Shown here: positions 1 through 64,000 of the stretch, in pieces
Position numbering within the stretch: position 1 is the first letter of the stretch
How the letters are laid out: the number at the start of each line of letters is the position of its first letter
From: a virus
IMG/VR virus record: IMGVR_UViG_3300009873_000015
Location: 4,847-68,846 of that record
Reading direction: 5' to 3' (one strand)
Length of the DNA: 64,000 nucleotides
Position numbers and translations under genes: made by a program
Notes under the pieces: generated by a model
The model's input: only the letters and a program-made list of their open reading frames with translations
Databases searched by the model: none
Told to the model about the DNA's origin: nothing

Positions 1-1535
1 AAACGATTCCACTCATCATCTGTTATACCGTAGTTAAATCCTTGTAACAGGTTCTCTCTGAATGATTTATCTCTTTCTGCACGAGAAACCATGTTATTAT
101 AAAGACGAAGGTTATTACTTGTATCCTTTGTATTTAGGTCATTCACCTGATTTAACATATTCTGATAAATCTTTTCATCTGGGTCCGGACTATCATATAC
201 GTTTGGTGTTTCAGGTAGGAGATTTGGGTTAATTGTGATTTCTCCTGTGAGAGGATTACGGTAGACGTCTGAGCCAGTGCCCGTTCCACTTTTTCCGGAA
301 CCTCCATACATAATATCATACATCTTCATTTCTCTGTCAAAGTCCTGCTTCATCTCTTCGAGGGACACGTCAAATGTGAAGTCCATTTGTCTCAGGTATT
401 TCTCCTGAGAGAACCTAATGGCATTCATCTGAACTGGGTCAGCCTTGTAGACGTCTCTCCTTTCTTCAAAGCTTGAGGCCAAAGCCTTCTTATACAGCTT
501 CTTATATGAGTACACACTACCTGCATAGCTTTCAAAGTTATTCTGTAGGTCTGTGTAATCTCCAGCATTCAACTTTTCAACACTACGGTTTGTTCTATCC
601 AGTTCCTGAGAAGTAGTTTTAATCTGTTCATCTATTGCTGCTGCAATTTTTGCCTTTTCATCTGAACTCAAATCTTTATGAGTAGCAAGTGCTTCTTTTG
701 AACCAGCAAGCCTTTGGAGTTCAGAAGATAGATTTCCAGTAACACCAGAAAGATAAGTAGCAGTATCAGATGCGAGTACGGGAAGGTTATTTCTGTAAGA
801 AACAGCACCTTCTATCTGAAGCTGGCGAGCAGCATTTGTTGATAAGCCTGCTTCTAAACAACCTCTTACCTGAGCTGCAGATAGTCCTTTAGAGTAGGAC
901 TCTTTCATGTATCCTGTTATGGCATTGTTTTTTCCATAGTTTGGAGACTGAGCTTCAATAGAAGAAGGTTTACAATCTTTTAGTGCTTTTGAAAAATCAT
1001 CAGTATAATCATAGTAAGGAGTATATTCCTTACGATTTTCATAAAAAGACTTTCCTGCCATACGGTCTTTTGAGTTTAGAAACTCATTGTACCCCTGCAT
1101 AGCATATTGAAAGTTAATATCTGAGTATCCCTTACCATTATCCTTTGACCTATACATTAAAGCATCATTACGTACTTTTTCGTAGTGACGAGTAGTAAGG
1201 TCATCAAACATGATACCTTCATCCTGAAATAATGGTTTAAAGATAGCAAAACCCTGTCTTTGTACTGAAGGGTCAGCAAGGTCCATAGAAGATAGTTTGG
1301 TAAGCTGCTTTTCAGCATCTTCCATGTATTTCTTACGGATTTCCTTGTTTGGTTCTAAGCTTAATTTCAGGTTTAGAGCATTGTCATAAACAGCCTTTAC
1401 ACGGGCTGCACCAGCATCCCAGAATGCATTTTGGGCAGAAATTGCCTTAAAAATATCATTAATGGGCAACTCATAGGGCCTGAAATTGCTTACCGCTGCG
1501 TAATCATTTGGTGTATATGGTGATGTTGCTGCCAT
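1..1535 (-). CDS. Phage structural protein, 5' part only (ATG at 1535-1533; ORF runs off the window start)
   Basis: Hand translation from 1535 leftward reads MAATSPYTPNDYAAVSNFRPYELPINDIFKAI... with no stop before the window edge. It is absent from the ORF track only because it is truncated. Confidence 0.5.
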   Translation of the reverse strand, partial: MAATSPYTPNDYAAVSNFRPYELPINDIFKAISAQNAFWDAGAARVKAVYDNALNLKLSLEPNKEIRKKYMEDAEKQLTKLSSMDLADPSVQRQGFAIFKPLFQDEGIMFDDLTTRHYEKVRNDALMYRSKDNGKGYSDINFQYAMQGYNEFLNSKDRMAGKSFYENRKEYTPYYDYTDDFSKALKDCKPSSIEAQSPNYGKNNAITGYMKESYSKGLSAAQVRGCLEAGLSTNAARQLQIEGAVSYRNNLPVLASDTATYLSGVTGNLSSELQRLAGSKEALATHKDLSSDEKAKIAAAIDEQIKTTSQELDRTNRSVEKLNAGDYTDLQNNFESYAGSVYSYKKLYKKALASSFEERRDVYKADPVQMNAIRFSQEKYLRQMDFTFDVSLEEMKQDFDREMKMYDIMYGGSGKSGTGTGSDVYRNPLTGEITINPNLLPETPNVYDSPDPDEKIYQNMLNQVNDLNTKDTSNNLRLYNNMVSRAERDKSFRENLLQGFNYGITDDEWNR

Positions 1536-1587
1536 TCGGGTTGCAAATTTACGTTATAATTGTATGATTTCCAATTAATTTTTGAGA

Positions 1588-3780
1588 TTAATATGGATTC
1601 TTCTTGGTTTTATTTTTACCCCCTTTCTTGAAAACAGGAGGAGTTTGTTGAGCACTACCAAAAGCCTTGATTCCTTCAAGTTTTACAAGTAGTTTGTTTC
1701 TCTCAATTGGGTCAGAAATCTGGTTAATACTCTGAAGCATCTCATTGTAACGCTCATTGATTGCATTACCCTGTACATCCATGATGGATTTATTTGTACG
1801 GGTGAAATTACCAGTTCTCCAATCAAATCCATATGCTGGATTGTTCTGTGTCAAGAGATTGTAGGATAACTTCTGATTTGTTTCTACGTCTCTTAGTAGA
1901 TTATTCATGTAGTTATTCCACGTAAAACTACGCATATTGTCAAAGTTCTTACGTCCTTCTATAGCTTCACGGTAATATTGTTGGTCAAAACCAGCATTTA
2001 CCAATGACTCATTATTCTTAACTTGATTGTTGTACTGACGAGTCTGGTTAAGAATTTGAGCATTCTGATTATCATACTGACTACGGACACCGGGTACGGA
2101 ATTCATTACCTGTCCGGCAATAGAAGCAGCCTGAGCATTACGAAGAATTGGGTTCAGAGTTCTCAGAGAGCTAATCTGTTGATTACCAGTAGCTTGAATA
2201 TCACCTACTGCCTGTTCTGGGTTTACCAGAGCTGGGTCAACATATGTAGCATTGTAACGAGAACGGTATGGCATATAACGCTTCACATTAGTATATTGAG
2301 CAAGCTGATTAAGCTGACTTAGTTTCTGCCACGGTGTAAATCTCCAGTCTGCCTGTTTACTACCCTGAGGAGTTACTTCAATATTTGAAACAACAGGGTC
2401 ATTTACTTTATTTTCTTCAAATTCTTTATTTAGTTCATCAGGTATTCTAAAATGAGGTCCGGTTTTATCATTATACCATCCCATTTGAGGCTTAACTACA
2501 TCAGGTTTTTTTTGTTGAAGTATTTCGTTTACAGCGTTTGCCCAACGGATACCAATCTTCTGGTCGAACATACCTGCAGTAGGGCCCTGATTGTATTTAT
2601 TGTGCCACTTATCAATAACAGCCTTGTTCTCAGGAGAGCTATTGTAAAGCCATTTCTGGAAAGCAAGGTTATCCTTTGGACCAGTATAACCAAGCTGTTT
2701 AGCCACGGCATCCCAATCCTTAAGATTGTCAAATTTATCGGCAGCATTAGTAACACCATACCTGTCTTGGAAGATAGGAAGTTTATCACCCTGCCATAAA
2801 CCCCACGGAATTGGATTCTTATATTGGTTAACGACAGCAGTCTGCTGATTCTGTGGAGGAGGTGTAATAGCATTAGGGTCAGTGTTTTGTGTGTACTTAC
2901 TCTTGTTGTACCACTTACCTAACTGTTCAATGTAAACCATATTTGGGTTATTGTTACGACCTCTACGATTTGAACCTTCATTTACCGGATATTTCACACC
3001 ATCCACCCAGTAACCACTACCTGTTGGGTCGTAACCTGTATATTTGGACATGTCAAACTGTGGAGTTTGCTGGGATTTAGCCTGTGCAGCTCTTAGAGCC
3101 CAAGGATTAAAACCTCCCATTTGCATGTAAGGATTATTAGTTGTACCTCCTGCTTTCATATATTGTTTGTTCTCCATGATTGCATCTTTTACTGAAGGGT
3201 CATAGACTGGAGCTGTTCCCATTGAAAATGCAGGTAGGCCCTGTGGGAATCCCTTCTTTTGCTCCTGAACATAGGCTATATTTCCTAAGTTCAAAATATA
3301 TTTTTCTAACATCATGGCTGCACTCTTCTTGGCTAAGTCATCCTTATAAGGGTCATCCAGAACGGAAACCAATGTGTTATAGTGTTTTACGTCCACATTT
3401 CTCTTTAGAACCTCTGCGGGAGTATTCTTTAAAGGGTCTTTTGATTTATCACCCTCTTTAAGTTCCATCAACTCATGGTCTGTTTTAGTAAATGCAAGAC
3501 CTTTCCAGTCAGAGTAAATGAAACTGTCTGGCTTGAGTAGTACGTCCATACCACCTTTTGAGTGTCTTTTACCTTGTGCTTTAAATAAAGCGGATAGGTC
3601 AGGTTGGAGCACAATTTCTCCTCCCTCAATCTCTACGTTTGAGCGGTAAGGATTTTCCTTGATTGTTGAATTAATCTTAGGGTCCTCAGCAATTGAAGGC
3701 TGTTGTTCCCTTATATTATAAGTCCTGTCATCATGGAAAAGGTACTCGTCTTTGTAACTTCTGTTGTCTGCTACTCCCAT
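1588..3780 (-). CDS. Phage structural protein (730 aa), function unknown
   Basis: Long ORF colinear with the structural gene block. Composition is N/Q/Y/P/G-rich and no catalytic motif was recognised. Confidence 0.55.
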   Translation of the reverse strand: MGVADNRSYKDEYLFHDDRTYNIREQQPSIAEDPKINSTIKENPYRSNVEIEGGEIVLQPDLSALFKAQGKRHSKGGMDVLLKPDSFIYSDWKGLAFTKTDHELMELKEGDKSKDPLKNTPAEVLKRNVDVKHYNTLVSVLDDPYKDDLAKKSAAMMLEKYILNLGNIAYVQEQKKGFPQGLPAFSMGTAPVYDPSVKDAIMENKQYMKAGGTTNNPYMQMGGFNPWALRAAQAKSQQTPQFDMSKYTGYDPTGSGYWVDGVKYPVNEGSNRRGRNNNPNMVYIEQLGKWYNKSKYTQNTDPNAITPPPQNQQTAVVNQYKNPIPWGLWQGDKLPIFQDRYGVTNAADKFDNLKDWDAVAKQLGYTGPKDNLAFQKWLYNSSPENKAVIDKWHNKYNQGPTAGMFDQKIGIRWANAVNEILQQKKPDVVKPQMGWYNDKTGPHFRIPDELNKEFEENKVNDPVVSNIEVTPQGSKQADWRFTPWQKLSQLNQLAQYTNVKRYMPYRSRYNATYVDPALVNPEQAVGDIQATGNQQISSLRTLNPILRNAQAASIAGQVMNSVPGVRSQYDNQNAQILNQTRQYNNQVKNNESLVNAGFDQQYYREAIEGRKNFDNMRSFTWNNYMNNLLRDVETNQKLSYNLLTQNNPAYGFDWRTGNFTRTNKSIMDVQGNAINERYNEMLQSINQISDPIERNKLLVKLEGIKAFGSAQQTPPVFKKGGKNKTKKNPY

Positions 3781-3785
3781 AGTTT

Positions 3786-4634
3786 TTATTTTGGTTCTAT
3801 ATGATAGTGATTATCATGATAAATCACATCATAGTTTTTTCTATAATTTGCTTGTTGCTCGTTTGATAATTTGTGCCAATCCTGTGGTTTCAGGTCAATG
3901 GCATTACCAGTAAGGTGCCATGAATTCTTTGCGGCTGGTTTACCTGCTGCAATCAGGGCATCTTGCTGAGCTCTTGAGCGGTAAATTGAATTTACAACCG
4001 GAACGTATCCAAGGTCTGATGCAAGTTGTCCATATATCTGTCTACCCCAGTTTCCAACATTTTGATTACCAAACTGTCCAGAAGAAATAATCTCACCTGT
4101 ATATGGATTTTGATTCATTGGAGTTTGATTATTTATTGGAATTTGATTCATCGGAATCTGTGACTGAGAACGACGGGAAGAATAAGGATTTCCTCTTTGT
4201 GGCATTTCTGTCATTCCATACTGCATTGCCATAAAGGCATCCTGTTCATCCTGAAATTGACGTCTTTGTGCATTCAGTTCATCCATTTGACTCTGAATGT
4301 CAATCTCTTCTGTAGTAGGAGCTGTTGGTACAGCCTGTTTTACTTCTTCTGATTCATCATCATCAAAAAGGAAATCAAATAACTGTTTAGCAGACATACC
4401 TCCTCTCTGATAAGGATTTCCTTTAGGAATTTCACGTACCATACTTCCTGCAAACTTATAGGGTTTCTTTCTACCTGCTTTCATGTGTTTAACATTACCC
4501 AAGTTATCAATACCCATAAGGTCAAAAGGAGTATTCTCCATAGTAATGAGACCTTCTGGAGTCTGAATATCCAGATAGGGAGCATTGTTAAAAGGAGAAC
4601 CAGAAGCATATCCGAGAATTGATTTGTAATCCAT
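3786..4634 (-). CDS. Virion-associated protein with C-terminal peptidase M15 (VanY / L-Ala-D-Glu peptidase-like) domain
   Basis: The C-terminus reads ...YRSRAQQDALIAAGKPAAKNSWHLTGNAIDL...YHDNHYH. This matches the SxHxxGxAxD plus His pattern of zinc D,D-/L,D-peptidases. Confidence 0.5.
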   Translation of the reverse strand: MDYKSILGYASGSPFNNAPYLDIQTPEGLITMENTPFDLMGIDNLGNVKHMKAGRKKPYKFAGSMVREIPKGNPYQRGGMSAKQLFDFLFDDDESEEVKQAVPTAPTTEEIDIQSQMDELNAQRRQFQDEQDAFMAMQYGMTEMPQRGNPYSSRRSQSQIPMNQIPINNQTPMNQNPYTGEIISSGQFGNQNVGNWGRQIYGQLASDLGYVPVVNSIYRSRAQQDALIAAGKPAAKNSWHLTGNAIDLKPQDWHKLSNEQQANYRKNYDVIYHDNHYHIEPK

Positions 4635-6142
4635 TATTTTCCTCTGTAGTTTGTATGCCCTTTAGACATAGCACCAAAGAAACGTCTTTGTTTATCAGTT
4701 AGTGGATGTCCCTGAGCAGTTCCGTCATGTAATATTTCCCTTGCTTTATTTGGAGTAAGACCACCTTTTTTATAGGTCATTCCTCCATCTTCTTTGTTCC
4801 ACTTTCTTGCATTACGGGCAAAGTTAGCTCTTTTTCTTGTTGTAGGGTTTGAAGAATTTAACCCTCTCTGAATACACTCATCTGTTACTTTTCCACTACA
4901 ATAGTCAGTGAATTTACCTTTGTTTTCAGGTTTTATATGTATTCCCCCCTTCTTGTAGTTTCTGTATTTACCAGAGCCCAATCTTCCGAATTTCAAAAGT
5001 TCAGGTAGGAGTTTGCGTACAATCATCATACGGTCAATCTCATAACCACCTTTCTTCATCATACCTTTATCGTCTAACATTCCATCTCCCATATCCATTG
5101 CTGCAGGATTTGAGAACTTCTGGTATTCTTTCATTATAGTCTTCAAATTACCACCCTGTTGCATGTACAAATTATAAGGATTTGGTTGGAAGTCATCTAC
5201 TGGCATTGGATTCATTTGACCAAGCGCAGTTTGCTGCATCATATCATATTGATTCTGACGACCTCTTTCGATTGCTCCAGAGAGCCATCCAAGACCAGTA
5301 CGTGCAGCCTGCATACCTAATCCAATATCCTGCATAACCTGATATGGATTCTTTTTCTTTTTCTTGTCAGGTGGAGTGTTTACCCAGTTATACCAATCCA
5401 TAGCGGAACCTTCAAAGTCTTTTGGGCCTTCTATGATTCCTTTAGCAATACCTTCATGAACTCTATCCTTGTACTGTGGACCAGTTAAGGAGGTTTTATC
5501 GAGCAAAGGGGCATTAATACCCGGAATCACATCTTTTTCAGTAAGTATTTTTGGCATGAATGGTGAAATATCTATTCCAGATACAGCTTTCCCAGTATTA
5601 CTTTGTTCCCTTATCCATTTATCCATAGCCTGTTGCCAACTTTCGTAATCTGGAAAATCTTGTTCATTAGGCATAGTACCTCCGGATTGCATAACAATTC
5701 TACCCCCTTTCATCTTCATGGTTACATCAGAGTTATTTCTGGAGGCTAGTAATACACTTCCTTCTTGTTTGGTGTGTTTTGGACCATATCGAGAAAGGAA
5801 CCATTCGGGGTCAAGGTCCACTAAATTTCCTGTATAAGGGTCATTATACCAATATAACCCTTGTTCATTTTTAACATCACTTGGAAGTACTTCCCTTGGT
5901 AAAAACTTAGCTTTTGATGTACTAGGAGGTGATTTATAAGGTGTCCCATTTGGATTAACAAAAGGAACCATTGGGTCGCCAATATTTCTAGCGACATAAA
6001 CTTCATCTGAAGATAGATGATTATTTTCTCTAGCCAATCTTTGAGCCAATAGATTTGCGGCATCAATTTGAGCTTGTGTGGTATATTTTCCTCCTATTTG
6101 CATCTTACCACCACATTTCTTGCAGTTTTTAGGTCTATACAT
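4634..6142 (-). CDS. Structural or internal protein (502 aa) with N-terminal CxxC...C zinc-ribbon-like motif
   Basis: The N-terminus reads MYRPKNCKKCGGKMQIGG. There is a KKKKKNPY linker. The ORF is tightly packed against its neighbours. Confidence 0.5.
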   Translation of the reverse strand: MYRPKNCKKCGGKMQIGGKYTTQAQIDAANLLAQRLARENNHLSSDEVYVARNIGDPMVPFVNPNGTPYKSPPSTSKAKFLPREVLPSDVKNEQGLYWYNDPYTGNLVDLDPEWFLSRYGPKHTKQEGSVLLASRNNSDVTMKMKGGRIVMQSGGTMPNEQDFPDYESWQQAMDKWIREQSNTGKAVSGIDISPFMPKILTEKDVIPGINAPLLDKTSLTGPQYKDRVHEGIAKGIIEGPKDFEGSAMDWYNWVNTPPDKKKKKNPYQVMQDIGLGMQAARTGLGWLSGAIERGRQNQYDMMQQTALGQMNPMPVDDFQPNPYNLYMQQGGNLKTIMKEYQKFSNPAAMDMGDGMLDDKGMMKKGGYEIDRMMIVRKLLPELLKFGRLGSGKYRNYKKGGIHIKPENKGKFTDYCSGKVTDECIQRGLNSSNPTTRKRANFARNARKWNKEDGGMTYKKGGLTPNKAREILHDGTAQGHPLTDKQRRFFGAMSKGHTNYRGK

Positions 6143-6143
6143 A

Positions 6144-9100
6144 TTATCTGGTTGACAACACTCTCTTGATGTTGTAAAGTTTTGTTAAGAATTTATTCTG
6201 TCCTGATACAGATTTCACCAGACGGAACTTTGTCCAGTAATGTCTGAACTTTTTACGTTGTTCTTCAGGTTTGTCAATATCAATAGCCAGTGGGTTTACC
6301 ACTTGCTTATATCCTGATTCATCTGTTGGGAAGAGATGTACTTCCTGATTAGTAAACTCACCACGGTCCTTTACTGCATCCCAGAATTGGTTTACTCTGT
6401 ATTTATTTTCTTCTTTTGAGAACAGAACATTCCATGTCACGGCGGTTGATGTATCTTTTTGAGGATACAGTAGGTTTCTTTCTGGGTCTGCACTCATATA
6501 GTTCAATTTCAGTAAAGGAGAAATCTGCTCTGTATTATGTACAATAAGACGGTCAAAGTTCTCGTGATGCATGTGGAATCTATCACGGCCAAAATTCTTG
6601 TAGTGATATACCTCCAGCATATATTCAAGAGAACGAGCTATTTCAATATTCTGTCCTGAAGTTGAAACAAATTCAATCTCAAATGGATAGTCTGTACCAT
6701 AGAAGTTGCAGAAGCTATCAAATCTTTCATTATGCTTCCATACACCTGAGCCTTTTACAGTCAGGAAGTGATTTTCACGCTGTTGAACCCAATCTGGATG
6801 CCAGTCGTGCCATGAGATAAATGCTTTTTCCAAGGGTGAGTAAGATAGTGTCCATGAAATGTCATTGAAGAAACGTGAGTCACGTAGGGAGATTATATCT
6901 CCTCTGTAACGGAAAACTCCATTTTCTACATCATAGGTAATCTCTGACGCAAACTCTCTTTTTGGAGAGAAGTCACGTTTTGTCATGTACACTGTTTCGT
7001 AGAAGCTATCAAATACTGATAAGTAACCAACCCCAGACAAAGGATTCTCTGTACGAGGATATTCAGGGAAATACTTGTATAACATGATAGGCATGTAATT
7101 CTTGCACCAATAACTCATGCCCTGACGTGTTACATCATCCAGAGATTCTGTAAAATTAAGAATTCTACCCTGTCTCTCAGATGGGTAATAACGCCCTAAA
7201 TGAGTATTACTGAACGCATAACGTGAAGTACATGAGCCATAGTTATTATCTGTCGGCATGACTTCACGAGGGTCTTGTGCGAATAAACCACCATCTCCTA
7301 CCGTAATCTTACGACCTGATTGTTCTAATTCTAAGAAGTCTCTACCCATTGAAACATACGGAGAACTCTGAGAGAACAAGAAAATCAGCCTGTCTTGGTC
7401 AAGTTTATGAATACCTGTAAGGGTACCAAAGTCTGACTCACGGAAAGCAAAATAATTTGCAGGTAGGAAATACTGCCAGTTGTCTACTTCCTGCAAATTG
7501 AATGAAGGAAGAGAGTAGATTACACTGTTTGGCTGGTCTACTGGTAATGGGTCATCAGGGTCAAAGTCTGGTCTCTGAATTGGTGCATATATTTCTGTTG
7601 CATACAGGTCAGAATAGGCTCTGCTAATATTGAATTCTTCTTCAAACTGAAGTCTATCAGTACGAAATATATCACTTACATTTCTGTTATTCTTTGAGAA
7701 GTAAGGTTGACTATTCGCTTGTTTCTCACGGAAGTCTACGAAATAATCTGCTTCTACAAAAAAGTCAATTCCTGCATTATTTGATAAGTACATGTATGCA
7801 TCATCAATGCGTAGAATATTTTTCTTGTCTCCTTTCTTACAATCCAAATTGTGTTTGGAAGTAGTTGTACGAGAGAATCGTGCAAAATTCACTGTGTTTC
7901 CAGATAGTAGCTCAGAGTAGTCATACTTTGTACTATCAATCCAGAAACGTGGGTATGCAACGTTACGGTACTTTCTGTAATCGTATTCTACACCATCCGG
8001 GTAACGTGCATTAGTGATTGGGTCTGTACCTGCAATGTTCTGTGAAAAGAACTGCATACGCTTCTGGAATTGGAAGCGGGTGATAATACAGTCCCCACCA
8101 TACAGGATTGGAGATTCTGTTACTGCATCAGAGCCTGTAAATTGTAATACGCAAGAGTGCATTGATACAGCAGGACTTGAACCCAAAGCCCCGTATTGGT
8201 TTGGATTTATTACTTTTGAAGTTACGTAAAATGCTGAACCAGTTGAACTTGTCCTCTGGTTAATGTCGTCACATACACCGAACCCTTTTGCTGTTTGTCT
8301 ACTGTTATCTTTCACAGTAGGCTTTGCTATAGTTTTGTTCAGCTCCAGATATACAGACCTTTCCCTGAACAAGTTGTTAAATATTTTTTCACCTATACTT
8401 ACTACTGTAGAAGGTAAATAAGTTGGTGTTGTTACCACACGTCTTCTTTTGTTACCATCCTGTACACATACAGAGCGATTGAAGTTCGCAATAGCATTAT
8501 ATTGATATACATAATCAGTGTAACCTGTGAAATTTCTAATAATGTCCATTGTTTCTTCAGCAACCTTAATTCCTGCAAATATAGAATAGGGAATCTTTAT
8601 GGATAAGGATGCAAGAAGTAGTAAAATATTTGATATTATAGTAATTGCTGATAAATCTGCTGCTGCAATCTTTGTTTGGATAAGTTTCACTACATTAAGA
8701 CCTATTAAGTCTGCAACACTTTCTATCTTTTGTTGTTCACCTGCTCTGTTTATTTTTATAACACCTGCATCTACACCTGTTGTTTTTATCTGAAATTCAG
8801 ATTCTGACGTAAAATTATTATGTCCTGCTATAGTTAATGCTGTTTCAATAAAACCAATAGCAGCAGCTATCCAGAAGGAGAACTGGTTCATTAGCTTCTG
8901 ACGAGGATGGTTGTGTACCAATTCAAACTGACCAGATACGTCTGCAATTTCTTCACATTCAATTTTTACCTCAGGACCAAGTGTATAGCGTGGTTCGAAT
9001 AAGGTATGAGGAGAGTAGAAGTTGAATTTGTCCTGATGAAAATCTGTCAAAGGAGTGAAGTTAGTCTCCTTGTTATTTTTGAACGCAGTTTGTGTTGAGG

Positions 9101-10772
9101 ATAGAAACTGGTCAGGGGACAGGTCATTTACTGGGTAGTTTGAGTACATTACAGTCTGATTAAAGGTGCTGTCTACATATGAGCGCACATTTGTCATCAG
9201 ACCTCTGGCCACGACAGTTCCATTACCACCCTTCCTATCTGAACGGGTGATTTTGTAACCAATGATGTCTGGATTATCAAACTTTGGAATATTTTTGAAT
9301 CTTACACCTATTATGTTTACGTACTTTATTCCATCAATAGTACTGTAACGAGGCATTTTACACTCATCTGGTGTTTTGTGATACCTTATACGTGTTCCTG
9401 CATCATCTCCAAACTTTTTTGGATTGTTCGGGTAGGTGTCTACTGATAGGAAAACTCCCGGTTTTGATGTACCATATTCACGACGTGAGCACACAAATTC
9501 TCCATTTAAAGGAACTACATCCCCTGCTGTGTTCTCAGCTTGCCAACGTGGAATTTTTGCCTTTTCATCACAGTCCTTAAACTGAGTATCTAACTCATAA
9601 ACATCTGGTCCTGATACAATTGCATTATCTCTTGGAGTTGGACGTGGTCCCGGTATGTGGTACTTTTCAGTCAGTTCACCAGTGTTATATACACCCTGAA
9701 TGTAGAAGTCATAGTTTTCATCCCTATAAAAGGATACATCTCTTCCATCCACTTCATAGTAGTTTGCAGGAACTTGCTCAATTACAAACTCTGACTCAAT
9801 AGTCATAGCTTTTAATTGGTAGTCTTCTTCCGGACGGGAAACAAGGTCTGCTAAAAGAAGGTAGTTGGCATTTGAACTGATAATACCGGCTTTTTGCCAT
9901 GTTTTCTTTTGCAGTAGTAAGTTTGATAGTTGAATAGCTTCCTGTGTAACATTCTGAAAATCAGTTACAGACACGCTTTTCACTTGTGTTGAATAGATAC
10001 CTACTATCTTAGCCTGTTTTGTTACACCCTTTGTATCAGGGTCAATATATGAACCTACTACCAGTAGTGCAAACTCTTCAAACTCAGTATCTAATCCTGA
10101 AATCTTTACCTCCAGAGAGTTAGCTCCAAGGTCTGAATATAGAGATACCCGGTTTGTCAAAGCATACCAATCAGAGAATACCTGTCCATCAACTACGTAA
10201 GCTACAGCAACAGAATATGAGCCATTAGGCATTGAACCTACCTGACCCTTATCTACCTCAATACACGGATGCTGAATCTTTTTAAACAATAGAATATCAT
10301 CACAATCTGTGACATCCTCTATTGTTTTAAGTTCTATTCTGCGTACGGGATTAAACTTATCAGTAAAAGTAACAATCACACCTTTTTGGAAATCCTTCTT
10401 AGCCACACCAGTGATAGGATGGTCCGGACTGAAATTCAAACAGTCCAGTGTATTCAGTGTTCTGTAAGAACATGTTACATCATTGGCTATACCTATCTCA
10501 GATGCATTCCCACCATCTGAAGAGAATACAAGAATGTCATCTCCGGGAAGAGGAATCATCCCAATTACATTAAATGGTGCATTAAAACAAAGACCATTTG
10601 AAGGTTCATTACCAATAGCTCCAAGGTCACCCTCTTTGCTATTACGCACAGCATTACGAGCATGCGAGTACTGTTCAGGACTTACAAATGATGGATTAAC
10701 GTCAGTTGTAAGACCTGCTTTTGCAGTCATGTTAGTTGAAGCGTCTGATGTATTTTTTAGGTTTTCAGCCAT
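6144..10772 (-). CDS. Giant virion protein (1542 aa), possibly a tail, baseplate or central-fibre component
   Basis: Uninterrupted 4.6-kb ORF inside the structural module. Confidence 0.55.
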   Translation of the reverse strand: MAENLKNTSDASTNMTAKAGLTTDVNPSFVSPEQYSHARNAVRNSKEGDLGAIGNEPSNGLCFNAPFNVIGMIPLPGDDILVFSSDGGNASEIGIANDVTCSYRTLNTLDCLNFSPDHPITGVAKKDFQKGVIVTFTDKFNPVRRIELKTIEDVTDCDDILLFKKIQHPCIEVDKGQVGSMPNGSYSVAVAYVVDGQVFSDWYALTNRVSLYSDLGANSLEVKISGLDTEFEEFALLVVGSYIDPDTKGVTKQAKIVGIYSTQVKSVSVTDFQNVTQEAIQLSNLLLQKKTWQKAGIISSNANYLLLADLVSRPEEDYQLKAMTIESEFVIEQVPANYYEVDGRDVSFYRDENYDFYIQGVYNTGELTEKYHIPGPRPTPRDNAIVSGPDVYELDTQFKDCDEKAKIPRWQAENTAGDVVPLNGEFVCSRREYGTSKPGVFLSVDTYPNNPKKFGDDAGTRIRYHKTPDECKMPRYSTIDGIKYVNIIGVRFKNIPKFDNPDIIGYKITRSDRKGGNGTVVARGLMTNVRSYVDSTFNQTVMYSNYPVNDLSPDQFLSSTQTAFKNNKETNFTPLTDFHQDKFNFYSPHTLFEPRYTLGPEVKIECEEIADVSGQFELVHNHPRQKLMNQFSFWIAAAIGFIETALTIAGHNNFTSESEFQIKTTGVDAGVIKINRAGEQQKIESVADLIGLNVVKLIQTKIAAADLSAITIISNILLLLASLSIKIPYSIFAGIKVAEETMDIIRNFTGYTDYVYQYNAIANFNRSVCVQDGNKRRRVVTTPTYLPSTVVSIGEKIFNNLFRERSVYLELNKTIAKPTVKDNSRQTAKGFGVCDDINQRTSSTGSAFYVTSKVINPNQYGALGSSPAVSMHSCVLQFTGSDAVTESPILYGGDCIITRFQFQKRMQFFSQNIAGTDPITNARYPDGVEYDYRKYRNVAYPRFWIDSTKYDYSELLSGNTVNFARFSRTTTSKHNLDCKKGDKKNILRIDDAYMYLSNNAGIDFFVEADYFVDFREKQANSQPYFSKNNRNVSDIFRTDRLQFEEEFNISRAYSDLYATEIYAPIQRPDFDPDDPLPVDQPNSVIYSLPSFNLQEVDNWQYFLPANYFAFRESDFGTLTGIHKLDQDRLIFLFSQSSPYVSMGRDFLELEQSGRKITVGDGGLFAQDPREVMPTDNNYGSCTSRYAFSNTHLGRYYPSERQGRILNFTESLDDVTRQGMSYWCKNYMPIMLYKYFPEYPRTENPLSGVGYLSVFDSFYETVYMTKRDFSPKREFASEITYDVENGVFRYRGDIISLRDSRFFNDISWTLSYSPLEKAFISWHDWHPDWVQQRENHFLTVKGSGVWKHNERFDSFCNFYGTDYPFEIEFVSTSGQNIEIARSLEYMLEVYHYKNFGRDRFHMHHENFDRLIVHNTEQISPLLKLNYMSADPERNLLYPQKDTSTAVTWNVLFSKEENKYRVNQFWDAVKDRGEFTNQEVHLFPTDESGYKQVVNPLAIDIDKPEEQRKKFRHYWTKFRLVKSVSGQNKFLTKLYNIKRVLSTR

Positions 10773-10989
10773 TTTCTTCTTCTTCTTTATCTATTCCCAT
10801 CATTTTTAATGGGTCTTTTACCTCACTGATTTCAAATTCATTGACAGTAAGGATTTCACCAAGAAAGCTTAGTTCGTAGAGTATTCCAGAAGGTCTTGCT
10901 ACAAGACCTACAAAGAAGTATTCTGATTGGTCTGGGTCATTCTTTATATATAGAATGTCTCCAAACTTATACTTACTCTTAATAGTCAT
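10765..10989 (-). CDS. Small hypothetical protein (74 aa)
   Basis: ORF abuts its neighbours with overlapping stop and start codons. Confidence 0.4.
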   Translation of the reverse strand: MTIKSKYKFGDILYIKNDPDQSEYFFVGLVARPSGILYELSFLGEILTVNEFEISEVKDPLKMMGIDKEEEENG

Positions 10990-11861
10990 TATTGAAAGAA
11001 TTTAAAGTACTGGTTATACCAGCCGAGTTCTCTCTTTCTTTGTGCATCTACGTACTCACCATATCCTTTTTCTGTAGTTATGTTGTATGCGTCTAACCAA
11101 GCTTTTACTCTCTCGGACTGAGCCAGTTTGAACAAATCTCCATAGTTTCCGTCAGAGTTGAAGATTACATCCTGAAGTACTTTCTCTTTTATTGACCACT
11201 CATAGTAAGGAGTAATCAATGGATGAAATGGAAACAAAAGGTTCCCTTCTTCATCCTCCATAGTACCAAGATACATAATGTAAAGTTCACCTGAACGAAA
11301 TGGAGTATTTATGTGGTCATCCTCAATTGTTACTGTATATTTACCTTTGATACGCATGTTCGGACAAGACGCATGACAATATACATGCGACTGAGGAGAC
11401 ACATCCAACCCTACCAAAGTGTTAATGTTGTGAACTGTAGTTTGAGTATTTCTTAAAATTGTTACTGAGTAAGAGTCAGTGTTACCAAAAGAGCCCCTGT
11501 CAAGTTCTGCTTCATAGATTACATCTCTGTCAAAGGAGTTGTCAAAAGGATTTCTTCCCTCCATTGTCATAGTATTTGTAGCCTTTACAGCACCTACATA
11601 GTAAAGCTTTTCAAAATTAAGAGGAAGCTTAGCTTTGAAGTCTACTACCTGCAAACACTTTTGGTTAATTTGACGGATAGGGATTCCTAATCTGTCATTA
11701 CAAGCCATGATTACCTTAATCAATCGTCCTTCATCAATCATTCCCTCGTCATCCAACTTACGAAAATCTCTACGTACAATGGCTATGAGCTCAGATATTG
11801 GTCTAAGCTCAAATGTCTTTTTAGGGACTGGAACATGGAATGGTGTCTTATTATTTTCCAT
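10989..11861 (-). CDS. Hypothetical protein (290 aa)
   Basis: ORF; no motif recognised. Confidence 0.45.
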   Translation of the reverse strand: MENNKTPFHVPVPKKTFELRPISELIAIVRRDFRKLDDEGMIDEGRLIKVIMACNDRLGIPIRQINQKCLQVVDFKAKLPLNFEKLYYVGAVKATNTMTMEGRNPFDNSFDRDVIYEAELDRGSFGNTDSYSVTILRNTQTTVHNINTLVGLDVSPQSHVYCHASCPNMRIKGKYTVTIEDDHINTPFRSGELYIMYLGTMEDEEGNLLFPFHPLITPYYEWSIKEKVLQDVIFNSDGNYGDLFKLAQSERVKAWLDAYNITTEKGYGEYVDAQRKRELGWYNQYFKFFQ

Positions 11862-12304
11862 TAGCTTTTTAATTTTGCAAGTGACAGTTTATTTCTATGC
11901 TCCTCTGAAAATATTCTTCCTTTCTGAGACAATCCTATCTTTTTCCTGTGTTCTTCTGATAACTTTCTACCAGTTAAGGCTTCTGATAACTTTCTTCTGC
12001 TTTCCTCTGTACTTCTACCACATTTTCCGGGCTCTCTTATATTCATTAAATTAAAGCCACAATCAGTGTACTGCTTCCAATAGAAAACCTCATAATTATC
12101 CAAAATATCCTGTTCTACATCATCTGGAAGTTCACATATAACCTCGAAGTTATGATTATCATATCCATACTTCTGCAGCGAATTGTATATATGAATCTGC
12201 TTCTTACTACAGCTTTTGTAGTTGCTAAATCTTATCTTTGTATTTCTTGTCTGACCAATATAAACAGAGCCAGAAGGAGATGTTATTTTATAAATAGCTG
12301 TCAT
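11861..12304 (-). mobile_element. GIY-YIG homing endonuclease with NUMOD3 repeats
   Basis: N-terminal IYKITSPSGSVYIGQT (GIY...YIG). C-terminal repeats EEHRKKIGLSQKG and EEHRNKLSLA look like NUMOD3 motifs. Confidence 0.7.
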
Positions 12305-12978
12305 GACCTACGTGTTGGGTTTTTATTGATTTCTTCATCCTCTGGCAGTCTTTTTGATACACCAGCCAATAGCTCAACAGCTTTGGCCATCATCTCTGCT
12401 TCTAACCAGTCAGGTAGCTGAAAGTTTGTATCCAGATAACGTACACATGGAGGATTTTCTGCACAGCCATTTCTATCAGATACGTCATCTGTCCAGAATC
12501 CAAGAATGTTTACCTTGTGAGGATTATGTTCTGGAAACCAGAAGTAACCATCTGAGTAAAATGTGTACATCTGCTTCGACTTCTTCTGATAAGGGTCCAA
12601 ACGAATTGATTGCCAAGTAGTTGGAGTTGTAATATCCCATGCGGTAGAACCATCTACAGACGTGATACTTTTGATAATTGGACCATCTTCATCTGTCCAG
12701 AAATCAGGTATTTTACACTTCAGCCTATAGATTTTACAGTTTGTTTTAATAGGGCAACAAGGGTCCACTATTGATGTCTCAATTACGTCCTGACACAAAA
12801 GTGTCTGGAAATGTGATACACTCTTATAGATTGTACCTTTATTGATTTCTCTTTTTATGAGCCACTTTGCCTGTTCAAGAAGAGTCTGATAGAGAAACTT
12901 GTTAGTATAATTACTATCAGCATTTCTCTCTCTCAACTTGTTACGAAGTGAATCTATGACTTGACGTTTTGTACTCAT
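12301..12978 (-). CDS. Hypothetical protein (225 aa)
   Basis: ORF. Confidence 0.45.
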   Translation of the reverse strand: MSTKRQVIDSLRNKLRERNADSNYTNKFLYQTLLEQAKWLIKREINKGTIYKSVSHFQTLLCQDVIETSIVDPCCPIKTNCKIYRLKCKIPDFWTDEDGPIIKSITSVDGSTAWDITTPTTWQSIRLDPYQKKSKQMYTFYSDGYFWFPEHNPHKVNILGFWTDDVSDRNGCAENPPCVRYLDTNFQLPDWLEAEMMAKAVELLAGVSKRLPEDEEINKNPTRRS

Positions 12979-13514
12979 TTCTTTAATTTTTGTCTCCAGA
13001 CACTGGGTCCACCTGTTGTCACCCTTGCAATCCTGAGTTTATCAGGGTGCTTTGTTACATATTCATGTGCAAGTTTATTTAACTCACGGGTTTCATCAAA
13101 GGCATAAAACTGGAGTATTTTGTTGAACTTTACTGCCCAACGTCTTTCCCATTTTACTTTAGCTACCTTATCTCTTGTTGTAAGATTCAGGTAGGTAGCT
13201 CCTTCCGGGTCCTTTGCTTTGAATTTATAGGGAAGATATTGCAATTTTAATTCTCCGCAATGACTTCCTAACTTGACACCTAATGGATTCCAAATGGCTT
13301 CATGTCTAATCTTTGCTGCAATTTCCATCCAACATCCAAAGAAGAGTTCCCAGCTCATTTCTTTATGTTCTGGAAATTCTTTCTTAAATTTTGAGTATAA
13401 CTCCTTGGTAATCACCAGTTTAGAGAACTCACCTTTCCTCATACGAGGGGCCTTTCTGTCGTTACTGTATGTAGGCTTCATGGTTCTTCTTTTTCCACAG
13501 AAACCCTCCAGCAT
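12975..13514 (-). CDS. Hypothetical protein (179 aa)
   Basis: ORF. Its 5' end overlaps the 61-aa ORF in another frame. Confidence 0.4.
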   Translation of the reverse strand: MLEGFCGKRRTMKPTYSNDRKAPRMRKGEFSKLVITKELYSKFKKEFPEHKEMSWELFFGCWMEIAAKIRHEAIWNPLGVKLGSHCGELKLQYLPYKFKAKDPEGATYLNLTTRDKVAKVKWERRWAVKFNKILQFYAFDETRELNKLAHEYVTKHPDKLRIARVTTGGPSVWRQKLKK

Positions 13515-13647
13515 GACTGGTCTTCCCTTTTATTGCATAATGAATGCAGGTTCTGTCAATGTTAATGTATTCTGCTGCTACTTTGGTTGGTTTCACTTTA
13601 CACGTTAATTTTTTAGACATTATAGCTATTCCTACTACAATATACAC
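13462..13647 (-). CDS. Small DNA-binding protein with NUMOD1-like HTH (AGGFxW motif)
   Basis: Reads ...AAEYINIDRTCIHYAIKGKTSHAGGFLWKKK. This resembles the NUMOD1 C-terminal HTH found in homing endonucleases. Confidence 0.35.
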   Translation of the reverse strand: MYIVVGIAIMSKKLTCKVKPTKVAAEYINIDRTCIHYAIKGKTSHAGGFLWKKKNHEAYIQ

Positions 13648-13683
13648 ATTTTTAACCGGTTAGAAAAATTAACCTTGTAAGTT

Positions 13684-13716
13684 AAAAAAGGAAAGCCCCA
13701 CCATAAGGTGAGGCTT
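13684..13716 (-). terminator. Intrinsic terminator (minus strand) just after the stop of the metallophosphoesterase gene
   Basis: GC hairpin AAGCCCCACC / GGTGAGGCTT followed by a T-run on the minus strand. Confidence 0.5.
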
Positions 13717-13735
13717 TGAAGAAGGGGAACCGTGG

Positions 13736-15016
13736 TTACTTGAACCATATAGCTTTTGAGGAGATTCTGTATGAAGTTTTGTCGAGCACTTCCAGAAGAG
13801 CTCCTCCTCTTGCATTTCCATAATTAAGGTCTCCATAATCTGAATTACCAGAGACCGCCTGAACGTTTACATAACGTCCAAACTTACCATGTTGAACACC
13901 ATGCTGGTGAAGGTCACCTTTATAGAATGTAATATTTACATCTGGCGGGTTGAACCTTTTCGTAGCTACCAAATCGTACAGATATAAATCTGTTTTGGCA
14001 TCCAGTACTGCTGACATTGGTTTCTTCATGAATTTTTCATCCTTACCGTGACCCATAAGGATAAGATGATTTCCATATTCAAAACCATCCACTATATCAA
14101 AATAGCTTCTTCTTTCAACTTCAGGGAATTTGTTTTTCAGGTACATGTCAAGGAACTGGTTAGCCATATAGCTAAATCCAAGTCCTGAGTGATTTGAATT
14201 CTCTACGTCATGTACAAAGTATTTTGCACCAATCCCTGAAGAAAATAAGTCATTGTAGAAAGCAACTCTTGCGCACGTGTATATATCAAATTGTTCTTTA
14301 TTTGATAATGACTTTACCTCATGTCCACCTCTTGTAGTTTGAGAATTCCACCCATTCAGTTGGTCACCCAATGAAATTACGTGAACTTCCTCAAAAGTGT
14401 TATCCAGCATTTTAGCCTCTTCTACTATACAAAGAAGTCTTTCTTTATATGTCATATCAGAAGAACCATACATGTCTGTCAGATTAACTGCACCTGCGTG
14501 GTCGTCTGCAATAAGAATTACTAATGCTTTGTCATCTGTAACTCTACGAACAGGTAGACTATATGGAGTAATGTCTGGCATTATCTCCTTCAGTTTTTCC
14601 TGAAGCTCGTCAGTGGTATAGAAGTCTTTTACTCTGAAACGAAGGTCAACTGAGTATGTCCAATTTCCATTTGGAAGAAGCTTGTCCCATACCCGGGCAA
14701 CAGTAGTAGTTATACCATCAGCCCCTACGAGGTCTTCGATTTCCTTTGGAGTTAAAGGACGTGCAGATTCATATTTACGAACAGTTCCATCTGGAGTTGT
14801 TTCAGAACCTACATACTTTGCCAATTCAGCTTCCTGAGCTTTGATTACGTCATGAGCTTCAGCTACTTCTGCAGCATGTAGAAGCTTACGGGCTTCTATC
14901 TTAGCCTTATAAATGTCTTCTCTGGTTACTCCATATCTCGCAGCCAGCTTACCTGCTCCCATTTCCAAATTGTGAGGATGAGTTATGAATTTTAATGTTA
15001 AGTCTTTTACTGTCAT
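13736..15016 (-). CDS. Calcineurin-like metallophosphoesterase with N-terminal HTH-like region
   Basis: Motifs in order: IADDHAG, LGDQLNG, ENSNHSG, LMGHGKDE, GDLHQHG. This is the DxH / GD / GNH / GH / GHxH series of metallophosphatases. The N-terminus GKLAARYGVTREDIY looks like an HTH. Confidence 0.65.
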   Translation of the reverse strand: MTVKDLTLKFITHPHNLEMGAGKLAARYGVTREDIYKAKIEARKLLHAAEVAEAHDVIKAQEAELAKYVGSETTPDGTVRKYESARPLTPKEIEDLVGADGITTTVARVWDKLLPNGNWTYSVDLRFRVKDFYTTDELQEKLKEIMPDITPYSLPVRRVTDDKALVILIADDHAGAVNLTDMYGSSDMTYKERLLCIVEEAKMLDNTFEEVHVISLGDQLNGWNSQTTRGGHEVKSLSNKEQFDIYTCARVAFYNDLFSSGIGAKYFVHDVENSNHSGLGFSYMANQFLDMYLKNKFPEVERRSYFDIVDGFEYGNHLILMGHGKDEKFMKKPMSAVLDAKTDLYLYDLVATKRFNPPDVNITFYKGDLHQHGVQHGKFGRYVNVQAVSGNSDYGDLNYGNARGGALLEVLDKTSYRISSKAIWFK

Positions 15017-15030
15017 ATCTGTGTTTTAGG

Positions 15031-15055
15031 GAAAAAAAGGGAGCTTGTAGGCCCC
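15031..15055 (-). terminator. Intrinsic terminator (minus strand) after the 73-aa HTH gene
   Basis: Hairpin GGGAGC / GCCCCC with a 7-T run on the minus strand. Confidence 0.45.
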
Positions 15056-15072
15056 CTTCTAAAATAGGGAAA

Positions 15073-15294
15073 TTATAGATTTCGCAAGTAATTCTCACGC
15101 TCAACCCTAAGATTTCTGATAATACTCCTAATTGTTCTCAAGGAGCAGCCATATTTACTGGCCAGACGCTCGTCTGACCACTTAAAATATGACGGATTAG
15201 TTAACAGGTGCTGTCTGATTCTCTGTCTCATTTTTGACTTGGTTTTTAGGGTATACAGGTTGTACAGAACTCCGTATACGGTTAATAAAATCAT
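15073..15294 (-). CDS. Small HTH DNA-binding protein (likely true start MRQRI at about 15231)
   Basis: WSDERLASKYGCSLRTIRSIIRNL is a helix-turn-helix. Confidence 0.45.
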   Translation of the reverse strand: MILLTVYGVLYNLYTLKTKSKMRQRIRQHLLTNPSYFKWSDERLASKYGCSLRTIRSIIRNLRVERENYLRNL

Positions 15295-15478
15295 TCACAT
15301 CGAACCATGAATCTTGCCCAATATAGCCAATTATTTCGTCCATAATCTGGACAGGAACAAAGTATCCCTGTGGTGGAGCCTGTTGTAATGCAGCCTGTGG
15401 TGCAGATGGCTCCTGTTTTGCTACTTTAAGTTTTCTTTCCATACCACAAATATATGGTGAACTTTCCCTCGGTTCCAA
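15197..15478 (-). CDS. Hypothetical protein (93 aa)
   Basis: ORF; partly overlaps the HTH gene. Confidence 0.35.
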   Translation of the reverse strand: MEPRESSPYICGMERKLKVAKQEPSAPQAALQQAPPQGYFVPVQIMDEIIGYIGQDSWFDVNDFINRIRSSVQPVYPKNQVKNETENQTAPVN

Positions 15479-15499
15479 ATAAATTATGTTAAAATTCTG

Positions 15500-15910
15500 T
15501 TAACGGGTTATCTTACCTTCGCTAAAAAGCTTGTCGTATCTGGCTTGTAGCTTTTTCATCTCCTTGTTCATTTTTACCTTAATTCGCTTCTGCTTTGCTT
15601 TCTTTTTCTTTTCAGTTCGCTTCTTTACAGTTTTATTCTTTACAGTTTTATTTTCTCCCTTAGGGGTTTTAAAGAACTCAGAGAGTGACTTTTCTTGATG
15701 CTCCTTTTCATGACAACTTCTACATAAAGTTGTAAGGTACTTATCCGCAATCTCCCAAGGAGCCTTTCCCGGAGGATACCAGAGATGATGCACTTCTGTT
15801 CCTCTCTTACCACATTTGGTGCAGCAGTTTTGGTCTCTTAGCAAAATCTTGCTCCTTTTTCTTTTCCACTCAGGTCTGAGTAGAAGCTGTCTGTATTCTT
15901 CCTTGTTCAT
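15500..15910 (-). mobile_element. HNH endonuclease (136 aa)
   Basis: CCTKCG...EVHHLWYPPG...LCRSCHEKEH. This is the Cys-box plus HH...N...H pattern of the HNH family. Confidence 0.65.
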
Positions 15911-16279
15911 AGTAACTCCCTCCGTTAACGAACCCTAAAAAAACTGGCCAGATAGCCAGTCACAAAATTAGCTGCCCAACCGTAGCCTCAGCCCTTTTGT
16001 TTGATTTTATTACTAATACCCATTCCCACTCCACCGTGGGTTTTTGATGCATGCATCCTTGGGCTACCAGCCCCGTGTCATATCCTTGTTTCTCCTGACG
16101 GGGTTTGCAGAAATAAAAAAGGGCTCCCAGATTGCTCCAGAAGCCCTAACCCTGCTACGAGTTTAAACACAAATATGAAAATCTTTAACAGTCCTTCGTA
16201 GCAGGAAGCTTTCTGTTAGCACAAATATAGGGTGCCAGACAGCCCTGCTCCAAATTTAATTTGTTAAAAGATTGTTAAG

Positions 16280-16350
16280 TGGGATAGGAGATACTCGAAA
16301 TCTCGTGCCTACGTTTTACAGACGTTGCTTAGTGCCCTGCTATCTATCCC
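16280..16350 (-). tRNA. tRNA-like, anticodon GTA (Tyr-like), 71 nt, atypical D-arm
   Basis: Perfect 7-bp acceptor stem GGGATAG/CTATCCC. T-arm GAGAT-TTCGAGT-ATCTC. Anticodon loop CTGTAAA on a 4-bp stem. The D-arm is poor. Confidence 0.45.
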
Positions 16351-16352
16351 AT

Positions 16353-16438
16353 TGGTTGGAAGGGTGGGATTCGAACCCACAAACTCCGAAGAGGGTGAGG
16401 TTACAGCTCACCTGCTTTAGCCGTTTGCATACCTGCCA
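16353..16438 (-). tRNA. tRNA-Tyr (GTA), type II with long variable arm, CCA encoded
   Basis: T-arm GTGGG-TTCGAAT-CCCAC. Anticodon stem-loop GTGAG-CTGTAAC-CTCAC. Variable arm CTC-TTCG-GAG. Confidence 0.65.
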
Positions 16439-16443
16439 ATGTG

Positions 16444-16529
16444 CGGAGAACAAGAGAGTCGAACTCTCACTACCCGAAGGTAGACCTACTTAGCAGGTAG
16501 GTGCAGCAAACCGTATCTGCCTATTCTCC
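16444..16529 (-). tRNA. tRNA-Ser (GCT), type II
   Basis: Acceptor GGAGAAT/GTTCTCC. Anticodon stem-loop CCTAC-CTGCTAA-GTAGG. Long variable arm. T-arm GAGAG-TTCGACT-CTCTT. Confidence 0.75.
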
Positions 16530-16590
16530 AATCGTAGTTTTTAGGTCATATCGAGGGACCGGAGTTACGAGCTCCAAAACTCGGGGTATG

Positions 16591-16687
16591 CGGTAGGCAG
16601 AGGACCCGACCCCCATTCAGTAGTGCTTGCTACCGAAGCCACGTTTTCAAGACGTGTCGCATCTCCAATGACGCTGCTTTACCTACC
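16591..16687 (-). tRNA. tRNA-like, possibly Ser (TGA), with non-canonical T-loop and extended D region
   Basis: Acceptor-like pairing GGTAGGT/GCCTACC. Perfect anticodon stem-loop CACGT-CTTGAAA-ACGTG. T-loop variant GTCGGGT has G at position 58. The region is GC-rich within an AT-rich array. Confidence 0.35.
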
Positions 16688-16693
16688 TTGTTG

Positions 16694-16767
16694 TGCTCTG
16701 AGTAGAATTCGAATCTACAAGAAACTCATTTTGAGTGAGTTATGTCTCCCAGTTGCATCATCAGAGC
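16694..16767 (-). tRNA. tRNA, anticodon CAA (Leu codon UUG) but short type-I variable loop
   Basis: Acceptor GCTCTGA/TCAGAGC. Anticodon stem-loop ACTCA-CTCAAAA-TGAGT. T-arm GTAGA-TTCGAAT-TCTAC. Variable loop 5 nt. Confidence 0.6.
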
Positions 16768-16770
16768 ATG

Positions 16771-16843
16771 TGCCTCCAACCAGATTCGAACTGGTAAACT
16801 GGGTGTTTAAGACCCATACGGTTCCCGATTACGTCATGAAGGC
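16771..16843 (-). tRNA. tRNA, anticodon TAA (Leu codon UUA), type-I variable loop
   Basis: Acceptor GCCTTCA/TGGAGGC. Anticodon stem-loop TGGGT-CTTAAAC-ACCCA. T-arm ACCAG-TTCGAAT-CTGGT. Confidence 0.6.
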
Positions 16844-16847
16844 ATGG

Positions 16848-16921
16848 TAGCTCCTAAGAGATTCGAACTCTTACTTACAACATCCTAAGTGTTGTGCCTC
16901 TCCCAGTTGGGCTAAGGAGCC
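16848..16921 (-). tRNA. tRNA, anticodon TAG (Leu codon CUA), type-I variable loop; CCA encoded
   Basis: Acceptor GGCTCCT/AGGAGCT. Anticodon stem-loop CAACA-CTTAGGA-TGTTG. T-arm AAGAG-TTCGAAT-CTCTT. Confidence 0.6.
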
Positions 16922-16949
16922 AAATAAAAACCCAGCTACATGAGCTGGG
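16922..16949 (-). terminator. Intrinsic terminator (minus strand) closing a mini-gene cassette
   Basis: Perfect 7-bp hairpin CCCAGCT(5-nt loop)AGCTGGG followed on the minus strand by TTTTTATTT. Confidence 0.55.
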
Positions 16950-16974
16950 TTTAAACATTTTGGTCAAGATATAA

Positions 16975-17040
16975 TTATCCCAGCTCTATATCCTTTGATA
17001 AGAGTGATAAACTGGAATAATATGAATTGATTCTTTTCAT
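16975..17040 (-). CDS. Leaderless mini-ORF (21 aa, MKRINSYYSSLSLLSKDIELG) between promoter and terminator
   Basis: ATG lies 5 nt after the -7 box TATCTTTG. Stop TAA is immediately before the terminator hairpin. Confidence 0.3.
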   Translation of the reverse strand: MKRINSYYSSLSLLSKDIELG

Positions 17041-17045
17041 GCTGC

Positions 17046-17077
17046 AAAGATACAACATAATGTAAGGGATTCCAAAT
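17046..17077 (-). promoter_or_regulatory. Bacteroidetes-type promoter (TTTG, 20-nt spacer, TATCTTTG), minus strand
   Basis: Spacing and motifs match the -33 TTTG / -7 TAnnTTTG sigma-A consensus of Bacteroidetes. Nine similar promoter-like sites were found in this window. Confidence 0.5.
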
Positions 17078-17180
17078 ATTTCTTCAATTATTTTTGTGCG
17101 TCGAAGCCAGTAATTGTGGTAACACCTTCACCAAGGTCTGCATTTGCACAACAAATATACGGAATTTCTGGGATTCTACC

Positions 17181-17214
17181 AAATAAAAAACCTACTGGCA
17201 GGGTTATCAGTAGG
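17181..17214 (-). terminator. Intrinsic terminator (minus strand) downstream of tRNA-Ala
   Basis: Hairpin CCTACTG(10-nt loop)CAGTAGG followed by TTTTTTATTT on the minus strand. Confidence 0.55.
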
Positions 17215-17220
17215 TTAAAT

Positions 17221-17293
17221 GTGGAGGATACCAGACTCGAACCGGTGACTCCTGCGTGCAAGGCAAGTGTGTTAGCCATCTATACTAATCCCC
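17221..17293 (-). tRNA. tRNA-Ala (TGC)
   Basis: GGGGGAT...CTTGCACGCAGGAG...GGTTCGAGTC...ATCCTCCA. This closely resembles bacterial tRNA-Ala. Confidence 0.75.
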
Positions 17294-17296
17294 CAT

Positions 17297-17728
17297 TTAG
17301 GTGGGTTTAAAGACATCAAGGAAGTCATCAAGCTTCAGAAGGGCCAAATCAGAGGTTTTGTCATCTCCTCCTCTTACTCTACGGTATCTGTCCCAATGTT
17401 GTATCAGATAGGCCCTGAGGTCACCTGTTGGGCAGTAGTAGATTCTTTTCAGAACGTAAAACCAAGTATCAGCTTTTGAGGTTGCTATACCCGAAGCTTT
17501 ACCTCTGCTCCTGTACTCAATGGCTACGTTTCCAGTTTTGTCCCACATCTGGTCATGCTTGACCTCTGCAGTCCTTTGTCTTCCGTCTCGGGTAGTGTAT
17601 GAAATATCGTACCTACCATCATCGTTTGTTTGGATGTCAGTGCATCCCTCCTCCTTCAGGAACTCAATCACCTGATTTACAGATGCTTCTGATTCCGGAA
17701 GGTCTTCCTTGAAGTTGTATTTTCCCAT
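17297..17728 (-). CDS. PD-(D/E)XK-like nuclease-fold protein (about 143 aa; track ORF trimmed to first ATG clear of tRNA-Ile)
   Basis: GRYDISYT...RTAEVKHD gives a D...E-x-K arrangement. The longer track ORF overlaps the tRNA-Ile gene. Confidence 0.35.
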   Translation of the reverse strand: MGKYNFKEDLPESEASVNQVIEFLKEEGCTDIQTNDDGRYDISYTTRDGRQRTAEVKHDQMWDKTGNVAIEYRSRGKASGIATSKADTWFYVLKRIYYCPTGDLRAYLIQHWDRYRRVRGGDDKTSDLALLKLDDFLDVFKPT

Positions 17729-17805
17729 GTTGGCAAGCTGGATTCCGAGACCAGATGACTGCCGTATCAGAGCAGCATAATAACCTTTATATGACCTGCC
17801 AATAA

Positions 17806-17880
17806 GTACTCTCAACTGGACTCGAACCAGTACATCGCCAAGGTATAAGCTTGGTGCTGTCACCATTTAGCTATGAGAGC
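17806..17880 (-). tRNA. tRNA-Ile (TAT), decodes AUA
   Basis: Anticodon stem-loop CCAAG-CTTATAC-CTTGG. T-arm ACTGG-TTCGAGT-CCAGT. Acceptor GCTCTCA/TGAGAGT. Confidence 0.65.
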
Positions 17881-17885
17881 AAGAG

Positions 17886-17959
17886 CGGAACCTACGGGAG
17901 TCGAACCCGCACCGCACGGCGTGACAAGCCGGCATTGTAAACCATTCAACCAAGGCTCC
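17886..17959 (-). tRNA. tRNA-Asp (GTC)
   Basis: Anticodon loop TTGTCAC. T-arm GCGGG-TTCGACT-CCCGT. Acceptor GGAGCCT/AGGTTCC. Confidence 0.7.
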
Positions 17960-17966
17960 GTATGTG

Positions 17967-18041
17967 TACCGCATAGGGGACTCGAACCCCTGATGATTGC
18001 AGTGAAAGTGCAATGACTTAAACCAACTTGTCCAATGCGGC
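17967..18041 (-). tRNA. tRNA-Glu (TTC)
   Basis: Anticodon stem-loop TTGCA-CTTTCAC-TGCAA. T-arm AGGGG-TTCGAGT-CCCCT. Confidence 0.7.
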
Positions 18042-18104
18042 AGCTTCTGTATGTGTCTTACCCCTTGGCAGTGTCACTTAAAGCCTAACAGAGAGGCTTC
18101 CGGG

Positions 18105-18176
18105 AGCAGTAGAAGAATTTCGAAATCTCAGCCTTCTCCTTGGCAAGGAGACGCTCTACCTTTGAGCTACTACTGC
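18105..18176 (-). tRNA. tRNA-Gly (GCC), T-stem carries a T-T mismatch next to the loop
   Basis: Acceptor GCAGTAG/CTACTGC with discriminator T. D-arm TAGCTCAAAGGTAGAGC. Anticodon stem-loop TCTCC-TTGCCAA-GGAGA. T-loop TTCGAAA. Confidence 0.6.
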
Positions 18177-18272
18177 TTGAAGTACACGTTGGTCACCAGT
18201 TATTTCCAGTTAGGGGTGACTCCACGAAACTGGCCAGATGTTAGCAGGACGTGTACCTTGCTAACCCACGAG

Positions 18273-18343
18273 AGCGGAACATCGGATTCGAACCGACACC
18301 AGAGACTTGGAAGGACCCTGAACTACCATTATTCTAATCCCGC
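18273..18343 (-). tRNA. tRNA-Gly (TCC)
   Basis: GCGGGAT...CTTCCAA loop...GTCGG-TTCGAAT-CCGAT...GTTCCGCT. Discriminator U as in Gly. Confidence 0.65.
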
Positions 18344-18437
18344 ATGGAGCAAGTCTGGCTTCTACTGAAGCTTTAGGTACCTCTCTTGGCAGAGGGGCAC
18401 TATGCTGCCACATAACAACCTCCAACTTGCCGAGAGG

Positions 18438-18911
18438 TTAACGATATAATTCTGGGTGTCTACATACGTGGTCAGCAGCTTTTGTGGCCAACTGTTCTCC
18501 ACTTTTGAACGATGCATTCATGTTCAGACCTTTTACCCATCCTTTAAGAGCTTGTACTACCGGAGTAGATTTTGTCTTCTTAATATTAGAGTAGTCAAAC
18601 TCAAGAGCTTCTATTGCTACTGGAATTTCTTCAGTAATCAATAATGCTGCATCAACTGTTCTTACACCTTCTGTGTATAAACGTGAATACAAGTCTCTTA
18701 TCTTTGGTACTTCATCTTTCAGGTAGACAAAATGTGCACCTCTATGACCATAACGATAACATATACATGTTATGTAACGTGTAATCTTACCGTAGTCTTG
18801 AGAGTCAGTACCTACATAGATTCTCAGATTAGGCCAGAGGTTAATCTGTTCTAATGTGTGTTCAACTACGTTGACTTTCTCACCAGTATTGGTTTTGAAG
18901 TACTTTTCCAT
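18438..18911 (-). CDS. Hypothetical protein (157 aa), possibly RNase-H-like fold (GTDS motif)
   Basis: N-terminal LRIYVGTDSQDYG. Promoter immediately upstream at 18916-18947. Confidence 0.35.
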   Translation of the reverse strand: MEKYFKTNTGEKVNVVEHTLEQINLWPNLRIYVGTDSQDYGKITRYITCICYRYGHRGAHFVYLKDEVPKIRDLYSRLYTEGVRTVDAALLITEEIPVAIEALEFDYSNIKKTKSTPVVQALKGWVKGLNMNASFKSGEQLATKAADHVCRHPELYR

Positions 18912-18915
18912 TCTG

Positions 18916-18947
18916 CAAATATAATACCTAACTGACCCAAAACCAAA
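18916..18947 (-). promoter_or_regulatory. Bacteroidetes-type promoter (TTTG, 20-nt spacer, TATATTTG) with ATG 4 nt downstream (leaderless)
   Basis: Minus strand reads AAATTTGG...TATATTTGcagaATG. Confidence 0.5.
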
Positions 18948-18953
18948 TTTATG

Positions 18954-19027
18954 TTGCGTATATCAGATTCGAACTGATGGATGGCACCTTATGAGAGTGC
19001 TGCCTTTGTCCACTTGGCTAATACGCA
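18954..19027 (-). tRNA. tRNA with CAT anticodon (Met or Ile2)
   Basis: Anticodon stem-loop GCACT-CTCATAA-GGTGC. T-arm ATCAG-TTCGAAT-CTGAT. Acceptor TGCGTAT/ATACGCA. Confidence 0.7.
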
Positions 19028-19033
19028 ATATAG

Positions 19034-19115
19034 AAGCGAGGGCAGGATTCGAACCTGCGTCCTTTACGGCATAGGCTTATGAGACCTCGGAGCTGGGCCA
19101 CTACTCGACCTCGCA
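19034..19115 (-). tRNA. tRNA, anticodon CAT, with unusual long variable region (82 nt)
   Basis: T-arm GCAGG-TTCGAAT-CCTGC. 3-bp D-stem with 11-nt loop. Anticodon loop CTCATAA. About 13-nt variable region. Acceptor has a mismatch at 1-72. Confidence 0.45.
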
Positions 19116-19116
19116 G

Positions 19117-19200
19117 CGTTTGGTATAGGATTCGAACCTATGATGGCTTAAAGCGTCAGCTTAACAGGCTGGACCATTCGACCTCTATGGCAAACCAAAC
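19117..19200 (-). tRNA. tRNA, anticodon GTT (Asn-type loop CTGTTAA) with long variable arm (84 nt)
   Basis: Acceptor GTTTGGT/ACCAAAC. T-arm ATAGG-TTCGAAT-CCTAT. Variable hairpin GCTT-TAA-AGC. Confidence 0.45.
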
Positions 19201-19245
19201 TTAAATAGTTTTGTACTACACGGAGAAATTATTAAAACTCACCTG

Positions 19246-19318
19246 TAGACCCAGAGGAGTACGATTCCCCACTAACTGTTTAGAAGACAGTTTTGCTATC
19301 CATTTACAACATGGGTCC
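19246..19318 (-). tRNA. tRNA-Arg (TCT) with non-canonical T-loop (ATCGTAC)
   Basis: Acceptor GGACCCA/TGGGTCT. Perfect anticodon stem-loop ACTGT-CTTCTAA-ACAGT. T-stem GGGGA/TCCTC. Confidence 0.5.
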
Positions 19319-19326
19319 ATTTCTTG

Positions 19327-19399
19327 TACACCTACTCCGATTCGAACGGAGGTTTCCACCTTGTAAGGATGGCACACTAAACCACTGTGTTATAGGTGC
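19327..19399 (-). tRNA. tRNA-Val (TAC)
   Basis: Anticodon loop CTTACAA. T-arm CTCCG-TTCGAAT-CGGAG. Acceptor GCACCTA/TAGGTGT. Confidence 0.7.
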
Positions 19400-19404
19400 A
19401 TATG

Positions 19405-19478
19405 TGCTCCCAGAGTGGTTCGAACACTCATCCTTCCGGTTAAGAGCCGGTAGCTACTTCCACATGAGCTTTGAGAGC
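19405..19478 (-). tRNA. tRNA-Lys (CTT)
   Basis: Anticodon loop CTCTTAA. T-arm GAGTG-TTCGAAC-CACTC. Its 5' part is overlapped by the 3' end of the HNH ORF. Confidence 0.6.
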
Positions 19479-19811
19479 ATTTAATCGTGCATGTTCTTCT
19501 TTATGACAGTTGGAACAAAGTAAAGTGCACTTGTCTACTTCTTTCTTTATTTTATTCCATGATGCTGTTTGTTTTGTCCCACTTATACCAAAATCTTTTT
19601 CATTTGGGTCGTTGTGATGAAACTCAAGAGCACCTATATACTTATTATAACCACAGTGTTCACATTTTCCCCCCTTGTGAGCAACTGCCATTTCTTTGAG
19701 CTTCTTACGTCTCTTGTCAACAGCTTCAACTACACACTTCTTGCACCTTGTATATCCGTCACTTCTTGTTGTGAACTCTGTTACTCCGTGCTTTTTACAA
19801 GTCTTTAACAT
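19440..19811 (-). mobile_element. HNH homing endonuclease (likely start MLKTC at about 19811); its 3' end overlaps tRNA-Lys(CTT)
   Basis: CEHCGY...EFHHNDPNEKDF...LLCSNCHKEEH. Upstream promoter-like TTTG, 20-nt spacer, TATCTTGG at 19833-19864. Confidence 0.65.
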
Positions 19812-19832
19812 TTGATTACTATAATTTAGTAA

Positions 19833-19864
19833 TCCAAGATACAAACTTTTTGTGAAACTACCAA
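19833..19864 (-). promoter_or_regulatory. Bacteroidetes-type promoter upstream of HNH gene
   Basis: Minus strand reads AAATAAATTTGG, 20-nt spacer, TATCTTGG. Confidence 0.4.
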
Positions 19865-19903
19865 ATTTATTTCAGCTCCATCTTTGAGCTTCGAGAGCTT
19901 GAG

Positions 19904-19976
19904 TACCGCCCGAGGGATTCGAACCCTCTATCCTCAGCTTAAAAGGCTGCAGCTTGTCCACATAAGCTCCGACGGT
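19904..19976 (-). tRNA. tRNA-Lys (TTT)
   Basis: Anticodon loop CTTTTAA. D-stem AGCT/AGCT. T-arm GAGGG-TTCGAAT-CCCTC. Confidence 0.65.
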
Positions 19977-20012
19977 AAATAAAAAACCCGGAGCTCTTGT
20001 GGAGGCTCCGGG
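19977..20012 (-). terminator. Intrinsic terminator (minus strand)
   Basis: Hairpin CCCGGAGC / GCTCCGGG followed by TTTTTTATTT on the minus strand. Confidence 0.55.
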
Positions 20013-20037
20013 CTTCAATTATTTGATAATCAACAAC

Positions 20038-20133
20038 TTAAATTAGTTCAGTATCAGACAATAGAATCCCGGAGCCATCTTTCTCAATGCCTCTCGCCAT
20101 CCCATTATCCACTACTATATATGAACTGTACAT
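20038..20133 (-). CDS. Mini-ORF (31 aa, MYSSYIVVDNGMARGIEKDGSGILLSDTELI) in a promoter-terminator cassette
   Basis: Lies between promoter 20165-20196 and terminator 19977-20012. Confidence 0.3.
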   Translation of the reverse strand: MYSSYIVVDNGMARGIEKDGSGILLSDTELI

Positions 20134-20144
20134 TGGTTGCAGTA

Positions 20145-20501
20145 TTAAATGTTTGTTTGTAATGCAAATATACGACTAAAATCTGGAATTTCCAAATTTA
20201 TTTTTGAATTTTCTTCTGGAGGCATTGTTGTAGTGCATGTAACGGACGTAGTTACATGCTCTTTCATAGCCTCTTGAAACAATTCCATTCCTCTTCTACC
20301 TGTCATTAAGGTAATCATTCTTGAGGATGGAATCTGATTAGTCTGCCATAGCTCCTGTAGAACCTGCTTCAATCTCTCCTCCGTCATCAAATGACGGTGT
20401 GGATTGTTCATCTGGTCGTACAAGGATTGTCTGCTGCTGGACTGTAAACTCGTTGTAAATGGGGAATCCCCATGCATTGCGGAGAACATTTCCATTTTCA
20501 T
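20145..20501 (-). CDS. Hypothetical ORF (118 aa) overlapping the upstream ORF in another frame; possible frameshifted 3' portion
   Basis: Its 164-nt overlap with 20338-20703 suggests either a frameshift or pseudogenisation. Confidence 0.3.
   Translation of the reverse strand: MKMEMFSAMHGDSPFTTSLQSSSRQSLYDQMNNPHRHLMTEERLKQVLQELWQTNQIPSSRMITLMTGRRGMELFQEAMKEHVTTSVTCTTTMPPEENSKINLEIPDFSRIFALQTNI
20165..20196 (-). promoter_or_regulatory. Bacteroidetes-type promoter (TTTG, 20-nt spacer, TATATTTG)
   Basis: Minus strand reads AAATAAATTTGGaaattccagattttagtcgTATATTTG. Confidence 0.5.
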
Positions 20502-20667
20502 CCCTTTTAAACTTATGACGAAATGTTTGTTTACCAGCCAAATAGGCTTTCAGGTGCTTGGTATGAAAATTTATTCCATCCCTTCCCTCTTTCTCCAGAA
20601 TTTCCTTGTAGTTCTGAGCAGTAATTGTTACTCCCAGATACTTTCTTGTGTACTTCTGCTTTTCCAT
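20338..20667 (-). CDS. Hypothetical protein (start MEKQKY at 20667, leaderless with promoter 20673-20704)
   Basis: Minus strand reads TATATTTGcagatATG. The track ORF is extended upstream by a TTG alternative start. Confidence 0.4.
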   Translation of the reverse strand: MEKQKYTRKYLGVTITAQNYKEILEKEGRDGINFHTKHLKAYLAGKQTFRHKFKRDENGNVLRNAWGFPIYNEFTVQQQTILVRPDEQSTPSFDDGGEIEAGSTGAMAD

Positions 20668-20672
20668 ATCTG

Positions 20673-20704
20673 CAAATATATGGTGCAGATATGGTAAAAC
20701 CAAA
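20673..20704 (-). promoter_or_regulatory. Bacteroidetes-type promoter (TTTG, 20-nt spacer, TATATTTG)
   Basis: Minus strand reads AAATAAATTTGGttttaccatatctgcaccaTATATTTG. Confidence 0.5.
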
Positions 20705-20750
20705 TTTATTTTTGGTACTCCGTGACAGATTCGAACTTTCTAAGTCCAGT
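20704..20750 (-). pseudogene. Orphan tRNA 3' fragment (T-arm plus acceptor 3' strand) resembling the 3' half of the adjacent tRNA-Arg
   Basis: GAAAGTTCGAATCTGTCACGGAGTACC versus tRNA-Arg GAGAGTTCGAATCTTTCACGGGGTACA. No matching 5' half is present. Confidence 0.4.
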
Positions 20751-21273
20751 ATTGATTTTGCCTTTCAATAGCTTGTTTTATTGACTCTATGGGAAGACCC
20801 TTATATTCTGTACCCCGTGAAAGATTCGAACTCTCAAAATCTCCTGATTCGTATTCAGGTGCTGTATCCGGTTTAGCTAACGGGGCATTATGTCTTCTTC
20901 TATGACAATTTGGACAGAGAGGAACACATTTGTCCACCTCTTCCATTATCTTCTTCATAGAAGATTCTTTAAGGTTTGAAAGATTATAGTCTTTCGTAGA
21001 TGGGTCTAAATGGTGAAACTCACACATATATGGCTCATCTTTAAATGACATTTCACAATCTGTACAAGAAAGTGTTCTTTTGAAGTCCATAAATCTTTCC
21101 TTATAAGATTTGTTATTCTTCTTAGACTTCTTTATATAGTATTGAACATTCTTGTTATAATGTTCTTTTATCTTCTTCCTTCTGCAATCTTTGCAGTATC
21201 CAACTTTTCGGTTTGCTCTTTGGTCAAATTCAGATTCTGGTTTAACCAGTTTACATTCAGTACATTGTCTCAT
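20740..21273 (-). mobile_element. HNH homing endonuclease (start MRQCTECK at 21273); C-terminal tail reads through tRNA-Arg
   Basis: CKDCRRKK...CEFHHLDPSTKD...PLCPNCHRRRHN. Leaderless promoter TATATTTGtttcATG. Confidence 0.65.
20811..20886 (-). tRNA. tRNA-Arg (ACG)
   Basis: Anticodon stem-loop CCTGA-ATACGAA-TCAGG. T-arm GAGAG-TTCGAAT-CTTTC. Lies inside the 3' tail of the HNH ORF. Confidence 0.7.
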
Positions 21274-21277
21274 GAAA

Positions 21278-21309
21278 CAAATATACGAAAAAGCTACGAA
21301 CCCACCAAA
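21278..21309 (-). promoter_or_regulatory. Bacteroidetes-type promoter (TTTG, 20-nt spacer, TATATTTG) flanked by a 10-bp inverted repeat
   Basis: Inverted repeat GCTACGAACC...GGTTCGTAGC (21293-21330) brackets the -33 element. Confidence 0.45.
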
Positions 21310-21365
21310 TTTATTTTCATGGTTCGTAGCCACAGATTCTCATCCATTGAACTAACGGAGCATGG

Positions 21366-21439
21366 GGTGATATACGAGATTCGAACTCGCACTACCTGAC
21401 TCACAATCAGGCGTGTTAAACCATTACACTAATACCACC
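21366..21439 (-). tRNA. tRNA-His (GTG)
   Basis: Anticodon stem-loop CCTGA-TTGTGAG-TCAGG. Discriminator C. T-arm GCGAG-TTCGAAT-CTCGT. Confidence 0.7.
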
Positions 21440-21446
21440 ATGTTGG

Positions 21447-21517
21447 ATGTCCTACTTGGATTCGAACCAAGAACCTTTGAGTCAGAGTCAAAGATGTTAC
21501 CGTTACACCATAAGACA
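21447..21517 (-). tRNA. tRNA-Gln (CTG)
   Basis: Anticodon stem-loop TTTGA-CTCTGAC-TCAAA. T-arm CTTGG-TTCGAAT-CCAAG. Confidence 0.65.
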
Positions 21518-21523
21518 ATATGG

Positions 21524-21594
21524 ATGCCTCCGTGGGACTCGAACCCACAACCACCACGCTCAAAACGTGAGATGTTGCATTACACCAAGAGGCA
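21524..21594 (-). tRNA. tRNA-Gln (TTG)
   Basis: Anticodon stem-loop TCACG-TTTTGAG-CGTGG. T-arm GTGGG-TTCGAGT-CCCAC. Confidence 0.65.
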
Positions 21595-21630
21595 GTTTTG
21601 GCCAGTTATAATTTTTATAGTTGGCCATTG

Positions 21631-21704
21631 CACGGATGGAAGGACTCGAACCCTCGCTTACTTGGTTTTGGAGACCAAAGCTCTACCAACTGAGCTACAC
21701 CCGT
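21631..21704 (-). tRNA. tRNA-Trp (CCA)
   Basis: D-arm TAGCTCAGTTGGTAGAGC. Anticodon stem-loop TTGGT-CTCCAAA-ACCAA. T-arm GAGGG-TTCGAGT-CCTTC. Confidence 0.75.
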
Positions 21705-21710
21705 GTGTGG

Positions 21711-21782
21711 TGGTGATGGAGGATTCCGAGACCCCGACGCCAAGCTCTTCAGGCTTGCGCTCTACCGCTGAGCTACATCACC
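21711..21782 (-). tRNA. tRNA-Phe (GAA) with non-canonical T-loop (G58)
   Basis: Acceptor GGTGATG/CATCACC. D-arm TAGCTCAGCGGTAGAGC. Anticodon stem-loop CAAGC-CTGAAGA-GCTTG. T-region GGGG-TCTCGGAAT-CCTC. Confidence 0.65.
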
Positions 21783-21861
21783 ATATGCCGTTTTTGTTTA
21801 AGGAGTGCTAACTCCCCTGCCTTATGGGAGGAGCAGGTGGTTATTTCAAACGGAACCAGAG

Positions 21862-21936
21862 AGTCGGTAGTCAGATTCGAACTGACGATTGTGTGGTTTT
21901 GCAGACCAGTGCCTTTGTCCACTCAGCCATACCGAC
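21862..21936 (-). tRNA. tRNA-Cys (GCA)
   Basis: Anticodon loop CTGCAAA. T-arm GTCAG-TTCGAAT-CTGAC. Acceptor GTCGGTA/TACCGAC. Confidence 0.7.
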
Positions 21937-21946
21937 ATATTATTGG

Positions 21947-22021
21947 AGCCTATGACAAGAGTCGAACTTGCAACCCCCCGCTTACAAGGCGGGAGCTCTG
22001 CCAAAATTGAGCTACATAGGC
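21947..22021 (-). tRNA. tRNA-Thr (TGT), CCA encoded
   Basis: Anticodon stem-loop CCCGC-CTTGTAA-GCGGG. T-arm GCAAG-TTCGACT-CTTGT. Confidence 0.7.
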
Positions 22022-22029
22022 ATGTTATG

Positions 22030-22102
22030 CTCCAGAGGTCGGACTCGAACCAACATATGCTTCATTACAAGTGAAGTCCTGTACCAATTGAGGCACTCCG
22101 GA
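22030..22102 (-). tRNA. tRNA-Thr (TGT), second divergent copy
   Basis: Anticodon stem-loop CTTCA-CTTGTAA-TGAAG. T-arm GTTGG-TTCGAGT-CCGAC. Confidence 0.6.
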
Positions 22103-22107
22103 ATCAG

Positions 22108-22194
22108 TCGGGTAAACAGGACTCGAACCTGCATTGAGCTATTAACTACTTCTCGTTTCCAAAACGAGTCGGCTTCCATTGCCTTCATTACCCG
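22108..22194 (-). tRNA. tRNA, anticodon TGG (Pro-type) with a 19-nt variable region (87 nt)
   Basis: Perfect anticodon stem-loop CTCGT-TTTGGAA-ACGAG. T-arm GCAGG-TTCGAGT-CCTGT. Acceptor CGGGTAA/TTACCCG. Confidence 0.45.
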
Positions 22195-22201
22195 AAATAT
22201 G

Positions 22202-22273
22202 TCGAGTAGAATAGATTCGAACTATCACGTTCCTGCTCCCAAAGCAGGGGGGCTACCGTTACCCTACTACTCG
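22202..22273 (-). tRNA. tRNA-Pro (TGG)
   Basis: Anticodon stem-loop CCTGC-TTTGGGA-GCAGG. T-arm GATAG-TTCGAAT-CTATT. Confidence 0.7.
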
Positions 22274-22275
22274 AA

Positions 22276-22306
22276 ATAAAAAAAGCCCTCAGTAGAAACT
22301 GAAGGC
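22276..22306 (-). terminator. Intrinsic terminator (minus strand) separating the upstream mini-gene cassette from the tRNA array
   Basis: Hairpin GCCTTCAG...CTGAGGGC followed by TTTTTTTATTT on the minus strand. Confidence 0.5.
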
Positions 22307-22339
22307 TGCTTTTGATTACTTTATCAAAAATGGACTGTG

Positions 22340-22432
22340 TTATAAGTTAAGTACACACACAGAGCAGCCTTCACAAGTGCCAAAGGGACACTGTGGACAG
22401 GTAAACCATGTATGTGTGCGTTGTGCTTTCAT
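22340..22432 (-). CDS. Leaderless Cys-rich mini-ORF (30 aa, MKAQRTHTWFTCPQCPFGTCEGCSVCVLNL); possible zinc-ribbon micro-protein
   Basis: Two CxxC motifs. ATG is 4 nt after the -7 box. The terminator 22276-22306 follows. Confidence 0.35.
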   Translation of the reverse strand: MKAQRTHTWFTCPQCPFGTCEGCSVCVLNL

Positions 22433-22435
22433 AAT

Positions 22436-22468
22436 GCAAATATACAACAATATTTTACAGATTCCAAA
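22436..22468 (-). promoter_or_regulatory. Bacteroidetes-type promoter (TTTG, 21-nt spacer, TATATTTG)
   Basis: Minus strand reads AAATAAATTTGGaatctgtaaaatattgttgTATATTTGcattATG. Confidence 0.5.
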
Positions 22469-22481
22469 TTTATTTTTGAAA

Positions 22482-22544
22482 TTACTTTTTGGTGCCACCG
22501 CATCCGCAGCCACCACCTTTCTTACAAGTCAGAATCTTTTTCAT
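22482..22544 (-). CDS. Mini-ORF (20 aa, MKKILTCKKGGGCGCGGTKK), Cys/Gly-rich
   Basis: Downstream of promoter-like site 22553-22584. Runs straight into the next promoter. Confidence 0.3.
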   Translation of the reverse strand: MKKILTCKKGGGCGCGGTKK

Positions 22545-22552
22545 TTACAAGG

Positions 22553-22584
22553 TTAATATACGATATTATTTTGAATCTACCAAA
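22553..22584 (-). promoter_or_regulatory. Promoter-like site (TTTG, 20-nt spacer, TATATTAA)
   Basis: The -33 element and spacing are good. The -7 box is weaker. Confidence 0.35.
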
Positions 22585-22655
22585 TTTAATTAAAAAAGGG
22601 AGCGTAGACACGCCCCCTGAAACTTCTCGGAGAACCAACAACCGAGGTTTTAAAA

Positions 22656-23768
22656 TTATGGTAATATTGGGTGAACCACTGCTCCCTCAAAGTTTACCAC
22701 GATAGATTTTGATGTTGCATTGATAAATGAGGACTGGAATTCCAGAACCAAATTCTGAGCTGACATACGAATTACGTAGCCATAAAGCTGAGTATATTGG
22801 TCTGCACCTGCCTGTGGAATATCAATGTAATTAATTGATTTTAAGTCTTTTGTACCAATCAGTTCACCTGCTAATACGCAAGTTACAGGGATATTACCCA
22901 TAGGAATTGTGAACTTTCTGTTGGCAGTTTGGTAAGTGCCAAAGTTTACAGTATAGGTAATTGAACCTCTGAACTCTATAGTTCCATCAAAACGGTATCT
23001 GTACTGAGGTGCACCAGATGAGTAGGTTACGTTAGGGTTACCTGTAGCAACCAGAGTTATGTTTCTCCATACTCCATCGAAACATGGACGAACCACTTGG
23101 ATAGATGGGTTAGTAGATACAATGTATGGGTCAACCAGAGTACCTGTACCAGAGACTGTCACACCTACACCTTGTTGTACAATAGTTTCACTACCGTCTG
23201 GTGCAGAGTATGCTGTCTTCAGTTTTCCGTCACTACCAATAGTAAGCTGGTTCCCACTGTCTCCTGAGATTAAAGTTGTAGGTACGACATCTAACTCTAG
23301 TTTTTCGTCACCACCCGGATTGAGAATGTTTTTTGTCAGAAATTCCCCTGTTTCGACCTTTTCATCTAAATAATTAGATGTTGTGTCATTGGATGTCACC
23401 TTAGCATTTACGTCTACAGGTGTACCACCTTCTACAGCATTGATTACCAGCTTTCTATCACATCCTGAACCAGTGATGGAGAAGGAGATATTCAAACCTT
23501 CCTCCAGCTTATCAAACAGGTGCTCAGGACATGTATCTTGCCCGTCAATCAGAACTTTACCTTTATCTTCCTGCAAATCACATATTGCAGCTTCGATTTT
23601 ACCCATTACATCCTTACCGTTCTCGCCATTAGCTACATCAAGACACGGTAAAGGATTACCATCATATGTTGTACAACCAAAGGTGCTAGGGTTTAAACAC
23701 CCACAGTTATCATATGGGTCTGTACATGGGTCATTTTGTACACATGGGTCTGTTTCGTTACAAGCCAT
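22656..23768 (-). CDS. Tail fibre or receptor-binding-like protein (370 aa)
   Basis: Cys-rich N-terminus and a G/T/S/N-rich beta-rich body. Sits in the tail-fibre block. Confidence 0.45.
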   Translation of the reverse strand: MACNETDPCVQNDPCTDPYDNCGCLNPSTFGCTTYDGNPLPCLDVANGENGKDVMGKIEAAICDLQEDKGKVLIDGQDTCPEHLFDKLEEGLNISFSITGSGCDRKLVINAVEGGTPVDVNAKVTSNDTTSNYLDEKVETGEFLTKNILNPGGDEKLELDVVPTTLISGDSGNQLTIGSDGKLKTAYSAPDGSETIVQQGVGVTVSGTGTLVDPYIVSTNPSIQVVRPCFDGVWRNITLVATGNPNVTYSSGAPQYRYRFDGTIEFRGSITYTVNFGTYQTANRKFTIPMGNIPVTCVLAGELIGTKDLKSINYIDIPQAGADQYTQLYGYVIRMSAQNLVLEFQSSFINATSKSIVVNFEGAVVHPILP

Positions 23769-23787
23769 TTGTAAAAGTTTTTATAAA

Positions 23788-24345
23788 TTAAAAAGGATAA
23801 TCTCCACAATCCAATGTTCCAGCACCTTCCTGCTCATTCTCTGTAAGAGGTTTGTAATATTGTGTATTCGGACGAGTATCATTTGTGTGAGATATAACTT
23901 GCAGTTGTAGTTTGTCGAAAAAGCTTTCTGCTACCTTAAAATAAAGATATACAGCCTTTCTTTTGTCATCACCACTATCGTTAATTGTAAAACGATTGAT
24001 ATTTGTAAAAGTAAAGAGACCTTGTGGAGGAACAAAAGCATTTAAATAATCATGGTCATTTGTATTATTCAATAATCCATCTAATGTAAACTCTAAGTCT
24101 CCAATCATAAGTTTACTGTAATAGGTATCTGTTTCATCATTAGGGTGGTTATCATTGTTATCATCATCTACATTCATATAGAATACTCCACATTTATATG
24201 TAGATGATATAGGTAATGTCCCTGTACATGATGATGTGACTTCGGCATCTCCGTCTACGAAGACACCGGTAATAATAGCATCAGCAGGGAGAACAACTGT
24301 TTCTCCCGGCTGAAGCGTTACTGTAAAAGTTTGTGGTGCTGCCAT
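23788..24345 (-). CDS. Tail fibre-associated protein (185 aa)
   Basis: ORF in the fibre block. Confidence 0.4.
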   Translation of the reverse strand: MAAPQTFTVTLQPGETVVLPADAIITGVFVDGDAEVTSSCTGTLPISSTYKCGVFYMNVDDDNNDNHPNDETDTYYSKLMIGDLEFTLDGLLNNTNDHDYLNAFVPPQGLFTFTNINRFTINDSGDDKRKAVYLYFKVAESFFDKLQLQVISHTNDTRPNTQYYKPLTENEQEGAGTLDCGDYPF

Positions 24346-24347
24346 AA

Positions 24348-25613
24348 TTAAGGTGCTGCTGTTGTTGTTGTTGTTGATGAAGTAGACGGCTGTACAATTA
24401 CAGAAGGTTGAGAACTGTATGATTGGTCAGATTGATATACAATTGTTACAGTACCATCACCTGATGCTGTGTACTCACAGTATTTACAATTGGCCTGTGC
24501 TACCTTACGAGTTAAGCACTTTTGACATGTCAGGGTTCCTGTACCTAATACAGCAGTAATGCTAATATCGAGAGGAGATGTTGTGTTCAAACCTACAATT
24601 ATGATTTCCTCTGTTGCATTATTCGCAATAGTGATGTTGAAATCAACACTATTCCCATCTATATCTGTTATAGTACCGTGGCTTCCTTGGTCGGTAAATC
24701 CAACAGGGATAGATGTACCTGCTCCATATGTGAAGGAGATGATAATACCATCTGCATCCTCATTGTACACGGCTGTGAAGCCAAGTTCAATATCATCACA
24801 AGTAAGAGCACAGCAATTTTCTTCCATGAATTGTACCCTTTGCCAGATGTTACCAAATGCTATAAGCAGGTTGTTATAGTTTTCTGCCATATTGGCAGGA
24901 GCTAATATCCACCCCGGTAACAATCCAAACTCTGCGTTCATGTCTGCTGGTGTGTTGGCAAGTGCTGATGCAATGTCTCCAGAGTCACCAGTTGCACCTT
25001 CCAAATCACAAAGTTCATTGGCCACACTTACTACTTGTGAGGAAGTAGGCTTTACGACTGGGTCCACACAGGTTGCAAATTCCTGCTCTGTCATATCTGG
25101 AATATCCAGATTGTCTATCTGAGACTGTAGGGAAATCACTTTTCCTTCCAGTGTTTCAATTCTCAGCTTGTGGTCACATAGGTTATCAATAACAAGCTGG
25201 TCCAGTTGGTCTCTTGTTATAGAGAGACTGTTACCAAGGTTATCGAATTCAGCGTAACACTTTAGGTTTACATTTACATTTGATTGATTCAGCAGTTCTG
25301 AAAGCTGTTCAGATAGGTTATCAATGAAATCCTTTAAACATATCTGATTGTTTTTCAGCACGTTAAGGATATTCAATATTGTGATTTCCTGTGGAGCTTT
25401 CTGGTCACAGATGTCCAGCAGAGAATCAATATCAAAGGCAGATAGGTCTTCACCAGCAACTTCTTGAAGCTTAGTGATTACCTCCCAGAGCAAATTGTTC
25501 AATGAATCTCCATCACATATACCCAAATACTCTATTGTCCCACCATTCCATTCGACACATGATGAGGGAGTAGGGATACAGTTTTCGACTACACAATTTT
25601 GTACTTTTTTCAT
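24348..25613 (-). CDS. Tail fibre-like protein (421 aa) with poly-Thr C-terminus
   Basis: The C-terminus reads STSSTTTTTAAP. Confidence 0.45.
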   Translation of the reverse strand: MKKVQNCVVENCIPTPSSCVEWNGGTIEYLGICDGDSLNNLLWEVITKLQEVAGEDLSAFDIDSLLDICDQKAPQEITILNILNVLKNNQICLKDFIDNLSEQLSELLNQSNVNVNLKCYAEFDNLGNSLSITRDQLDQLVIDNLCDHKLRIETLEGKVISLQSQIDNLDIPDMTEQEFATCVDPVVKPTSSQVVSVANELCDLEGATGDSGDIASALANTPADMNAEFGLLPGWILAPANMAENYNNLLIAFGNIWQRVQFMEENCCALTCDDIELGFTAVYNEDADGIIISFTYGAGTSIPVGFTDQGSHGTITDIDGNSVDFNITIANNATEEIIIVGLNTTSPLDISITAVLGTGTLTCQKCLTRKVAQANCKYCEYTASGDGTVTIVYQSDQSYSSQPSVIVQPSTSSTTTTTAAP

Positions 25614-25614
25614 T

Positions 25615-26784
25615 TTACTTATTTACAAAATAAATATTTCCATTAATCGTAGTAGCAGTTGTTGCCGAAGCCATCCAAAAAGGTAGCAAACAGTGTCCAT
25701 TATACAATCTTAAATCTAATTTCTTAGGATATGCCAATGACCCAACATTTGCTGCTGTTACAGATGTAGATGCTAAAGAATTAAATAACAGTAAAGATAT
25801 GGCCCCACCTCCATAGGAAGTTCCTAATGTAATAGATTTGATAGTTTTAATACCTCTATCTCCTGCCTGTAATTCAAAGGGTACAAATGTTCCCGCTACT
25901 GCTGTTGCAGGAAAGGAGGATATCGTAGCAGTTCTACTTGGTGTACCTTGTGCACTAGTATAAGATAATGTTGTATTACTAATTACACTACCATTTGTTG
26001 TAGCTGTTGTTACTAATATCCCTACATATACACCATATCCATCAGTTGAACCGTTGTTGTCTCTTGCAGGTAATGTGGGTTGTGTTATAGATTGTGCTGT
26101 TGTTGTTGTAACAACAATTCCATTATTGACCCACAACACATCAAATAGATTAAATTGACCAGCTACTGAACCTGATATATTTATATCTCTTACATACCAA
26201 GCACCAGAGGAAGGGTCACCTATCGATATACAGCCTGCATCTGCGGAATCTGTACCATCTGTGTTTCTACCATTTATCCCCGATGTGCCTACTGACCAAG
26301 CTCCCGGAAAACCATTATCTTTAGAATGAGAATAAAATCTTCCGGCAGCTTCTATCGTTGTTCCTACTTTCAATATACTTCTCACTTCACCTGTTATCTC
26401 AGAATCACCTAAATTCTGAATTTTCTCTCTACCTGATACATCCAGTACGGAAATTTTGTCGTTTACAATTCTCAAAGTCTCTCCATTTTGGAGAACAACT
26501 TGTATGATGATATAATCTGTTCCCGAAATATCCTTTTTTACCTTAATGGTATTTGTTGCATCATTATTGAAAATATTCAGATATTGAACTTTTCTTGTTG
26601 TGGAAGCAGCAGGTGCAGATAAGATTACAGTAGTGGTTGCTGTAGTTATAATACCTTGATTATCAGATGGATTAGATACGGCAGTTGATGTTATATCCGT
26701 ATAACCACATTGATAGTGAATAGAACCCGCAACAGATGTTTCAAGTTCTAAAGTATGGGTTGTATTAGATAAGTGTATCTGCAT
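25615..26784 (-). CDS. Tail fibre or tailspike-like protein (389 aa)
   Basis: T/S/G/N-rich repeats. Confidence 0.45.
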   Translation of the reverse strand: MQIHLSNTTHTLELETSVAGSIHYQCGYTDITSTAVSNPSDNQGIITTATTTVILSAPAASTTRKVQYLNIFNNDATNTIKVKKDISGTDYIIIQVVLQNGETLRIVNDKISVLDVSGREKIQNLGDSEITGEVRSILKVGTTIEAAGRFYSHSKDNGFPGAWSVGTSGINGRNTDGTDSADAGCISIGDPSSGAWYVRDINISGSVAGQFNLFDVLWVNNGIVVTTTTAQSITQPTLPARDNNGSTDGYGVYVGILVTTATTNGSVISNTTLSYTSAQGTPSRTATISSFPATAVAGTFVPFELQAGDRGIKTIKSITLGTSYGGGAISLLLFNSLASTSVTAANVGSLAYPKKLDLRLYNGHCLLPFWMASATTATTINGNIYFVNK

Positions 26785-26996
26785 TATAAGTTATTCATGA
26801 TGGTTTTTAGTCTCATAATTTCTGTATAACTAAGTCCTCCCGAAACAGTAGCTAATTCATAATCTGTTTCTCCAACATTAACTCTTAATAGCTTTAGGGA
26901 GTTCCCAGTTTTTGATGGAAGTAAGGCATTCATAGCTGCATTAGCTGTTGTCTGTCCTGTACCACCTTGTTTTATCTGAACTATTGTAGAAGCCAT
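26784..26996 (-). CDS. Small structural protein (70 aa)
   Basis: ORF coupled to its neighbours. Confidence 0.4.
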   Translation of the reverse strand: MASTIVQIKQGGTGQTTANAAMNALLPSKTGNSLKLLRVNVGETDYELATVSGGLSYTEIMRLKTIMNNL

Positions 26997-27002
26997 TATT
27001 CA

Positions 27003-27836
27003 TTATTTTCTGTAGCTTACTCTTAATTTCTCACCTGTTAGAGGTGCAGTAAGCATTGTTATGTTTGCACCAGAGATAGTGTAGTCATTACCTGCACCAC
27101 TCTCTTGTAGTACACCATTTAAGTAAAGATGTTCTGAACCAACCACTGGTGTGTTTGCCAAAGTAAAGGCTGTGTTTGAACCGTTTATAGAACCTGACGG
27201 AACTTCCTTATCAACAAAGTTTGTGTTAGATAAACCTGCTGAAGTAGGAATTTGTTGCCAAGTAATAGCTGTTGTTCCTAAAGTACCACCTTGATTAGAG
27301 GTACAAAGCCAAACAGTATCTGCGTTTAATGTGCCATCCTCGACTGCAACAAATGCACCGGGAACTTCTGTCCAGTCATTCATATCGGTAGAACGAGTAG
27401 GTGCTCCAGAAGCATTTACTGTATAAATACCATTTTCAGCTTGTGATGATTGGTCTTTAATCAAGATTCTATCTCCTGTAGCAAGCACAATGCCATCTAC
27501 ACTATCACCATTCTCAAAGCTTGTTGCAAGAGTGCCTGCTGCTGTAGTAGCAACTCTTACAGAACCCTTTGAATCAAACAATGAATTCAAACTACTTATT
27601 GCTGTGTCAACATAGTTCTTGTTTGCAGCATCAGTGCCAGATGACGGCGTTAGTACATTTGTAATCAACTGGGAACCCATGTTAAGAGCACCAGTCATTG
27701 CGATAGAACCGTCTCTATTTATAAAGTTAGAACCGTCAGCTAATTTAGATGTAGCAATAGCTGCACCTGCCTGAACTTTGGCATCATTTATTGCACCATC
27801 TGCAATCTGTCTCTGTACTATTTGAGTAGTGGCCAT
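27003..27836 (-). CDS. Tail fibre-like protein (277 aa)
   Basis: G/T/S/N/A-rich. Confidence 0.45.
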   Translation of the reverse strand: MATTQIVQRQIADGAINDAKVQAGAAIATSKLADGSNFINRDGSIAMTGALNMGSQLITNVLTPSSGTDAANKNYVDTAISSLNSLFDSKGSVRVATTAAGTLATSFENGDSVDGIVLATGDRILIKDQSSQAENGIYTVNASGAPTRSTDMNDWTEVPGAFVAVEDGTLNADTVWLCTSNQGGTLGTTAITWQQIPTSAGLSNTNFVDKEVPSGSINGSNTAFTLANTPVVGSEHLYLNGVLQESGAGNDYTISGANITMLTAPLTGEKLRVSYRK

Positions 27837-27837
27837 A

Positions 27838-28233
27838 TCATAATTTTACATAATTGATTTCCAAAATATCACCAACTTGGGGTGAATCAGAAAACATTAT
27901 TGTATTTGTACCAAAAGTATTATAGTGAGTTGGCTTCTTCTGTTTTACGCCATTTATGAACACAATTGTTGTATCAGAGTCAAAATTCTGAGTAGTAGTA
28001 AATGTAGCATTACTACCATTAATTGTACCTAATAATTCTTCTGTAACTTCCTCATATGAGGAGGATATAGTCTGAATTGGATTTACTTTATGGTAATTAC
28101 CTCCTAAATCTGTAATATATAAATCTACATCACTTCCATTTCCATTTGGTACATAATAACGAGAGTTTGGTTGCCCTTTTGCAGGTAAACTATTCACTTT
28201 ATAATCTCGTATTGGATACTGTGTCATTACCAT
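27838..28233 (-). CDS. Structural protein (131 aa)
   Basis: ORF. Confidence 0.4.
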   Translation of the reverse strand: MVMTQYPIRDYKVNSLPAKGQPNSRYYVPNGNGSDVDLYITDLGGNYHKVNPIQTISSSYEEVTEELLGTINGSNATFTTTQNFDSDTTIVFINGVKQKKPTHYNTFGTNTIMFSDSPQVGDILEINYVKL

Positions 28234-28553
28234 TCAGTTTTTTCCCATTTATCTTCAATAATATAGTTATTAACCATATTTATATCAGGTGAAACCTCAT
28301 CTTGTATATTAAGAAGTTTTATCTTTCTTTTACTATCCGTATCACAATACTTCATTGTTTTTCCATATAATTCAATTTTGTTATTTTCCTCAAAGAATAT
28401 CTGGAGTTGTAGGTCAGTTATATAACTGGAAAGTGGATATTTTTCAGGAAAAGTTACACAGGTATCTACAAAGTAGACTTCCTGATTGAACTTTATATTT
28501 ACTCTATTGAGAAACTTATCCTTTATTTTATCTACATCCACATTCATTTTCAA
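28227..28553 (-). CDS. Hypothetical protein (108 aa)
   Basis: ORF. Confidence 0.4.
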   Translation of the reverse strand: MKMNVDVDKIKDKFLNRVNIKFNQEVYFVDTCVTFPEKYPLSSYITDLQLQIFFEENNKIELYGKTMKYCDTDSKRKIKLLNIQDEVSPDINMVNNYIIEDKWEKTEW

Positions 28554-29079
28554 ATTGCTTTATCAGTTCTACAGCTTGATTATAAAACCTAATTCCACAT
28601 TCTTTATCATGTTTTTCACTTACAGTATACTCTGCCGCCTCAATATATTGCTTAATGTTCACAAGCTGTTGAGTTTCAGCTATATATAATCTTTCGTCCT
28701 TCTTACATTCCTCATTGAAATGTTTACACAATAGTTCCACATACTTTAATGTGAGGGCAGTTGTTCTAAGATGATAATAGTGAGCAAGAGTATGTATGTT
28801 AGGTTTATATGATTGTTTAATTTCATATATACCATCTGGAATATCAACCAGCTCATCAGTATTCGCTACTTTCTTATATCCAAGATTAGATGAGTTCAAG
28901 ACTAAGGAAAAATTCTTCTGGGCATAAAATACAACCCAAGAGGACTTGTTAACTGGAAGTATCTCAATAAGATAATTTTCAATTATATCATCATCACAAT
29001 ACTTCGATGTATCAAATACCCTCATAACCTTCAAACTATGACTCTTTGATACCTCCAATGATAATTCACTCCTGTTCAC
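28528..29079 (-). CDS. Hypothetical protein (183 aa)
   Basis: ORF. Confidence 0.4.
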   Translation of the reverse strand: MNRSELSLEVSKSHSLKVMRVFDTSKYCDDDIIENYLIEILPVNKSSWVVFYAQKNFSLVLNSSNLGYKKVANTDELVDIPDGIYEIKQSYKPNIHTLAHYYHLRTTALTLKYVELLCKHFNEECKKDERLYIAETQQLVNIKQYIEAAEYTVSEKHDKECGIRFYNQAVELIKQFENECGCR

Positions 29080-29128
29080 AATATAATATAGTTAAAAAAT
29101 ATGAGAAATTAAAATAATTCTGAGCGTT

Positions 29129-29171
29129 AAAAAAGAAAAGGTTGGCAGGGAGTTACTACTGCCTACCAACC
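29129..29171 (-). terminator. Strong intrinsic terminator (minus strand) right after the 684-aa gene
   Basis: Hairpin GGTTGGTAGGCAG...CTGCCAACC followed by TTTTCTTTTTT on the minus strand. Confidence 0.55.
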
Positions 29172-29197
29172 TTTGAACTTTATAGAGGAGGAGAAAA

Positions 29198-31252
29198 TTA
29201 CGCTCCTATGCCCTGCATACCACTTGAGCCACCTACGTTGGCCTCGTGAACATGCATAGTCACACCTGACTTAGCTGACAGAACGTCAAGGATGCTGGCT
29301 TCGAAGGCCAGAGCTGCTGCATCACCTTCTTTGAAGGCAAATACTGCAGTGAACTTCTCTTGTTCGTTCTTTCTGAAGCTGTTACCGTAAGATGCTTTAA
29401 ATCTTACATAGTACAGGTTGTAGTATGCATTCTTGTCCACACTTGACAGCAATTGCATGTCAAATGCTTCTCTCATACGAGGTTCCAGACTGAACTGGTC
29501 TACGTGCTTCAGGTAAGCATCTGTCTTCATGATAAGCTCACGAACAACATATTCACCTGACTGACGGCTGATTTGACCGATTCTGCTTTGAGAAACAGTT
29601 GGCCAGTTTGCAGCATCACAACGGTCGCCATCTTCCTGAAGAAGAGAAACTTCCATCTTGATAGGTTCAGTTTCGTAGTAGTCCATAGGATTGAATGAAC
29701 AATCTCCGAACTTAGGGTCAATGTAACCAGCAGTTACACGGATACCACACTTACGAGTATCATCTTCCTCGACTGTTGCAGGAATTACTTCCCATGCGTT
29801 GTTTTCAAACGCTGGTACAGTGTCGTATGTGAATGTGACATTAGATGTCAAACATCCTTCATCCAGACAGTCCTGAGACAGTTGAGTTACTGTGTAGTCA
29901 TCCTTACAACCATCACCTGCTTCCAGAGTAAGAGACTCAAGGTCAATACCTACTACACCTGCGAGAGATGCAGCAATATCATCCAGACGGTCACCATCAG
30001 CATCACAATCAGGACGGTTGATGTTTCTCAGTCTCAGTTGACGTGAAGAAGAAATACCGCTACCACAGTTTTCCCATGCTACTGCTGCTGGTGTATCAAA
30101 GATACATACTGCAGCTTCAGTGTGAGAGAATTCGATAATGTCTGTACCGATAGCAGGGTCTAATTCAGTACCTGCAGGGAACTTCAGCTTTACAATAGCC
30201 AGTGAACCATCCTGACCTACGAATGTAGCATCTGGGTTAGTCAAGCTACCGGAAGCAGTAGTTGTAGAGGTAGTAGAAGTTGTTGTTGTGACTGACTCCT
30301 GAGCTGCGTATGCAGTCCAGATAGCGTTTGCGTAAGCATCACGACTTGCTGCTGAAGAGAAATCTTCACCGCCCACGATTGGTCTCTTTACGATGAACAC
30401 ATCCTTAGCAGGAACCAAGAATGAGTCGTCTGGGCAATCCTCACAAACAGCCTGCAGAACAGAGCCAGTCTGAGTGAATGGTGCTGGAGTAGTTTCGTTG
30501 TCAATAGCACAGAACTGATAAGTAGACAAGCTACCTGAACGTGCTGTTCTCACAACTTGGGTATTTGCTGGAGCCTGAGCCTGTACGGCATTCAGAGCCT
30601 GAGCATCACCATTATCACATAATGTGATACACCACTTAATCATGTTTGGTGTTGCTGCACTGAATGTGTTAGACACATACTTAGCAGTTACACCGAACTT
30701 ACGAAGTTCTGTGTGGTTATTAATCAGGTCTACAAGAGCCTTCGTATGTATCTCGCAGTCTGCAATACCTTCTGGGCAGTCACCTGCTTCACAAGGAGTT
30801 GTACAATCCTCTTTTGGAGTGTACGATACCACGTATTCCTTAGGACCGTTGAAGAAACGGTAGATAGGTTGACCGTGGAAATAGAATTTGATACGAGTTG
30901 CTTCACCTGTGGTGAATGTCAAACTCTTAGAAGAAGGTGAACCGTTGTAACCGATTACCCACTCTTCATTCACAATTCTCTGAGGCTTAGACAGATACAT
31001 ATCCTCTACGTCCTTTCCGAAGAAGAACGGAGACTTGTGGCTGACTCTTACGGGTGCACCGTACCAGTCCAAACCACCCTGAGCACCCTGAGCAAAGAAG
31101 AACTCCTTGCCATTTCCGATGCCAGTAGCAACAGAGAAGGTGTTTCTGTCAAACAGACCAACCTGACCGGGTTTTAAGTCGGCAGAGTGACCTGAGGTTG
31201 CTATACCCCCGTTTACAACGTAAAACGGCACATGATAGCTAAAATTTTCCAT
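29198..31252 (-). CDS. Major virion protein (684 aa), candidate major capsid protein
   Basis: Large gene with its own strong terminator. Located in the head-gene block. Confidence 0.4.
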   Translation of the reverse strand: MENFSYHVPFYVVNGGIATSGHSADLKPGQVGLFDRNTFSVATGIGNGKEFFFAQGAQGGLDWYGAPVRVSHKSPFFFGKDVEDMYLSKPQRIVNEEWVIGYNGSPSSKSLTFTTGEATRIKFYFHGQPIYRFFNGPKEYVVSYTPKEDCTTPCEAGDCPEGIADCEIHTKALVDLINNHTELRKFGVTAKYVSNTFSAATPNMIKWCITLCDNGDAQALNAVQAQAPANTQVVRTARSGSLSTYQFCAIDNETTPAPFTQTGSVLQAVCEDCPDDSFLVPAKDVFIVKRPIVGGEDFSSAASRDAYANAIWTAYAAQESVTTTTSTTSTTTASGSLTNPDATFVGQDGSLAIVKLKFPAGTELDPAIGTDIIEFSHTEAAVCIFDTPAAVAWENCGSGISSSRQLRLRNINRPDCDADGDRLDDIAASLAGVVGIDLESLTLEAGDGCKDDYTVTQLSQDCLDEGCLTSNVTFTYDTVPAFENNAWEVIPATVEEDDTRKCGIRVTAGYIDPKFGDCSFNPMDYYETEPIKMEVSLLQEDGDRCDAANWPTVSQSRIGQISRQSGEYVVRELIMKTDAYLKHVDQFSLEPRMREAFDMQLLSSVDKNAYYNLYYVRFKASYGNSFRKNEQEKFTAVFAFKEGDAAALAFEASILDVLSAKSGVTMHVHEANVGGSSGMQGIGA

Positions 31253-31281
31253 AAACTTGGTTGTTTGTTAGTGATGAAATA

Positions 31282-31959
31282 TTAGTTGTTATTTTCAACT
31301 CGTGACTCCGTAAGAGCCTTTGCGTTTAAGCTTTCAATATCAGAAGCTATGATTTTACAGGCTTCATCCACCAGAAGTTCACAAACATCGTCTTTGAACT
31401 CCACTACTGTTCCCAGTTTTGCTGGTCTAAACTCGTAGAAGGTAGGTTTTCTGTAGTAGGTTAGCTCAACCTTATCTACCACAAATTCTTTTGCGTGGTA
31501 AACATGAGCCCTGTTTGCTATCAGGGTGTGGAAGGTTTCCTCAAACTCGAATGAAGGGAGTGAAGGAATCAAATCATCCACATTGGCTTCCTCTTTCAGG
31601 TGGGACTTAATCTTTACGTTGCTACAGTTTCCTTTACTAACGTAAGATGTAAGTCTTTTGTAATAAAGGTAATCTGAAGGCAAACGATTAGTTTGTACAA
31701 AATCACCCTTATCCCTGATTGTCAGGCTGTCTGTTTTCAGAAGAATCTGAAGGTCATCTACCCGCATGGTAGTCTCTTCATCTCCTTCTTGTTTTATATT
31801 CATTCCATGATACTGTCTTCTCACCCACTCATTGACAGCCTTATTAAAAGCTTCCTGCTTAACATAGTTCCAGATGTTGTCATAGTCAGCACTGGCTCCT
31901 TTGTTTAGTCTCAGGTCAATTTTAGCAGATATTTGTGACAGTGTCATTATTCTTTCCAT
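31282..31959 (-). CDS. Head-associated protein (225 aa)
   Basis: ORF. Confidence 0.4.
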   Translation of the reverse strand: MERIMTLSQISAKIDLRLNKGASADYDNIWNYVKQEAFNKAVNEWVRRQYHGMNIKQEGDEETTMRVDDLQILLKTDSLTIRDKGDFVQTNRLPSDYLYYKRLTSYVSKGNCSNVKIKSHLKEEANVDDLIPSLPSFEFEETFHTLIANRAHVYHAKEFVVDKVELTYYRKPTFYEFRPAKLGTVVEFKDDVCELLVDEACKIIASDIESLNAKALTESRVENNN

Positions 31960-32948
31960 TTGGCCTCAACCCGTTCACGTAGAGCTTCAAGGTCTACTTT
32001 GAACTTAGGTTTCATGAGGTTCTTTACAGCTTCGTCAACTGTGTTACCAAGGATTGTCCCATCCGCAGTAACGAATTTCTTTTCTCTTTGACTAATGAAG
32101 TTGTAATACTCACCTGCCTTAACGTAGGCTTCAGTGTACAGAAGTGGTCTTGTTTGAGCACCTCTCCACTTTTCAGCGTATTCCATGAACTTCTTAGCGT
32201 AATTTGGTCTTCTGATACCCTTTGTTTGAAGCTTCCCATCAATATAACGGATTGTGTAATTGATGATGTCCTTCTCTGATGTACCGTAGTTATAGGCACC
32301 AAAGGCATTGGTATCGTACTGAAGACACCATGCAAGTATGTAAAGAGCTTCTTTTCCAAATTCTCTTCTCAGAAGAGTCAATTCACCCAGTGCATCTGCT
32401 CTGTTGATTTCATCTTCGTCAGCAAAGTCGTTTGACTCAAGCTCAAGAGCAAGGTACAAAGGTACTTCTGTTCTGTCTGCCCAGTCCTTAGAAGGGGCAA
32501 CTGTGTCAATAAAAGCTCCTGCCAAGATACTCAGGTAGAGCAATGCGTGTTCAGGATTTGCTGTATCATAGAAAACATCAATGTTCTCATGACTGATTTT
32601 CAGCTTGTTTACATCTCTTCTCTTTTTCCAGAAACTGTAATTCTCAGGGTTCAGGATATTCTTACCACCATAATACTTTTCAATCGCAGGTTTTAACTCC
32701 CTAATGGTATCCTTTACAAGTGTTTTTTCTTCTTCTGTTAACCACTTATACAGGTCAACCATATCTTCATCCAAACCTGTGATGAATGTCCACCGAGTAG
32801 GGTTCCCAAGATTATCCGTCTCAATAGCAGTACCTGCTCTTTCGGATGTCTTGAAGAATGGCTCTCCGGTACCTGAAAATCTAATGAAGGCTTCACCTTC
32901 TTTCTTGGCTCTTTCAGCCGTGTTTCTGATAGAAAATTTAACTGACAT
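31947..32948 (-). CDS. Head-associated protein (333 aa)
   Basis: ORF. Confidence 0.45.
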   Translation of the reverse strand: MSVKFSIRNTAERAKKEGEAFIRFSGTGEPFFKTSERAGTAIETDNLGNPTRWTFITGLDEDMVDLYKWLTEEEKTLVKDTIRELKPAIEKYYGGKNILNPENYSFWKKRRDVNKLKISHENIDVFYDTANPEHALLYLSILAGAFIDTVAPSKDWADRTEVPLYLALELESNDFADEDEINRADALGELTLLRREFGKEALYILAWCLQYDTNAFGAYNYGTSEKDIINYTIRYIDGKLQTKGIRRPNYAKKFMEYAEKWRGAQTRPLLYTEAYVKAGEYYNFISQREKKFVTADGTILGNTVDEAVKNLMKPKFKVDLEALRERVEAKWKE

Positions 32949-33061
32949 ACTTGTTGGTTTTAAGGAAGAATTGGTTGGTTATCCAGCACTGCCCCGTGGA
33001 GGCTTCTTCTTAGTGCCAGAGGACCTACGGGGTCCTCGATTATTATGCAGGTTTGTGCACC

Positions 33062-34771
33062 TTACAGGGCAGCAATACCTGTTCTTGGGTTCTTTGGAAC
33101 CAGCTTCAGGAGCTTTGTTGGGTCCTTAACGATAGCAGTGTCTGCCTTCGATACGAACTTAACCTGATAGCCTGACAGTTCATCAGATGCCTGAGAAAGT
33201 GTAATGTTCTGACCGTTGATGCTTGTTGTGCTTCTCAACAGTGGGTGAGTCTGGTCACCAGCTTCCACAATCATACGCATCTTGTGTCCGTTCTTACGGA
33301 TGATAGCGATGTTGTCTCTTGAAGTGTTGTAGTCTTCAATCAACATAGTGTAGCTTGACAGACGATAACCACCGGGAAGAATAGGGTTAACAAACTCATC
33401 AGCCTTCACTGGGTCAAATCCCGGCTCCCATTCTACTGACAGGTAACCGATATTTGGAATCTGGTACTTGATAAACCTTGCAGCGTTATAAGTCAGGTTA
33501 GCTGCGTTTGGACCAGTAATGAATCCGAATTCAGCGTTCTGAAGCTGAGCAGGAATCTGGAAGCCACTCTTCATGAATGCCTTATAGATAAGCTCAGAAC
33601 CACCACGACCTGTACGAATAACGTACATGTTATCAGAGATTGACTCTCTCAGAGGCACTTTACCGAACTCGAAGTCCTTAATTGCATCTGTAAGAGTATC
33701 CAGAGTGAATGTGTCAATTGAGTAGACGTGCTTGTAGCCTGCCATATCCAACTGGAACCATACACCGGGAACCAGACGTGTTGTATCATATCCGTCTCTC
33801 AGAATGTCAGAACCATCAGCCCAAATCATCAGGTCGTTGTTCTGCTTCTGCATCAGGTTGATAGCAATAGAGTCCAGAAGGTTAACCATAGCGGCTTCAC
33901 CGTTACCCTTCACTTTTTCTTCCTGAAGACGTTCAAAATACATTTTATAGCTCTCTGGATTACGAAGGTCAATAACCTTGTTATCCGCAATGCCACGTAC
34001 CTGATAGAACTGGAGAACTGTCTGTTCCATCATTTGAATCTGACGAGGGTCAATTCTTGTGTGGTTATTCAAGTACTCAACGGCACCTGAAGTAACACGA
34101 TAAGACTGCTGCAACATCAGATTTGACAGGTAGTTCTTGTACTTTGCCAGAGAAGGTACACCAGAGATACTCCATACAGACTTGAATGAAGAGAAGTCAA
34201 GGCTTCTCATATCAGCAAGCTTAATGATTTGTCTCTGAGGCTGGAATTCAGCCTTAGTTACGTACTTAACCTGAGCGTTAGTGTTCAGAACAGCCCATAC
34301 CTTGTAGTGTTCACCCAGTTGCTCGATAGGACGGTCAACTGCTGTGAAAGAGATACGAGATGTCAAGTCGAACTTGAAGATTGCACCCGGACCAAGGTCA
34401 CGACGAGTAATGACGAATGGAATTTCTTCCCCGTCCATACCTTGCTTGTCCTTGTCCAGACCACCTGATACAAGACGTGTAGTAGCGTCTGCAGCAGAAG
34501 GTAGTTCGAATGTGTAATAATCTGCATCAGTATAGATAACTTGTGCGTTATCAATAGCCAATGTCAAAAGTGGGGACTCAGTTCTTTGACGAAGAGCCCA
34601 AAGGTCCAGAACACCAAAATCAAGTGGTTTCTCTGGAGCAAGAGCAGTTACATAAGGAATGTCCACATGGTTTTTGATACCAAGAGAACGTGCCTGCCCG
34701 ATGAAAATACCGGGGTGACCAAGTGTTCCTAAGCCTGTTCTTGTATCAGTACCGGGAATAAATTCTGGCAT
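33062..34771 (-). CDS. Large head protein (569 aa), alternative capsid candidate
   Basis: ORF following the scaffold-like gene. Confidence 0.4.
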   Translation of the reverse strand: MPEFIPGTDTRTGLGTLGHPGIFIGQARSLGIKNHVDIPYVTALAPEKPLDFGVLDLWALRQRTESPLLTLAIDNAQVIYTDADYYTFELPSAADATTRLVSGGLDKDKQGMDGEEIPFVITRRDLGPGAIFKFDLTSRISFTAVDRPIEQLGEHYKVWAVLNTNAQVKYVTKAEFQPQRQIIKLADMRSLDFSSFKSVWSISGVPSLAKYKNYLSNLMLQQSYRVTSGAVEYLNNHTRIDPRQIQMMEQTVLQFYQVRGIADNKVIDLRNPESYKMYFERLQEEKVKGNGEAAMVNLLDSIAINLMQKQNNDLMIWADGSDILRDGYDTTRLVPGVWFQLDMAGYKHVYSIDTFTLDTLTDAIKDFEFGKVPLRESISDNMYVIRTGRGGSELIYKAFMKSGFQIPAQLQNAEFGFITGPNAANLTYNAARFIKYQIPNIGYLSVEWEPGFDPVKADEFVNPILPGGYRLSSYTMLIEDYNTSRDNIAIIRKNGHKMRMIVEAGDQTHPLLRSTTSINGQNITLSQASDELSGYQVKFVSKADTAIVKDPTKLLKLVPKNPRTGIAAL

Positions 34772-34798
34772 AGTATAGAGTATTTAACGTTTTGTTTT

Positions 34799-36046
34799 TT
34801 AGCCCCTACCAAATGTAGGTTTAGTTTTGTATTGGTTTCTCTGAACTCTGGCCTGATTATTCTCTTCATGGAAGTCATTTCCAGAAGAACCACGACCTTC
34901 AGTTGAAACTCTTAGCTTTCTTTCCAAGGATGCAGCAGTAGCGTTGGCAACTGTTGTCCCCAGATAATTCATGAAAGCTTCCCTATTTGCAAGAAGTAGG
35001 GCAACTTCTTTTAATTTTTCAAAGTCTCTCTTTTCGAAGAGCTGGTCAATGGAGTTGTAGATTCCGTATCCCTGAGTATCCTCAGCAGGTTCTGCGATTA
35101 GGTCGTAGATTGCTGCTTTTTCTTCGTTTTTGAGTTTTGTCTTTCCAAATACTGGAGATTCGATTGACTTTAAAGCAGAGTCTCTTATTTCGGATACGAG
35201 CTGCTTGTATTGTTTTTCTTGCTCTTGCTTTTCTCTCATTTCTGTCTGAAGTTGCTGTTGTTCCTGCTGTAGGATAACTGGCTTATACATTTTGGCTGTT
35301 GAAATCAGCTTATCTGTAGTCTTCAGAGCATCAATCTGCTGAGCTATAATCTCTTCAGTATCACCTCTTTGTGCAAGACGAGTACGTACTATCTGTTCTG
35401 CACCCTCTACATCATTTTCATCCATATTTGCTACGGACTGTAGAGTTCTTACTCCCTGTAAGAAAGGAATAAGGTGTGTTGGGTCATCTACAAGTTCTGC
35501 ATACTGGCTTACTGCCTTCCATGCTGGACTCTTTGAAGCGTACCAGTTTTTCTCCATTTCTTTTTTGGCTTCATCCAGCCTAAAGTTAATTTGGAGCTCC
35601 AGTACTTCATCGTATTCTTCCGCTGTCTTTGGGATAAACGGAATTGGATTTCCCTTTTCGTCTGTGTCCTCAATTGCTACGAATTTACCACTCTTAATTC
35701 TGTCCTGATAATATGAAGCAAGGTCTGAAAGAGGTGTTTTGGCTGGGGTTGCTGCGGGAGTAACTCCTGTACCAAGAATATCAGCTTCTTCCTTATCTGC
35801 TTCTTTATCAGCAGGTTGTGCACCTTCTACAGGTGTGGCTGTGCCATCTTCTGCGGCTGCAGGTTGTGTGGTTTCTTCAGTAGTACTTGTTGATGTACTT
35901 GTTTGCTGACCGAACATGTCAGCAACTGTTTCCTGCATACCAAACTTTGGTTTAGTTTCTACAGGTCCTGTTCCCATATTTGCCATGTCTCCAAAAAGGT
36001 CTACTATGGCATTTTGGTCAACCGTTTGTACGATTGTATCACTCAT
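34799..36046 (-). CDS. Scaffold-like protein (415 aa) with acidic low-complexity N-terminus and helical C-terminus
   Basis: Contains EETTQPAAAEDGTATPVEGAQPADKEADKEEAD and later coiled-coil-like QQEQQQLQTEMREKQEQEKQ. Confidence 0.4.
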   Translation of the reverse strand: MSDTIVQTVDQNAIVDLFGDMANMGTGPVETKPKFGMQETVADMFGQQTSTSTSTTEETTQPAAAEDGTATPVEGAQPADKEADKEEADILGTGVTPAATPAKTPLSDLASYYQDRIKSGKFVAIEDTDEKGNPIPFIPKTAEEYDEVLELQINFRLDEAKKEMEKNWYASKSPAWKAVSQYAELVDDPTHLIPFLQGVRTLQSVANMDENDVEGAEQIVRTRLAQRGDTEEIIAQQIDALKTTDKLISTAKMYKPVILQQEQQQLQTEMREKQEQEKQYKQLVSEIRDSALKSIESPVFGKTKLKNEEKAAIYDLIAEPAEDTQGYGIYNSIDQLFEKRDFEKLKEVALLLANREAFMNYLGTTVANATAASLERKLRVSTEGRGSSGNDFHEENNQARVQRNQYKTKPTFGRG

Positions 36047-36151
36047 CTTGTTGGTTTTTAGTGTTCTATAAATTGATTATACTTAAAAGAAATTAATCTA
36101 CAAAATTTATTTCAATATAGCTAAATGGATTCTGACAGTATAGACTAATTT

Positions 36152-38959
36152 TTAAGACTTCTTTTTCTTAGCCTTAGCCTTTCTTGCCATTTGTCTCTTC
36201 AGCTCCGCAGCAGTTTTGTTTTCTTTTGCAACTGCCAGTTCTGCATCTGCCTGAATTTTAGTTTTTTGTAATTCGACAGAGTTCTTTTCCCTCTGTACCA
36301 TATTTTTATCAAAGTCAGCCTGTCTCTTCTGATTAAGCTGGTCTTCTGCAATCTGTCTTCTGTCTGTCAGTTCCTGACCTTTCAGTAGAGCGTCAAGGTT
36401 TTCTGCTGCATCCAACTCATTGTTGACATTATTATCAGATTGTAGACCACCCAATGCTCTAATTTCAGCAACTCTTTCATTAGACTGACGGTCAAGTTCA
36501 GCTTCATTAGCCTTAAATGCAAGGTCTGCTTCCTGAGCTGCCTGCTGAGCTTCAATTTGCTGCTGCTGCAGTTCAGCTTCGTGCTGTCTTTGCTGCTCTT
36601 CACGCATGATTGCTTCAAGTTCACCATCACGAATAAGCTGAAGAAGCTTAGGAACACTCTGTTCTACCAGAGCAGCAATCTTAGCTGAAGGCTTGATTTC
36701 CAATGTGTTCTCGTTCTGTAAGAATTGAGCAATTGTCTGTAGGGCTGCACGGGTATTAGCTCTTGAAGTCAAATGAATATTGTAGTGAGGGAGTAGGTTT
36801 TCCATACCCTCAATCTCCAAGAATACATTCTCATCCATCTCGTTCAGGTAAACAGCTCTCTGGCTATCTTGGAAAGTAGAGTAGTACTGAGCTGCATCCA
36901 GCATTCTTTGACGCACTCTCTGCATCAGGTTACTGTGCTGTTCAAAGTACTTTTCTGTCTGAGCTTCAGAGTAAGCAATGGCTTGGTTAATACCAGTTGC
37001 TGTCTCTGATGCTCTATTCTGTCCCAGACGGTTACGGGTAATACCTATCAACTCTCCAGCTTCCCACTTAATCTGTTGACCAAGTTGGAAGTAAAGTTGA
37101 GCTTCCTGAATTGTAGACAGAGGAAGAACCTGAGGGAGAGCTGGCTGGCCTGCTCCTTCGAGAGCATCACGGGATACTGTGTAGGTCAAGATGTCAGACT
37201 CCCTCAGCATTTCTTCATAATTGTCAATAACGTCGTTTACATTAGTAGCTGATGAAGTATTGTTTGAAGAGGCAATTCTTCTATCAAATACTACTTTGTT
37301 TCCGTAATCCTTAAGGAATTTTCCCGGAACCTTATTCATACAGATGTTGTAGATAATCTGTAAAGGCTTAATACGGTCAATAAATGAGCAAGGGTCAGTG
37401 TTCAGGTATGAGAATTCACACCCTTCAACTGGTGGTAATGAGTCAAATGGATTATTACGTCCTTTGAACTGGAACTTAACTGGTCCTCCATCTATGTAAA
37501 TGGATTCCAATGAGTTACGGTCCTGCAGCCAGAAGGTATGCTTCTGATTTGGACTGATTTTCATTACATGTCTCCATTCAGGAACCCATGTCCAGTCAAT
37601 ATGCTCACCATATATGAGATTGTCTTTTGTTTCTTCTTTTACTACAGATTTGTCGTATTCTGGTTCTATGGTAACCTTGTAGTTCTCATCCACCCAGTCT
37701 GGCTGAACACGAGAACCATCTCTATTAATCTTTGTTAACCACCCAATACGCTTCATTGACCTCCAGTAAAGTCTCATTACACGGAACATCTGAGGATGAC
37801 CTGTAACTCTTCTGCCCCAAACAGGGTTCAGAATATCCACTTCCATATTGTGGTCAAAGTTAGGATTACGTGTGTAGCTGTATGCCAGTTCCTTACCTAA
37901 TAAAGCATCATTCATCTTTGGGTCCAGCTCTGTAGCTTCTATCCAAGGCTTGGACAGGTCATAGTAGGAGCCCTGATGACTTTTCAGGTAGTCAGGAACT
38001 ATAATGTTTTGGGTTTTTACGTAAATATCACGAAGTTTGAGGATGTCCTCCTCTTTCATTCTTCTGCCGTATCTGTTAACAATATCCCCAGCAGACATGA
38101 AATCAAACCATAGAAAATAATCTCCATCACTGACATACTTAATATTTGGACCTTTGTGGTAGTTACACCATTTTGGGTTTAGTAATTCAACACGGAAGTC
38201 ATCATCCATTAAATCAAGGTGCCAGAATTCACGGTCACAAATAAGTCCACTCTCAAAGCCATCTGGCTCAAGCTCAGCAAGATTATAACGCTTTTCCTGT
38301 ACCCGAAGTACTTTCTCAGCCCATTTTACACCTGTAGTTCTGAAATTACGTGTTTTGAACTCTACATCCTGCATTTGCTGCTGGAATTGCTGCATCTGCA
38401 TTTGATATTGTTCTGGGTCTATTTCAGCAGTAATACCCATAGAAGCAAGAGCTTGCTGCTTTTCAAGAGCTGCCTGCTGCATTAGAATTTGATGGAGTTG
38501 TTCACTCTTGAATTCAAACATTTGAGCTACTGATTGGTCGTCAATAGCTTCGATAGACCATGTGTTGTCTCTTTTGATAAATTCTCCACGGAGAACATCA
38601 ATAAAGTTGGGAGCCAAAGGATAGAATTGTTCCAATGGAGACTGAGCCTCAGGTGGAACAAGCCAACCTACAGCCCTATAATAGTCATTTTCAGTCGGAT
38701 TGATAATATAATCAGATGGGTTTAACTTACCGTAACGCATCCAGTAGTTACGCTGGATTTTTCCAGCTTTACGCTCTACATTGTTCCAACCTGCAGTCTC
38801 ATAATAGTCAGCAACTGCTTTAATCCAGTCTGCTGTCTTTTCTTCCAGAGTAAGCATCTGGAATGGTAGAATATCATCTATTGCACCATTCAACAGCTTA
38901 TTTCTGTCGAGCTTAAAGCCTTTGTAGAGGTCTGAACCCCAAATTAATGTTTTTGCCAT
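36152..38959 (-). CDS. Putative portal protein (935 aa) with C-terminal charged coiled-coil extension
   Basis: Sits immediately downstream of the putative terminase. Size and C-terminal extension fit a portal. Confidence 0.4.
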   Translation of the reverse strand: MAKTLIWGSDLYKGFKLDRNKLLNGAIDDILPFQMLTLEEKTADWIKAVADYYETAGWNNVERKAGKIQRNYWMRYGKLNPSDYIINPTENDYYRAVGWLVPPEAQSPLEQFYPLAPNFIDVLRGEFIKRDNTWSIEAIDDQSVAQMFEFKSEQLHQILMQQAALEKQQALASMGITAEIDPEQYQMQMQQFQQQMQDVEFKTRNFRTTGVKWAEKVLRVQEKRYNLAELEPDGFESGLICDREFWHLDLMDDDFRVELLNPKWCNYHKGPNIKYVSDGDYFLWFDFMSAGDIVNRYGRRMKEEDILKLRDIYVKTQNIIVPDYLKSHQGSYYDLSKPWIEATELDPKMNDALLGKELAYSYTRNPNFDHNMEVDILNPVWGRRVTGHPQMFRVMRLYWRSMKRIGWLTKINRDGSRVQPDWVDENYKVTIEPEYDKSVVKEETKDNLIYGEHIDWTWVPEWRHVMKISPNQKHTFWLQDRNSLESIYIDGGPVKFQFKGRNNPFDSLPPVEGCEFSYLNTDPCSFIDRIKPLQIIYNICMNKVPGKFLKDYGNKVVFDRRIASSNNTSSATNVNDVIDNYEEMLRESDILTYTVSRDALEGAGQPALPQVLPLSTIQEAQLYFQLGQQIKWEAGELIGITRNRLGQNRASETATGINQAIAYSEAQTEKYFEQHSNLMQRVRQRMLDAAQYYSTFQDSQRAVYLNEMDENVFLEIEGMENLLPHYNIHLTSRANTRAALQTIAQFLQNENTLEIKPSAKIAALVEQSVPKLLQLIRDGELEAIMREEQQRQHEAELQQQQIEAQQAAQEADLAFKANEAELDRQSNERVAEIRALGGLQSDNNVNNELDAAENLDALLKGQELTDRRQIAEDQLNQKRQADFDKNMVQREKNSVELQKTKIQADAELAVAKENKTAAELKRQMARKAKAKKKKS

Positions 38960-38961
38960 TT

Positions 38962-41253
38962 TTATAACATTGATTGTCTTTTGCCGGGTTTTGTACGGCT
39001 GGTTAAGCTTCCAAAGCCTCCACCTAACATGTTTATACTTTTACGAGGTTTGTACCAGTCTTCTGGCTTTTTTTCCTCTACTATTTCACTACGTCTTTTA
39101 ACAAAACGGTTCTGTTGATATATCTTTGTGATGAACAATGCACCCATAAAGGAAACCAGACGGTCATAGTTACCTTTTACCTTACCTTTAACTTCTATGT
39201 ACCTAATAAACTCTTCCAGCAACCAGTAGTCATCAATACGGTCAATACCTGTAAAAGACTTTAAAAGAACTTCTTCACCATCCTTAGTAAAGGTTGTACG
39301 ACCATATTCCGTATGAAAGTACTCCTTAGCATAGGCTTTGAAATATTTCCAGATTTCAGTATTGTCACCCTTATGGAATCCAAACTTAGAATTGTTTAGG
39401 GTTGTACCATTCTTGATGTTAATATCTTTGAACATTGGTACATCCTGTTCCCGGGCCAGATATTTCTCTGCTTGCCCTATCTCCCTCATAAAATTGATGA
39501 AGTTAGGTTTGTTACGCTCAGGATATGTAAAGGCTTTATAAGCTCTGATTCCTAACCAGATTTGCATATTGGTTTCCTTGGCAGTCTTAAAACGACCACG
39601 ATAGGTTGCCACAAGCTTATCTCCTTCTATCCGAGTCTGGATTTTGCCGTTGTTATCTTTATACGTAACCTCAATGGCTGTTTTAAAGATGTCTACAGAT
39701 GCAATAGAGGCAGAAGTTGAAGTTTCATCTACTTCGATAGCATCCACACAGGCAAAATATGTGTACATTTCAGGATTCTCATCAGGTGGTTCATAGATTG
39801 TCCAACAACCACGCTTGTCTTCCCATTCAGGATTCACAGGATATTCGTGTTCCGGACCTGCAATCCTCGTATTTATTGCTGAACGTCCATCAATATCCTC
39901 ATAAAGACCCTTAATAGGCTTAAATTCCCATGAATTTGTCTTTTCTTTGAACTTAATACGTTCCTGTTGCTTTTTCAACAGTTCAATTGGGAACTCTGAA
40001 AGCTTTCTTTGAGCAAAAGCTTGTTCAGGTGAGGTACATTTCTGTGAAAGTTGAAGCTGTTTTAGCTCAGCCTTCTTGGAAGATGCACGGATTTTTTCTT
40101 CCTGACGTGCAATCCACTGCATTGCAAGCTGTACATTTGAGTGACCTTCAGAATCCATGAAGGGTTCACCTGTTTCATCATCTACACCTATCATATTATA
40201 GGCTTCACTAATGAAAATACAGCATCTTTCTGTAGCTGGAGTTACATTTTTATCCCAAATGTTCTTAACACTTAGGAATCCATAGTCTTCTGGATTGTAA
40301 AAGATTGATTTTAAACCTTCTGCATCATCCAGTTCACCCACTGAACCACAAGCTATGATAGTACCAACTGTCATAGTACCCTTTACAAGGGCAGGTCTCA
40401 TAGCTTCGATAGTCTCTAATAGAGTTGGAGATACCCCGGGTTCCTCATAATTAAAGAATGTCTGGGTACCACCTACGTCATTAAACGGAGACTGTTTGAA
40501 AGTCACACCTTTCAGGATAGATTGTAAACCATAAGGATTGTTATCCTGACCAAAAGTAACTTCATTCCATTCCAAAGCTTTTGGCAGGACAGGTCCACGC
40601 TTCCAAGCTGTGTAAGTATTAATATGTTTACGGTATCCTTCCAAGAATCTCCATGATTTCTTCACGAGCTTCTCATCAAAGGCACCAACTGTATTTACAG
40701 ATGACTCAAACCAGCTATAGCTCCAGTATAGGATAGCCATGTGCTTGTATGAGTAACCTTTTTGACGACCTTTTACACCACCTACGTGTAATCCAAGCAA
40801 GATTGCTAACATCACATAGTGCATATACCAAAGGTCTCCATCCCATACGGATGGTAATCTTTTTCTCCCTTCTACGTCCACAAAGATTGGACAAAAGTTC
40901 AGATACCAGTAGTAGAATGGAGGAACATAAATGTCATCTATGATTACTCCTTTCAGGACTTTATCTTTTTCATTTAACCAGTACTGCTTCCACGGATGGG
41001 TACCTTTTACGTGTTTTGTATAGTACCCTCCTTCAAAGTTTGATTTCCCTGACTGCTTAGCCGCAGCAGAGTACTTAAGTCCTTCAATCTGAAAGGCTTT
41101 TGCGTTCGGATATTTGTACTGGTCTAGGGATTCCTTAAACTGGTCCTTCATGTAAAGGACAAAGTCTTTTCTTGTCTGGAATTCTTTTGTACCCCATTGT
41201 TGGTTCTCCGAGTTATAAGTTTGGATTTTTAATGGAAATTCAAAATGGTTCAT
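38962..41253 (-). CDS. Putative terminase large subunit (763 aa)
   Basis: First gene of the head block, immediately upstream of the portal candidate. Confidence 0.35.
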   Translation of the reverse strand: MNHFEFPLKIQTYNSENQQWGTKEFQTRKDFVLYMKDQFKESLDQYKYPNAKAFQIEGLKYSAAAKQSGKSNFEGGYYTKHVKGTHPWKQYWLNEKDKVLKGVIIDDIYVPPFYYWYLNFCPIFVDVEGRKRLPSVWDGDLWYMHYVMLAILLGLHVGGVKGRQKGYSYKHMAILYWSYSWFESSVNTVGAFDEKLVKKSWRFLEGYRKHINTYTAWKRGPVLPKALEWNEVTFGQDNNPYGLQSILKGVTFKQSPFNDVGGTQTFFNYEEPGVSPTLLETIEAMRPALVKGTMTVGTIIACGSVGELDDAEGLKSIFYNPEDYGFLSVKNIWDKNVTPATERCCIFISEAYNMIGVDDETGEPFMDSEGHSNVQLAMQWIARQEEKIRASSKKAELKQLQLSQKCTSPEQAFAQRKLSEFPIELLKKQQERIKFKEKTNSWEFKPIKGLYEDIDGRSAINTRIAGPEHEYPVNPEWEDKRGCWTIYEPPDENPEMYTYFACVDAIEVDETSTSASIASVDIFKTAIEVTYKDNNGKIQTRIEGDKLVATYRGRFKTAKETNMQIWLGIRAYKAFTYPERNKPNFINFMREIGQAEKYLAREQDVPMFKDINIKNGTTLNNSKFGFHKGDNTEIWKYFKAYAKEYFHTEYGRTTFTKDGEEVLLKSFTGIDRIDDYWLLEEFIRYIEVKGKVKGNYDRLVSFMGALFITKIYQQNRFVKRRSEIVEEKKPEDWYKPRKSINMLGGGFGSLTSRTKPGKRQSML

Positions 41254-41255
41254 GG

Positions 41256-41762
41256 TTAGTATTCTCCAAGCTCGTTAGAACCCTTCATTTTTGTTCTAAC
41301 TTCTTCATCTGCCAGTTTACGCAGATTAGATGCGGACAGGGATAACTTTTCGAACTTATCTGTAATTTTAAACCTGTTCTCCATCTCTTCACCTCCTGTA
41401 GGAGTATCACGTAGGTACTTTACCCAGCGTCTTACCTCTTCTTCAAGTTCATCAGCAGCTTCTGTCTGAGGTGAAGTCCAAAGTGATTGAAGACGTTCAA
41501 CTGCTGGCCCAATTAACTCACATGTTTCATCAAAGTCTCCAAGAGTTTCTTTTACATCAAAAAGTGCAGCCTCAGCTCTATCCTCTTTTGCCATGAAATT
41601 ATAGGGAGTATCTGGATAACTAAGCATGTAGACATAACCCATGTAGGGTTCACATTGAATATCTCCATACTTTTTTATGATAGCATGAGTCTCGGGAAGC
41701 ATATATGCTTCTGCCGTCAGCTTTATACGTCCGTCTTCGTAGATAAGGATTCTTGGTAACAT
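41256..41762 (-). CDS. Hypothetical protein (168 aa)
   Basis: ORF. Confidence 0.4.
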   Translation of the reverse strand: MLPRILIYEDGRIKLTAEAYMLPETHAIIKKYGDIQCEPYMGYVYMLSYPDTPYNFMAKEDRAEAALFDVKETLGDFDETCELIGPAVERLQSLWTSPQTEAADELEEEVRRWVKYLRDTPTGGEEMENRFKITDKFEKLSLSASNLRKLADEEVRTKMKGSNELGEY

Positions 41763-41980
41763 TGGTTTTTATCAGGAGGTTGGTATTTTGGGTCGTACTC
41801 CTTAAGGATGACCTGAATGTTCAGGTCTATGATATATTTTTCAAGTGAGCAACTTAAATGCTTTTTCAGGTCTTGAATTATCTGCTCCTTCATTTCAGTA
41901 TCAGGATGATACTTATAGGTCTGTTCTGAGATTAAACGTTTCTCAGGTACTTTCTGACCTATAAAAACTATTGTGCTCAT
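41723..41980 (-). CDS. Hypothetical protein (85 aa)
   Basis: ORF. Confidence 0.35.
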   Translation of the reverse strand: MSTIVFIGQKVPEKRLISEQTYKYHPDTEMKEQIIQDLKKHLSCSLEKYIIDLNIQVILKEYDPKYQPPDKNQCYQESLSTKTDV

Positions 41981-42783
41981 ACTTTAACTTTTAGAGTGGC
42001 GAGCATAGCTTCTACTTCTTTTTTACGGTAGGGCAACTTTATCTGCTCAATTTTTTTAACAATGGGTTTTTCATTCTTCAAAATAGGCAGGTTGTCATTA
42101 TCCGGGTCACGCTCCAGTTGAACATGCTCGATAATAATGTCTCCCGGTTTTAACATACCTCTGTTGGATTTCCAAAGAAGATACATGTAAAGAGACATCT
42201 TTATTGAGTAGATATTGGCATTACAGTCATCCAGATGAGATAGAGGACCAAGAAGTTTTGCTGGCTCTACCCATTTTGAACTGAAGGCTTTAAATTTGAT
42301 TTCAGCATCAGTTTTGTAATCCCAGACATTGATTTTCTTATCTGCTACAATCACTTTATCTGACTGACCACAAATCATGTAGTCCATGTTATATATCATC
42401 AGTTCAGGGTATACTGTATTGTTTTCCAACTTGTTAATTGGAATACTGTACTTCAGACCCCCGGAGTACTCACATTGCTTCGTTCCACATGAAACCCCAT
42501 AAAATACAGGATTCTTCTGTGCAAGAAGCTCTTCTTCACGAATTGTATGGTATGCAGTTCCTATCTGGGCAGCCAAATCTCTCTTACGCTCCCATTTTGC
42601 AAGAATTTCCTCTGCAGTTGTTGGTTCTCCGGCCTTGGTCTGTTTAGCTGCTACCTTTTTGGCTACAGCCTTCCAGTCTACCTTTGGCTTAAATCTTTCG
42701 GTGAAGGCTGATACAGAGATTAACTCTCTATCATCCTCTGTTAAATATTGGTGAGTTTGTTCAATGAACTTTACTTTAGGCAT
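41977..42783 (-). CDS. PD-(D/E)XK-family nuclease-like protein (268 aa)
   Basis: Motif region CGQSDKVIVADKKINVWDYKTD gives a D...D-x-K arrangement. Confidence 0.35.
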   Translation of the reverse strand: MPKVKFIEQTHQYLTEDDRELISVSAFTERFKPKVDWKAVAKKVAAKQTKAGEPTTAEEILAKWERKRDLAAQIGTAYHTIREEELLAQKNPVFYGVSCGTKQCEYSGGLKYSIPINKLENNTVYPELMIYNMDYMICGQSDKVIVADKKINVWDYKTDAEIKFKAFSSKWVEPAKLLGPLSHLDDCNANIYSIKMSLYMYLLWKSNRGMLKPGDIIIEHVQLERDPDNDNLPILKNEKPIVKKIEQIKLPYRKKEVEAMLATLKVKV

Positions 42784-43123
42784 ATACGTCTGCTGTGAAT
42801 TCGAGCTTTAATATCATGTCTCCATTGTAACGCACACTAATGTGCTTTGTCTGGACACCAGTTCTGCCCGGTGTGAATATTACATTGACAATACTTTCTT
42901 CATCAGGTTGAAGTATAGCCTTTGGTGTACTTGCTTTGGTACATGAGCCACAACCCACAACCAGTTTAGTAATTTCCAGAGGGTTCGTCCCCTGATTTTT
43001 TAGGGGAAAATTGAACCCAGTCGCTTTCCCGAACTTCAATTTTCCTAAGTTCTTTGTTGGTTCCTTCGTAGTCAGCATTGTTCTGTTTGATTTTCTTGTA
43101 AATCTTACCTCCACCATAGTCAT
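42776..43123 (-). CDS. DUF1573-like beta-sandwich protein (CGSCT motif); overlaps the upstream ORF, so a fusion by frameshift is possible
   Basis: GFNFPLKNQGTNPLEITKLVVGCGSCTKA resembles the Bacteroidetes DUF1573 signature. Confidence 0.4.
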   Translation of the reverse strand: MTMVEVRFTRKSNRTMLTTKEPTKNLGKLKFGKATGFNFPLKNQGTNPLEITKLVVGCGSCTKASTPKAILQPDEESIVNVIFTPGRTGVQTKHISVRYNGDMILKLEFTADVYA

Positions 43124-43550
43124 ACAGAATATCTGCAGAGTTCTGATTTGTGGATAAAAAGATGTTCATACCATGAAGTGCCCATTTTTCAGACTCCAGA
43201 GCACGAGATATAGATTTGGAATCACCTTTTACCATGAAGTCATTGATTGAGACAATCAATCTCTCCATACGTTCCATTTGCTCCCTTAGTAAGAACTCGT
43301 ACTTCGGGACAAATGACCTTTTAGCCTTTTCCCTCTTTACTTTCTCATCAAACTCTTTTAGTTTATTCTCAATGTCCTTTTTCTGTTTCTCAAGCTCATC
43401 TTTTTCAGCTTTTAACTCTCTTTTGACCTGAGCCTCCAGAAATTGGTCATCGTTTGTTACGTCCTTGAAAATATCAGCATCTTCTCGGAGTCTTATTGGT
43501 TTTGTCATATGAACAGTTGTATATTGTTGGTTTTCTTGAATTCCTTCCAC
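42966..43550 (-). CDS. Coiled-coil protein (194 aa); its 3' end overlaps the DUF1573-like ORF by 158 nt
   Basis: K/E-rich heptad-like segment. Confidence 0.4.
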   Translation of the reverse strand: MEGIQENQQYTTVHMTKPIRLREDADIFKDVTNDDQFLEAQVKRELKAEKDELEKQKKDIENKLKEFDEKVKREKAKRSFVPKYEFLLREQMERMERLIVSINDFMVKGDSKSISRALESEKWALHGMNIFLSTNQNSADILYDYGGGKIYKKIKQNNADYEGTNKELRKIEVRESDWVQFSPKKSGDEPSGNY

Positions 43551-43852
43551 TGTTTCCTACCCATCATTTCAGGGTAACAGAAGGGTTCATTTTCACAGCC
43601 CATATCTGCCGTAGTCTTAGGTACTATTTCACATCCGCACTGAATACAGTGTCCCTGTTTCCAACATTCCGGACTCATAAGGGCTACCTGCCCTCTTCTC
43701 CAGATAATCTGCTCACGAATGTGTTTAGGAGTTGGAAGAATAGCTCTGAACCAGCTTTGAATAACTGCCCAGATATGTCTAAGGTCCAGTTTAGCTGGAT
43801 TTAAAGCGTTCGTCTTCCCCCTTATCAGGTTCCAGTAATACTTGAGTTTCAT
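43505..43852 (-). CDS. Cys-rich small protein (115 aa)
   Basis: HCIQCGCEIVPKTTADMGCENEPFC. Confidence 0.35.
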   Translation of the reverse strand: MKLKYYWNLIRGKTNALNPAKLDLRHIWAVIQSWFRAILPTPKHIREQIIWRRGQVALMSPECWKQGHCIQCGCEIVPKTTADMGCENEPFCYPEMMGRKQWKEFKKTNNIQLFI

Positions 43853-44429
43853 TTCTTTTCTTTCTGATTTCTTGTTTCAGACTCATATACCTCTCATATT
43901 CCTTTAACCTTTCCTGAAAATTCAGGTACTGAAGATGTTTCTCCTTGTATATATTATAGGATACGTCTGAGGTAAAATCCTCTCTGGTTTTCACTTTTGC
44001 CCTATCTGTCCACTCATTTACTACAATTTCAAGCCTCTTCTTCCTCAAATGCCAAGAACCAATGCCTTTTAACTTGAGAATCAATGAAGTAGGATTTTTC
44101 AATAGCCGAGCTGTCTCCTTAAAAATAAAGGACCCTATGTCATTATATATCTGCTCACTCCTACCTGTCTCTGCAGCAAGCATCTTATAAATATCAAGAT
44201 GATTAGTTTGCATGAGAAATAGTATGTTGAAGTAGCAGTCTGTCAAATTCAATAGGTGGTATATACTTTGGACTGACTGATAATGAAGTATTTCTGGGCT
44301 TTTCAAATACTCCCAGATTTGTGTACTTGGATAGAGTGTTACGAATTGACTGCTTGCTCTTCTTGTATTTCTTCTCCAAGCACAGGTCAAAGAATTCGTC
44401 CTGCCGTTGGGAGTTATTATAACCCCCAA
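43791..44429 (-). CDS. Hypothetical protein (probable start at MQTNHLD, about 44213)
   Basis: ORF. Confidence 0.35.
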   Translation of the reverse strand: MGVIITPNGRTNSLTCAWRRNTRRASSQFVTLYPSTQIWEYLKSPEILHYQSVQSIYHLLNLTDCYFNILFLMQTNHLDIYKMLAAETGRSEQIYNDIGSFIFKETARLLKNPTSLILKLKGIGSWHLRKKRLEIVVNEWTDRAKVKTREDFTSDVSYNIYKEKHLQYLNFQERLKEYERYMSLKQEIRKKRNETQVLLEPDKGEDERFKSS

Positions 44430-44583
44430 AGCAGTACAATTCTATGACAATATCCATGTCATTCTCGTATGGGGGAATCCCATATTGGAGAAACTTCAGG
44501 TACAAATGTACCCTCAGAACATCCCTCTTGTCAGGTAAGAGTACCTTGTCTAAGAATGACTTGATTATCATGTTGGTTTTCAA
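44203..44583 (-). CDS. Hypothetical protein (126 aa)
   Basis: ORF. Promoter-like TTTG, 20-nt spacer, TATATTCT upstream. Confidence 0.35.
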   Translation of the reverse strand: MKTNMIIKSFLDKVLLPDKRDVLRVHLYLKFLQYGIPPYENDMDIVIELYCFGGYNNSQRQDEFFDLCLEKKYKKSKQSIRNTLSKYTNLGVFEKPRNTSLSVSPKYIPPIEFDRLLLQHTISHAN

Positions 44584-44643
44584 TATAAGAGAATATACAA
44601 AATAAAAATTAATTCTCCAAATTTATTTTTGGAGAATAATTTA

Positions 44644-44883
44644 TTAGGTTAAATTAACTTTAACAGTTAATCCCATGAGGTCAGCCTTGTTTTCCAGCAT
44701 CACACAAAGGTCCCTTAATCTCATGATTGGGATACCTACATCTGCAATCATAGTCTGATTCCATTCTATATGATGCTTACCCTCTCCACGGATTGTGAAA
44801 TCCTGAAAAATCTCAGGGCAAATAGAGGCTGGTTGGTCAAGAATCCTTGCTACCAGTTGCTCCCTGTAATCCTGTTCCATCAA
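44644..44883 (-). CDS. Hypothetical protein (79 aa)
   Basis: ORF. Confidence 0.35.
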   Translation of the reverse strand: MMEQDYREQLVARILDQPASICPEIFQDFTIRGEGKHHIEWNQTMIADVGIPIMRLRDLCVMLENKADLMGLTVKVNLT

Positions 44884-45151
44884 TTAATGCTTTAATTTGT
44901 CTGAGATGACCAAGGTTGACGTTTACGTCCCATTCAAGGTCATTCTCATTTAAAAATATTTCAGTCAGGGGGTGCCCCTTCACAGCGGACTCCAGAGCTG
45001 CCCATTCCTGATTAAAAGGTGTATTGGAAGATAATCCTATGCGGATTTTCTTGTCATGGTCAATATAGGTAAACTGTTTGGACATTCCGTCAATGTCCGT
45101 ATATCGGCCATTATGATTTCCAACCCAGTCACTTTTCTTGTCCAGTGCCAT
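44837..45151 (-). CDS. Hypothetical protein (104 aa)
   Basis: ORF. Confidence 0.35.
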   Translation of the reverse strand: MALDKKSDWVGNHNGRYTDIDGMSKQFTYIDHDKKIRIGLSSNTPFNQEWAALESAVKGHPLTEIFLNENDLEWDVNVNLGHLRQIKALIDGTGLQGATGSKDS

Positions 45152-45462
45152 TAGTTAGCCTCCTCCAATTTAATTTCTCCTGCAGGGTCTGCAGCGTTTT
45201 GTTTCTCAATTTCTGCTGCGAGGTTCTTTTTGAACTCCTCAAATGCAATTCTTTCTTCTTCAAGACGCTTTTCTGCTCTTTCCTTGTACTCTTTGTACAG
45301 AGGTTCCAGCTTTTCAGACTCCAGTGCATAATACATTTTTTCGTAATATGCCTTCCAGCTACGTGCTGAAAGTTCCTGTTCAATTACTTTGGCTCTCATA
45401 TCAGCCATTGCAGGAGTATCTACATCATTGATTCCATTTACTTTTTTGCCTTGTTTTTGCAT
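45151..45462 (-). CDS. Hypothetical coiled-coil protein (103 aa)
   Basis: ORF. Confidence 0.35.
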   Translation of the reverse strand: MQKQGKKVNGINDVDTPAMADMRAKVIEQELSARSWKAYYEKMYYALESEKLEPLYKEYKERAEKRLEEERIAFEEFKKNLAAEIEKQNAADPAGEIKLEEAN

Positions 45463-45472
45463 ATGTTTGTTT

Positions 45473-46021
45473 TTATTTCCAGTTTGGATTATCTAAATTC
45501 TCCCAGTGAAAAGCAAGTTCTCTGTGGGTTTCATCATACTCCTCAACGTAAAAGTCAGGAGTTAATAAGTTATTCTTTTCTTTGTAGAGAGTAGCAAATC
45601 TGTACTGTTCATTCTCCATTTTTCCCCTTACCATAGCTTTAACCCTTGTGAGGTTTGAAGTAGAGGAATCAAGAGAAGTAAACAGGTAGTTGTCATAGGA
45701 TGTAACATACTTCCGCACCCAGTCAGTTAAATACCTTATGTATCCCTTGTACACCTTCTCGTCACTATCCCATACCTGAGCCATGTTAGGGTATGACATT
45801 GGAAGATTTACAATCTCAAAAAGCTCATGCTTATTAAGTGTTGAAAGGGCATGATTTAAGGATTGACAGAGACGTGAGGAATATTCCGGAAAACAATTAA
45901 CGATTATCATGTCAGATTTTACCCAACCTGACAATTTGATTATCTCTACCAACTTCTTGGTATCAATTGTTTCCTTCTCAAGTGTTATCAACTTATATTT
46001 ATTCTTCAGATTTTCCCCCAT
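45473..46021 (-). CDS. Hypothetical protein (182 aa)
   Basis: ORF. Confidence 0.4.
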   Translation of the reverse strand: MGENLKNKYKLITLEKETIDTKKLVEIIKLSGWVKSDMIIVNCFPEYSSRLCQSLNHALSTLNKHELFEIVNLPMSYPNMAQVWDSDEKVYKGYIRYLTDWVRKYVTSYDNYLFTSLDSSTSNLTRVKAMVRGKMENEQYRFATLYKEKNNLLTPDFYVEEYDETHRELAFHWENLDNPNWK

Positions 46022-46448
46022 CTTCCATTTGTTTTTTGAACTGCTCCGGTGTTAAAGCCATAATTCTTACCTCTGGTTTCTTTTCTCTCAGAGGAGGGTG
46101 AGCTACCTCATAGGCTTCAGCAAATTTCTTAAGTTCTTTCTTGAACTTACCTTTAGACCAAGGCACAAGAAGTTGACCAGCATGTAAGAATCTCACTATA
46201 CATGCATCAAATTTTCCATGAAGTGCTTGCTCAAGGGATTCTTTGGAAGGTAACCACCTGTCTTCAATTCCTATGAAGTCCCAGTAGGGATACTCAGCCT
46301 CTCCAAATACAATATCATAGTCTTCTTCTTCTTCTTCGTCAGCCTTTTTGAGACCAAGAAGCTCATCCTGTTCTTTATTTTTAATTTTGCGTTCCTCATT
46401 GTCCCCGTCAATCATAACAATAGGGAATATAAATAACTCATCAAGCAT
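45999..46448 (-). CDS. Hypothetical acidic protein (149 aa)
   Basis: ORF. Good promoter upstream at 46467-46498. Confidence 0.4.
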   Translation of the reverse strand: MLDELFIFPIVMIDGDNEERKIKNKEQDELLGLKKADEEEEEDYDIVFGEAEYPYWDFIGIEDRWLPSKESLEQALHGKFDACIVRFLHAGQLLVPWSKGKFKKELKKFAEAYEVAHPPLREKKPEVRIMALTPEQFKKQMEDGGKSEE

Positions 46449-46466
46449 GTGTTATGTTGTTTTAGC

Positions 46467-46498
46467 AAAGATAATACGTAAGTGTATATCCTCCAAAT
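46467..46498 (-). promoter_or_regulatory. Bacteroidetes-type promoter (TTTG, 20-nt spacer, TATCTTTG)
   Basis: Minus strand reads AAATATTTGGaggatatacacttacgtatTATCTTTG. Confidence 0.45.
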
Positions 46499-46503
46499 AT
46501 TTA

Positions 46504-47139
46504 TCAATCTATTTTATCAACCGTGCCATAATTTGGTACCGACCTCACATGATAAGTAGTTAGAGTAGATTCTGACTTGATTCCTTTACCGTTCTCCATT
46601 ATAAATTGTATAAAGTCCCAGTCATGTCCATACTTATCCTGATGTGGAGGGGCCTTTCTGGCAAGTTCTGTTTTAACAATTATTTCACTATGTCCTATAG
46701 CAGAAGGAGCTAATTTTGAAATTCTGGCTCCTTTCAGAGGACTTATATAAGAATTGAAGTACATATAATCCCAATCAGTATTCTCAATCTCAAGATAGTG
46801 GGAGAAATGTATGGGTTCAATAAGGTCGTCATTTGCAAAGAAAATTAAATATTTACCACGGGCATTCTGAATAGCAAAGTTAGTTTGCTTGTATCCGCAA
46901 CCTCCAGTATGCTTTTCAGCATTGAAAGCAACTATCTTATTACCCTTGAGTTTAGCCTCAATCTGTTTAGACTCTATCCACCCTGAATCTATAAGCTTCT
47001 GAAAATCAGGACACTTATCTCCAATTAAGATAGCTTCCCAGCCATTTGTGTCCTGAGCCAGAATAGCCTCAATGGCTCTCTTCGTCCGTTCCGGACGTCT
47101 CCAAATTGGCATTGAAACTGTTAATCTGTAGTTGCTCAT
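46504..47139 (-). CDS. Glycosyltransferase family 2-like protein (211 aa)
   Basis: N-terminal SMPIWRRPERTKRAIEAILAQ...ILIGDKCPD and a later NDD (DxD) motif. This is the GT-A fold pattern. Confidence 0.5.
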   Translation of the reverse strand: MSNYRLTVSMPIWRRPERTKRAIEAILAQDTNGWEAILIGDKCPDFQKLIDSGWIESKQIEAKLKGNKIVAFNAEKHTGGCGYKQTNFAIQNARGKYLIFFANDDLIEPIHFSHYLEIENTDWDYMYFNSYISPLKGARISKLAPSAIGHSEIIVKTELARKAPPHQDKYGHDWDFIQFIMENGKGIKSESTLTTYHVRSVPNYGTVDKID

Positions 47140-47666
47140 TTAGGTTGGTTTGGACCAATGTCCTTAGCAGGGACACCAGCATATTTCCTGTAGGGTTCCA
47201 TTTCCAGCTTCTTAGTTACGGCTGCATTCATACCAATCATACAACCCTCAGGGACCTCAACCCACTGATGGATACAGGAGTTCAGACCCAAGTTGCACTT
47301 AGGATTAATTATAGCATGTCCACCAACCTTAGCTCCACAAGAAACAGTTACCCCATCTCCTATTACCGAGTCGTGCCCAGCATGGGAATGTTTTAAAAAC
47401 CAGCAGTTATTACCAATACTTGTTAGGTGCTCAGTACCTGCATCTATGGTTACATGGCCAGTAAATACGTTATTATCACCAATCTCTACCTGACCTGTTG
47501 GCTTATCCCAATAAGCTTTGTGCTCTGCAGGAAATCCTATAATACAAAAGGGTCCTATGTAGTTATTGTTGCCCATTTTAACATTTGGGCCTATTACTGC
47601 TGTTGGGTGAATGATATTTCCATTTCCCCAGTCATCAAGATATTCTTTCATGTTTGTATATTCCAT
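47136..47666 (-). CDS. Hexapeptide-repeat (left-handed beta-helix) acyltransferase-like protein
   Basis: Repeated [LIV]G-x-x-x-x hexads: IGPNVKMGNNNYIGPFCIIG...IGDNNVFTGHVTIDAG...IGNNCWF...VIGDGVTV. Confidence 0.55.
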   Translation of the reverse strand: MEYTNMKEYLDDWGNGNIIHPTAVIGPNVKMGNNNYIGPFCIIGFPAEHKAYWDKPTGQVEIGDNNVFTGHVTIDAGTEHLTSIGNNCWFLKHSHAGHDSVIGDGVTVSCGAKVGGHAIINPKCNLGLNSCIHQWVEVPEGCMIGMNAAVTKKLEMEPYRKYAGVPAKDIGPNQPK

Positions 47667-47851
47667 CCTTTGCCATCCATCGGATTACCATACATTATTA
47701 TGTTGTCCGACCAGAAATGCTTAATAATTCCTCCGTCCAACCGGACAACCCATACAGTATTAGTATGGTGTCCGTAGTCTATCAGAAAGATAGCATCTCC
47801 ATCCCCAAGAGGGGTCTTTACAGCAATATAAGGGTTTAGTTGTAGAATCAT
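47648..47851 (-). CDS. Small hypothetical protein (67 aa)
   Basis: ORF. Confidence 0.3.
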   Translation of the reverse strand: MILQLNPYIAVKTPLGDGDAIFLIDYGHHTNTVWVVRLDGGIIKHFWSDNIIMYGNPMDGKGWNIQT

Positions 47852-48351
47852 TTTTCCTCCTTTGTTCCCTTACGAAATACTAATGAGTATCTCATTTCAG
47901 GAACAGGATATATAGCATGTTTGTCCTCCCAACGGTCTTTCTCTGTCATCTGCAGGAGTGACCGTGCAGGTAGAAGGTAACGAACTTCTTGGCCCTGAAC
48001 GTTCTTTACTCCCATAGTAGCTTCCCCTTTAAGGGACAGGATAGTTATTACAGGTCCAGAAGTTTTGGAATCAATATGCCAATCAATACTCTGTCCTTTC
48101 AGATACTCATTTATAGTAAGGTGGTCCGGACGCTCAGTTAGTAATCCTTTCTGCATAATTCTGTCAATCACAAAAGTTATCCAGTCAGGTAACTGTTTGG
48201 ACTTCATCAGTGCTACATAGGGAAGTTGTGAACCATAACGAATAATCCTGTTACGTGTTTGGACATTCAGCTTGGGTCCGGGTTTAATGTTTTTCAATAT
48301 CTCCTGCTCCTCTGTAGGTGATATGAAGTCTTTGATTATTGTTATCATCAC
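47848..48351 (-). CDS. 2OG-Fe(II) oxygenase, AlkB-like (167 aa)
   Basis: IDWHIDSK is an HxD motif. A downstream His (DKHAIYPV) and Arg (RYSLVFR) are spaced as in the AlkB family. Confidence 0.45.
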   Translation of the reverse strand: MMITIIKDFISPTEEQEILKNIKPGPKLNVQTRNRIIRYGSQLPYVALMKSKQLPDWITFVIDRIMQKGLLTERPDHLTINEYLKGQSIDWHIDSKTSGPVITILSLKGEATMGVKNVQGQEVRYLLPARSLLQMTEKDRWEDKHAIYPVPEMRYSLVFRKGTKEEK

Positions 48352-48598
48352 CTATTGAGATTGTCCACGGATAGTTTGGATTCCAAGGATTTGGGTCAGG
48401 ATTCGGGTAGGGTGTAATAATTGGGTTTGGATTATGTGGAGGCATTGGAACATACTTTACATCTGGCTCATCAAGCAGTAATGTCCACATTTCATTGAAT
48501 GTGATATGTCCTGCCTCAAAAAGCCTCTGTATAATCTCCTTCTTGCTTGGCTCCATTGAGTAATCAAAAGATACTCCTGTAGTAGTTAAATCGTTCAT
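48284..48598 (-). CDS. Pro-rich hypothetical protein (104 aa)
   Basis: ORF. Confidence 0.35.
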   Translation of the reverse strand: MNDLTTTGVSFDYSMEPSKKEIIQRLFEAGHITFNEMWTLLLDEPDVKYVPMPPHNPNPIITPYPNPDPNPWNPNYPWTISIGDDNNNQRLHITYRGAGDIEKH

Positions 48599-49365
48599 TA
48601 TCTGGATATTAAAATACCTGCACCTATACCAACTGTCACAGGTAGGATAACTCTCTGAAAGAAAGATTTCCTCTCGGGCTTGTAGTAAACTGAGTTTGCA
48701 GATATGTCCTTAACAAAAGGGTTAGAATGAAAATATTGTACCTGAACCTTGGAACGTTTGAATAAACCACCTTTCTCCTCCACAAAACGTAGTTGAAGTG
48801 TGTCAGGTATGGTAAGTTTGTCAATTGTCAGACCAGATTTCTTTACTGTTGTGTAAATCTCAAAATGAGGAGTCTCAAGACCTACCTGAGCAGGTACCTT
48901 AATACTGGAATCTCTCACATAAGAGGCAATCTCAGGACACTTAGCCAAAACTGAATCTTCAAACTTATGCATTGCCGTAGTATCCAAATAAGGTATATCT
49001 ACCTGAACTACAGATATTTGTGTTATTCCTTTGTAGTAGGCTATTGTCTTTAGATTTTTGGCATCCTTCTCCTTCAGGTCAAAGATGGTATCAGTTAAGT
49101 TATTCAGGGCTGTAGTATTATCCACTATAATAGCCTCCTGCTGCTGAATCACCTGACCCTGCTCATTCACTTTCTGGGTTAAGGTTTGCTTGTCCAACTG
49201 CAACTGGGTAATCTGCTGCTTTCCTTGTTCTATCTTCTGGTTCAAATTGCATGTCTGCATCCAAAACAACAGAGCGAGGAATCCTGTTATTACCCACCCT
49301 AAGTGCTTTCTGAAGAAACTCTTCAAAGAGGACTCTTGTACTATTTCACTCATCTTGTAAATCAA
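48598..49365 (-). CDS. Membrane-anchored coiled-coil protein (255 aa)
   Basis: N-terminal TM WVITGFLALLFWM, a Q-rich coiled coil, and a C-terminal TM. Confidence 0.4.
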   Translation of the reverse strand: MIYKMSEIVQESSLKSFFRKHLGWVITGFLALLFWMQTCNLNQKIEQGKQQITQLQLDKQTLTQKVNEQGQVIQQQEAIIVDNTTALNNLTDTIFDLKEKDAKNLKTIAYYKGITQISVVQVDIPYLDTTAMHKFEDSVLAKCPEIASYVRDSSIKVPAQVGLETPHFEIYTTVKKSGLTIDKLTIPDTLQLRFVEEKGGLFKRSKVQVQYFHSNPFVKDISANSVYYKPERKSFFQRVILPVTVGIGAGILISR

Positions 49366-49588
49366 ATTTAGACTTTACCAATTTGGAAGAACCAGAAGTT
49401 TCTACCAGATAATCTCCCGCCTGTAAAGCAAGGTCATAATATCCATTAGTAGTAAATACCTTCAAATCCCTCCCATTTTCTTCCATAGAGGTTATCACCT
49501 CATCAGAGGCACCACCATAGAAATCCCCAATCTCAAGAGTAGTTCCACCCTTGGATATATACTTTTTAATTGCTATCATATTCAACAT
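49346..49588 (-). CDS. Hypothetical protein (80 aa)
   Basis: ORF. Confidence 0.35.
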   Translation of the reverse strand: MLNMIAIKKYISKGGTTLEIGDFYGGASDEVITSMEENGRDLKVFTTNGYYDLALQAGDYLVETSGSSKLVKSKFDLQDE

Positions 49589-49685
49589 TTTACGTAATTG
49601 TTCCTCATTCTCCAGTCCTTATTTAACAACCGGATATAAGCACAGTACTCAGTCACAAACCAAACATTCCCCATTATGGTCAAAT

Positions 49686-50054
49686 TTACAGGGCACCATA
49701 TTTAGGAGGCGTTCGTTTTGACTTAGGTTTATCCTTTGGGTAAGAGTCCCTGACAAAAACCAGAGACTTACCCTCATATACCTGAATCTCCAATAAGTTT
49801 CTAACAGCAAGGGAATGAATATTATCCCCCCTCGTCAGGTATGGCATATCCTCTATGTGATAACATCTCCACCCCTGCTCCATTAATTCGTTTGCTAAGT
49901 GCTTGAAAGTCATAAGTATTGTACAGCTAAGATAGCACCTCAGATAGGAGAAACCAAATTTTCCTTCATTTCTTAACAACTCTTTAACATATAGGGCTCC
50001 TTTCTTACAATCAGACCACTTATGACTGCCAATAAGTAGACTATTCCCAGCCAA
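49686..50054 (-). CDS. Hypothetical protein (122 aa), last minus-strand gene before the strand switch
   Basis: ORF. Confidence 0.4.
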   Translation of the reverse strand: MAGNSLLIGSHKWSDCKKGALYVKELLRNEGKFGFSYLRCYLSCTILMTFKHLANELMEQGWRCYHIEDMPYLTRGDNIHSLAVRNLLEIQVYEGKSLVFVRDSYPKDKPKSKRTPPKYGAL

Positions 50055-50057
50055 AAG

Positions 50058-50112
50058 TATCCCCGGTCTTTGAGTACCCTATTTTTTTATTGTATCCCCG
50101 GTCTTGGAGTAC
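50058..50112. repeat. Two 21-nt direct repeats (GTATCCCCGGTCTT[T/G]GAGTAC) in the divergent intergenic region
   Basis: Copies at about 50058-50078 and 50092-50112 with one mismatch and a 13-nt spacer. Confidence 0.6.
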
Positions 50113-50244
50113 AGACCTTGTAAACCTACCCCCTGCTGGATTGTGAATTCCTCCTACCCCCGGTCGAGCTGGAGCTGGAAAGCAAAAATTCTCGTCCGGG
50201 AAATTCGAGGAAATTTTCTAACCAAAACAAGTAAACTCACTACC

Positions 50245-50460
50245 ATGAGTACACAACACAATGAACCTCAAGTGTTCAGCAAATCTTTTAGGAGATTTAT
50301 CATTATCTTGATGACAGTGCTTGCCGGGGTCAATCTTTATCTTATGCTGGATTTATTCTGGTATAAGGGCTTTGAGTTCAAGCATTGGTTCTTCACTTTG
50401 TTTCCATTTGCGGTAGCTGCCTTAGGCTGGTCATTATGGCCACGGTATAAGGCCAGCTAA
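50245..50460 (+). CDS. Small membrane protein (start MSTQHNEP)
   Basis: Two hydrophobic helices: FIIILMTVLAGVNLYLML and WFFTLFPFAVAALGWSLW. Confidence 0.4.
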   Translation: MSTQHNEPQVFSKSFRRFIIILMTVLAGVNLYLMLDLFWYKGFEFKHWFFTLFPFAVAALGWSLWPRYKAS

Positions 50461-50604
50461 CTGATTGACTTGCAAACAGTTAGTTTGTGAGTCAGTTGTT
50501 TGACCTATGAGACCTTGTTAATCTACCAAATTTCAGTTTGAATCTACCACAAAGGGCTTCACTAAACAACGGAGTAGAATCCGGAAGCCTAATTCTCATT
50601 TACC

Positions 50605-51021
50605 ATGAAACTTACAGAAGCTTTCAAAATCGAGACAGCCGCTAACATCGTGTTGGTTGGCAAACCCGAAGTAACTAACTTCGAAACCTCTGATGGCGAG
50701 CCATATTATGTGGCCAAACTCAAGGAGCCAGTTATGGTTCGTTGCAGTGTTGACAAGGGTATTGATGCCTTTGAAACCGAAGAGGTTTACATCAGAGAGT
50801 CTGCCCTTGAGGGTGATTGGACTTTCGTGGATGAGAAGAAACCTGAGGAAGGCTATTACATGAAGGACTGGAAAGTGGATTTCAGTAAGGGGCAGGAGCT
50901 GGTACTGTATCAGGAAACGACCATTGCAAAGTGGACTAAGACTGACAGGGCCAATCGTGCTGATGTAAGAAGGACTGGAATCAATGCCAGACTTCAGGAA
51001 AGGCTGAAGAACAAGAAGTAG
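50605..51021 (+). CDS. Hypothetical protein (138 aa), followed by a terminator
   Basis: ORF plus hairpin and T-run at 51026-51070. Confidence 0.45.
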   Translation: MKLTEAFKIETAANIVLVGKPEVTNFETSDGEPYYVAKLKEPVMVRCSVDKGIDAFETEEVYIRESALEGDWTFVDEKKPEEGYYMKDWKVDFSKGQELVLYQETTIAKWTKTDRANRADVRRTGINARLQERLKNKK

Positions 51022-51025
51022 TCTA

Positions 51026-51070
51026 AAGGCTGTGGCTGGTAGAAATACCAGTTGCAGCCTTTTATTTTTT
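51026..51070 (+). terminator. Intrinsic terminator
   Basis: Hairpin AAGGCTG...CAGCCTT followed by TTTATTTTTTT. Confidence 0.55.
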
Positions 51071-51187
51071 TACAGCGTAAGGAGACCTTGGAAATCAACC
51101 AAATTATGTTTGTGTATGTATGTAACCTATTCCATCGGATAGCACGAAGTATACAGTCCATTTATTAACGTTAAAAAACTGATTATC

Positions 51188-51673
51188 ATGAAGTTGAAAA
51201 ACTTTTTGGCAGACAAAAGCCAGACTGAACTCGAGGTTGCAAGGACCGAGATGGAGGTGACAGAGTCAAACGGAGAGAAAATTGCCGTTCTGCACCTCAA
51301 GAAGCCCATTCCCATTGTTCAGGGTTCTATGACTGTGAATGATGATGCCACTGGCACATCTGAACGGTTGGAAGCCTATGATGTTGAAATCGTCCGGATG
51401 CACGAAAGAGATTTCGATGTTGAGGGTGTAGAAATCAACGAGGATGGTACCGGCACAGTGAAAACGAACTTGCGCCTTGATGTATCGAATCGAGGAGATG
51501 TTTGGTTGACAAGCAAATCCTTCAATGCCTTCAGGAGAGAAAGGGCTCAGGACAGACGGAATGAAAGACGTTCTGGCATCGTAACTAGAATGCAGGAGCG
51601 GAAAGCCGTTAAGAATCTGGCCGGTGCTGACCTGACAGGCAAGGCGGAAACAGTAGCAGAAAAGGCTTTATAA
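51188..51673 (+). CDS. Hypothetical protein (161 aa); distantly similar in layout to 50605-51021
   Basis: Both carry E/D-rich cores and a C-terminal RR...RxGIxxRxQERxxxK region (RRTGINARLQERLKNKK versus RRSGIVTRMQERKAVK). Confidence 0.45.
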   Translation: MKLKNFLADKSQTELEVARTEMEVTESNGEKIAVLHLKKPIPIVQGSMTVNDDATGTSERLEAYDVEIVRMHERDFDVEGVEINEDGTGTVKTNLRLDVSNRGDVWLTSKSFNAFRRERAQDRRNERRSGIVTRMQERKAVKNLAGADLTGKAETVAEKAL

Positions 51674-51776
51674 CACAGGGATGGGTTAGTAAGTCTGAAA
51701 ATACCGTTTCATGGTAGATTCGGTGAGTGAGTGGTAACTCACAAAGGGACAGTTTAGTGTACTTTTATGCAACTGA

Positions 51777-52418
51777 ATGGTTGCAGATAGGGTGCATTTA
51801 AACTGTTCCCTTTTTTGTCTAAGTGCTGAAAATCACTGTTTTATAAAAATAGGGTTGGTGCACTATATGACTAATCAGGCACTAAGCGTTCAATCCGTAA
51901 ATCCTAATAGGTCCTTACCAAAGCAGGGAGCTGCTTATAAATACAGGATGAAATCCATTTTGGGTAGAGTCCACTTGGTGAGAAGGGTTAGGGGAAAGTT
52001 CGGTCACTTCGTAAGTGCTTGGTTATCTTTAATCCACATTTTGGGCTTAGTGCCTGTAATCTTCAATTATTTTCGTATGCAAAAGAGTTCAAATTCTGGT
52101 TACAACCTTGAAGGTGTGACCGTAGCCAAGGTGAATGGGGAGGATATTCCTGTTCTGGTTTCTAATCTTAATGAAGGTCAGCGTAGTGTTATTGTATCTG
52201 AGAAGGTTTTTGGCTACCTTCTGGACCTGCTTCCTAAAGCTAAGCTGAGGGATATTAAGGAGCAGTTTATTGCTTCTGTATCTGGGGCTAAGGATATGCC
52301 TGAGTATCTGGAAGTCATCAAAGAGGAGTTGGAGTTCCATGCCAATGTTAATACTGCCAGACAGTATTATAACATGGAGGCATTGGAGATTTCTGATGAA
52401 CCTCAGGTTGTTAGTTAA
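51777..52418 (+). CDS. Hypothetical protein (at most 213 aa; true start probably internal)
   Basis: ORF. Terminator at 52581-52622. Confidence 0.4.
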   Translation: MVADRVHLNCSLFCLSAENHCFIKIGLVHYMTNQALSVQSVNPNRSLPKQGAAYKYRMKSILGRVHLVRRVRGKFGHFVSAWLSLIHILGLVPVIFNYFRMQKSSNSGYNLEGVTVAKVNGEDIPVLVSNLNEGQRSVIVSEKVFGYLLDLLPKAKLRDIKEQFIASVSGAKDMPEYLEVIKEELEFHANVNTARQYYNMEALEISDEPQVVS

Positions 52419-52580
52419 ATTGTTTTTTCAGGTATGGAGAATACTATTTTTATCCTGTTATTATCTCAGGAAGACCTTTTTGGCGTTTGGGAAAGTACTC
52501 ATACTGCATGGTATATTATGAATACATGCTATTATGAAAATGACCCAATCTGGACTATCTGTTTTAACTAACCTGAGCGT

Positions 52581-52622
52581 GGACTACCTTTGTACCTATG
52601 GTGCAAGGGTAGTCTTTTTTAT
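52581..52622 (+). terminator. Intrinsic terminator
   Basis: Hairpin GGACTACC...GGGTAGTC followed by TTTTTTAT. Confidence 0.55.
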
Positions 52623-52749
52623 ATTAAATTTATTATGAAACAGTCAGAAGATTCGTCACCTATAACGCTAATATCCATAGTGTATTTTATTGTACTATTG
52701 GGTTTTGTACTGGTCAGATGCTCTTAATTGAGGAGCATAGATTAAGGAA

Positions 52750-52775
52750 GGGGTCACTTATGTGGCCCTTTTTTG
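52750..52775 (+). terminator. Terminator-like hairpin plus T-run directly upstream of the 52773 gene
   Basis: Hairpin GGGGTCAC-ttat-GTGGCCC followed by TTTTTT. Confidence 0.4.
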
Positions 52776-53216
52776 TCTAAACTCTTGGTTATGAATATAT
52801 TACCTAAAGAATTTGTGGATATAAGGGCATTTTTGAAGGAGATACCCTATATAAACAGAGGTGGATGTGCAATAGCAGCATTAGCTATGTATCGTGTAGG
52901 TATTAAATTAGGCATGAATATACAGATTGTTTATTTCTATGACCATGATGATGACCAAGAATATAAGCAGAATGGTATAGCTGCTGAATTGGAGACTGGT
53001 AAGGTTACATATTGTACACATGCTGGTGTGGTAGTGGATAATCACTATATGGATACTGGTGGAGGGTTATTAAATCACAGGTATCCATATTATCACATTC
53101 TATCTGAATCACTGGTTATCAGGACATTAAAGGAGGCTGGGTGGAATTCAGACTTTAATAGGCAGAGGTGGTTACCTATCATTGAGGAAACAATTGGAGA
53201 GAAACTTCTAAATTAA
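52773..53216 (+). CDS. Cys/His protein, papain-fold peptidase-like (C39 or CHAP-like), 147 aa
   Basis: NRGGCAIAALAMY (candidate nucleophile Cys) and CTHAGVVVDNHY (candidate His). Confidence 0.35.
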   Translation: MSKLLVMNILPKEFVDIRAFLKEIPYINRGGCAIAALAMYRVGIKLGMNIQIVYFYDHDDDQEYKQNGIAAELETGKVTYCTHAGVVVDNHYMDTGGGLLNHRYPYYHILSESLVIRTLKEAGWNSDFNRQRWLPIIEETIGEKLLN

Positions 53217-53221
53217 TATAT

Positions 53222-53572
53222 ATGCGAATACTACAATTTGTACTCGTAGCACTTCTCATAGCCTCTCTTTCCTACTGGTTTGGAGAGGTTGTGGGTAGAA
53301 TGCAAGCAAAGGGAAAAGCTCACGAGGAGGTAGTTAAACCTATTCGTACTTATGTAGAGTCTACTATGCATAAGTGCATTGACCCTCAGCATTATAGATG
53401 TGATGGTGAATGTTTATGTGATGGTATGGATTGCAGAGTACTAAAAAGAGACTATCAATTGGAGTTATATCATAATACTGTTTGGACATTTGATGGAAGC
53501 AAACTTGTGGGTAGGTATATTACCAATTGGTATAATCAAATAAATTCCATACTACTAAAAGATAACCAATGA
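53222..53572 (+). CDS. Membrane-anchored Cys-rich protein (116 aa)
   Basis: N-terminal TM LQFVLVALLIASLSYWF. Cys cluster HYRCDGECLCDGMDC. Confidence 0.4.
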   Translation: MRILQFVLVALLIASLSYWFGEVVGRMQAKGKAHEEVVKPIRTYVESTMHKCIDPQHYRCDGECLCDGMDCRVLKRDYQLELYHNTVWTFDGSKLVGRYITNWYNQINSILLKDNQ

Positions 53573-53781
53573 GTAAGCCCAAGTACACTCCCAACAGTGA
53601 GGAAGAACTATGGAAATGGTTCAATACTCATCAGGATGATACCTTTCAGTCCATAGCGGAAAAGTTTGGCATATCTGAAGAACAAGCCAGATATTTGTCA
53701 TTACGCTGGGCTGCAGGACAGAAAGAGTCATTCAGGAAGGAATTTTGGTCCCTGTTTGAAGGGTCACCAACCAATTTTTAG
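53569..53781 (+). CDS. Small hypothetical protein (70 aa)
   Basis: ORF. Confidence 0.35.
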   Translation: MSKPKYTPNSEEELWKWFNTHQDDTFQSIAEKFGISEEQARYLSLRWAAGQKESFRKEFWSLFEGSPTNF

Positions 53782-54082
53782 CCCATGAGGCATTCCCACG
53801 AGAGAAATTAGGTACGGTTATGACGAGGAGCATATGCTTACGGCAAAACTCGACCTGATAGGGCACATCAGCAATGGTGTGTCCTTTTTTAACTAAAATT
53901 CTTATTTATGCACAAGGTGAAAATAATTCAGGCTTCTACAACAGTCGAGCTTGAGAGACTTACTAATGAGTTCCTTAAAGAACTATTTGATAATGAATGT
54001 GATGTAATACATGTTTTCTTTACTCACTCAAGAAATTCTGATTCCTTGTATACTTCGTATATAAGATATAAAATCTTTTAAC

Positions 54083-54424
54083 ATGAAATTGTTCTTAATA
54101 GGGATATGCACCCTTATATGCATAACTTCTGGTGCACAGGTAGTAACAAGTAAGGTTACAGGTCCACCCACTGAGAAAACTCTTATTGCTGATGAAACAT
54201 GGATTGTAGCCTCTGGAAAGAGTGCATTCCGTGTTATTACCAGCAATGACAATATTGCATATAAGATTCGGTCAACTTTTGAGCAGAGTGGAGACATTAC
54301 ACGCTTCACATATGTTCAGAAGAGTGACCGCAAGGGCAAGTACTGGGAGCGGTCATTCTACTTTAAGAATAAGAAGTGGAACGATATTGTACTGTTTATC
54401 AACAAGTTAAACAAACCTAAATGA
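54083..54424 (+). CDS. Secreted small protein (signal peptide MKLFLIGICTLICITSGAQV)
   Basis: N-terminal hydrophobic signal. Confidence 0.4.
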   Translation: MKLFLIGICTLICITSGAQVVTSKVTGPPTEKTLIADETWIVASGKSAFRVITSNDNIAYKIRSTFEQSGDITRFTYVQKSDRKGKYWERSFYFKNKKWNDIVLFINKLNKPK

Positions 54425-54610
54425 CTTTCTTTTTAGTACCAATGATATTTCTCATGGTAGATATACTTGGTTATATATACATGAGAATGAATGGAATACC
54501 AGTCTCTTTAAAGGGATTAATTCCATTCTATTAGCTTTGGTGACTCATAAAGCAGATAAGATAGGCATGAAAATGCCTTTTTTATCTAAACACCACTTAA
54601 ATAAAGAAAT

Positions 54611-55192
54611 ATGGACAATAAACAAATGCACATGGCTGCACAAGCCATGCTCGACGCCAATCAGGATATTGATGTGATATATGGGGTATCTGATGGTCAG
54701 ATGTTCTTTTCACCTGAAGAAGCTGCAGAGGCTGCTAAGAAAATGGCAGATGCTGTCATAACACCTTTCTACAGGGATGATGCTGTACGTAAGATGGCCC
54801 AACAGTATAGGTCACTTCAACAGGTAGTATTTGCTACTGATTACCTGAAACTCAGGAGATTGGGGAGCAAACCCTTTGTATATGCAGAATACAATACATA
54901 TGCAGAGAAGATGAACATGGAGGCCATACCTGAAAATCTGTTCAACTTCATAGCCTCAAAGGTATATGCATCCAGACGACCGGTGGCAGCAGGACAGAAA
55001 GACAAAATATTCATGTGGAATCATGGAATTGTGGAGGCTGTATTCATGCGTCGTTATCCACAGGGTGTAATATGGCAAGTGGGTGACAATCTGGTATTTA
55101 CATGTCCTACTCATACCGAGCTTATGAGTGGAACATATCAACAGATATTTGCACCTATGCTGGGTGAACCTGTCAAAAGAAGGAAAGTCTGA
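54611..55192 (+). CDS. Hypothetical protein (193 aa)
   Basis: ORF. Terminator at 55209-55236. Confidence 0.45.
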   Translation: MDNKQMHMAAQAMLDANQDIDVIYGVSDGQMFFSPEEAAEAAKKMADAVITPFYRDDAVRKMAQQYRSLQQVVFATDYLKLRRLGSKPFVYAEYNTYAEKMNMEAIPENLFNFIASKVYASRRPVAAGQKDKIFMWNHGIVEAVFMRRYPQGVIWQVGDNLVFTCPTHTELMSGTYQQIFAPMLGEPVKRRKV

Positions 55193-55208
55193 CATATTGG
55201 CAAAGATA

Positions 55209-55236
55209 GGGACTTCTGTAATGGAAGTCCTTTTTT
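55209..55236 (+). terminator. Intrinsic terminator
   Basis: Hairpin GGGACTTC...GGAAGTCC followed by TTTTTTG. Confidence 0.55.
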
Positions 55237-55271
55237 GTTATCAATTTTTTAATCCATCTAAACAGTTAAAG

Positions 55272-55565
55272 ATGAAAAAAAATCCTTTTGTGGTACCCAA
55301 TCCCACCGCTGAAACTCTTACTGAAGCACTCGGTCTAACTGATGACCAACGTGTGAATGTACAAAAGACAACAGCCAAAATCTGCAAAGAAGAGAAGGAG
55401 AACGGTGGAACACATTCCGGCACCATCGCCCGTGTGTGGAATGAATTTGAAACTGAAGCAGAATGCATGTATGCTCTCTACATTCTGGAGCATACTGAAG
55501 AACATGTGGCTATTCAGAGCCTCTTCAGTCTGCCGGAAGTGGTGGGCAAAGAAGAAGAAGTCTAA
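55272..55565 (+). CDS. Hypothetical acidic protein (97 aa, start MKKNPF)
   Basis: Internal ATG of track ORF 55128-55565, placed just after the terminator. Confidence 0.4.
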   Translation: MKKNPFVVPNPTAETLTEALGLTDDQRVNVQKTTAKICKEEKENGGTHSGTIARVWNEFETEAECMYALYILEHTEEHVAIQSLFSLPEVVGKEEEV

Positions 55566-55616
55566 AATAGAGCGGTTACAATCACACATACCCTATCTAA
55601 TTCAGGTAGGGTATAC

Positions 55617-55687
55617 TGTCCTTTGGTGTAATGGTAGCACAACTGGTTTTGGTCCAGTTAGTTGAGGTTCGAATCCTTAAGGGACAA
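55617..55687 (+). tRNA. tRNA-Gln (TTG), the only plus-strand tRNA, isolated in the accessory region
   Basis: TGTCCTTTGGTGTAATGGTAGCACAACTGGTTTTGGTCCAGT...GAGGTTCGAATCCTTAAGGGACAA. Anticodon loop TTTTGGT. T-loop TTCGAAT. Confidence 0.65.
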
Positions 55688-55701
55688 CTAAACTATTTAA
55701 T

Positions 55702-55962
55702 ATGAAATCATTCATTCGTGCTGTATCTGCCTCCAATAAGGACCTTCAAGACCTGAAGGTTGAGGAGGTGATAGTAAAGCACACAGTAGATGAAAAGGAA
55801 AAGAAAGTAAGTATTAATATCACCTTTAAAGAAGGAGAAGCGAAGATTATGTATCTGGTAGAAGACTATAATGGTCTTTCTCTTATGAATACATCAGACC
55901 TTCAGCAAGCTCTTTCCAGATATGGTGCTATTACAGTTCCTATCCCCTTAATCACAGGCTGA
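55702..55962 (+). CDS. Hypothetical protein (86 aa)
   Basis: ORF. Confidence 0.4.
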   Translation: MKSFIRAVSASNKDLQDLKVEEVIVKHTVDEKEKKVSINITFKEGEAKIMYLVEDYNGLSLMNTSDLQQALSRYGAITVPIPLITG

Positions 55963-56084
55963 TGTGGTGGATAGTTCTGTTAATCATTGGTGTAATATGC
56001 TTCATAGATGCACGTCATACTAATAGCTACAGTGCGTTCTTATGTTGGTGCCTACTAATGGTCTGCTGTATAATTGCTTGTTAG

Positions 56085-56110
56085 GGACCGAAAGGTCCCT
56101 TTTATTCTTT
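56085..56110 (+). terminator. Intrinsic terminator
   Basis: Hairpin GGGACC-gaaa-GGTCCC followed by TTTTATT. Confidence 0.55.
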
Positions 56111-56127
56111 AATTAAACTATTGAAAG

Positions 56128-56520
56128 ATGGACAGATTACCTGATTTCTTCTGGGCTGATAGGCTGACACCTATCAATTTTTATGGGTATACGTCAGCCA
56201 CAAGGGATAGGTTCTATGAAGTTGACACTCACACAGAATCAGATGAAAAGAAGAGAGATATTGAACGTTTTAATGACTTTAAACGCAAATGTCTTGCAAT
56301 GTGTGTAGATATGCGTAGGGATGGAGATGAGCCATACTGGGTTAAAGATATGTGGGATAATAAGATTGTTATTGAGTGTAAAACAGAGGATGGTGGTACT
56401 CTCTTTGTTGGTTCTTATGATGGTAGATATACATTAGGGTTATCTATGTACAGCCGGGACAGAATGCAGCCACGACCCTACAAAGAAGTAGAACATCCCA
56501 AAGAGTTCAATGAGACATAA
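56128..56520 (+). CDS. Hypothetical protein (130 aa)
   Basis: ORF. Confidence 0.4.
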   Translation: MDRLPDFFWADRLTPINFYGYTSATRDRFYEVDTHTESDEKKRDIERFNDFKRKCLAMCVDMRRDGDEPYWVKDMWDNKIVIECKTEDGGTLFVGSYDGRYTLGLSMYSRDRMQPRPYKEVEHPKEFNET

Positions 56521-56550
56521 ATACGCTTTATTAATTCTAAACATACATGT

Positions 56551-57039
56551 ATGACAAAAAAGAAAACAGGAGACTATACCAAAACACAGGAAAGAGCTCT
56601 CCTTGCAATTCTCTATCAGAAGGGAAGGGGTCCTCACACCCAACAGATTTATGCATTGGCTGACAAATGGGGCCGTGGCCGTGGTGCCATTTGGCAGAAA
56701 TGGTATTCACTGCATGGTAAGGGTTCAGGTACCCCAAAAGCCAGACCTGCTGGTATTGACAAACGCAGGCAAAAAGACATACTGCCCATGACGTTTAAGG
56801 CCATTGAGTTTGATGACAACCGTCTGAGAGTGAACCCTGAAGAGGAGATGGCCATGCAAAAGGGACTGGAAGAGGCTATTATAGGCCCACTTTCCACACC
56901 CAAAAGGGCAATACTTTTCCCTACCCGACTGGTAAACAGGGCAAAGGAGTATCTGAAAAAGAAACATCCTCGCCATGTATTCTCATTTCATACCAACAAA
57001 AGCGACAGGCGTTATATGCTGTTAGCCAAGAAGGTATAA
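56551..57039 (+). CDS. Basic hypothetical protein (162 aa), possibly nucleic-acid binding
   Basis: K/R-rich. Terminator at 57073-57096. Confidence 0.4.
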   Translation: MTKKKTGDYTKTQERALLAILYQKGRGPHTQQIYALADKWGRGRGAIWQKWYSLHGKGSGTPKARPAGIDKRRQKDILPMTFKAIEFDDNRLRVNPEEEMAMQKGLEEAIIGPLSTPKRAILFPTRLVNRAKEYLKKKHPRHVFSFHTNKSDRRYMLLAKKV

Positions 57040-57072
57040 AAAGAAGAGAAAAAAGCTAAGCTCGCACGTAAG

Positions 57073-57096
57073 AGGACCTGAAAAGGTCCTTTTTTG
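57073..57096 (+). terminator. Intrinsic terminator
   Basis: Hairpin AGGACC-tgaaa-GGTCCT followed by TTTTTG. Confidence 0.55.
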
Positions 57097-57204
57097 AATT
57101 TTCATAGGATAAGGTTTAATGGCTGGTGCGAAAGCACCCCAAAAAGGCTCACTGTGTCTACAGAGGGCCTTTTTTGTTATATTTCCTAACTAAAATGTTT
57201 TTCT

Positions 57205-57600
57205 ATGTTTTTTGGATTATTCAAAAAGAAAGAGAAGGGAATCGAAGCCCGTATTGATTCGTCTTCTCAGCCATTCGTACTCAAAGAGAGAATGGAGCGA
57301 GCAGGTATGAGCCATGACCAAACAGTTCTGGCAGACATATACAATATACGGGTAAGAGAAGAAGGTGGTAAACCTGTCCTGTATTTTTGTAACATTAACC
57401 CTTTGGTCATTTGTACAGCTATTAGCCCGGGTGATGGGGAACCGATTCCTGAAGAATTGAAGCTGAACAAGGTACGGATACCTAAGAGTATGTTCAAAAA
57501 TGAGATGGACCGTTACATTAACATCAGAGGCGTGAAATTGTACTCCAATGGAACCATGCAAGTAATTGCAAATTCCAAAACCCAGTATGAAATGGCCTAA
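57205..57600 (+). CDS. Hypothetical protein (131 aa)
   Basis: ORF. Confidence 0.4.
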   Translation: MFFGLFKKKEKGIEARIDSSSQPFVLKERMERAGMSHDQTVLADIYNIRVREEGGKPVLYFCNINPLVICTAISPGDGEPIPEELKLNKVRIPKSMFKNEMDRYINIRGVKLYSNGTMQVIANSKTQYEMA

Positions 57601-58126
57601 GTGTAAGTCATTAGGAATCAGTGTGATAGCTGATTCCTTTTTGTTTAATCACTTTAAACATGAAACTGCCGATGAAAAAAGGATAAGGAAAAGGCTGCTG
57701 AGCCAGTCACCTCATAAAGAAATTTTACATGCGAAAACGACAAGCTGTAGAATGTGGATACGGAGCTGGTCTTTACTGGCTCCTTTTTTATCTAAATACA
57801 ATCATATGCAAGAAGGTTCTTTACTTATAATGGTTAAACCCTTTGGTGAAAGTACCATCAAAATATTGCAAACTAATGGGTTCACGAGGTGGCCAGTACC
57901 TGACCCTAATAACATACATATGGTCACAGCAATACAGGATGTCAGTCATACTACCACTAAGTTTAAGATTAGTATTCAAATAGACACATTTCCTGAGATT
58001 GCTAACAGTGGGTTCTGGTTTAATCCAGAGTGTTTCTGTGAGGTTGAACCTCCTTCAATAAACCTTGAGAAGCTCTTCGAAAAGGAGAAAAAGAAAAACC
58101 CAGATAAGGTTGCAGTACCAGTTTGA
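57566..58126 (+). CDS. Hypothetical protein (at most 186 aa)
   Basis: ORF. Confidence 0.35.
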   Translation: MQIPKPSMKWPKCKSLGISVIADSFLFNHFKHETADEKRIRKRLLSQSPHKEILHAKTTSCRMWIRSWSLLAPFLSKYNHMQEGSLLIMVKPFGESTIKILQTNGFTRWPVPDPNNIHMVTAIQDVSHTTTKFKISIQIDTFPEIANSGFWFNPECFCEVEPPSINLEKLFEKEKKKNPDKVAVPV

Positions 58127-58308
58127 AACGTTAGGATTATGTATACGCCTGTCGGGAGTGTGATGGACACTATTAACCTGACTCAGGCCAGTTTTCGTGT
58201 GCTATGAGAGTGAAGGATGACCTGTGAGGGACTATTATTGAGGAAGTAGTGTTAAAAGGCTACTTCCTTTTTGATTCTAAGTTGCATACACTTAGGGTTA
58301 ATAAAGAA

Positions 58309-58336
58309 GGGGGTTTCCGTAAGGAGCCCCCTTTTG
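58309..58336 (+). terminator. Intrinsic terminator
   Basis: Hairpin GGGGG...CCCCC followed by TTTTG. Confidence 0.5.
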
Positions 58337-58455
58337 TTAATCTCCAAACATGAATAGACGTATAAAAGCCCTTGGTCAACTGGCATTAGTCATAGGTATA
58401 ATCATACTTTTGTCACATGCCACTGTGTGGATACAAGGATGTAACTAAAAGTTGT

Positions 58456-58500
58456 GTTTGACCCCGCTGTCCGATATTGGATATGGGTCAAACCTTTTTA
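58456..58500 (+). terminator. Long hairpin terminator
   Basis: GTTTGACCC...GGGTCAAAC followed by CTTTTTA. Confidence 0.5.
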
Positions 58501-58795
58501 GTTTGTAATATATGAAACCGTATCCATATCTGGATAAGATACTTGAAGCATTAGGAAGAGTTGCCTTCATGCAGGTATTAAACCTCCCGGTCTGAATAAA
58601 GAAGGTGATACATTTCCCACTGTGGAGTTTGATATACAAAGGTTAAAGGGTCCAAAGCTCAAACCATTGAATGAAAAGAAGCTAAAAAAGAAACGCCATC
58701 ACCTACCTGAGTAACAATGAGACCACGATAATCTCCTCAATCCATATATCAGGGCTGTCTAAATGGCAGTCCTTTTTTAACTAAAACTTAATAGA

Positions 58796-59104
58796 ATGAA
58801 GAAAAAATTGTTTGTATGGTACTACCTACATAATGGTCATGTATGTGGTCTTACTGAGGATGGTATTATGATAGCTGTCATTACACATGGTATGGGTGAT
58901 TTCAGTGAGGAAGCATCCATCAAAATAAAGAAGGATTTTTTCCTTAATAATAGTATCATAACCATTGAATATGATGTTATTGACATTGACCAAAAATCAT
59001 TGAAAGAACACATGTACGATGGTGGCCCTCGTAGCCTGTTACGTGAGGATTTCCGGAATGCATGGGATAAGTATAAGGTTTTTGAAAATCCTACTGTAAA
59101 CTAA
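58796..59104 (+). CDS. Hypothetical protein (102 aa)
   Basis: ORF. Confidence 0.4.
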   Translation: MKKKLFVWYYLHNGHVCGLTEDGIMIAVITHGMGDFSEEASIKIKKDFFLNNSIITIEYDVIDIDQKSLKEHMYDGGPRSLLREDFRNAWDKYKVFENPTVN

Positions 59105-59302
59105 CTCACGGAGACATACGTCCGTGTAGGTCCGCATGCTGGAGGACGTGCAAAACGTCCATTAAAGGGTTGGCAGGGAATTAAATAAATGGGACGTAAA
59201 ATAACTCGTTGGCAATCAAACTGTTAGAAGCTGCTGAGAAACTGGGAAAGTTTACTGAAACTAACATAATAGAACTATTATATCACGCAAAAGAAATGTA
59301 TA

Positions 59303-59818
59303 ATGAAAGTAACCGGAACACAAATCCGCAACGAAATCAAACTGTTAACAACGGAGTTAAGCTCCATTAATAACAGTTTTGACGAATCCCTCACGTATTT
59401 TGAGGGTGAACCAAAGCCCAATCCTATAGCGATTGGTGCCCAGATTGTTAAACTTGAACGTACTCTGGGTATATGGCAGGCTGCACAGAAGGAGTACAAT
59501 GTGAATAACCCTATAACATTTGGAGGAAGGACCATCAGCTTACAGGAAGCTGTCTCCATAGTAGGAGGTTATGGAAGGGTGTCAAAGCTCTTTCGTACAG
59601 CCAGTGGTGCAGGTAAGAAAGACCCATATGGTCGTCGTCGTGGTTATACCCGAACTACCAGTGAGGTTAATTCCAAAGAATCTATAACTCGTGAGGAGGC
59701 AGTGGAAGAGTTCAAGAGGATTGAAAAACAGGCTGCTGAACTGCGTATGCAGATTGGTAAAGCTAATAATAATGAGGTGGAGATTGGATGGTTAGACTCA
59801 GCTCTGGCCTCCCTTTAA
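59303..59818 (+). CDS. Hypothetical protein (171 aa)
   Basis: ORF. Confidence 0.4.
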   Translation: MKVTGTQIRNEIKLLTTELSSINNSFDESLTYFEGEPKPNPIAIGAQIVKLERTLGIWQAAQKEYNVNNPITFGGRTISLQEAVSIVGGYGRVSKLFRTASGAGKKDPYGRRRGYTRTTSEVNSKESITREEAVEEFKRIEKQAAELRMQIGKANNNEVEIGWLDSALASL

Positions 59819-60015
59819 GACCTCGGGTAGGTAGTAGCCAAACAAGTTATGGTTAGGTTTCCTAACTGCAACGACCGAGCTCCGACATAGGATACTCAGA
59901 GTACGCTAATCTTGTATACTATAGTGCAACTCATGACATCAGGAAGGAGCCTATTGCGGGTCATCTTGTATACTCCATACTGATTACCTACCTAAAACTC
60001 TTGTGTTAGTAGCAA

Positions 60016-60046
60016 AGGACTATTCAGAAATGGGTAGTCCTTTTTA
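60016..60046 (+). terminator. Intrinsic terminator
   Basis: Hairpin AGGACTA...TAGTCCT followed by TTTTTAAAT. Confidence 0.5.
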
Positions 60047-60057
60047 AATTATAAGCT

Positions 60058-60432
60058 ATGATATTCGATTCTCTTAAAACCTATGTTAGTAAACAGCACC
60101 CATTAGGAACTGTCACATGGGATGACGTCAGAAAGCTCATAGAAGAATTCCAATCCAATATTCCGATGGTGAATGTCGTGTCAACTTCCATCGGACTTAC
60201 TGAAAGAGAGAAGGAATTTATTCAGTATGTAGCTAAGGAGATGGAAACCAAAGAGATAGCTGAGACTATCGGTAAATCTCATAGAACAGTTGAAGCTCTG
60301 AGGATAAACCTCCGCAAAAAGACAAGAACAAAGACCAATGTAGGTCTTATTCTATATGCCATAAAGGCAGGACTGCTAAGGGTTGGTGAAGCCAAACCTG
60401 AAGTAGTAGCAGATGAAAACAATATTTCATAA
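60058..60432 (+). CDS. LuxR/GerE-type HTH transcriptional regulator (124 aa)
   Basis: LTEREKEFIQYVAKEMETKEIAETIGKSHRTVEALRINLRKK...LILYAIKAGL matches the LuxR C-terminal HTH pattern. Confidence 0.55.
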   Translation: MIFDSLKTYVSKQHPLGTVTWDDVRKLIEEFQSNIPMVNVVSTSIGLTEREKEFIQYVAKEMETKEIAETIGKSHRTVEALRINLRKKTRTKTNVGLILYAIKAGLLRVGEAKPEVVADENNIS

Positions 60433-60893
60433 CCATCTAAACATTAAAACTATGGATACAAGTTAAAATTAGATGATATGAACAAACCGGAGCCCTTGTT
60501 GGTTCCACCCTGACGTACCGGGAGCTGTACGTGAGCACTTAATTGGGTCAAAACACTCCCCAAAGCATAAGTTTATATTTGGTAGTTTCATTATGCTTTT
60601 CGGAATCTCGATTGTCAAAGGAAGTCTTCTTATTGACTCTTTTGCAATACACTTTTTTGTTTAGGCTATTTACTTCATGGTGTTGGGGCTATTCCCATTG
60701 TAAAATCCATTGAAGAAACAACAAAAGGGGGTGTGCAATGAAACACAATGTCAAAAGAGAAAGGGAAACAATCATGCTAAGAGGTGTTGCTGCTGCCATA
60801 CAAGCAATGAGCAATCCCTCATAGGATGCCCTGCGTACTTTACTTTCGAGGTTTGGATGGAAACTTACCTATGATGACTCAAACAAACAAACA

Positions 60894-62042
60894 ATGAATC
60901 ATCAAATCACTAAGATGAAAATTATCGGACAGGGGGAATATTACGACGTAATCAGTCGTTATTTCCAAAGCAGCTTCCCTACAATAGCTGCAATCAAAGG
61001 AAAGGACATACTGGAAGTACTCACTCAAATTCTGGTTGGTTCCAAAGACCTGCGTTATGGCTCTATGCCATCTCCTGAAAACCTTGTGACCATACGGAAA
61101 ACAATCCTGAGGTCCGTGGAAATGGGACATTCTATACCGGTATTAGTACCGTGGGGTGGCAGGAAAATGAACAAACACCTGCATCTGGACGTTGCTGAGG
61201 TCTTTGGACTGAAGCAATTGCTCAGAGTGGATGAGTGCATCCGGAAGGTTTATGCACCCGGGCTTCAGATAAGGGTCCGTATTGAAGACATTAATGCTAA
61301 GTGGCTTTATAAAGAAGAAACTGGCATTGAAGAGTATTCAGATGGTATGCAATGTCTTATCAATATGCTCAAAGGTGACACCAAGATTATTGGTGTACGG
61401 GAGAGTGAAATGATGGACGAAGAACGCTACATGGAGCTTGCTACTGAGTATGCAGAATTACTCAATGCTATGATTACCATGCAGATAGCCTATCCGAAAC
61501 TGGAAACAGAAGACATTTCTGCGTATCAGGAACTGTTGAGCCGGGGTTGGAAAGGTACGATTCCCAAAGAACAACGGGAGTACTATATTGAAAGGTATAA
61601 GAAAATGTATCCCGGGCTGGAAGCACCTGAATATACTGCCAGACTTGCAGATTATTTTGCAGGTTCAAAGGTCAGGTATGACCTGAATGGCAGAGGTGAG
61701 CCAAAAACTGATGTGGGCTCATTTATTCAGATAAATTTTGCACATCAGGTTCCCGGTGCCCCGGAAGGCATCTTCAATAACACCCTGTACTACAGGACAA
61801 TACCGGGCAACATGAGTCGTACTCATATTGCTCCGTGGCGTTCTAAAGGGTACTTGCAAATGGTGGAAGAACAGGTTACACCAAAACTGGTGTTTCCCGG
61901 AACTGAAATCAGAGACCTTGAGACAAGCTATGTCACTCTTGTCAACGAAAATGATGAGGATGATAAAGTAATTGTCCGTGCGGATTATACGTATTCAATA
62001 AGCGTATTTTCTGCAATGGCTATGATGCCACCCATGATGTAA
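60894..62042 (+). CDS. Hypothetical protein (382 aa), the largest gene of the accessory region
   Basis: ORF; no motif recognised by eye. Confidence 0.45.
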   Translation: MNHQITKMKIIGQGEYYDVISRYFQSSFPTIAAIKGKDILEVLTQILVGSKDLRYGSMPSPENLVTIRKTILRSVEMGHSIPVLVPWGGRKMNKHLHLDVAEVFGLKQLLRVDECIRKVYAPGLQIRVRIEDINAKWLYKEETGIEEYSDGMQCLINMLKGDTKIIGVRESEMMDEERYMELATEYAELLNAMITMQIAYPKLETEDISAYQELLSRGWKGTIPKEQREYYIERYKKMYPGLEAPEYTARLADYFAGSKVRYDLNGRGEPKTDVGSFIQINFAHQVPGAPEGIFNNTLYYRTIPGNMSRTHIAPWRSKGYLQMVEEQVTPKLVFPGTEIRDLETSYVTLVNENDEDDKVIVRADYTYSISVFSAMAMMPPMM

Positions 62043-62045
62043 GTA

Positions 62046-62303
62046 GTGTTTAGATGGAGCCTTAGCATCTTTAGTGGTGCGGGCTTCATCTTTTTAATCT
62101 GTATGACCCTACGAGAATATAAAAAGCGATTGGACAAGCATGATTGGTATTATCCTATGAGTGATGACCCACGATGGTATGATGCTGGTCTTACAGAGGA
62201 GAATGAGTTGAGGAAACTTGCCCAAACCAAACCCTCTTTCGCAAAAGCATTTGAAGACAAGAGGGATAGCATATTCAAAAAGCTATCCGACGGAAAAAGG
62301 TAG
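62046..62303 (+). CDS. Small membrane protein (85 aa)
   Basis: N-terminal TM SLSIFSGAGFIFLICMTL. Confidence 0.35.
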   Translation: MFRWSLSIFSGAGFIFLICMTLREYKKRLDKHDWYYPMSDDPRWYDAGLTEENELRKLAQTKPSFAKAFEDKRDSIFKKLSDGKR

Positions 62304-62387
62304 GATTGCCCCTACATTTGTTAACTGCTATGCCCAATTTTATATTTGGCAATGGATATAAAAGAGGGCATAGTTTAAACAAACCTC

Positions 62388-62594
62388 ATGAAAAAATCAA
62401 AATCAGAACTATCACCAAATCCTTGGGATAAGGTAAAGGTGAAAAAAGGAAAGCTGACAGGTATGTTGACTGATGAACTGGCCAATAATACCATGCCTAA
62501 AACAGGAGGAGATGGAAACTCCACTAAACTCACTACCATAGGAAACTTGGGTGAACTAAAGGTATATAAGCGACCTCCATCAAAGTTTAAATGA
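62388..62594 (+). CDS. Small basic protein (68 aa)
   Basis: ORF. Confidence 0.35.
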   Translation: MKKSKSELSPNPWDKVKVKKGKLTGMLTDELANNTMPKTGGDGNSTKLTTIGNLGELKVYKRPPSKFK

Positions 62595-62748
62595 TAAAGG
62601 TAATTTTATATTGTCTGGGACTCATTATTGCGTTTGGTGGCATTCTTATTTCCATCATAGGTATGTTTCAAAATGCAGTGTACCTCCTATGGTTTCTGGC
62701 ATTCCATCTTTTGTTTAACCTATTTAATAAACTCTTAAAACCTTAAAA

Positions 62749-62988
62749 ATGAGGAACTTTGTAATATGTACTCTTCTCTTGTTTATTGTAGCATGTTCGT
62801 GTGTTACAGCAGGGGATAAGCAGTCCATCCAGTTTGTAGACGGAACTGTCAAAACCGTCTATGGTCTCACCAAAGATGGTGAGGTTATCAGTTATTATAA
62901 ATCAAAAGAAGATGCAAGTAGTGAACAAAATAAGGTCACTGTTCCACTGAGCTCTGTAAAACAAATTACGGACGTGAAAGATGAATAA
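62749..62988 (+). CDS. Putative lipoprotein or secreted protein (79 aa)
   Basis: Signal-like MRNFVICTLLLFIVACSCV with a lipobox-like VACS. Confidence 0.4.
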   Translation: MRNFVICTLLLFIVACSCVTAGDKQSIQFVDGTVKTVYGLTKDGEVISYYKSKEDASSEQNKVTVPLSSVKQITDVKDE

Positions 62989-63187
62989 GCTGATTACTAA
63001 GGTGGTAGCTCTTGTAATAGGAGCTGCCATCCTTATTACTGATGTTTGGTACTCATTTGACCTAATGAGTAGCAAAAGCAATACTTGGTGGTTTGGCATA
63101 GTACTCATTACATTGGGTGTGTGGCTATTCGCCCTGTACGTAAACTGGATTTTCAAACCTAAAAACAATAAAGATGAGTCCAACTGA
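62981..63187 (+). CDS. Small two-TM membrane protein (68 aa)
   Basis: Hydrophobic helices VVALVIGAAILIT and WWFGIVLITLGVWLFALYV. Confidence 0.4.
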   Translation: MNKLITKVVALVIGAAILITDVWYSFDLMSSKSNTWWFGIVLITLGVWLFALYVNWIFKPKNNKDESN

Positions 63188-64000
63188 CATTTACGAAGAC
63201 GACAGAAATTGGTGGCAAAAACCAAAAACATGGGTTTTCTCTGCCATAGTCGCAATTATCCTTATTTTGTTCTTCAGCTTTGTAGGCTGTGAACGAATTG
63301 ACGCAGGTCATGTGGGCCTGAAAGTCAATATGGCAGGTGGTGACAGGGGTATCTCCAAAACCAAGTATGTAACCGGATGGGTGTGGTATATCAAAACTGC
63401 ATCTAAGGTGTATGAGTTTCCTACGTTTCAACAACATAAGGAATATGACCCATTCACCGTACCCGCAAAGGGTGGTACCATATTTACTGTTCATCCCTCT
63501 TTTAACTACAACCTGAATGCATCTAATGTAGATAGCATGTTTGCTACATATCGAGTGCCTTTGAAACAACTGGAGGATGGGTATTTGAAAAATGCCTTAT
63601 TAGTCAGTTTAAGGGAAGCAACTAACACATTTAGTGTGGATAGTATGTTGAACAACTTGGCCATATATGATGCTGAAATCCTTACCCGATTGAATCACAA
63701 GTTGGCACCATTCTTTATGGTAAGTCAGTTTACCAGCGGACTGGAGCCAACAGATGAGGCCATTAAAAAGAGCATAAATGCTAAGGCATTAGCTATTCAG
63801 GAGGCACTGACAATTGAAAATCAGCAGATGAAAATCATCAAACAAGCTGAAAATGACGTTATTGCAGCTAAAAGAGACAGTACTGTAGCAGTTGTTAAGG
63901 CACAGGCAGAAGCCAAAAGTGTACAACTTATGCAGGAACAGCTCCAAAAGTCGCCTCAGTACATTGAACTGATAAAAGCCCAAAAGTGGGATGGAAAGTT
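63174..64000 (+). CDS. SPFH (band-7 / HflK/C / prohibitin-like) domain membrane protein, 3'-truncated by the window end
   Basis: ATG at 63174 followed by a TM (VFSAIVAIILILFFSFV). Then IDAGHVGLKVNMAGG... through ...AEAKSVQLMQEQLQKSPQYIELIKAQKWDGK with no stop before the window edge. Confidence 0.55.
   Translation, partial: MSPTDIYEDDRNWWQKPKTWVFSAIVAIILILFFSFVGCERIDAGHVGLKVNMAGGDRGISKTKYVTGWVWYIKTASKVYEFPTFQQHKEYDPFTVPAKGGTIFTVHPSFNYNLNASNVDSMFATYRVPLKQLEDGYLKNALLVSLREATNTFSVDSMLNNLAIYDAEILTRLNHKLAPFFMVSQFTSGLEPTDEAIKKSINAKALAIQEALTIENQQMKIIKQAENDVIAAKRDSTVAVVKAQAEAKSVQLMQEQLQKSPQYIELIKAQKWDGK

What the first reader, a model, noticed from the sequence alone, without database searches (positions are those of the whole stretch)
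16280..22273. About 32-gene minus-strand tRNA array with non-standard architectures
Hand folding shows most tRNAs are canonical, but several are not.

- Three tRNAs carry Leu anticodons (CAA, TAA, TAG) yet have short type-I variable loops.
- Extra copies with Pro-type (TGG), Met-type (CAT) and Asn-type (GTT) anticodons instead carry long variable regions, and a canonical Pro(TGG) sits next to its long-armed copy.
- Tyr(GTA), Thr(TGT), Gln(TTG) and Lys occur as divergent duplicates.
- Four tRNAs have non-TTCGAAT T-loops. Phe, Arg(TCT) and the Ser(TGA)-like gene have G58 or T58, and Gly(GCC) has a T-T pair at the top of the T-stem.

This could reflect a phage tRNA set under selection to evade host anticodon nucleases or tRNA-targeting defences, or simply decaying paralogues. 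Either way it is unusual.
Basis: partly seen in the sequence, partly recalled or inferred. Interest (0 to 1): 0.65.

Follow-up and report, generated by a model that had tools for sequence, protein, structure and literature searches.

The report
Phage tRNA array with reshaped tRNAs
A crAss-like phage carries 32 tRNA genes for all 20 amino acids, and several have lost or gained the "extra arm" that normally separates the two tRNA classes; related phages keep these odd shapes, so most are working variants rather than decaying copies.

Summary
ARAGORN finds 30 minus-strand tRNAs at 16279-22273, and 32 at relaxed thresholds. Rfam confirms 28. The three Leu-anticodon tRNAs have 4-5-nt variable loops. 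One Pro, one Met and the only Asn tRNA have 13-19-nt variable regions.

The window is a crAss-like phage. Thirteen syntenic arrays from relatives show that most oddities are inherited and kept by compensatory change.

- **Arm-less tRNA-Leu:** this is the rule in the clade (28 of 33). It keeps the E. coli Leu identity set (A73, A14, A15:U48, G18G19) and also occurs in Felix-O1-like phages, a cyanophage and many bacterial genomes. It is real but not rare.
- **72-nt Tyr:** it belongs to a conserved non-canonical family (13 of 19 pairs covary).
- **Long Asn:** it belongs to a widespread phage family with a tRNA-Tyr-like body, a GUU anticodon and G73. In Cellulophaga phage phi4:1 the family member is annotated as a pseudogene.
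- **Long Met:** it is initiator-like.

The Pro insertion is seen only in this window, and the Ser(TGA)-like gene looks damaged.

Conserved Asn, Leu, Pro and Tyr positions use standard codons, so recoding is not indicated. Evasion of host defences remains conjecture.

The parts
22201..22273 (-). tRNA-Pro(UGG), canonical, 73 nt; C1:G72, A73, G37
   Evidence: ARAGORN; Rfam 58.1 bits; identical copy in L017
22107..22194 (-). Second tRNA-Pro(UGG), 88 nt, 17-19-nt variable region; 2-bp D stem; A37; C1:G72, A73
   Evidence: ARAGORN; Rfam 37.7 bits with a 16-nt insertion in the V region; the L017 orthologue (75 nt) has A37 and a weak D stem but no insertion
22029..22102 (-). tRNA-Thr(UGU), copy 1, 74 nt
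   Evidence: 54.7 bits
21944..22021 (-). tRNA-Thr(UGU), copy 2, 78 nt including CCA
   Evidence: 63.2 bits; the same pair of Thr genes occurs in L017
21861..21936 (-). tRNA-Cys(GCA), U73
   Evidence: 52.9 bits
21709..21783 (-). tRNA-Phe(GAA) with T loop CTCGGAA (C54, G58) and U53.U61
   Evidence: (51.7 bits, 21711-21782); identical in L017; the same T arm with a compensated anticodon stem occurs in L021
21630..21704 (-). tRNA-Trp(CCA)
   Evidence: 61.9 bits
21521..21594 (-). tRNA-Gln(UUG)
   Evidence: 45.4 bits
21444..21517 (-). tRNA-Gln(CUG)
   Evidence: 57.6 bits
21363..21438 (-). tRNA-His(GUG), with G-1 and C73
   Evidence: (62.4 bits)
20810..20886 (-). tRNA-Arg(ACG)
   Evidence: 49.3 bits
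19903..19976 (-). tRNA-Lys(UUU)
   Evidence: 40.1 bits
19404..19478 (-). tRNA-Lys(CUU)
   Evidence: 43.7 bits
19326..19399 (-). tRNA-Val(UAC)
   Evidence: 61.0 bits
19245..19318 (-). tRNA-Arg(UCU) with T loop ATCGTAC (A54/U58 in place of the usual U54/A58)
   Evidence: (47.5 bits)
19116..19200 (-). tRNA-Asn(GUU), 85 nt, 14-nt variable region, G73, 3-nt spacer before the D stem. Member of a phage family with a tRNA-Tyr-like body. The only Asn tRNA in the array
   Evidence: 37.8 bits; homologues in Cellulophaga phage phi4:1 and 12 IMG/VR contigs; covariation; closeness to tRNA-Tyr
19033..19115 (-). Initiator-like tRNA(CAU), 83 nt, 13-nt variable region; U1xU72 mismatch; A11:U24; 2 of the 3 G:C pairs in the anticodon stem
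   Evidence: 39.9 bits; alignment with E. coli tRNA-fMet; the long arm is shared by L017 and L021
18953..19027 (-). tRNA-Met(CAU), elongator-like, 75 nt, A73
   Evidence: Rfam 57.7 bits with permissive filters; conserved at 75 nt in most relatives
18438..18911 (-). ORF of 157 aa inside the array, RNaseH_like (PF04308)
   Evidence: Pfam E = 1.2e-14; a PF04308 gene sits in the array of every relative whose locus covers the array
18272..18343 (-). tRNA-Gly(UCC), U73
   Evidence: 50.2 bits
18102..18177 (-). tRNA-Gly(GCC) with U53.U61 and T loop TTCGAAA
   Evidence: (60.1 bits); the same T arm occurs in L019 and L024 with different acceptor and anticodon stems
17966..18041 (-). tRNA-Glu(UUC)
   Evidence: 60.3 bits
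17885..17959 (-). tRNA-Asp(GUC), G73
   Evidence: 54.0 bits
17806..17880 (-). tRNA-Ile(UAU)
   Evidence: 61.8 bits
17729..17801 (-). tRNA-Ile(GAU), A/U-only D stem, T loop CTCGGAA as in Phe
   Evidence: found by ARAGORN only at a relaxed threshold; syntenic with Ile(GAU) of relatives; not found by Rfam
17221..17294 (-). tRNA-Ala(UGC), G3:U70
   Evidence: 52.0 bits
16845..16921 (-). tRNA-Leu(UAG), class-I shape, 5-nt variable loop, A73, A15:U48
   Evidence: Rfam 55.9 bits; ~80% identical to the tRNA-Leu of Felix-O1-like phages
16770..16843 (-). tRNA-Leu(UAA), class-I shape, 4-nt variable loop, A73, U48
   Evidence: Rfam 53.6 bits
16693..16767 (-). tRNA-Leu(CAA), class-I shape, 5-nt variable loop, A73, A15:U48
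   Evidence: Rfam 49.1 bits
16590..16683 (-). Ser(UGA)-like gene, 94 nt; only 4 of 7 acceptor pairs; T loop GTCGGGT. Probably impaired
   Evidence: found by ARAGORN only at -ps88; not found by Rfam; a related T arm with an intact acceptor occurs in L145
16443..16529 (-). tRNA-Ser(GCU), class II, 5-bp variable stem, G73
   Evidence: ARAGORN; conserved in all relatives whose locus reaches this end of the array; not found by Rfam
16353..16438 (-). tRNA-Tyr(GUA), bacterial class II shape, 86 nt, A73
   Evidence: 43.6 bits; orthologues in L012, L017, L024, L145 and L146
16279..16350 (-). Compact non-canonical tRNA(GUA), 72 nt. One nucleotide between acceptor and D stem, 3-bp D stem, D loop CAGGGCA, 4-nt linker, 4-bp anticodon stem, 5-nt variable loop, A73
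   Evidence: ARAGORN; not found by Rfam; family covariation (100% paired, 13 of 19 pairs with double changes); six more members in IMG/VR

Best explanation
This is the tRNA gene array of a crAss-like phage. It holds 32 genes in 6 kb, lies on the same strand as the structural (late) genes, and has at least one tRNA for each of the 20 amino acids.

Most genes are working tRNAs. The non-standard ones are inherited structural variants, not folding errors and mostly not decay.

1. **Three tRNA-Leu have lost the long variable arm** but keep the class-II-type D arm and the nucleotides that E. coli LeuRS reads (A73, A14, A15:U48, G18G19).
2. **One of the two tRNA-Tyr is a compact form** with a shifted 3-bp D stem.
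3. **The only tRNA-Asn has a tRNA-Tyr-like body.** Its anticodon (GUA to GUU) and discriminator (A73 to G73) now match Asn identity.
4. **One CAU tRNA is initiator-like** and carries an inserted variable arm.
5. **Several tRNAs have altered T loops** that relatives also keep.

Inferred mechanism: the tRNAs are transcribed with late genes, matured by host enzymes, charged by host synthetases according to their anticodons, and used to translate phage mRNAs. The changes of body plan fall where the cognate synthetase does not look. Consistent with that, the arm is always kept in tRNA-Ser, sometimes lost in Tyr, and nearly always lost in Leu.

Whether the altered shapes also protect the phage tRNAs from enzymes that recognise tRNA shape is conjecture.
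For: **Phage context.** Terminase, portal and capsid hits, crAss tail-ring proteins 1 and 2, and crAss-like TerL relatives.

**Synteny.** Thirteen arrays share the same gene order downstream of a 58-83% identical 370-aa protein.

**Leu.**
- 28 of 33 Leu tRNAs in the clade have a variable region of 7 nt or less. The other 5 have 11-13-nt mini-arms. None has a full arm.
- All 36 short Leu tRNAs collected have A73, U8, A15, U48 and GG in the D loop; 35 of 36 have A14.
- 97.5% of their stem positions form standard pairs, with 4-5 pair types at most stem positions.
- E. coli Leu identity is A73, A15:U48, G18G19 and A20a, and the arm is dispensable (PMC9976931).
- tRNAscan-SE isotype models score Leu highest for the Leu tRNAs of phage Sf14 (PMC12482277). 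Sf14's Leu(UAG) matched the window's Leu(UAG) at about 80% identity.

**Ser.** 21 of 22 keep the long arm.

**Short Tyr.** 100% of 95 cells are paired, 13 of 19 pairs have changes on both sides, and 0 of 500 shuffles reach this. Six more members carry further D-stem variants.

**Long Asn.**
- 98.8% of cells are paired, 12 of 21 pairs have double changes, and G73 is invariant.
- E. coli tRNA-Tyr is the closest non-family tRNA in a pool of 1,233 for two typical members.
- The anticodon arm differs from E. coli tRNA-Tyr only at position 36.

**Initiator-like Met.** It aligns with E. coli tRNA-fMet. An independent initiator-like tRNA with a 7-bp arm exists in L156.

**Odd T loops** are conserved in relatives.

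**Standard code.** In the 370-aa protein, conserved Asn (7/7), Leu (6/6), Pro (9/9) and Tyr (7/7) columns use standard codons.
Against: - No expression, processing or charging data exist for any of these genes.
- E. coli LeuRS did not charge the arm-less tRNA-Leu(CAA) of S. coelicolor (PMC6614811). Acceptance by the unknown host's LeuRS is therefore not guaranteed.
- Bacterial TyrRS normally contacts the long arm (own knowledge), so charging of the compact Tyr is uncertain.
- The Pro insertion is seen only in this window.
- The window's Asn copy is the most diverged member of its family, and its nearest neighbour in the pool is not a Tyr tRNA.
- The Ser(UGA)-like gene has a damaged acceptor stem.
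- The initiator-like tRNA has only 2 of the 3 hallmark G:C pairs.
- The codon test used one protein only.
Confidence: 0.72

Rival explanations
1. The odd genes are decaying paralogues. Phage tRNAs are dispensable, so extra copies accumulate deletions, insertions and T-loop damage.
For: - The Ser(UGA)-like gene pairs at only 4 of 7 acceptor positions, and both Rfam and default ARAGORN miss it.
- The 17-19-nt insertion in the second Pro is absent from its L017 orthologue, its stem is weak and the D stem has 2 bp.
- The long-arm tRNAs score only 37-40 bits in Rfam.
Against: - The arm-less Leu, short Tyr, long Asn, long Met and odd Phe and Gly T arms recur across genomes with compensatory changes.
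- In several genomes the odd form is the only tRNA of that isotype: short Tyr in L001, L021, L023 and L147; long Asn in the window and, within the array examined, in phi4:1.
- Acceptor, anticodon and T stems of the long Asn and long Met are intact.
Confidence: 0.12
2. The long-arm tRNAs are deliberate mistranslators or recoders, like nematode nev-tRNAs or bacterial allo-tRNAs. A class-II body would be charged by TyrRS, SerRS or LeuRS and would insert that amino acid at Asn, Met or Pro codons.
For: - The Asn family keeps a tRNA-Tyr-like body.
- SerRS and LeuRS do not read the anticodon (PMC9976931).
- Class II tRNAs with non-Leu/Ser anticodons are documented in nematodes (PMC3333845).
- tRNAs with unusual cloverleaf structures are reported in bacteria and, according to the abstract as I remember it in full, their phages (PMC5389517).
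Against: - In the Asn family the discriminator is invariant G73 (Asn identity), not the A73 of Tyr.
- The long Pro has C1:G72 and A73, which are Pro identity (identity rule from own knowledge).
- Variable stems are only 2-4 bp and are followed by 4 unpaired bases, unlike the phage's own tRNA-Ser.
- The architecture is 7/5, not 8/4 or 9/3.
- Conserved Asn, Leu, Pro and Tyr columns of a conserved protein use standard codons in the window.
Confidence: 0.05
3. Some odd tRNAs are not used in translation. They would act as decoys or inhibitors for host tRNA-targeting toxins or tRNA-modifying enzymes, or as processing or punctuation signals in the transcript.
For: - Phage tRNAs have been proposed to counter tRNA-targeting defences (PMC10264068).
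- At least one bacterial toxin, MenT3, uses a long variable loop as its anchor (PMC11541572).
- Several odd forms sit beside a canonical copy, for example Pro and Tyr in the window and Asn in L151, L156 and L158.
Against: - The odd forms keep intact acceptor stems, anticodon loops (U33 and a purine at 37) and isotype-appropriate discriminators. A decoy would not need these.
- They are often the only gene for their amino acid in the array.
Confidence: 0.07

Closest known systems
Phage tRNA gene arrays (T5, Felix-O1-like phages, Cellulophaga phage phi4:1, crAss-like phages); 'tRNA array units' of at least 20 genes at 2 or more per kb (PMC4758250)
   Same: Dense one-strand cluster (32 genes, 5.3 per kb) on a phage genome. 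It has roughly one U34 tRNA per four-codon box and small ORFs interspersed. Felix-O1-like phages and phi4:1 also contain arm-less Leu tRNAs.
   Different: It belongs to a divergent crAss-like lineage: TerL is about 26% identical to named Crassvirales and there is no nucleotide match in GenBank phages. It combines several body-plan changes in one array.
Type I tRNA-Leu(CAA) of Streptomyces coelicolor (PMC6614811)
   Same: A Leu-anticodon tRNA with a short variable loop in a bacterial translation system. A bacterial LeuRS was shown to charge such a tRNA.
   Different: - In the window array all three Leu tRNAs are arm-less, and the clade has no full-armed Leu tRNA.
- A73 is strictly conserved here, whereas the S. 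coelicolor enzyme does not use A73.
- The host is probably a Bacteroidota member.
- E. coli LeuRS could not charge the Streptomyces tRNA, so host compatibility is open.
Nematode nev-tRNAs (PMC3333845) and bacterial allo-tRNAs (PMC5389517)
   Same: Long variable arm combined with an anticodon for an amino acid other than Leu, Ser or Tyr.
   Different: - nev-tRNAs are charged with Leu (own knowledge).
- allo-tRNAs carry Ser identity on 8/4 or 9/3 bodies.
- The phage tRNAs are 7/5, and their discriminators match the anticodon (G73 for Asn, A73 with C1:G72 for Pro).
- No recoding signal was found.
tRNA remoulding (alloacceptor anticodon shift), known from mitochondria and shown experimentally in E. 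coli (own knowledge)
   Same: A tRNA of one isotype (a Tyr-type body) takes over another codon family through an anticodon point change (A36 to U).
   Different: Here the shift crosses tRNA classes, is accompanied by a discriminator change to the new identity, and defines a family spread across many phages rather than one genome.
Phage T5 tRNAs that escape anticodon nucleases through anticodon-loop changes (PMC10264068)
   Same: Phage tRNAs that differ from the bacterial norm, possibly under pressure from tRNA-targeting defences.
   Different: The differences here are in body plan (variable arm, D arm, T loop), not in the anticodon loop. No defence system or host tRNA was available for comparison.

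Membership tests
tRNA array unit (PMC4758250) | At least 20 tRNA genes at a density of at least 2 per kb | tested here: met
   30-32 genes in 5,995 bases, about 5 per kb
crAss-like (Crassvirales-type) phage | crAss-type terminase, portal, major capsid and tail-ring proteins | tested here: met
   phrog_6681, phrog_6547 and phrog_11589; CrAss_Ring_1 and CrAss_Ring_2 above the Pfam cut-off; TerL tblastn hits are almost all crAss-like or Bacteroidota phages, at about 26% identity or less
Class I (short-arm) tRNA-Leu | Leu anticodon with a 4-5-nt variable loop in an otherwise complete cloverleaf | tested here: met
   ARAGORN and Rfam agree
Class I (short-arm) tRNA-Leu | Leu identity nucleotides as defined in E. 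coli: A73, A14, A15:U48, G18G19 | tested here: met
   Present in all three window genes. 36 of 36 short Leu tRNAs have A73, A15, U48 and GG; 35 of 36 have A14. Rule taken from PMC9976931
Class I (short-arm) tRNA-Leu | Leucylation by the host LeuRS | not testable with these tools
   Needs an aminoacylation assay. The precedent is mixed: S. coelicolor LeuRS charges such a tRNA, E. coli LeuRS does not (PMC6614811)
Bacterial initiator tRNA (for 19033-19115) | No Watson-Crick pair at 1:72 | tested here: met
   U1xU72. Orthologues have CxA (L012, L015) or UxU (L017, L146)
Bacterial initiator tRNA (for 19033-19115) | A11:U24 in the D stem | tested here: met
   D stem GAGU/GCUC, as in the GAGC/GCUC of E. 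coli tRNA-fMet
Bacterial initiator tRNA (for 19033-19115) | Three consecutive G:C pairs at the bottom of the anticodon stem | tested here: not met
   Only G29:C41 and G30:C40; the third pair is U31.G39. Orthologues in L022, L145 and L146 do have GGG:CCC
Bacterial initiator tRNA (for 19033-19115) | Class I variable loop of 5 nt | tested here: not met
   13-nt variable region
nev-tRNA / allo-tRNA type mistranslating class II tRNA | Identity elements of Leu or Ser combined with a foreign anticodon; allo-tRNAs have an 8/4 or 9/3 acceptor/T architecture | tested here: not met
   7/5 architecture. The discriminator matches the anticodon's amino acid. Variable stems are 2-4 bp
nev-tRNA / allo-tRNA type mistranslating class II tRNA | Insertion of a non-cognate amino acid at the codons read | tested here: inconclusive
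   Conserved Asn, Pro, Leu and Tyr columns use standard codons in one protein. This argues against reassignment but cannot exclude low-level misincorporation
Bacterial class II tRNA-Tyr (for the Asn family's body) | Long variable arm, Tyr-type D arm and anticodon arm, GUA anticodon, A73 | tested here: not met
   The body matches: E. coli tRNA-Tyr is the best of 1,233 tRNAs for two members. The anticodon is GUU and the discriminator G73 in all 8 distinct members. It is derived from, not a member of, tRNA-Tyr
tRNA pseudogene | Broken stems and no conservation or covariation in relatives | tested here: not met
   Not met for Leu x3, short Tyr, long Asn, long Met, Phe and Gly(GCC). Possibly met for the Ser(UGA)-like gene at 16590-16683

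The most novel reading that the evidence does not exclude
Phage tRNA arrays may systematically switch tRNA class. They remove the long arm from Leu and Tyr and add one to Asn, initiator Met and others: Trp, Gln, Asp, Glu, Cys and Val were seen in other phage contigs. The phage tRNA pool would then differ in shape from the host pool. That would let shape-reading enzymes tell the two pools apart, whether they are host tRNA-targeting toxins or a phage activity that destroys host tRNAs. It would be a structural self/non-self mark on tRNAs.
Probability: 0.15. Interest if true: 0.85.

Novelty: new variant of a known kind. Interest (0 to 1): 0.58.

Why it matters
Bacterial tRNA-Leu, -Ser and -Tyr are textbook long-arm tRNAs, and all other isotypes are short-arm. 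This array and its relatives show that phages break the rule in both directions, in conserved and compensated lineages.

The pattern follows what each synthetase needs. The arm is kept in Ser, optional in Tyr, and lost in Leu.

Two of the families have members in culturable systems, so charging, modification and resistance to tRNA-targeting defences can be tested directly:
- the Tyr-bodied tRNA-Asn in Cellulophaga phage phi4:1, where GenBank calls it a pseudogene;
- the arm-less tRNA-Leu in Felix-O1-like coliphages.

The results also show that standard annotation (Rfam tRNA model, pseudogene flags) misses or dismisses functional-looking phage tRNAs.

Tried and rejected
- **Nucleotide search in GenBank phages.** Megablast of the whole array found nothing.
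- **Searches with the flanking protein.** The metagenome contigs and viral-contig scans returned only one relative, the same contig in both. Relatives had to be fetched through the protein database instead.
- **Long initiator-like tRNA.** An exact-pattern scan of IMG/VR found nothing.
- **Short Tyr.** blastn against GenBank phages found nothing.
- **Suppressor remnant.** I looked for a remnant of the amber-suppressor tRNA that six relatives carry, in the 299-nt gap at 16922-17220. None was found.
- **Idea rejected: the long Pro is a disguised tRNA-Leu** (A73, Leu-like D loop). Its acceptor stem is Pro-type (C1:G72), and it has a short-armed Pro orthologue in L017.
- **Idea rejected: the window's short Tyr has lost its D stem.** The family alignment shows a shifted but fully compensated 3-bp stem.
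- **False positives set aside.** An ARAGORN 'Pro, 87 nt' in L019 at relaxed threshold lies inside the flanking protein gene. A 'Phe(aaa)' call in L017 at the same relaxed threshold was also left out.
- **Literature searches.** The term sets used for phage tRNAs with changed variable arms found no paper describing this. That is not proof of absence.

Full report
**1. The observation**

ARAGORN at default settings reports 30 tRNA genes, all on the minus strand, from 16279 to 22273, plus one tRNA-Gln on the plus strand at 55617. At relaxed thresholds it adds Ile(GAT) at 17729-17801 and a 94-nt Ser(TGA)-like gene at 16590-16683.

The Rfam tRNA covariance model reaches its gathering score for 27 array members with default filters and for 28 with permissive filters. 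It misses the short Tyr, Ser(GCT), Ile(GAT) and the Ser(TGA)-like gene.

A table of every arm of every gene bears out the hand folding almost point for point.
- The three Leu-anticodon tRNAs have 4-5-nt variable loops.
- The second Pro(TGG), one Met(CAT) and Asn(GTT) have variable regions of 13-19 nt.
- For those three, Rfam's alignment independently places insertions of 16, 10 and 10 nt in the variable region.
- Phe, Arg(TCT), the Ser(TGA)-like gene and Gly(GCC) have the T-arm deviations described. Ile(GAT) shares the Phe loop.

- Asn(GTT) is the only Asn gene, not an extra copy.
- The two CAT genes are different kinds.
- The Lys pair and the array's Gln pair are isoacceptors, not duplicates.

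**2. Context**

The window is a phage. It carries a large terminase, portal, major capsid and virion protein and crAss tail-ring proteins 1 and 2 above the Pfam cut-off.

TerL is only about 26% identical to named crAss-like phages. Nearly all of its hits are crAss-like or Bacteroidota phages. There is no nucleotide match in GenBank phages.

The array lies inside the structural gene block on the same strand, bracketed by terminator-like hairpins. The tRNA set has at least one gene for each of the 20 amino acids, typically one U34 tRNA per four-codon box. The phage uses all Leu codons.

**3. Relatives**

The 370-aa protein just upstream of the array has 231 homologues. I fetched 12 related genomes, 58-83% identical in that protein, on contigs of up to 168 kb. 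They carry crAss ring-protein genes.

All carry the array in the same place and the same gene order, with 24-33 tRNAs. The tRNA sequences themselves have diverged a great deal, which makes the comparison informative.

**4. Arm-less tRNA-Leu**

In the 13 arrays, 28 of 33 Leu-anticodon tRNAs have a variable region of 7 nt or less. The other five (four Leu(UAG) and one Leu(UAA)) have 11-13-nt mini-arms with 2-3-bp stems. None has a full arm. By contrast 21 of 22 Ser tRNAs keep the long arm.

Across 36 short Leu tRNAs from these and other phages:
- A73, U8, A15, U48 and the D-loop GG are invariant, and A14 is present in 35 of 36.
- The D arm is the 3-bp stem plus 11-nt NAAYUGGNAGA loop typical of bacterial long-arm tRNA-Leu.
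- 97.5% of stem positions form standard pairs, with 4-5 pair types at most positions.

These are the elements that define Leu identity in E. coli, where the arm is dispensable (PMC9976931). The simplest reading is stepwise deletion of an arm that LeuRS does not need.

This is not rare.
- A pattern scan found such genes in seven IMG/VR contigs.
- blastn found them in 110 GenBank phage records, mostly Felix-O1-like coliphages. In phage wV8 all three annotated tRNA-Leu are 77-79 nt. A cyanophage also has them.
Some are single genes on Actinomycetota chromosomes; others sit inside dense tRNA arrays in many phyla.
- A type I tRNA-Leu is documented in Streptomyces coelicolor. Its LeuRS charges it, but E. 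coli LeuRS does not (PMC6614811).
- tRNAscan-SE isotype models rank Leu first for the Leu tRNAs of phage Sf14 (PMC12482277). Sf14's Leu(UAG) matched the window's Leu(UAG) at about 80% identity.

**5. The 72-nt Tyr**

Rfam does not see this gene, but it is not decay. Homologues in L001, L021, L023 and L147 are the only Tyr tRNA in those arrays.

The five sequences fit one unusual fold:
- 7-bp acceptor stem;
- a single spacer base;
- a 3-bp D stem;
- the D loop CAGGGCA;
- a 4-nt linker;
- a 4-bp anticodon stem flanked by a conserved A.A;
- a 5-nt variable loop (7 nt in L001);
- a normal T arm;
- A73.

All 95 cells form standard pairs. 13 of 19 pairs show changes on both sides, including all three D-stem pairs. 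No shuffle out of 500 reaches this. Six more IMG/VR contigs carry the family with three further D-stem sequences.

The window is the only one of the 13 arrays with both this form and the ordinary 86-nt bacterial-type Tyr.

**6. The long Asn**

All ten relatives compared at that stage have an ordinary 72-76-nt Asn with a conserved UCC-type acceptor stem. The three fetched later also have Asn genes of normal length, 72-76 nt. The window's gene is unrelated to them.

blastn found its homologue in Cellulophaga phage phi4:1, where GenBank labels it tRNA-OTHER/tRNA-Pseudo. A pattern scan found 12 IMG/VR contigs of 9.6-374 kb, one of which is phi4:1 itself.

The eight distinct sequences share an almost invariant D arm, anticodon arm and CCAUC junction, an invariant G73, and a 3-nt spacer before the D stem. 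Their acceptor stems all differ and are fully compensated: 98.8% of cells are paired, 12 of 21 pairs have double changes, and 0 of 500 shuffles reach this.

For two typical members, the nearest tRNA in a pool of 1,233 is E. coli tRNA-Tyr (that sequence was verified). The anticodon arm CAGACUGUUAAUCUG differs from that of E. coli tRNA-Tyr only at position 36.

So this is a Tyr-type body whose anticodon (GUA to GUU) and discriminator (A73 to G73) have both moved to the Asn identity set. The window's copy is the most diverged member. Its own nearest neighbours in the pool are other long-arm tRNAs, so its membership rests on the shared architecture, the blastn hit and the covariation.

**7. The long Met and the long Pro**

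The 83-nt CAU tRNA aligns with E. coli tRNA-fMet through the acceptor stem and D arm (that sequence was verified). It has a U1xU72 mismatch and A11:U24, but only two of the three G:C pairs in the anticodon stem.

Its orthologues elsewhere carry CxA or UxU mismatches and, in some, the full GGG:CCC. The 13-14-nt arm is shared by L017 and L021, with one compensated pair.

An unrelated contig (L156) has a CAU tRNA with all three initiator hallmarks and a 7-bp arm. I therefore call the window gene initiator-like, not a proven initiator.

The long Pro has Pro-type C1:G72 and A73, A37 instead of G37, and a 2-bp D stem. Its L017 orthologue shares those traits but has no insertion. The insertion is therefore recent and of unknown consequence.

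**8. T loops and the Ser(UGA)-like gene**

- The Phe T arm (U53.U61, CUCGGAA) is identical in L017. It is retained in L021 beside a compensated anticodon stem.
- The Gly(GCC) U53.U61 arm recurs in L019 and L024.
- The Ser(UGA)-like gene pairs at only 4 of 7 acceptor positions. A relative with a similar T arm (L145) has an intact acceptor. The window copy is probably impaired.

**9. Recoding test**

I aligned the 370-aa protein with 118 homologues. Columns at least 90% conserved as Asn (7), Leu (6), Pro (9) and Tyr (7) are all encoded by the standard codons in the window.

Together with the isotype-appropriate discriminators, this argues against sense-codon reassignment. It is one protein only and cannot exclude low-level misincorporation.

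**10. Interpretation**

*Shown:*
- this is a phage tRNA array;
- the flagged architectures are real;
- most are conserved lineages under compensatory evolution;
- they carry the identity nucleotides that match their anticodons.

*Inferred:*
- host synthetases charge them normally, and they serve late translation;
- arm loss or gain is tolerated where the synthetase does not read the arm, which fits the order Ser (kept), Tyr (optional), Leu (lost).

*Conjecture:* the altered shapes protect against shape-reading tRNA-targeting enzymes. The only support is by analogy. Phage T5 tRNAs escape anticodon nucleases through anticodon-loop changes (PMC10264068), and the toxin MenT3 anchors on a long variable loop (PMC11541572).

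Other phage contigs fetched here also hold long-arm versions of Trp, Gln, Asp, Glu, Cys and Val tRNAs. Class switching therefore looks like a general property of phage arrays. With the search terms used, I found no paper describing it.

**11. Verdict**

The finding is confirmed as an observation. The array itself is an ordinary kind of thing, and arm-less tRNA-Leu is already known and common.

The conserved compact Tyr family, the Tyr-bodied Asn family and the long-armed initiator-like tRNAs are, as far as I could find, undescribed variants. They are directly testable in cultured phages.

Noticed in passing
window 18438-18911 (-); also L012, L015, L017, L019, L021-L024, L145-L147: A small RNaseH_like (PF04308) gene sits inside the tRNA array, downstream of the elongator-type Met. 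It is present in every related array examined. It could be a tRNA-processing or tRNA-related enzyme.
   Followed up: partly
L001 15367-15439; L017 16426; L019 9985; L022 19701; L024 14938; L145 15998: Six relatives carry an amber-suppressor tRNA(CUA), mostly between Ala and Leu. This suggests TAG recoding in those phages. The window has none, and no remnant in the 299-nt gap at 16922-17220.
   Followed up: partly
L024 15037-15492; L145 16097-16498; L146 17284-17841: Weak PTH2 (peptidyl-tRNA hydrolase) Pfam hits on ORFs inside the arrays of three relatives. None was found in the window's array ORFs.
   Followed up: no
window 55617-55688 (+): A lone tRNA-Gln(UUG), 72 nt and 61.6 bits in Rfam, lies 33 kb from the array on the opposite strand. 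It duplicates the anticodon of the array's Gln(UUG).
   Followed up: no
window 22307-22284, 16952-16928, 16147-16120 (-): Terminator-like hairpins lie just upstream of the first tRNA, just upstream of Leu(UAG), and about 130 nt downstream of the last tRNA. They may mark transcription or processing units within the array.
   Followed up: no
window ~50000: GC skew and coding strand both switch sign near 50 kb. Genes are on the minus strand before it and on the plus strand after it. This may be a divergent transcription boundary or a replication origin or terminus.
   Followed up: no
L156 (IMG/VR 3300031521_000714); L158; L150/L160; L003; L154: Other phage contigs hold well-formed long-arm versions of Met, initiator-like Met (7-bp arm), Asp, Glu, Cys, Gln, Trp and Val tRNAs, often next to a normal-length copy. 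Arm gain seems widespread in phage arrays.
   Followed up: partly
window 16443-16529 (-): tRNA-Ser(GCU) is conserved in all relatives whose locus reaches that end of the array, but the Rfam tRNA model misses it even at E = 5. ARAGORN folds it with one base between the acceptor and D stems and two bases after the D stem, a shift like that of the compact Tyr.
   Followed up: no
window 46504-47666 (-): A glycosyltransferase family 2 gene lies adjacent to a hexapeptide-repeat acyltransferase gene in the phage genome. They may modify host surface polysaccharide or the virion.
   Followed up: no
L025-L144 (bacterial genomes): Short-arm tRNA-Leu genes occur as single chromosomal genes in many Actinomycetota (Nocardia, Mycobacterium, Micromonospora, Corynebacterium, Bifidobacteriaceae). 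This reaches well beyond the one published Streptomyces case.
   Followed up: partly

Follow-up and report, generated by a model that had tools for sequence, protein, structure and literature searches.

We analyzed a window of 64,000 nucleotides (positions 4,847 to 68,846 of IMG/VR virus record IMGVR_UViG_3300009873_000015) that carries an array of 30 tRNAs detected by ARAGORN at 16279-22273. An additional tRNA-Ser(tga) at 16590-16683, missed by ARAGORN under default settings, brings the array to 31. The sequence points to an uncultured, distantly crAss-like phage as the source; the sole link to crAss-like phages is the portal protein, a distant match with 22 to 26% identity. Among 50,697 phage records, no cultured relative was matched by megablast, tblastn, or blastn with the region, the 421-aa neighbor protein, or cassette E (see below) as the query. 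Inside the array, all on the minus strand, lie four mini-ORF cassettes, whose open reading frames (ORFs) and peptides agree with a preliminary description of this DNA. We refer to them as cassettes A, B, C, and E.

The tRNA genes, likewise on the minus strand, form three blocks, headed by cassettes B, C, and E, respectively. Block B (20810-22273) comprises Pro, Pro, Thr, Thr, Cys, Phe, Trp, Gln(ttg), Gln(ctg), and His at 21363-22273 and Arg(acg) at 20810-20886, the two parts being separated by an inserted HNH gene with its own promoter. Block C (17221-19976) comprises Lys(ttt), Lys(ctt), Val, Arg(tct), Asn, Met, Met, Gly(tcc), Gly(gcc), Glu, Asp, Ile(tat), and Ala; three protein ORFs interrupt these tRNAs, two of them carrying the same promoter type, and a terminator at 17216-17185 closes the block. 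Block E (16279-16921) comprises Leu(tag), Leu(taa), Leu(caa), the additional Ser(tga), Ser(gct), Tyr, and Tyr and is followed by the end-of-array terminator at 16147-16120.

Cassettes B, C, and E each contain a short, probably translated leader ORF with a stretch of regulatory codons (region 1), a second segment (region 2) complementary to the 5' arm of a terminator, and the terminator itself, all on the minus strand. Leader ORF B (22340-22432) encodes MKAQRTHTWFTCPQCPFGTCEGCSVCVLNL in 30 codons, with regulatory codons 4 to 20 at ~22373-22423. Its region 2, GUGAAGGCUGCUC (22362-22374), has two alternative pairing partners, region 1 and the terminator 5' arm, GCAGCCUUCA; the terminator (22274-22307) has its stem at 22307-22284 and its T-run at 22283-22274 and abuts tRNA-Pro at 22273. 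Leader ORF C (20038-20133; MYSSYIVVDNGMARGIEKDGSGILLSDTELI) has 31 codons, of which 6 to 19 (~20078-20118) are regulatory, and a region 2 at 20057-20077 whose core, GGCUCCGGG, is complementary to the terminator 5' arm, CCCGGAGCC. The terminator of C (19977-20016) consists of a stem at 20016-19983 followed by a T-run and abuts tRNA-Lys(ttt) at 19976. Leader ORF E (16975-17040; MKRINSYYSSLSLLSKDIELG) has 21 codons, and its regulatory codons 6 to 15 (16996-17025) are all Ser, Tyr, or Leu. Region 2 of E, GAGCUGGGA (16978-16986), lies directly ahead of the stop codon and is complementary to the terminator 5' arm CCCAGCU; the terminator (16922-16952; stem 16952-16928, then a T-run) abuts tRNA-Leu(tag) at 16921. 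The strong intrinsic terminators attributed earlier to three of the four cassettes are confirmed. Since the T-run of each meets the first tRNA of its block (22274/22273, 19977/19976, and 16922/16921), a junction absent from the preliminary description, there is no space for another promoter between them.

The Bacteroidetes-type motif TTTG-N20-TAnnTTTG occurs 9 times in the window, compared to an expectation of 0.46 in shuffled sequence (none of 100 shuffles had as many), and 7 of the 9 occurrences fall in the tRNA region. The preliminary description gave all four cassettes this consensus promoter, an ATG 4 to 5 nt past the −7 box, and a leaderless transcript. The exact motif precedes three of them, namely, B (22437-22468; TTTG-N20-TATATTTG), C (20165-20196), and E (17045-17076; TTTG-N20-TATCTTTG), whereas the promoter of A, at ~22549-22586, is degenerate, with TATATTAA as the −7 box and the ATG 11 nt further on. 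The short spacing holds for B and E, where the ATG lies 4 nt past the −7 box (4 to 7 nt in relatives), but not for C, where it lies 31 nt past it, a long spacing that is kept in relatives. With the start site placed at the distance from the −7 box usual for Bacteroidetes promoters, leaders B and E are probably on leaderless transcripts; the same promoter-to-ATG geometry also heads real protein genes at 18947, 20704, 21309, and 15479. By the same prediction, cassette C is not leaderless and has a 5' untranslated region (UTR) of ~27 nt (20134-20160). Leaderless transcripts are therefore plausible for two of the four cassettes, B and E, but not for C, with its 5' UTR, or for A, with its degenerate promoter. 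We also considered whether leader C might start further upstream in the same frame, at the leaderless position, and rejected this; the extension is unconserved, and L001, one of the related contigs, has a stop codon there.

Two further short ORFs differ from these leaders. Micro-ORF A (22482-22544, minus strand) encodes the Gly/Cys peptide MKKILTCKKGGGCGCGGTKK and has no terminator of its own here. In relatives without tRNAs, it is a stand-alone unit of promoter, leaderless ORF, and terminator, and its GCGCGG core is conserved among relatives, with synonymous changes. Cassette A is plausibly a separate conserved micro-protein gene and not an attenuator. Upstream of leader E, on the same strand, ORF D (17084-17183), which is absent from the preliminary description, combines a promoter (17152-17183) with a 19-codon ORF (17084-17143). 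We rejected it as a fifth cassette and regard it as what a deletion has left of a larger gene that L001 retains; its ATG frame differs from the ancestral frame.

To compare leader codons with downstream anticodons, we first used the window alone. Leader B samples all 9 anticodons of its own block (P = 5.5e-5), and 13 of its 19 codons are read by that block (P = 1e-5) and 0 by block E. Leader C samples 11 of the 12 anticodons of its own block (P = 2.6e-3), with 13 of 18 codons read by that block and 0 by block B. For leader E, 4 of 6 own-block anticodons are sampled, and 8 of 17 codons are read by the block (P = 7e-4) and 0 by block B. When leaders were pooled with those of relatives, own-block codons before region 2 made up 73%, 77%, and 70% for B, C, and E, respectively, versus a background of 26%, 56%, and 18%, statistics that overcount because the leaders are homologous. 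The choice of Arg codon follows the same pattern: it is CGY in every B leader having Arg, and tRNA-Arg(acg) sits in block B, while it is AGA in 8/8 C leaders, and tRNA-Arg(tct) sits in block C. There are also mismatches. The window encodes tRNA-Lys(ctt) and tRNA-Leu(caa), yet the regulatory stretches hold no AAG or TTG codon; a window leader has ATT codons, but no tRNA-Ile(gat) was detected; and the contig L007 lacks the Val, Arg(tct), and Asn tRNAs, yet its leader is identical to that of L002. Moreover, only one to five leader codons represent each tRNA species, so that sensitivity to a single tRNA could be low.

The same design recurs in 24 leaders from 10 related contigs, with compensatory changes and shuffled peptide order. 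Order is shuffled and composition is kept in, for example, IVVDNGMARGIEKD, MIVDRINGAEK, and MIVRNILGADEK; the region 2 residues vary (GSG, ALG, ASG, APG, and GSR), and the RNA pairing is maintained. We looked for conservation of the reading frames among related genomes, which the preliminary description had proposed as a check, and found the frames, the starts at the predicted transcription start, and the 3-nt indels conserved: the leader frame is open in all relatives, 24/24 leaders start with ATG at a fixed promoter distance and stop near region 2, and most coding-part indels have lengths divisible by 3. Leader content also varies with tRNA content. Contig L003 has only blocks B and E and only leaders B and E; in L004 and L005, where tRNA-Cys is the only tRNA, the leader retains 5 Cys codons, and those for Thr, His, Trp, and Phe are gone; from L014 and L021, the tRNAs and leaders B, C, and E are all missing.

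We then examined whether the leader RNAs can form alternative structures. The minimum-energy folds of the three window leaders combine a large hairpin within the ORF with the terminator (z = −3.6, −5.4, and −3.95), and all three contain an anti-antiterminator, in which the regulatory codons pair with region 2. A terminator hairpin with a T-run follows the stop codon by 19 to 53 nt in 24/24 leaders (−12 to −24 kcal/mol). In the same 24 leaders, the terminator 5' arm has its complement in region 2 (−8.6 to −28 kcal/mol), and in 13/24 this duplex is better than all 200 shuffles; weak antiterminator duplexes were found in the B leaders of L003 (z = −1.5) and L010 (z = −1.2). Such a complement is absent at four ordinary nearby terminators (z = −0.8 to +0.9), compared to −3.0 to −5.7 for the three window leaders. 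In type C, the antiterminator helix is 91.7% paired, 4 of its 9 pairs are changed on both sides, and its covariation score is 0.365 versus 0.164 in shuffles (0/500 reach 0.365), with far lower scores in slid controls. RNAalifold, unprompted, predicts this type C helix, with 6/12 pairs compensatory, and its consensus for types B and E is the region 1:2 hairpin. Per-sequence duplex predictions supplemented the MAFFT alignments, which were partly out of register at the terminators.

In an equilibrium folding model, a footprint mask on the regulatory codons made the terminator probability collapse in 13/24 leaders; in 9/24 the terminator was still favored with a ribosome on region 1, and in the leaders of L004 and L005 the antiterminator was favored even without a ribosome. 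Because equilibrium folding is not unanimous, an attenuator would need kinetic, cotranscriptional capture, and since switching occurred in only 13/24 leaders, an analysis of truncated transcripts was added. When the modeled transcripts ended short of the 3' arm, capture of the 5' arm was ~0.5 to 0.9 for a ribosome placed on the regulatory codons and, in ~19/24 leaders, ~0 to 0.4 for one placed on region 2. The exceptions are the window leaders B and C and the B leaders of L004 and L013, which stay at ~0.5 or more, and the E leader of L001, which hardly changes.

Given the anatomy, the alternative pairings, the covariation, and the match of leader codons to tRNAs observed here, we consider it very likely that each of the three phage tRNA blocks is gated by ribosome-mediated transcription attenuation through the leader peptide of its cassette (B, C, or E). 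We infer that the leaders are translated, that ribosome and polymerase are coupled, and that the system responds as follows. Host RNA polymerase would start at the Bacteroidetes-type promoter, and a ribosome would enter the leader ORF, in B and E right at the 5' end of the transcript. The first ~18 leader codons would sample codons read by the tRNAs encoded downstream. When the sampled tRNAs are plentiful, the ribosome would run over region 2 to the stop codon; with region 2 covered, or re-paired with region 1, the terminator would form, and transcription would end a few bases before the first tRNA. When any sampled tRNA is scarce, the ribosome would stall on region 1 and free region 2, which would form the antiterminator with the terminator 5' arm and let the polymerase enter the tRNA block; RNase P would release the tRNAs from the read-through transcript. 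The net effect would be negative feedback and demand-driven expression of the tRNA block through a multi-input OR gate for 6 to 12 tRNA species. The scheme assumes tight transcription-translation coupling and leaderless initiation in the Bacteroidetes host. We regard it as likely that the elements serve as a phage-encoded, multiplexed sensor of tRNA supply, in which a shortage of any listed species derepresses the whole block; such a shortage might stem from codon-usage mismatch with the host, host shut-off, or host anticodon-nuclease defenses. Counting against strict gating, internal promoters at 18947, 20704, and 21309, belonging to the HNH gene and other ORFs within blocks B and C, would allow many tRNAs to be transcribed while bypassing the attenuator.

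Other readings of the three cassettes fit parts of these data. If the B, C, and E ORFs encoded functional micro-proteins, the hairpins would end small genes and the tRNAs would be expressed by incidental read-through. Open frames kept in all relatives, a CPQC...EGC core shared by B-type peptides in several genomes, and the behavior of cassette A, which does act like a micro-protein gene, agree with this, and for A, with its conserved core, the earlier suggestion of a micro-protein is plausible. For B, C, and E, however, it is very unlikely: leaders of relatives share a set of codons, which tracks the tRNA genes, but not the order of residues; region 2 residues vary while the RNA pairing is compensated, and ordinary terminators lack the antiterminator complement. 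Peptide function also fails to explain why Arg is encoded by CGY or AGA according to which isoacceptor lies downstream. The leaders are missing together with the tRNAs from L014 and L021, and those of L004 and L005 are reduced to Cys codons. The two CxxC pairs that had made the peptide of B look zinc-ribbon-like are not conserved; Cys number and spacing vary among B leaders, with a single Cys in that of L003 and QCPTGQCEGLCTC in L010. On the shuffled order, the unconserved Cys pattern, and the RNA-level compensation, we rejected the zinc ribbon and micro-protein candidates for B, C, and E, and the proposed anti-defense peptides fit these three no better.

The strong conserved structure (z from −3.6 to −5.4) and the helix covariation would also suit untranslated RNAs, such as 5' leaders of tRNA precursors, noncoding RNAs, or riboswitch-like sensors, in which the ORFs are incidental; there is also a precedent, in that attenuator RNAs released in other bacteria can act in trans (rnTrpL; PMC6614838). 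This explanation is highly improbable given that all 24 leaders have an ATG at a fixed promoter distance and remain open to a stop near region 2, that coding-part indels keep mostly to multiples of 3, that codon composition matches the downstream anticodons, and that no Rfam family, including T-box, was found at gathering score. The conserved frame, its start at the predicted transcription start, and the 3-nt indels likewise speak against the noncoding RNA with an incidental ORF that the preliminary description had entertained. Finally, the leaders could be translated and matched to the tRNAs and yet respond in the reverse direction or serve another purpose than shortage-induced read-through, for example as a timer that permits tRNA transcription only during active translation or as processing or stability elements. 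In cut transcripts free of ribosomes the 5' arm is often already paired (0.4 to 1.0 at equilibrium), so that absence of translation might also permit read-through in some leaders. Nevertheless, we think this very unlikely, as the geometry is classical, region 1 containing the regulatory codons and region 2 lying at the stop codon or ahead of it, and as the terminator returns in the folding model once a ribosome is positioned past these codons. A ribosome could not block the hairpin in the manner of pyrBI, because the leader ORF stops 19 to 53 nt short of the terminator.

If correct, the attenuator model would make these the first tRNA genes known to be under ribosome-mediated attenuation and would give the first evidence of on-demand expression of phage tRNA arrays; no description of tRNA genes controlled through a leader peptide turned up in a full-text literature search. 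Proposed roles of these arrays are codon-usage compensation, translation after host degradation, and escape from tRNA-cleaving defenses. The phage would gauge decoding speed codon by codon and make tRNAs only on demand, and leader-peptide attenuation would extend from amino acid metabolism to the tRNA pool, and to a virus. For annotation, the codons of short ORFs that adjoin tRNA genes should be compared with neighboring anticodons before micro-proteins are named. The leaders may also be of engineering use, as compact natural parts that would respond to a chosen tRNA supply.

The tRNA arrays of T5 and crAss001 resemble the present one in having promoters, HNH endonuclease genes, and short ORFs among the tRNAs. 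In the T5 tRNA region, the small ORFs (27 to 96 aa, ordinary-looking proteins) show no match to the downstream tRNAs, and no terminator is annotated between the two; the crAss001 array has no leader-plus-terminator unit. Compared with these phages, the system so far looks clade specific. As in T-box riboswitches, tRNA status would set terminator versus antiterminator upstream of translation-related genes; however, a T-box binds one uncharged tRNA directly and without translation, whereas the phage leaders keep a predicted translated ORF. An Rfam scan of 15500-23000 at E<=1 returned only tRNAs plus chance-level sub-gathering matches and no T-box or specifier structure. In mycobacteria, leaderless polycysteine short ORFs are cysteine-responsive attenuators (bioRxiv 10.1101/834739). 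The phage leaders would share with them a leaderless sensory first cistron, codon-specific pausing that alters downstream RNA structure, and several loci answering to one signal. The mycobacterial system acts on translation, by freeing a sequestered ribosome-binding site, and senses one amino acid, whereas the phage leaders have an intrinsic terminator and antiterminator, mixed codons, and noncoding tRNA genes under control.

The closest relatives in design are the classical ribosome-mediated attenuators of the trp, his, leu, thr, ilvGMEDA, and pheA amino acid operons (PMC1183508). Like these, the phage cassettes have a short leader ORF just past the promoter, an intrinsic terminator before the controlled genes, and mutually exclusive 1:2, 2:3, and 3:4 pairings. 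Multi-input sensing is likewise found in the ilv leader, which senses through Leu, Ile, and Val codons. In contrast to the classical systems, the phage leaders cover up to 12 tRNA species with only 1 to 5 codons each, far fewer than in the his and pheA leaders; they are phage borne, and two of the three are apparently on leaderless mRNAs. The controlled genes are tRNA genes (plus inserted HNH genes) instead of biosynthesis, transport, or synthetase genes, and the sensed signal would be tRNA supply instead of amino acid supply. The regulatory codons are thus cognate to the controlled product in a new sense, in that the product is the tRNA itself and not an amino acid pathway.

The codons of three short leader ORFs mirror the tRNA genes that follow them. 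Using ARAGORN with default settings, we located 30 tRNA genes at 16279-22273 on the minus strand, as are all features of the cassettes and the array. Leader B (22340-22432) is followed by block B, with tRNAs for Pro, Pro, Thr, Thr, Cys, Phe, Trp, Gln(ttg), Gln(ctg), His, and Arg(acg); leader C (20038-20133) by block C, with Lys, Lys, Val, Arg(tct), Asn, Met, Met, Gly, Gly, Glu, Asp, Ile, and Ala; and leader E (16975-17040) by block E, with three Leu, two Ser, and two Tyr tRNAs. The leader peptides begin MKAQRTHTWFTCPQCPFGTCEGC, MYSSYIVVDNGMARGIEKDGSG, and MKRINSYYSSLSLLS, respectively. Codons were matched to anticodons under strict wobble rules, and P values refer to random strings of codons generated from the phage's codon usage. 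In leader B, codons 1-19 sample all nine block B anticodons (P = 5.5e-5); block B reads 13 of these 19 (P = 1e-5) and block E reads none. For leader C, 11 of the 12 anticodons in its block are sampled (P = 2.6e-3), and of 17 codons in leader E, block E reads 8 (P = 7e-4) and block B none. Moreover, Arg is encoded by CGY in B leaders and by AGA in C leaders, which corresponds to the Arg isoacceptor of the respective block. A tRNA-Ser(tga) gene with a long variable arm (16590-16683, minus strand), found by ARAGORN at a 90% threshold and called neither by default ARAGORN nor by Rfam, fits leader E, which has three TCA codons.

The four mini-ORFs are present as the preliminary description had it, and strong intrinsic terminators indeed follow three of them, at 22307-22284 (B), 20016-19983 (C), and 16952-16928 (E). 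Absent from that account was the fact that the T-runs of these terminators pass directly into the first tRNA of each block, at 22273, 19976, and 16921; therefore, those tRNAs can be transcribed only via read-through. Inserted genes in the window, HNH genes among them, have promoters of their own and partially bypass the putative attenuators B and C.

Each window leader folds into a large ORF-internal hairpin plus the terminator (z = -3.6, -5.4, and -3.95). Region 2, which forms the 3' half of this hairpin, has a further complement in the 5' arm of the terminator: UGAAGGCUGC matches GCAGCCUUCA in B, GGCUCCGGG matches CCCGGAGCC in C, and GAGCUGGG matches CCCAGCUC in E. The regulatory codons sit in region 1, the pairing partner of region 2. 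Four ordinary terminators nearby lack a region 2-like complement (z from -0.8 to +0.9, versus -3.0 to -5.7 for the leaders). The B, C, and E leaders thus resemble trp-type attenuators in their 1:2/2:3/3:4 design (principle: PMC1183508).

Related contigs were retrieved from IMG/VR and metagenomes via neighbouring proteins, and the comparative set comprised 24 leaders of three types, homologous to B, C, and E, from ten contigs including the window; L019 and L020 gave more. In all 24, a terminator lies 19-53 nt after the leader and region 2 is complementary to its own terminator 5' arm (-8.6 to -28 kcal/mol), a pairing that beats all 200 shuffles in 13. The partners co-vary three ways among type C leaders, for example in the window (GGCUCCGGG/CCCGGAGCC/GCUCCGGG), L001 (GGCUCUGG/CCAGAGCC/GCUCUGGG), and L011 (GCCUUGGGG/CCCCAAGGC/GCUUUGGGG). 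In a MAFFT alignment, the type C antiterminator helix is 91.7% paired, with both sides changed in 4 of 9 pairs; its covariation is 0.365 versus 0.164 when shuffled (0 of 500 reach it), and slid controls are far lower. RNAalifold, given no hint, returned this helix as the type C consensus and the region 1:2 hairpin as the consensus of types B and E. The residues encoded by region 2 vary (GSG, ALG, ASG, APG, and GSR). Upstream of region 2, pooled own-block codons reach 73%, 77%, and 70% against backgrounds of 26%, 56%, and 18%, although these are not an independent sample because the leaders are homologous.

Leader content also follows tRNA content. Regulatory residues are reordered between genomes, and each time the full set of ten block C amino acids is present. 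L004 and L005 have tRNA-Cys alone downstream; their homologous leader (MIINKNIYEPCCAQCQIEGGCIICIKK) retains five Cys codons, and the Thr-His-Thr-Trp-Phe stretch is gone. L003 carries blocks B and E without C, and likewise leaders B and E without C. Neither tRNAs nor B, C, or E leaders were found in L014 and L021. A mild counter-example is L007, which lacks the Val, Arg(tct), and Asn tRNAs yet has a leader identical to that of L002, probably reflecting a recent deletion.

We modelled the ribosome thermodynamically by masking, codon by codon, the footprint it would occupy (A-site -15 to +13 nt). A ribosome on the regulatory codons lowered the modelled equilibrium probability of the terminator to ~0 in 13 of 24 leaders, and it returned to ~0.9 after the ribosome advanced; in 9 further leaders the terminator was still favoured, and in L004 and L005 the antiterminator was favoured even without a ribosome. 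In modelled transcripts ending before the terminator 3' arm, a ribosome on the regulatory codons gave 5' arm capture of ~0.5-0.9. With the ribosome on region 2, capture was ~0-0.4 in most leaders and stayed at ~0.5 or more in leader B of the window, L004, and L013 and in leader C of the window. The predicted boundary falls at the end of the regulatory stretch. Under the mechanism we consider most likely, fast decoding of the sampler codons would lead to termination just upstream of the tRNAs, while slow decoding of any sampled codon would allow the antiterminator to form and the tRNA block to be transcribed, so that tRNA expression would be demand-driven and self-limiting.

The promoter TTTG-N20-TAnnTTTG occurs 9 times in the window versus 0.46 expected, with 7 of the 9 within the tRNA region. 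It lies ahead of the mini-ORFs as well as of real genes at 18947, 20704, 21309, and 15479 (promoters 18916-18947, 20673-20704, 21278-21309, and 15447-15479, minus strand). In the window phage, this promoter class seems as a rule to give leaderless mRNAs, because these protein genes all start 4-5 nt past the -7 box. The leaderless spacing proposed for the cassettes holds for B and E (4 nt) but not for C, which starts 31 nt past the -7 box, a spacing common to its relatives; cassette A (22482-22544) has a degenerate promoter rather than the consensus claimed. The -33 element is extended in this class (AAATAAATTTGG). A fifth promoter with a 19-codon ORF, D (17084-17183, minus strand; peptide MQTLVKVLPQLLASTHKNN), was also seen. 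ORF D is a remnant of a ~150-aa gene retained in L001 (14843-15315), with ADLGEGVTTITGFDA legible in a different frame, and its promoter is still directed into leader E, giving tandem promoters.

The suggestion that the cassettes encode micro-proteins suits only cassette A (minus strand; peptide MKKILTCKKGGGCGCGGTKK), which lacks its own terminator in the window; B, C, and E read instead as attenuators. The GCGCGG core of A is kept in all relatives with synonymous changes, and the tRNA-less L014 (12985-13123) carries it as a free-standing unit of promoter, leaderless ORF, and terminator. We read cassette A as a putative real micro-protein gene. The micro-ORF with the GCGCGG core also occurs as an in-frame fusion, with leader B in L013 (15469-15609) and with the C-terminal end of leader C in L011 (15317-15424).

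tRNA-Pro at 22107-22194 (88 nt), Met at 19033-19115 (83 nt), and Asn at 19116-19200 (85 nt), all on the minus strand, are unusually long for their identity, and the three tRNA-Leu are short (74-77 nt); a long variable arm is the norm for tRNA-Leu in bacteria. One additional tRNA-Gln(ttg) sits by itself on the opposite strand, well away from the array (55617-55688, plus). HNH endonuclease genes within the array (19440-19844 and 20740-21274, minus strand) share the mini-ORF promoter class and extend into or across the tRNA that follows, Lys(ctt) at 19404-19478 and Arg(acg) at 20810-20886. Relatives' arrays also carry HNH genes (L002, 13270-13836; L003, 16288-16815), with an apparent tRNA 5' part upstream of such genes, which suggests insertion into tRNA genes or tRNA gene duplication. 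L001 encodes a suppressor-type tRNA with anticodon CTA (15320-15439; called Pyl by ARAGORN), with its own consensus promoter directly upstream and without a leader; it may point to amber read-through or recoding in the L001 phage.

At 22-26% identity, the portal protein resembles its counterparts in crAss-like phages of Bacteroides, Flavobacterium, and Cellulophaga, and database searches found no close cultured relative; thus, this is an uncultured, distantly crAss-like phage. The tRNA arrays of T5 and crAss001 have no such leader units, the leaders match no Rfam family, and full-text literature searches with incomplete journal coverage turned up no description of tRNA gene attenuation. Leaders B, C, and E show every structural feature of a leader-peptide attenuator and depart from that class in what they would control, namely tRNA genes. 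Reading them as variant leader-peptide attenuators has good support from sequence, structural, and comparative data. Two analogues come nearest, one being the ilv-type leaders, which are multivalent. The other is the mycobacterial leaderless polycysteine sensory ORFs, which act on translation (10.1101/834739).
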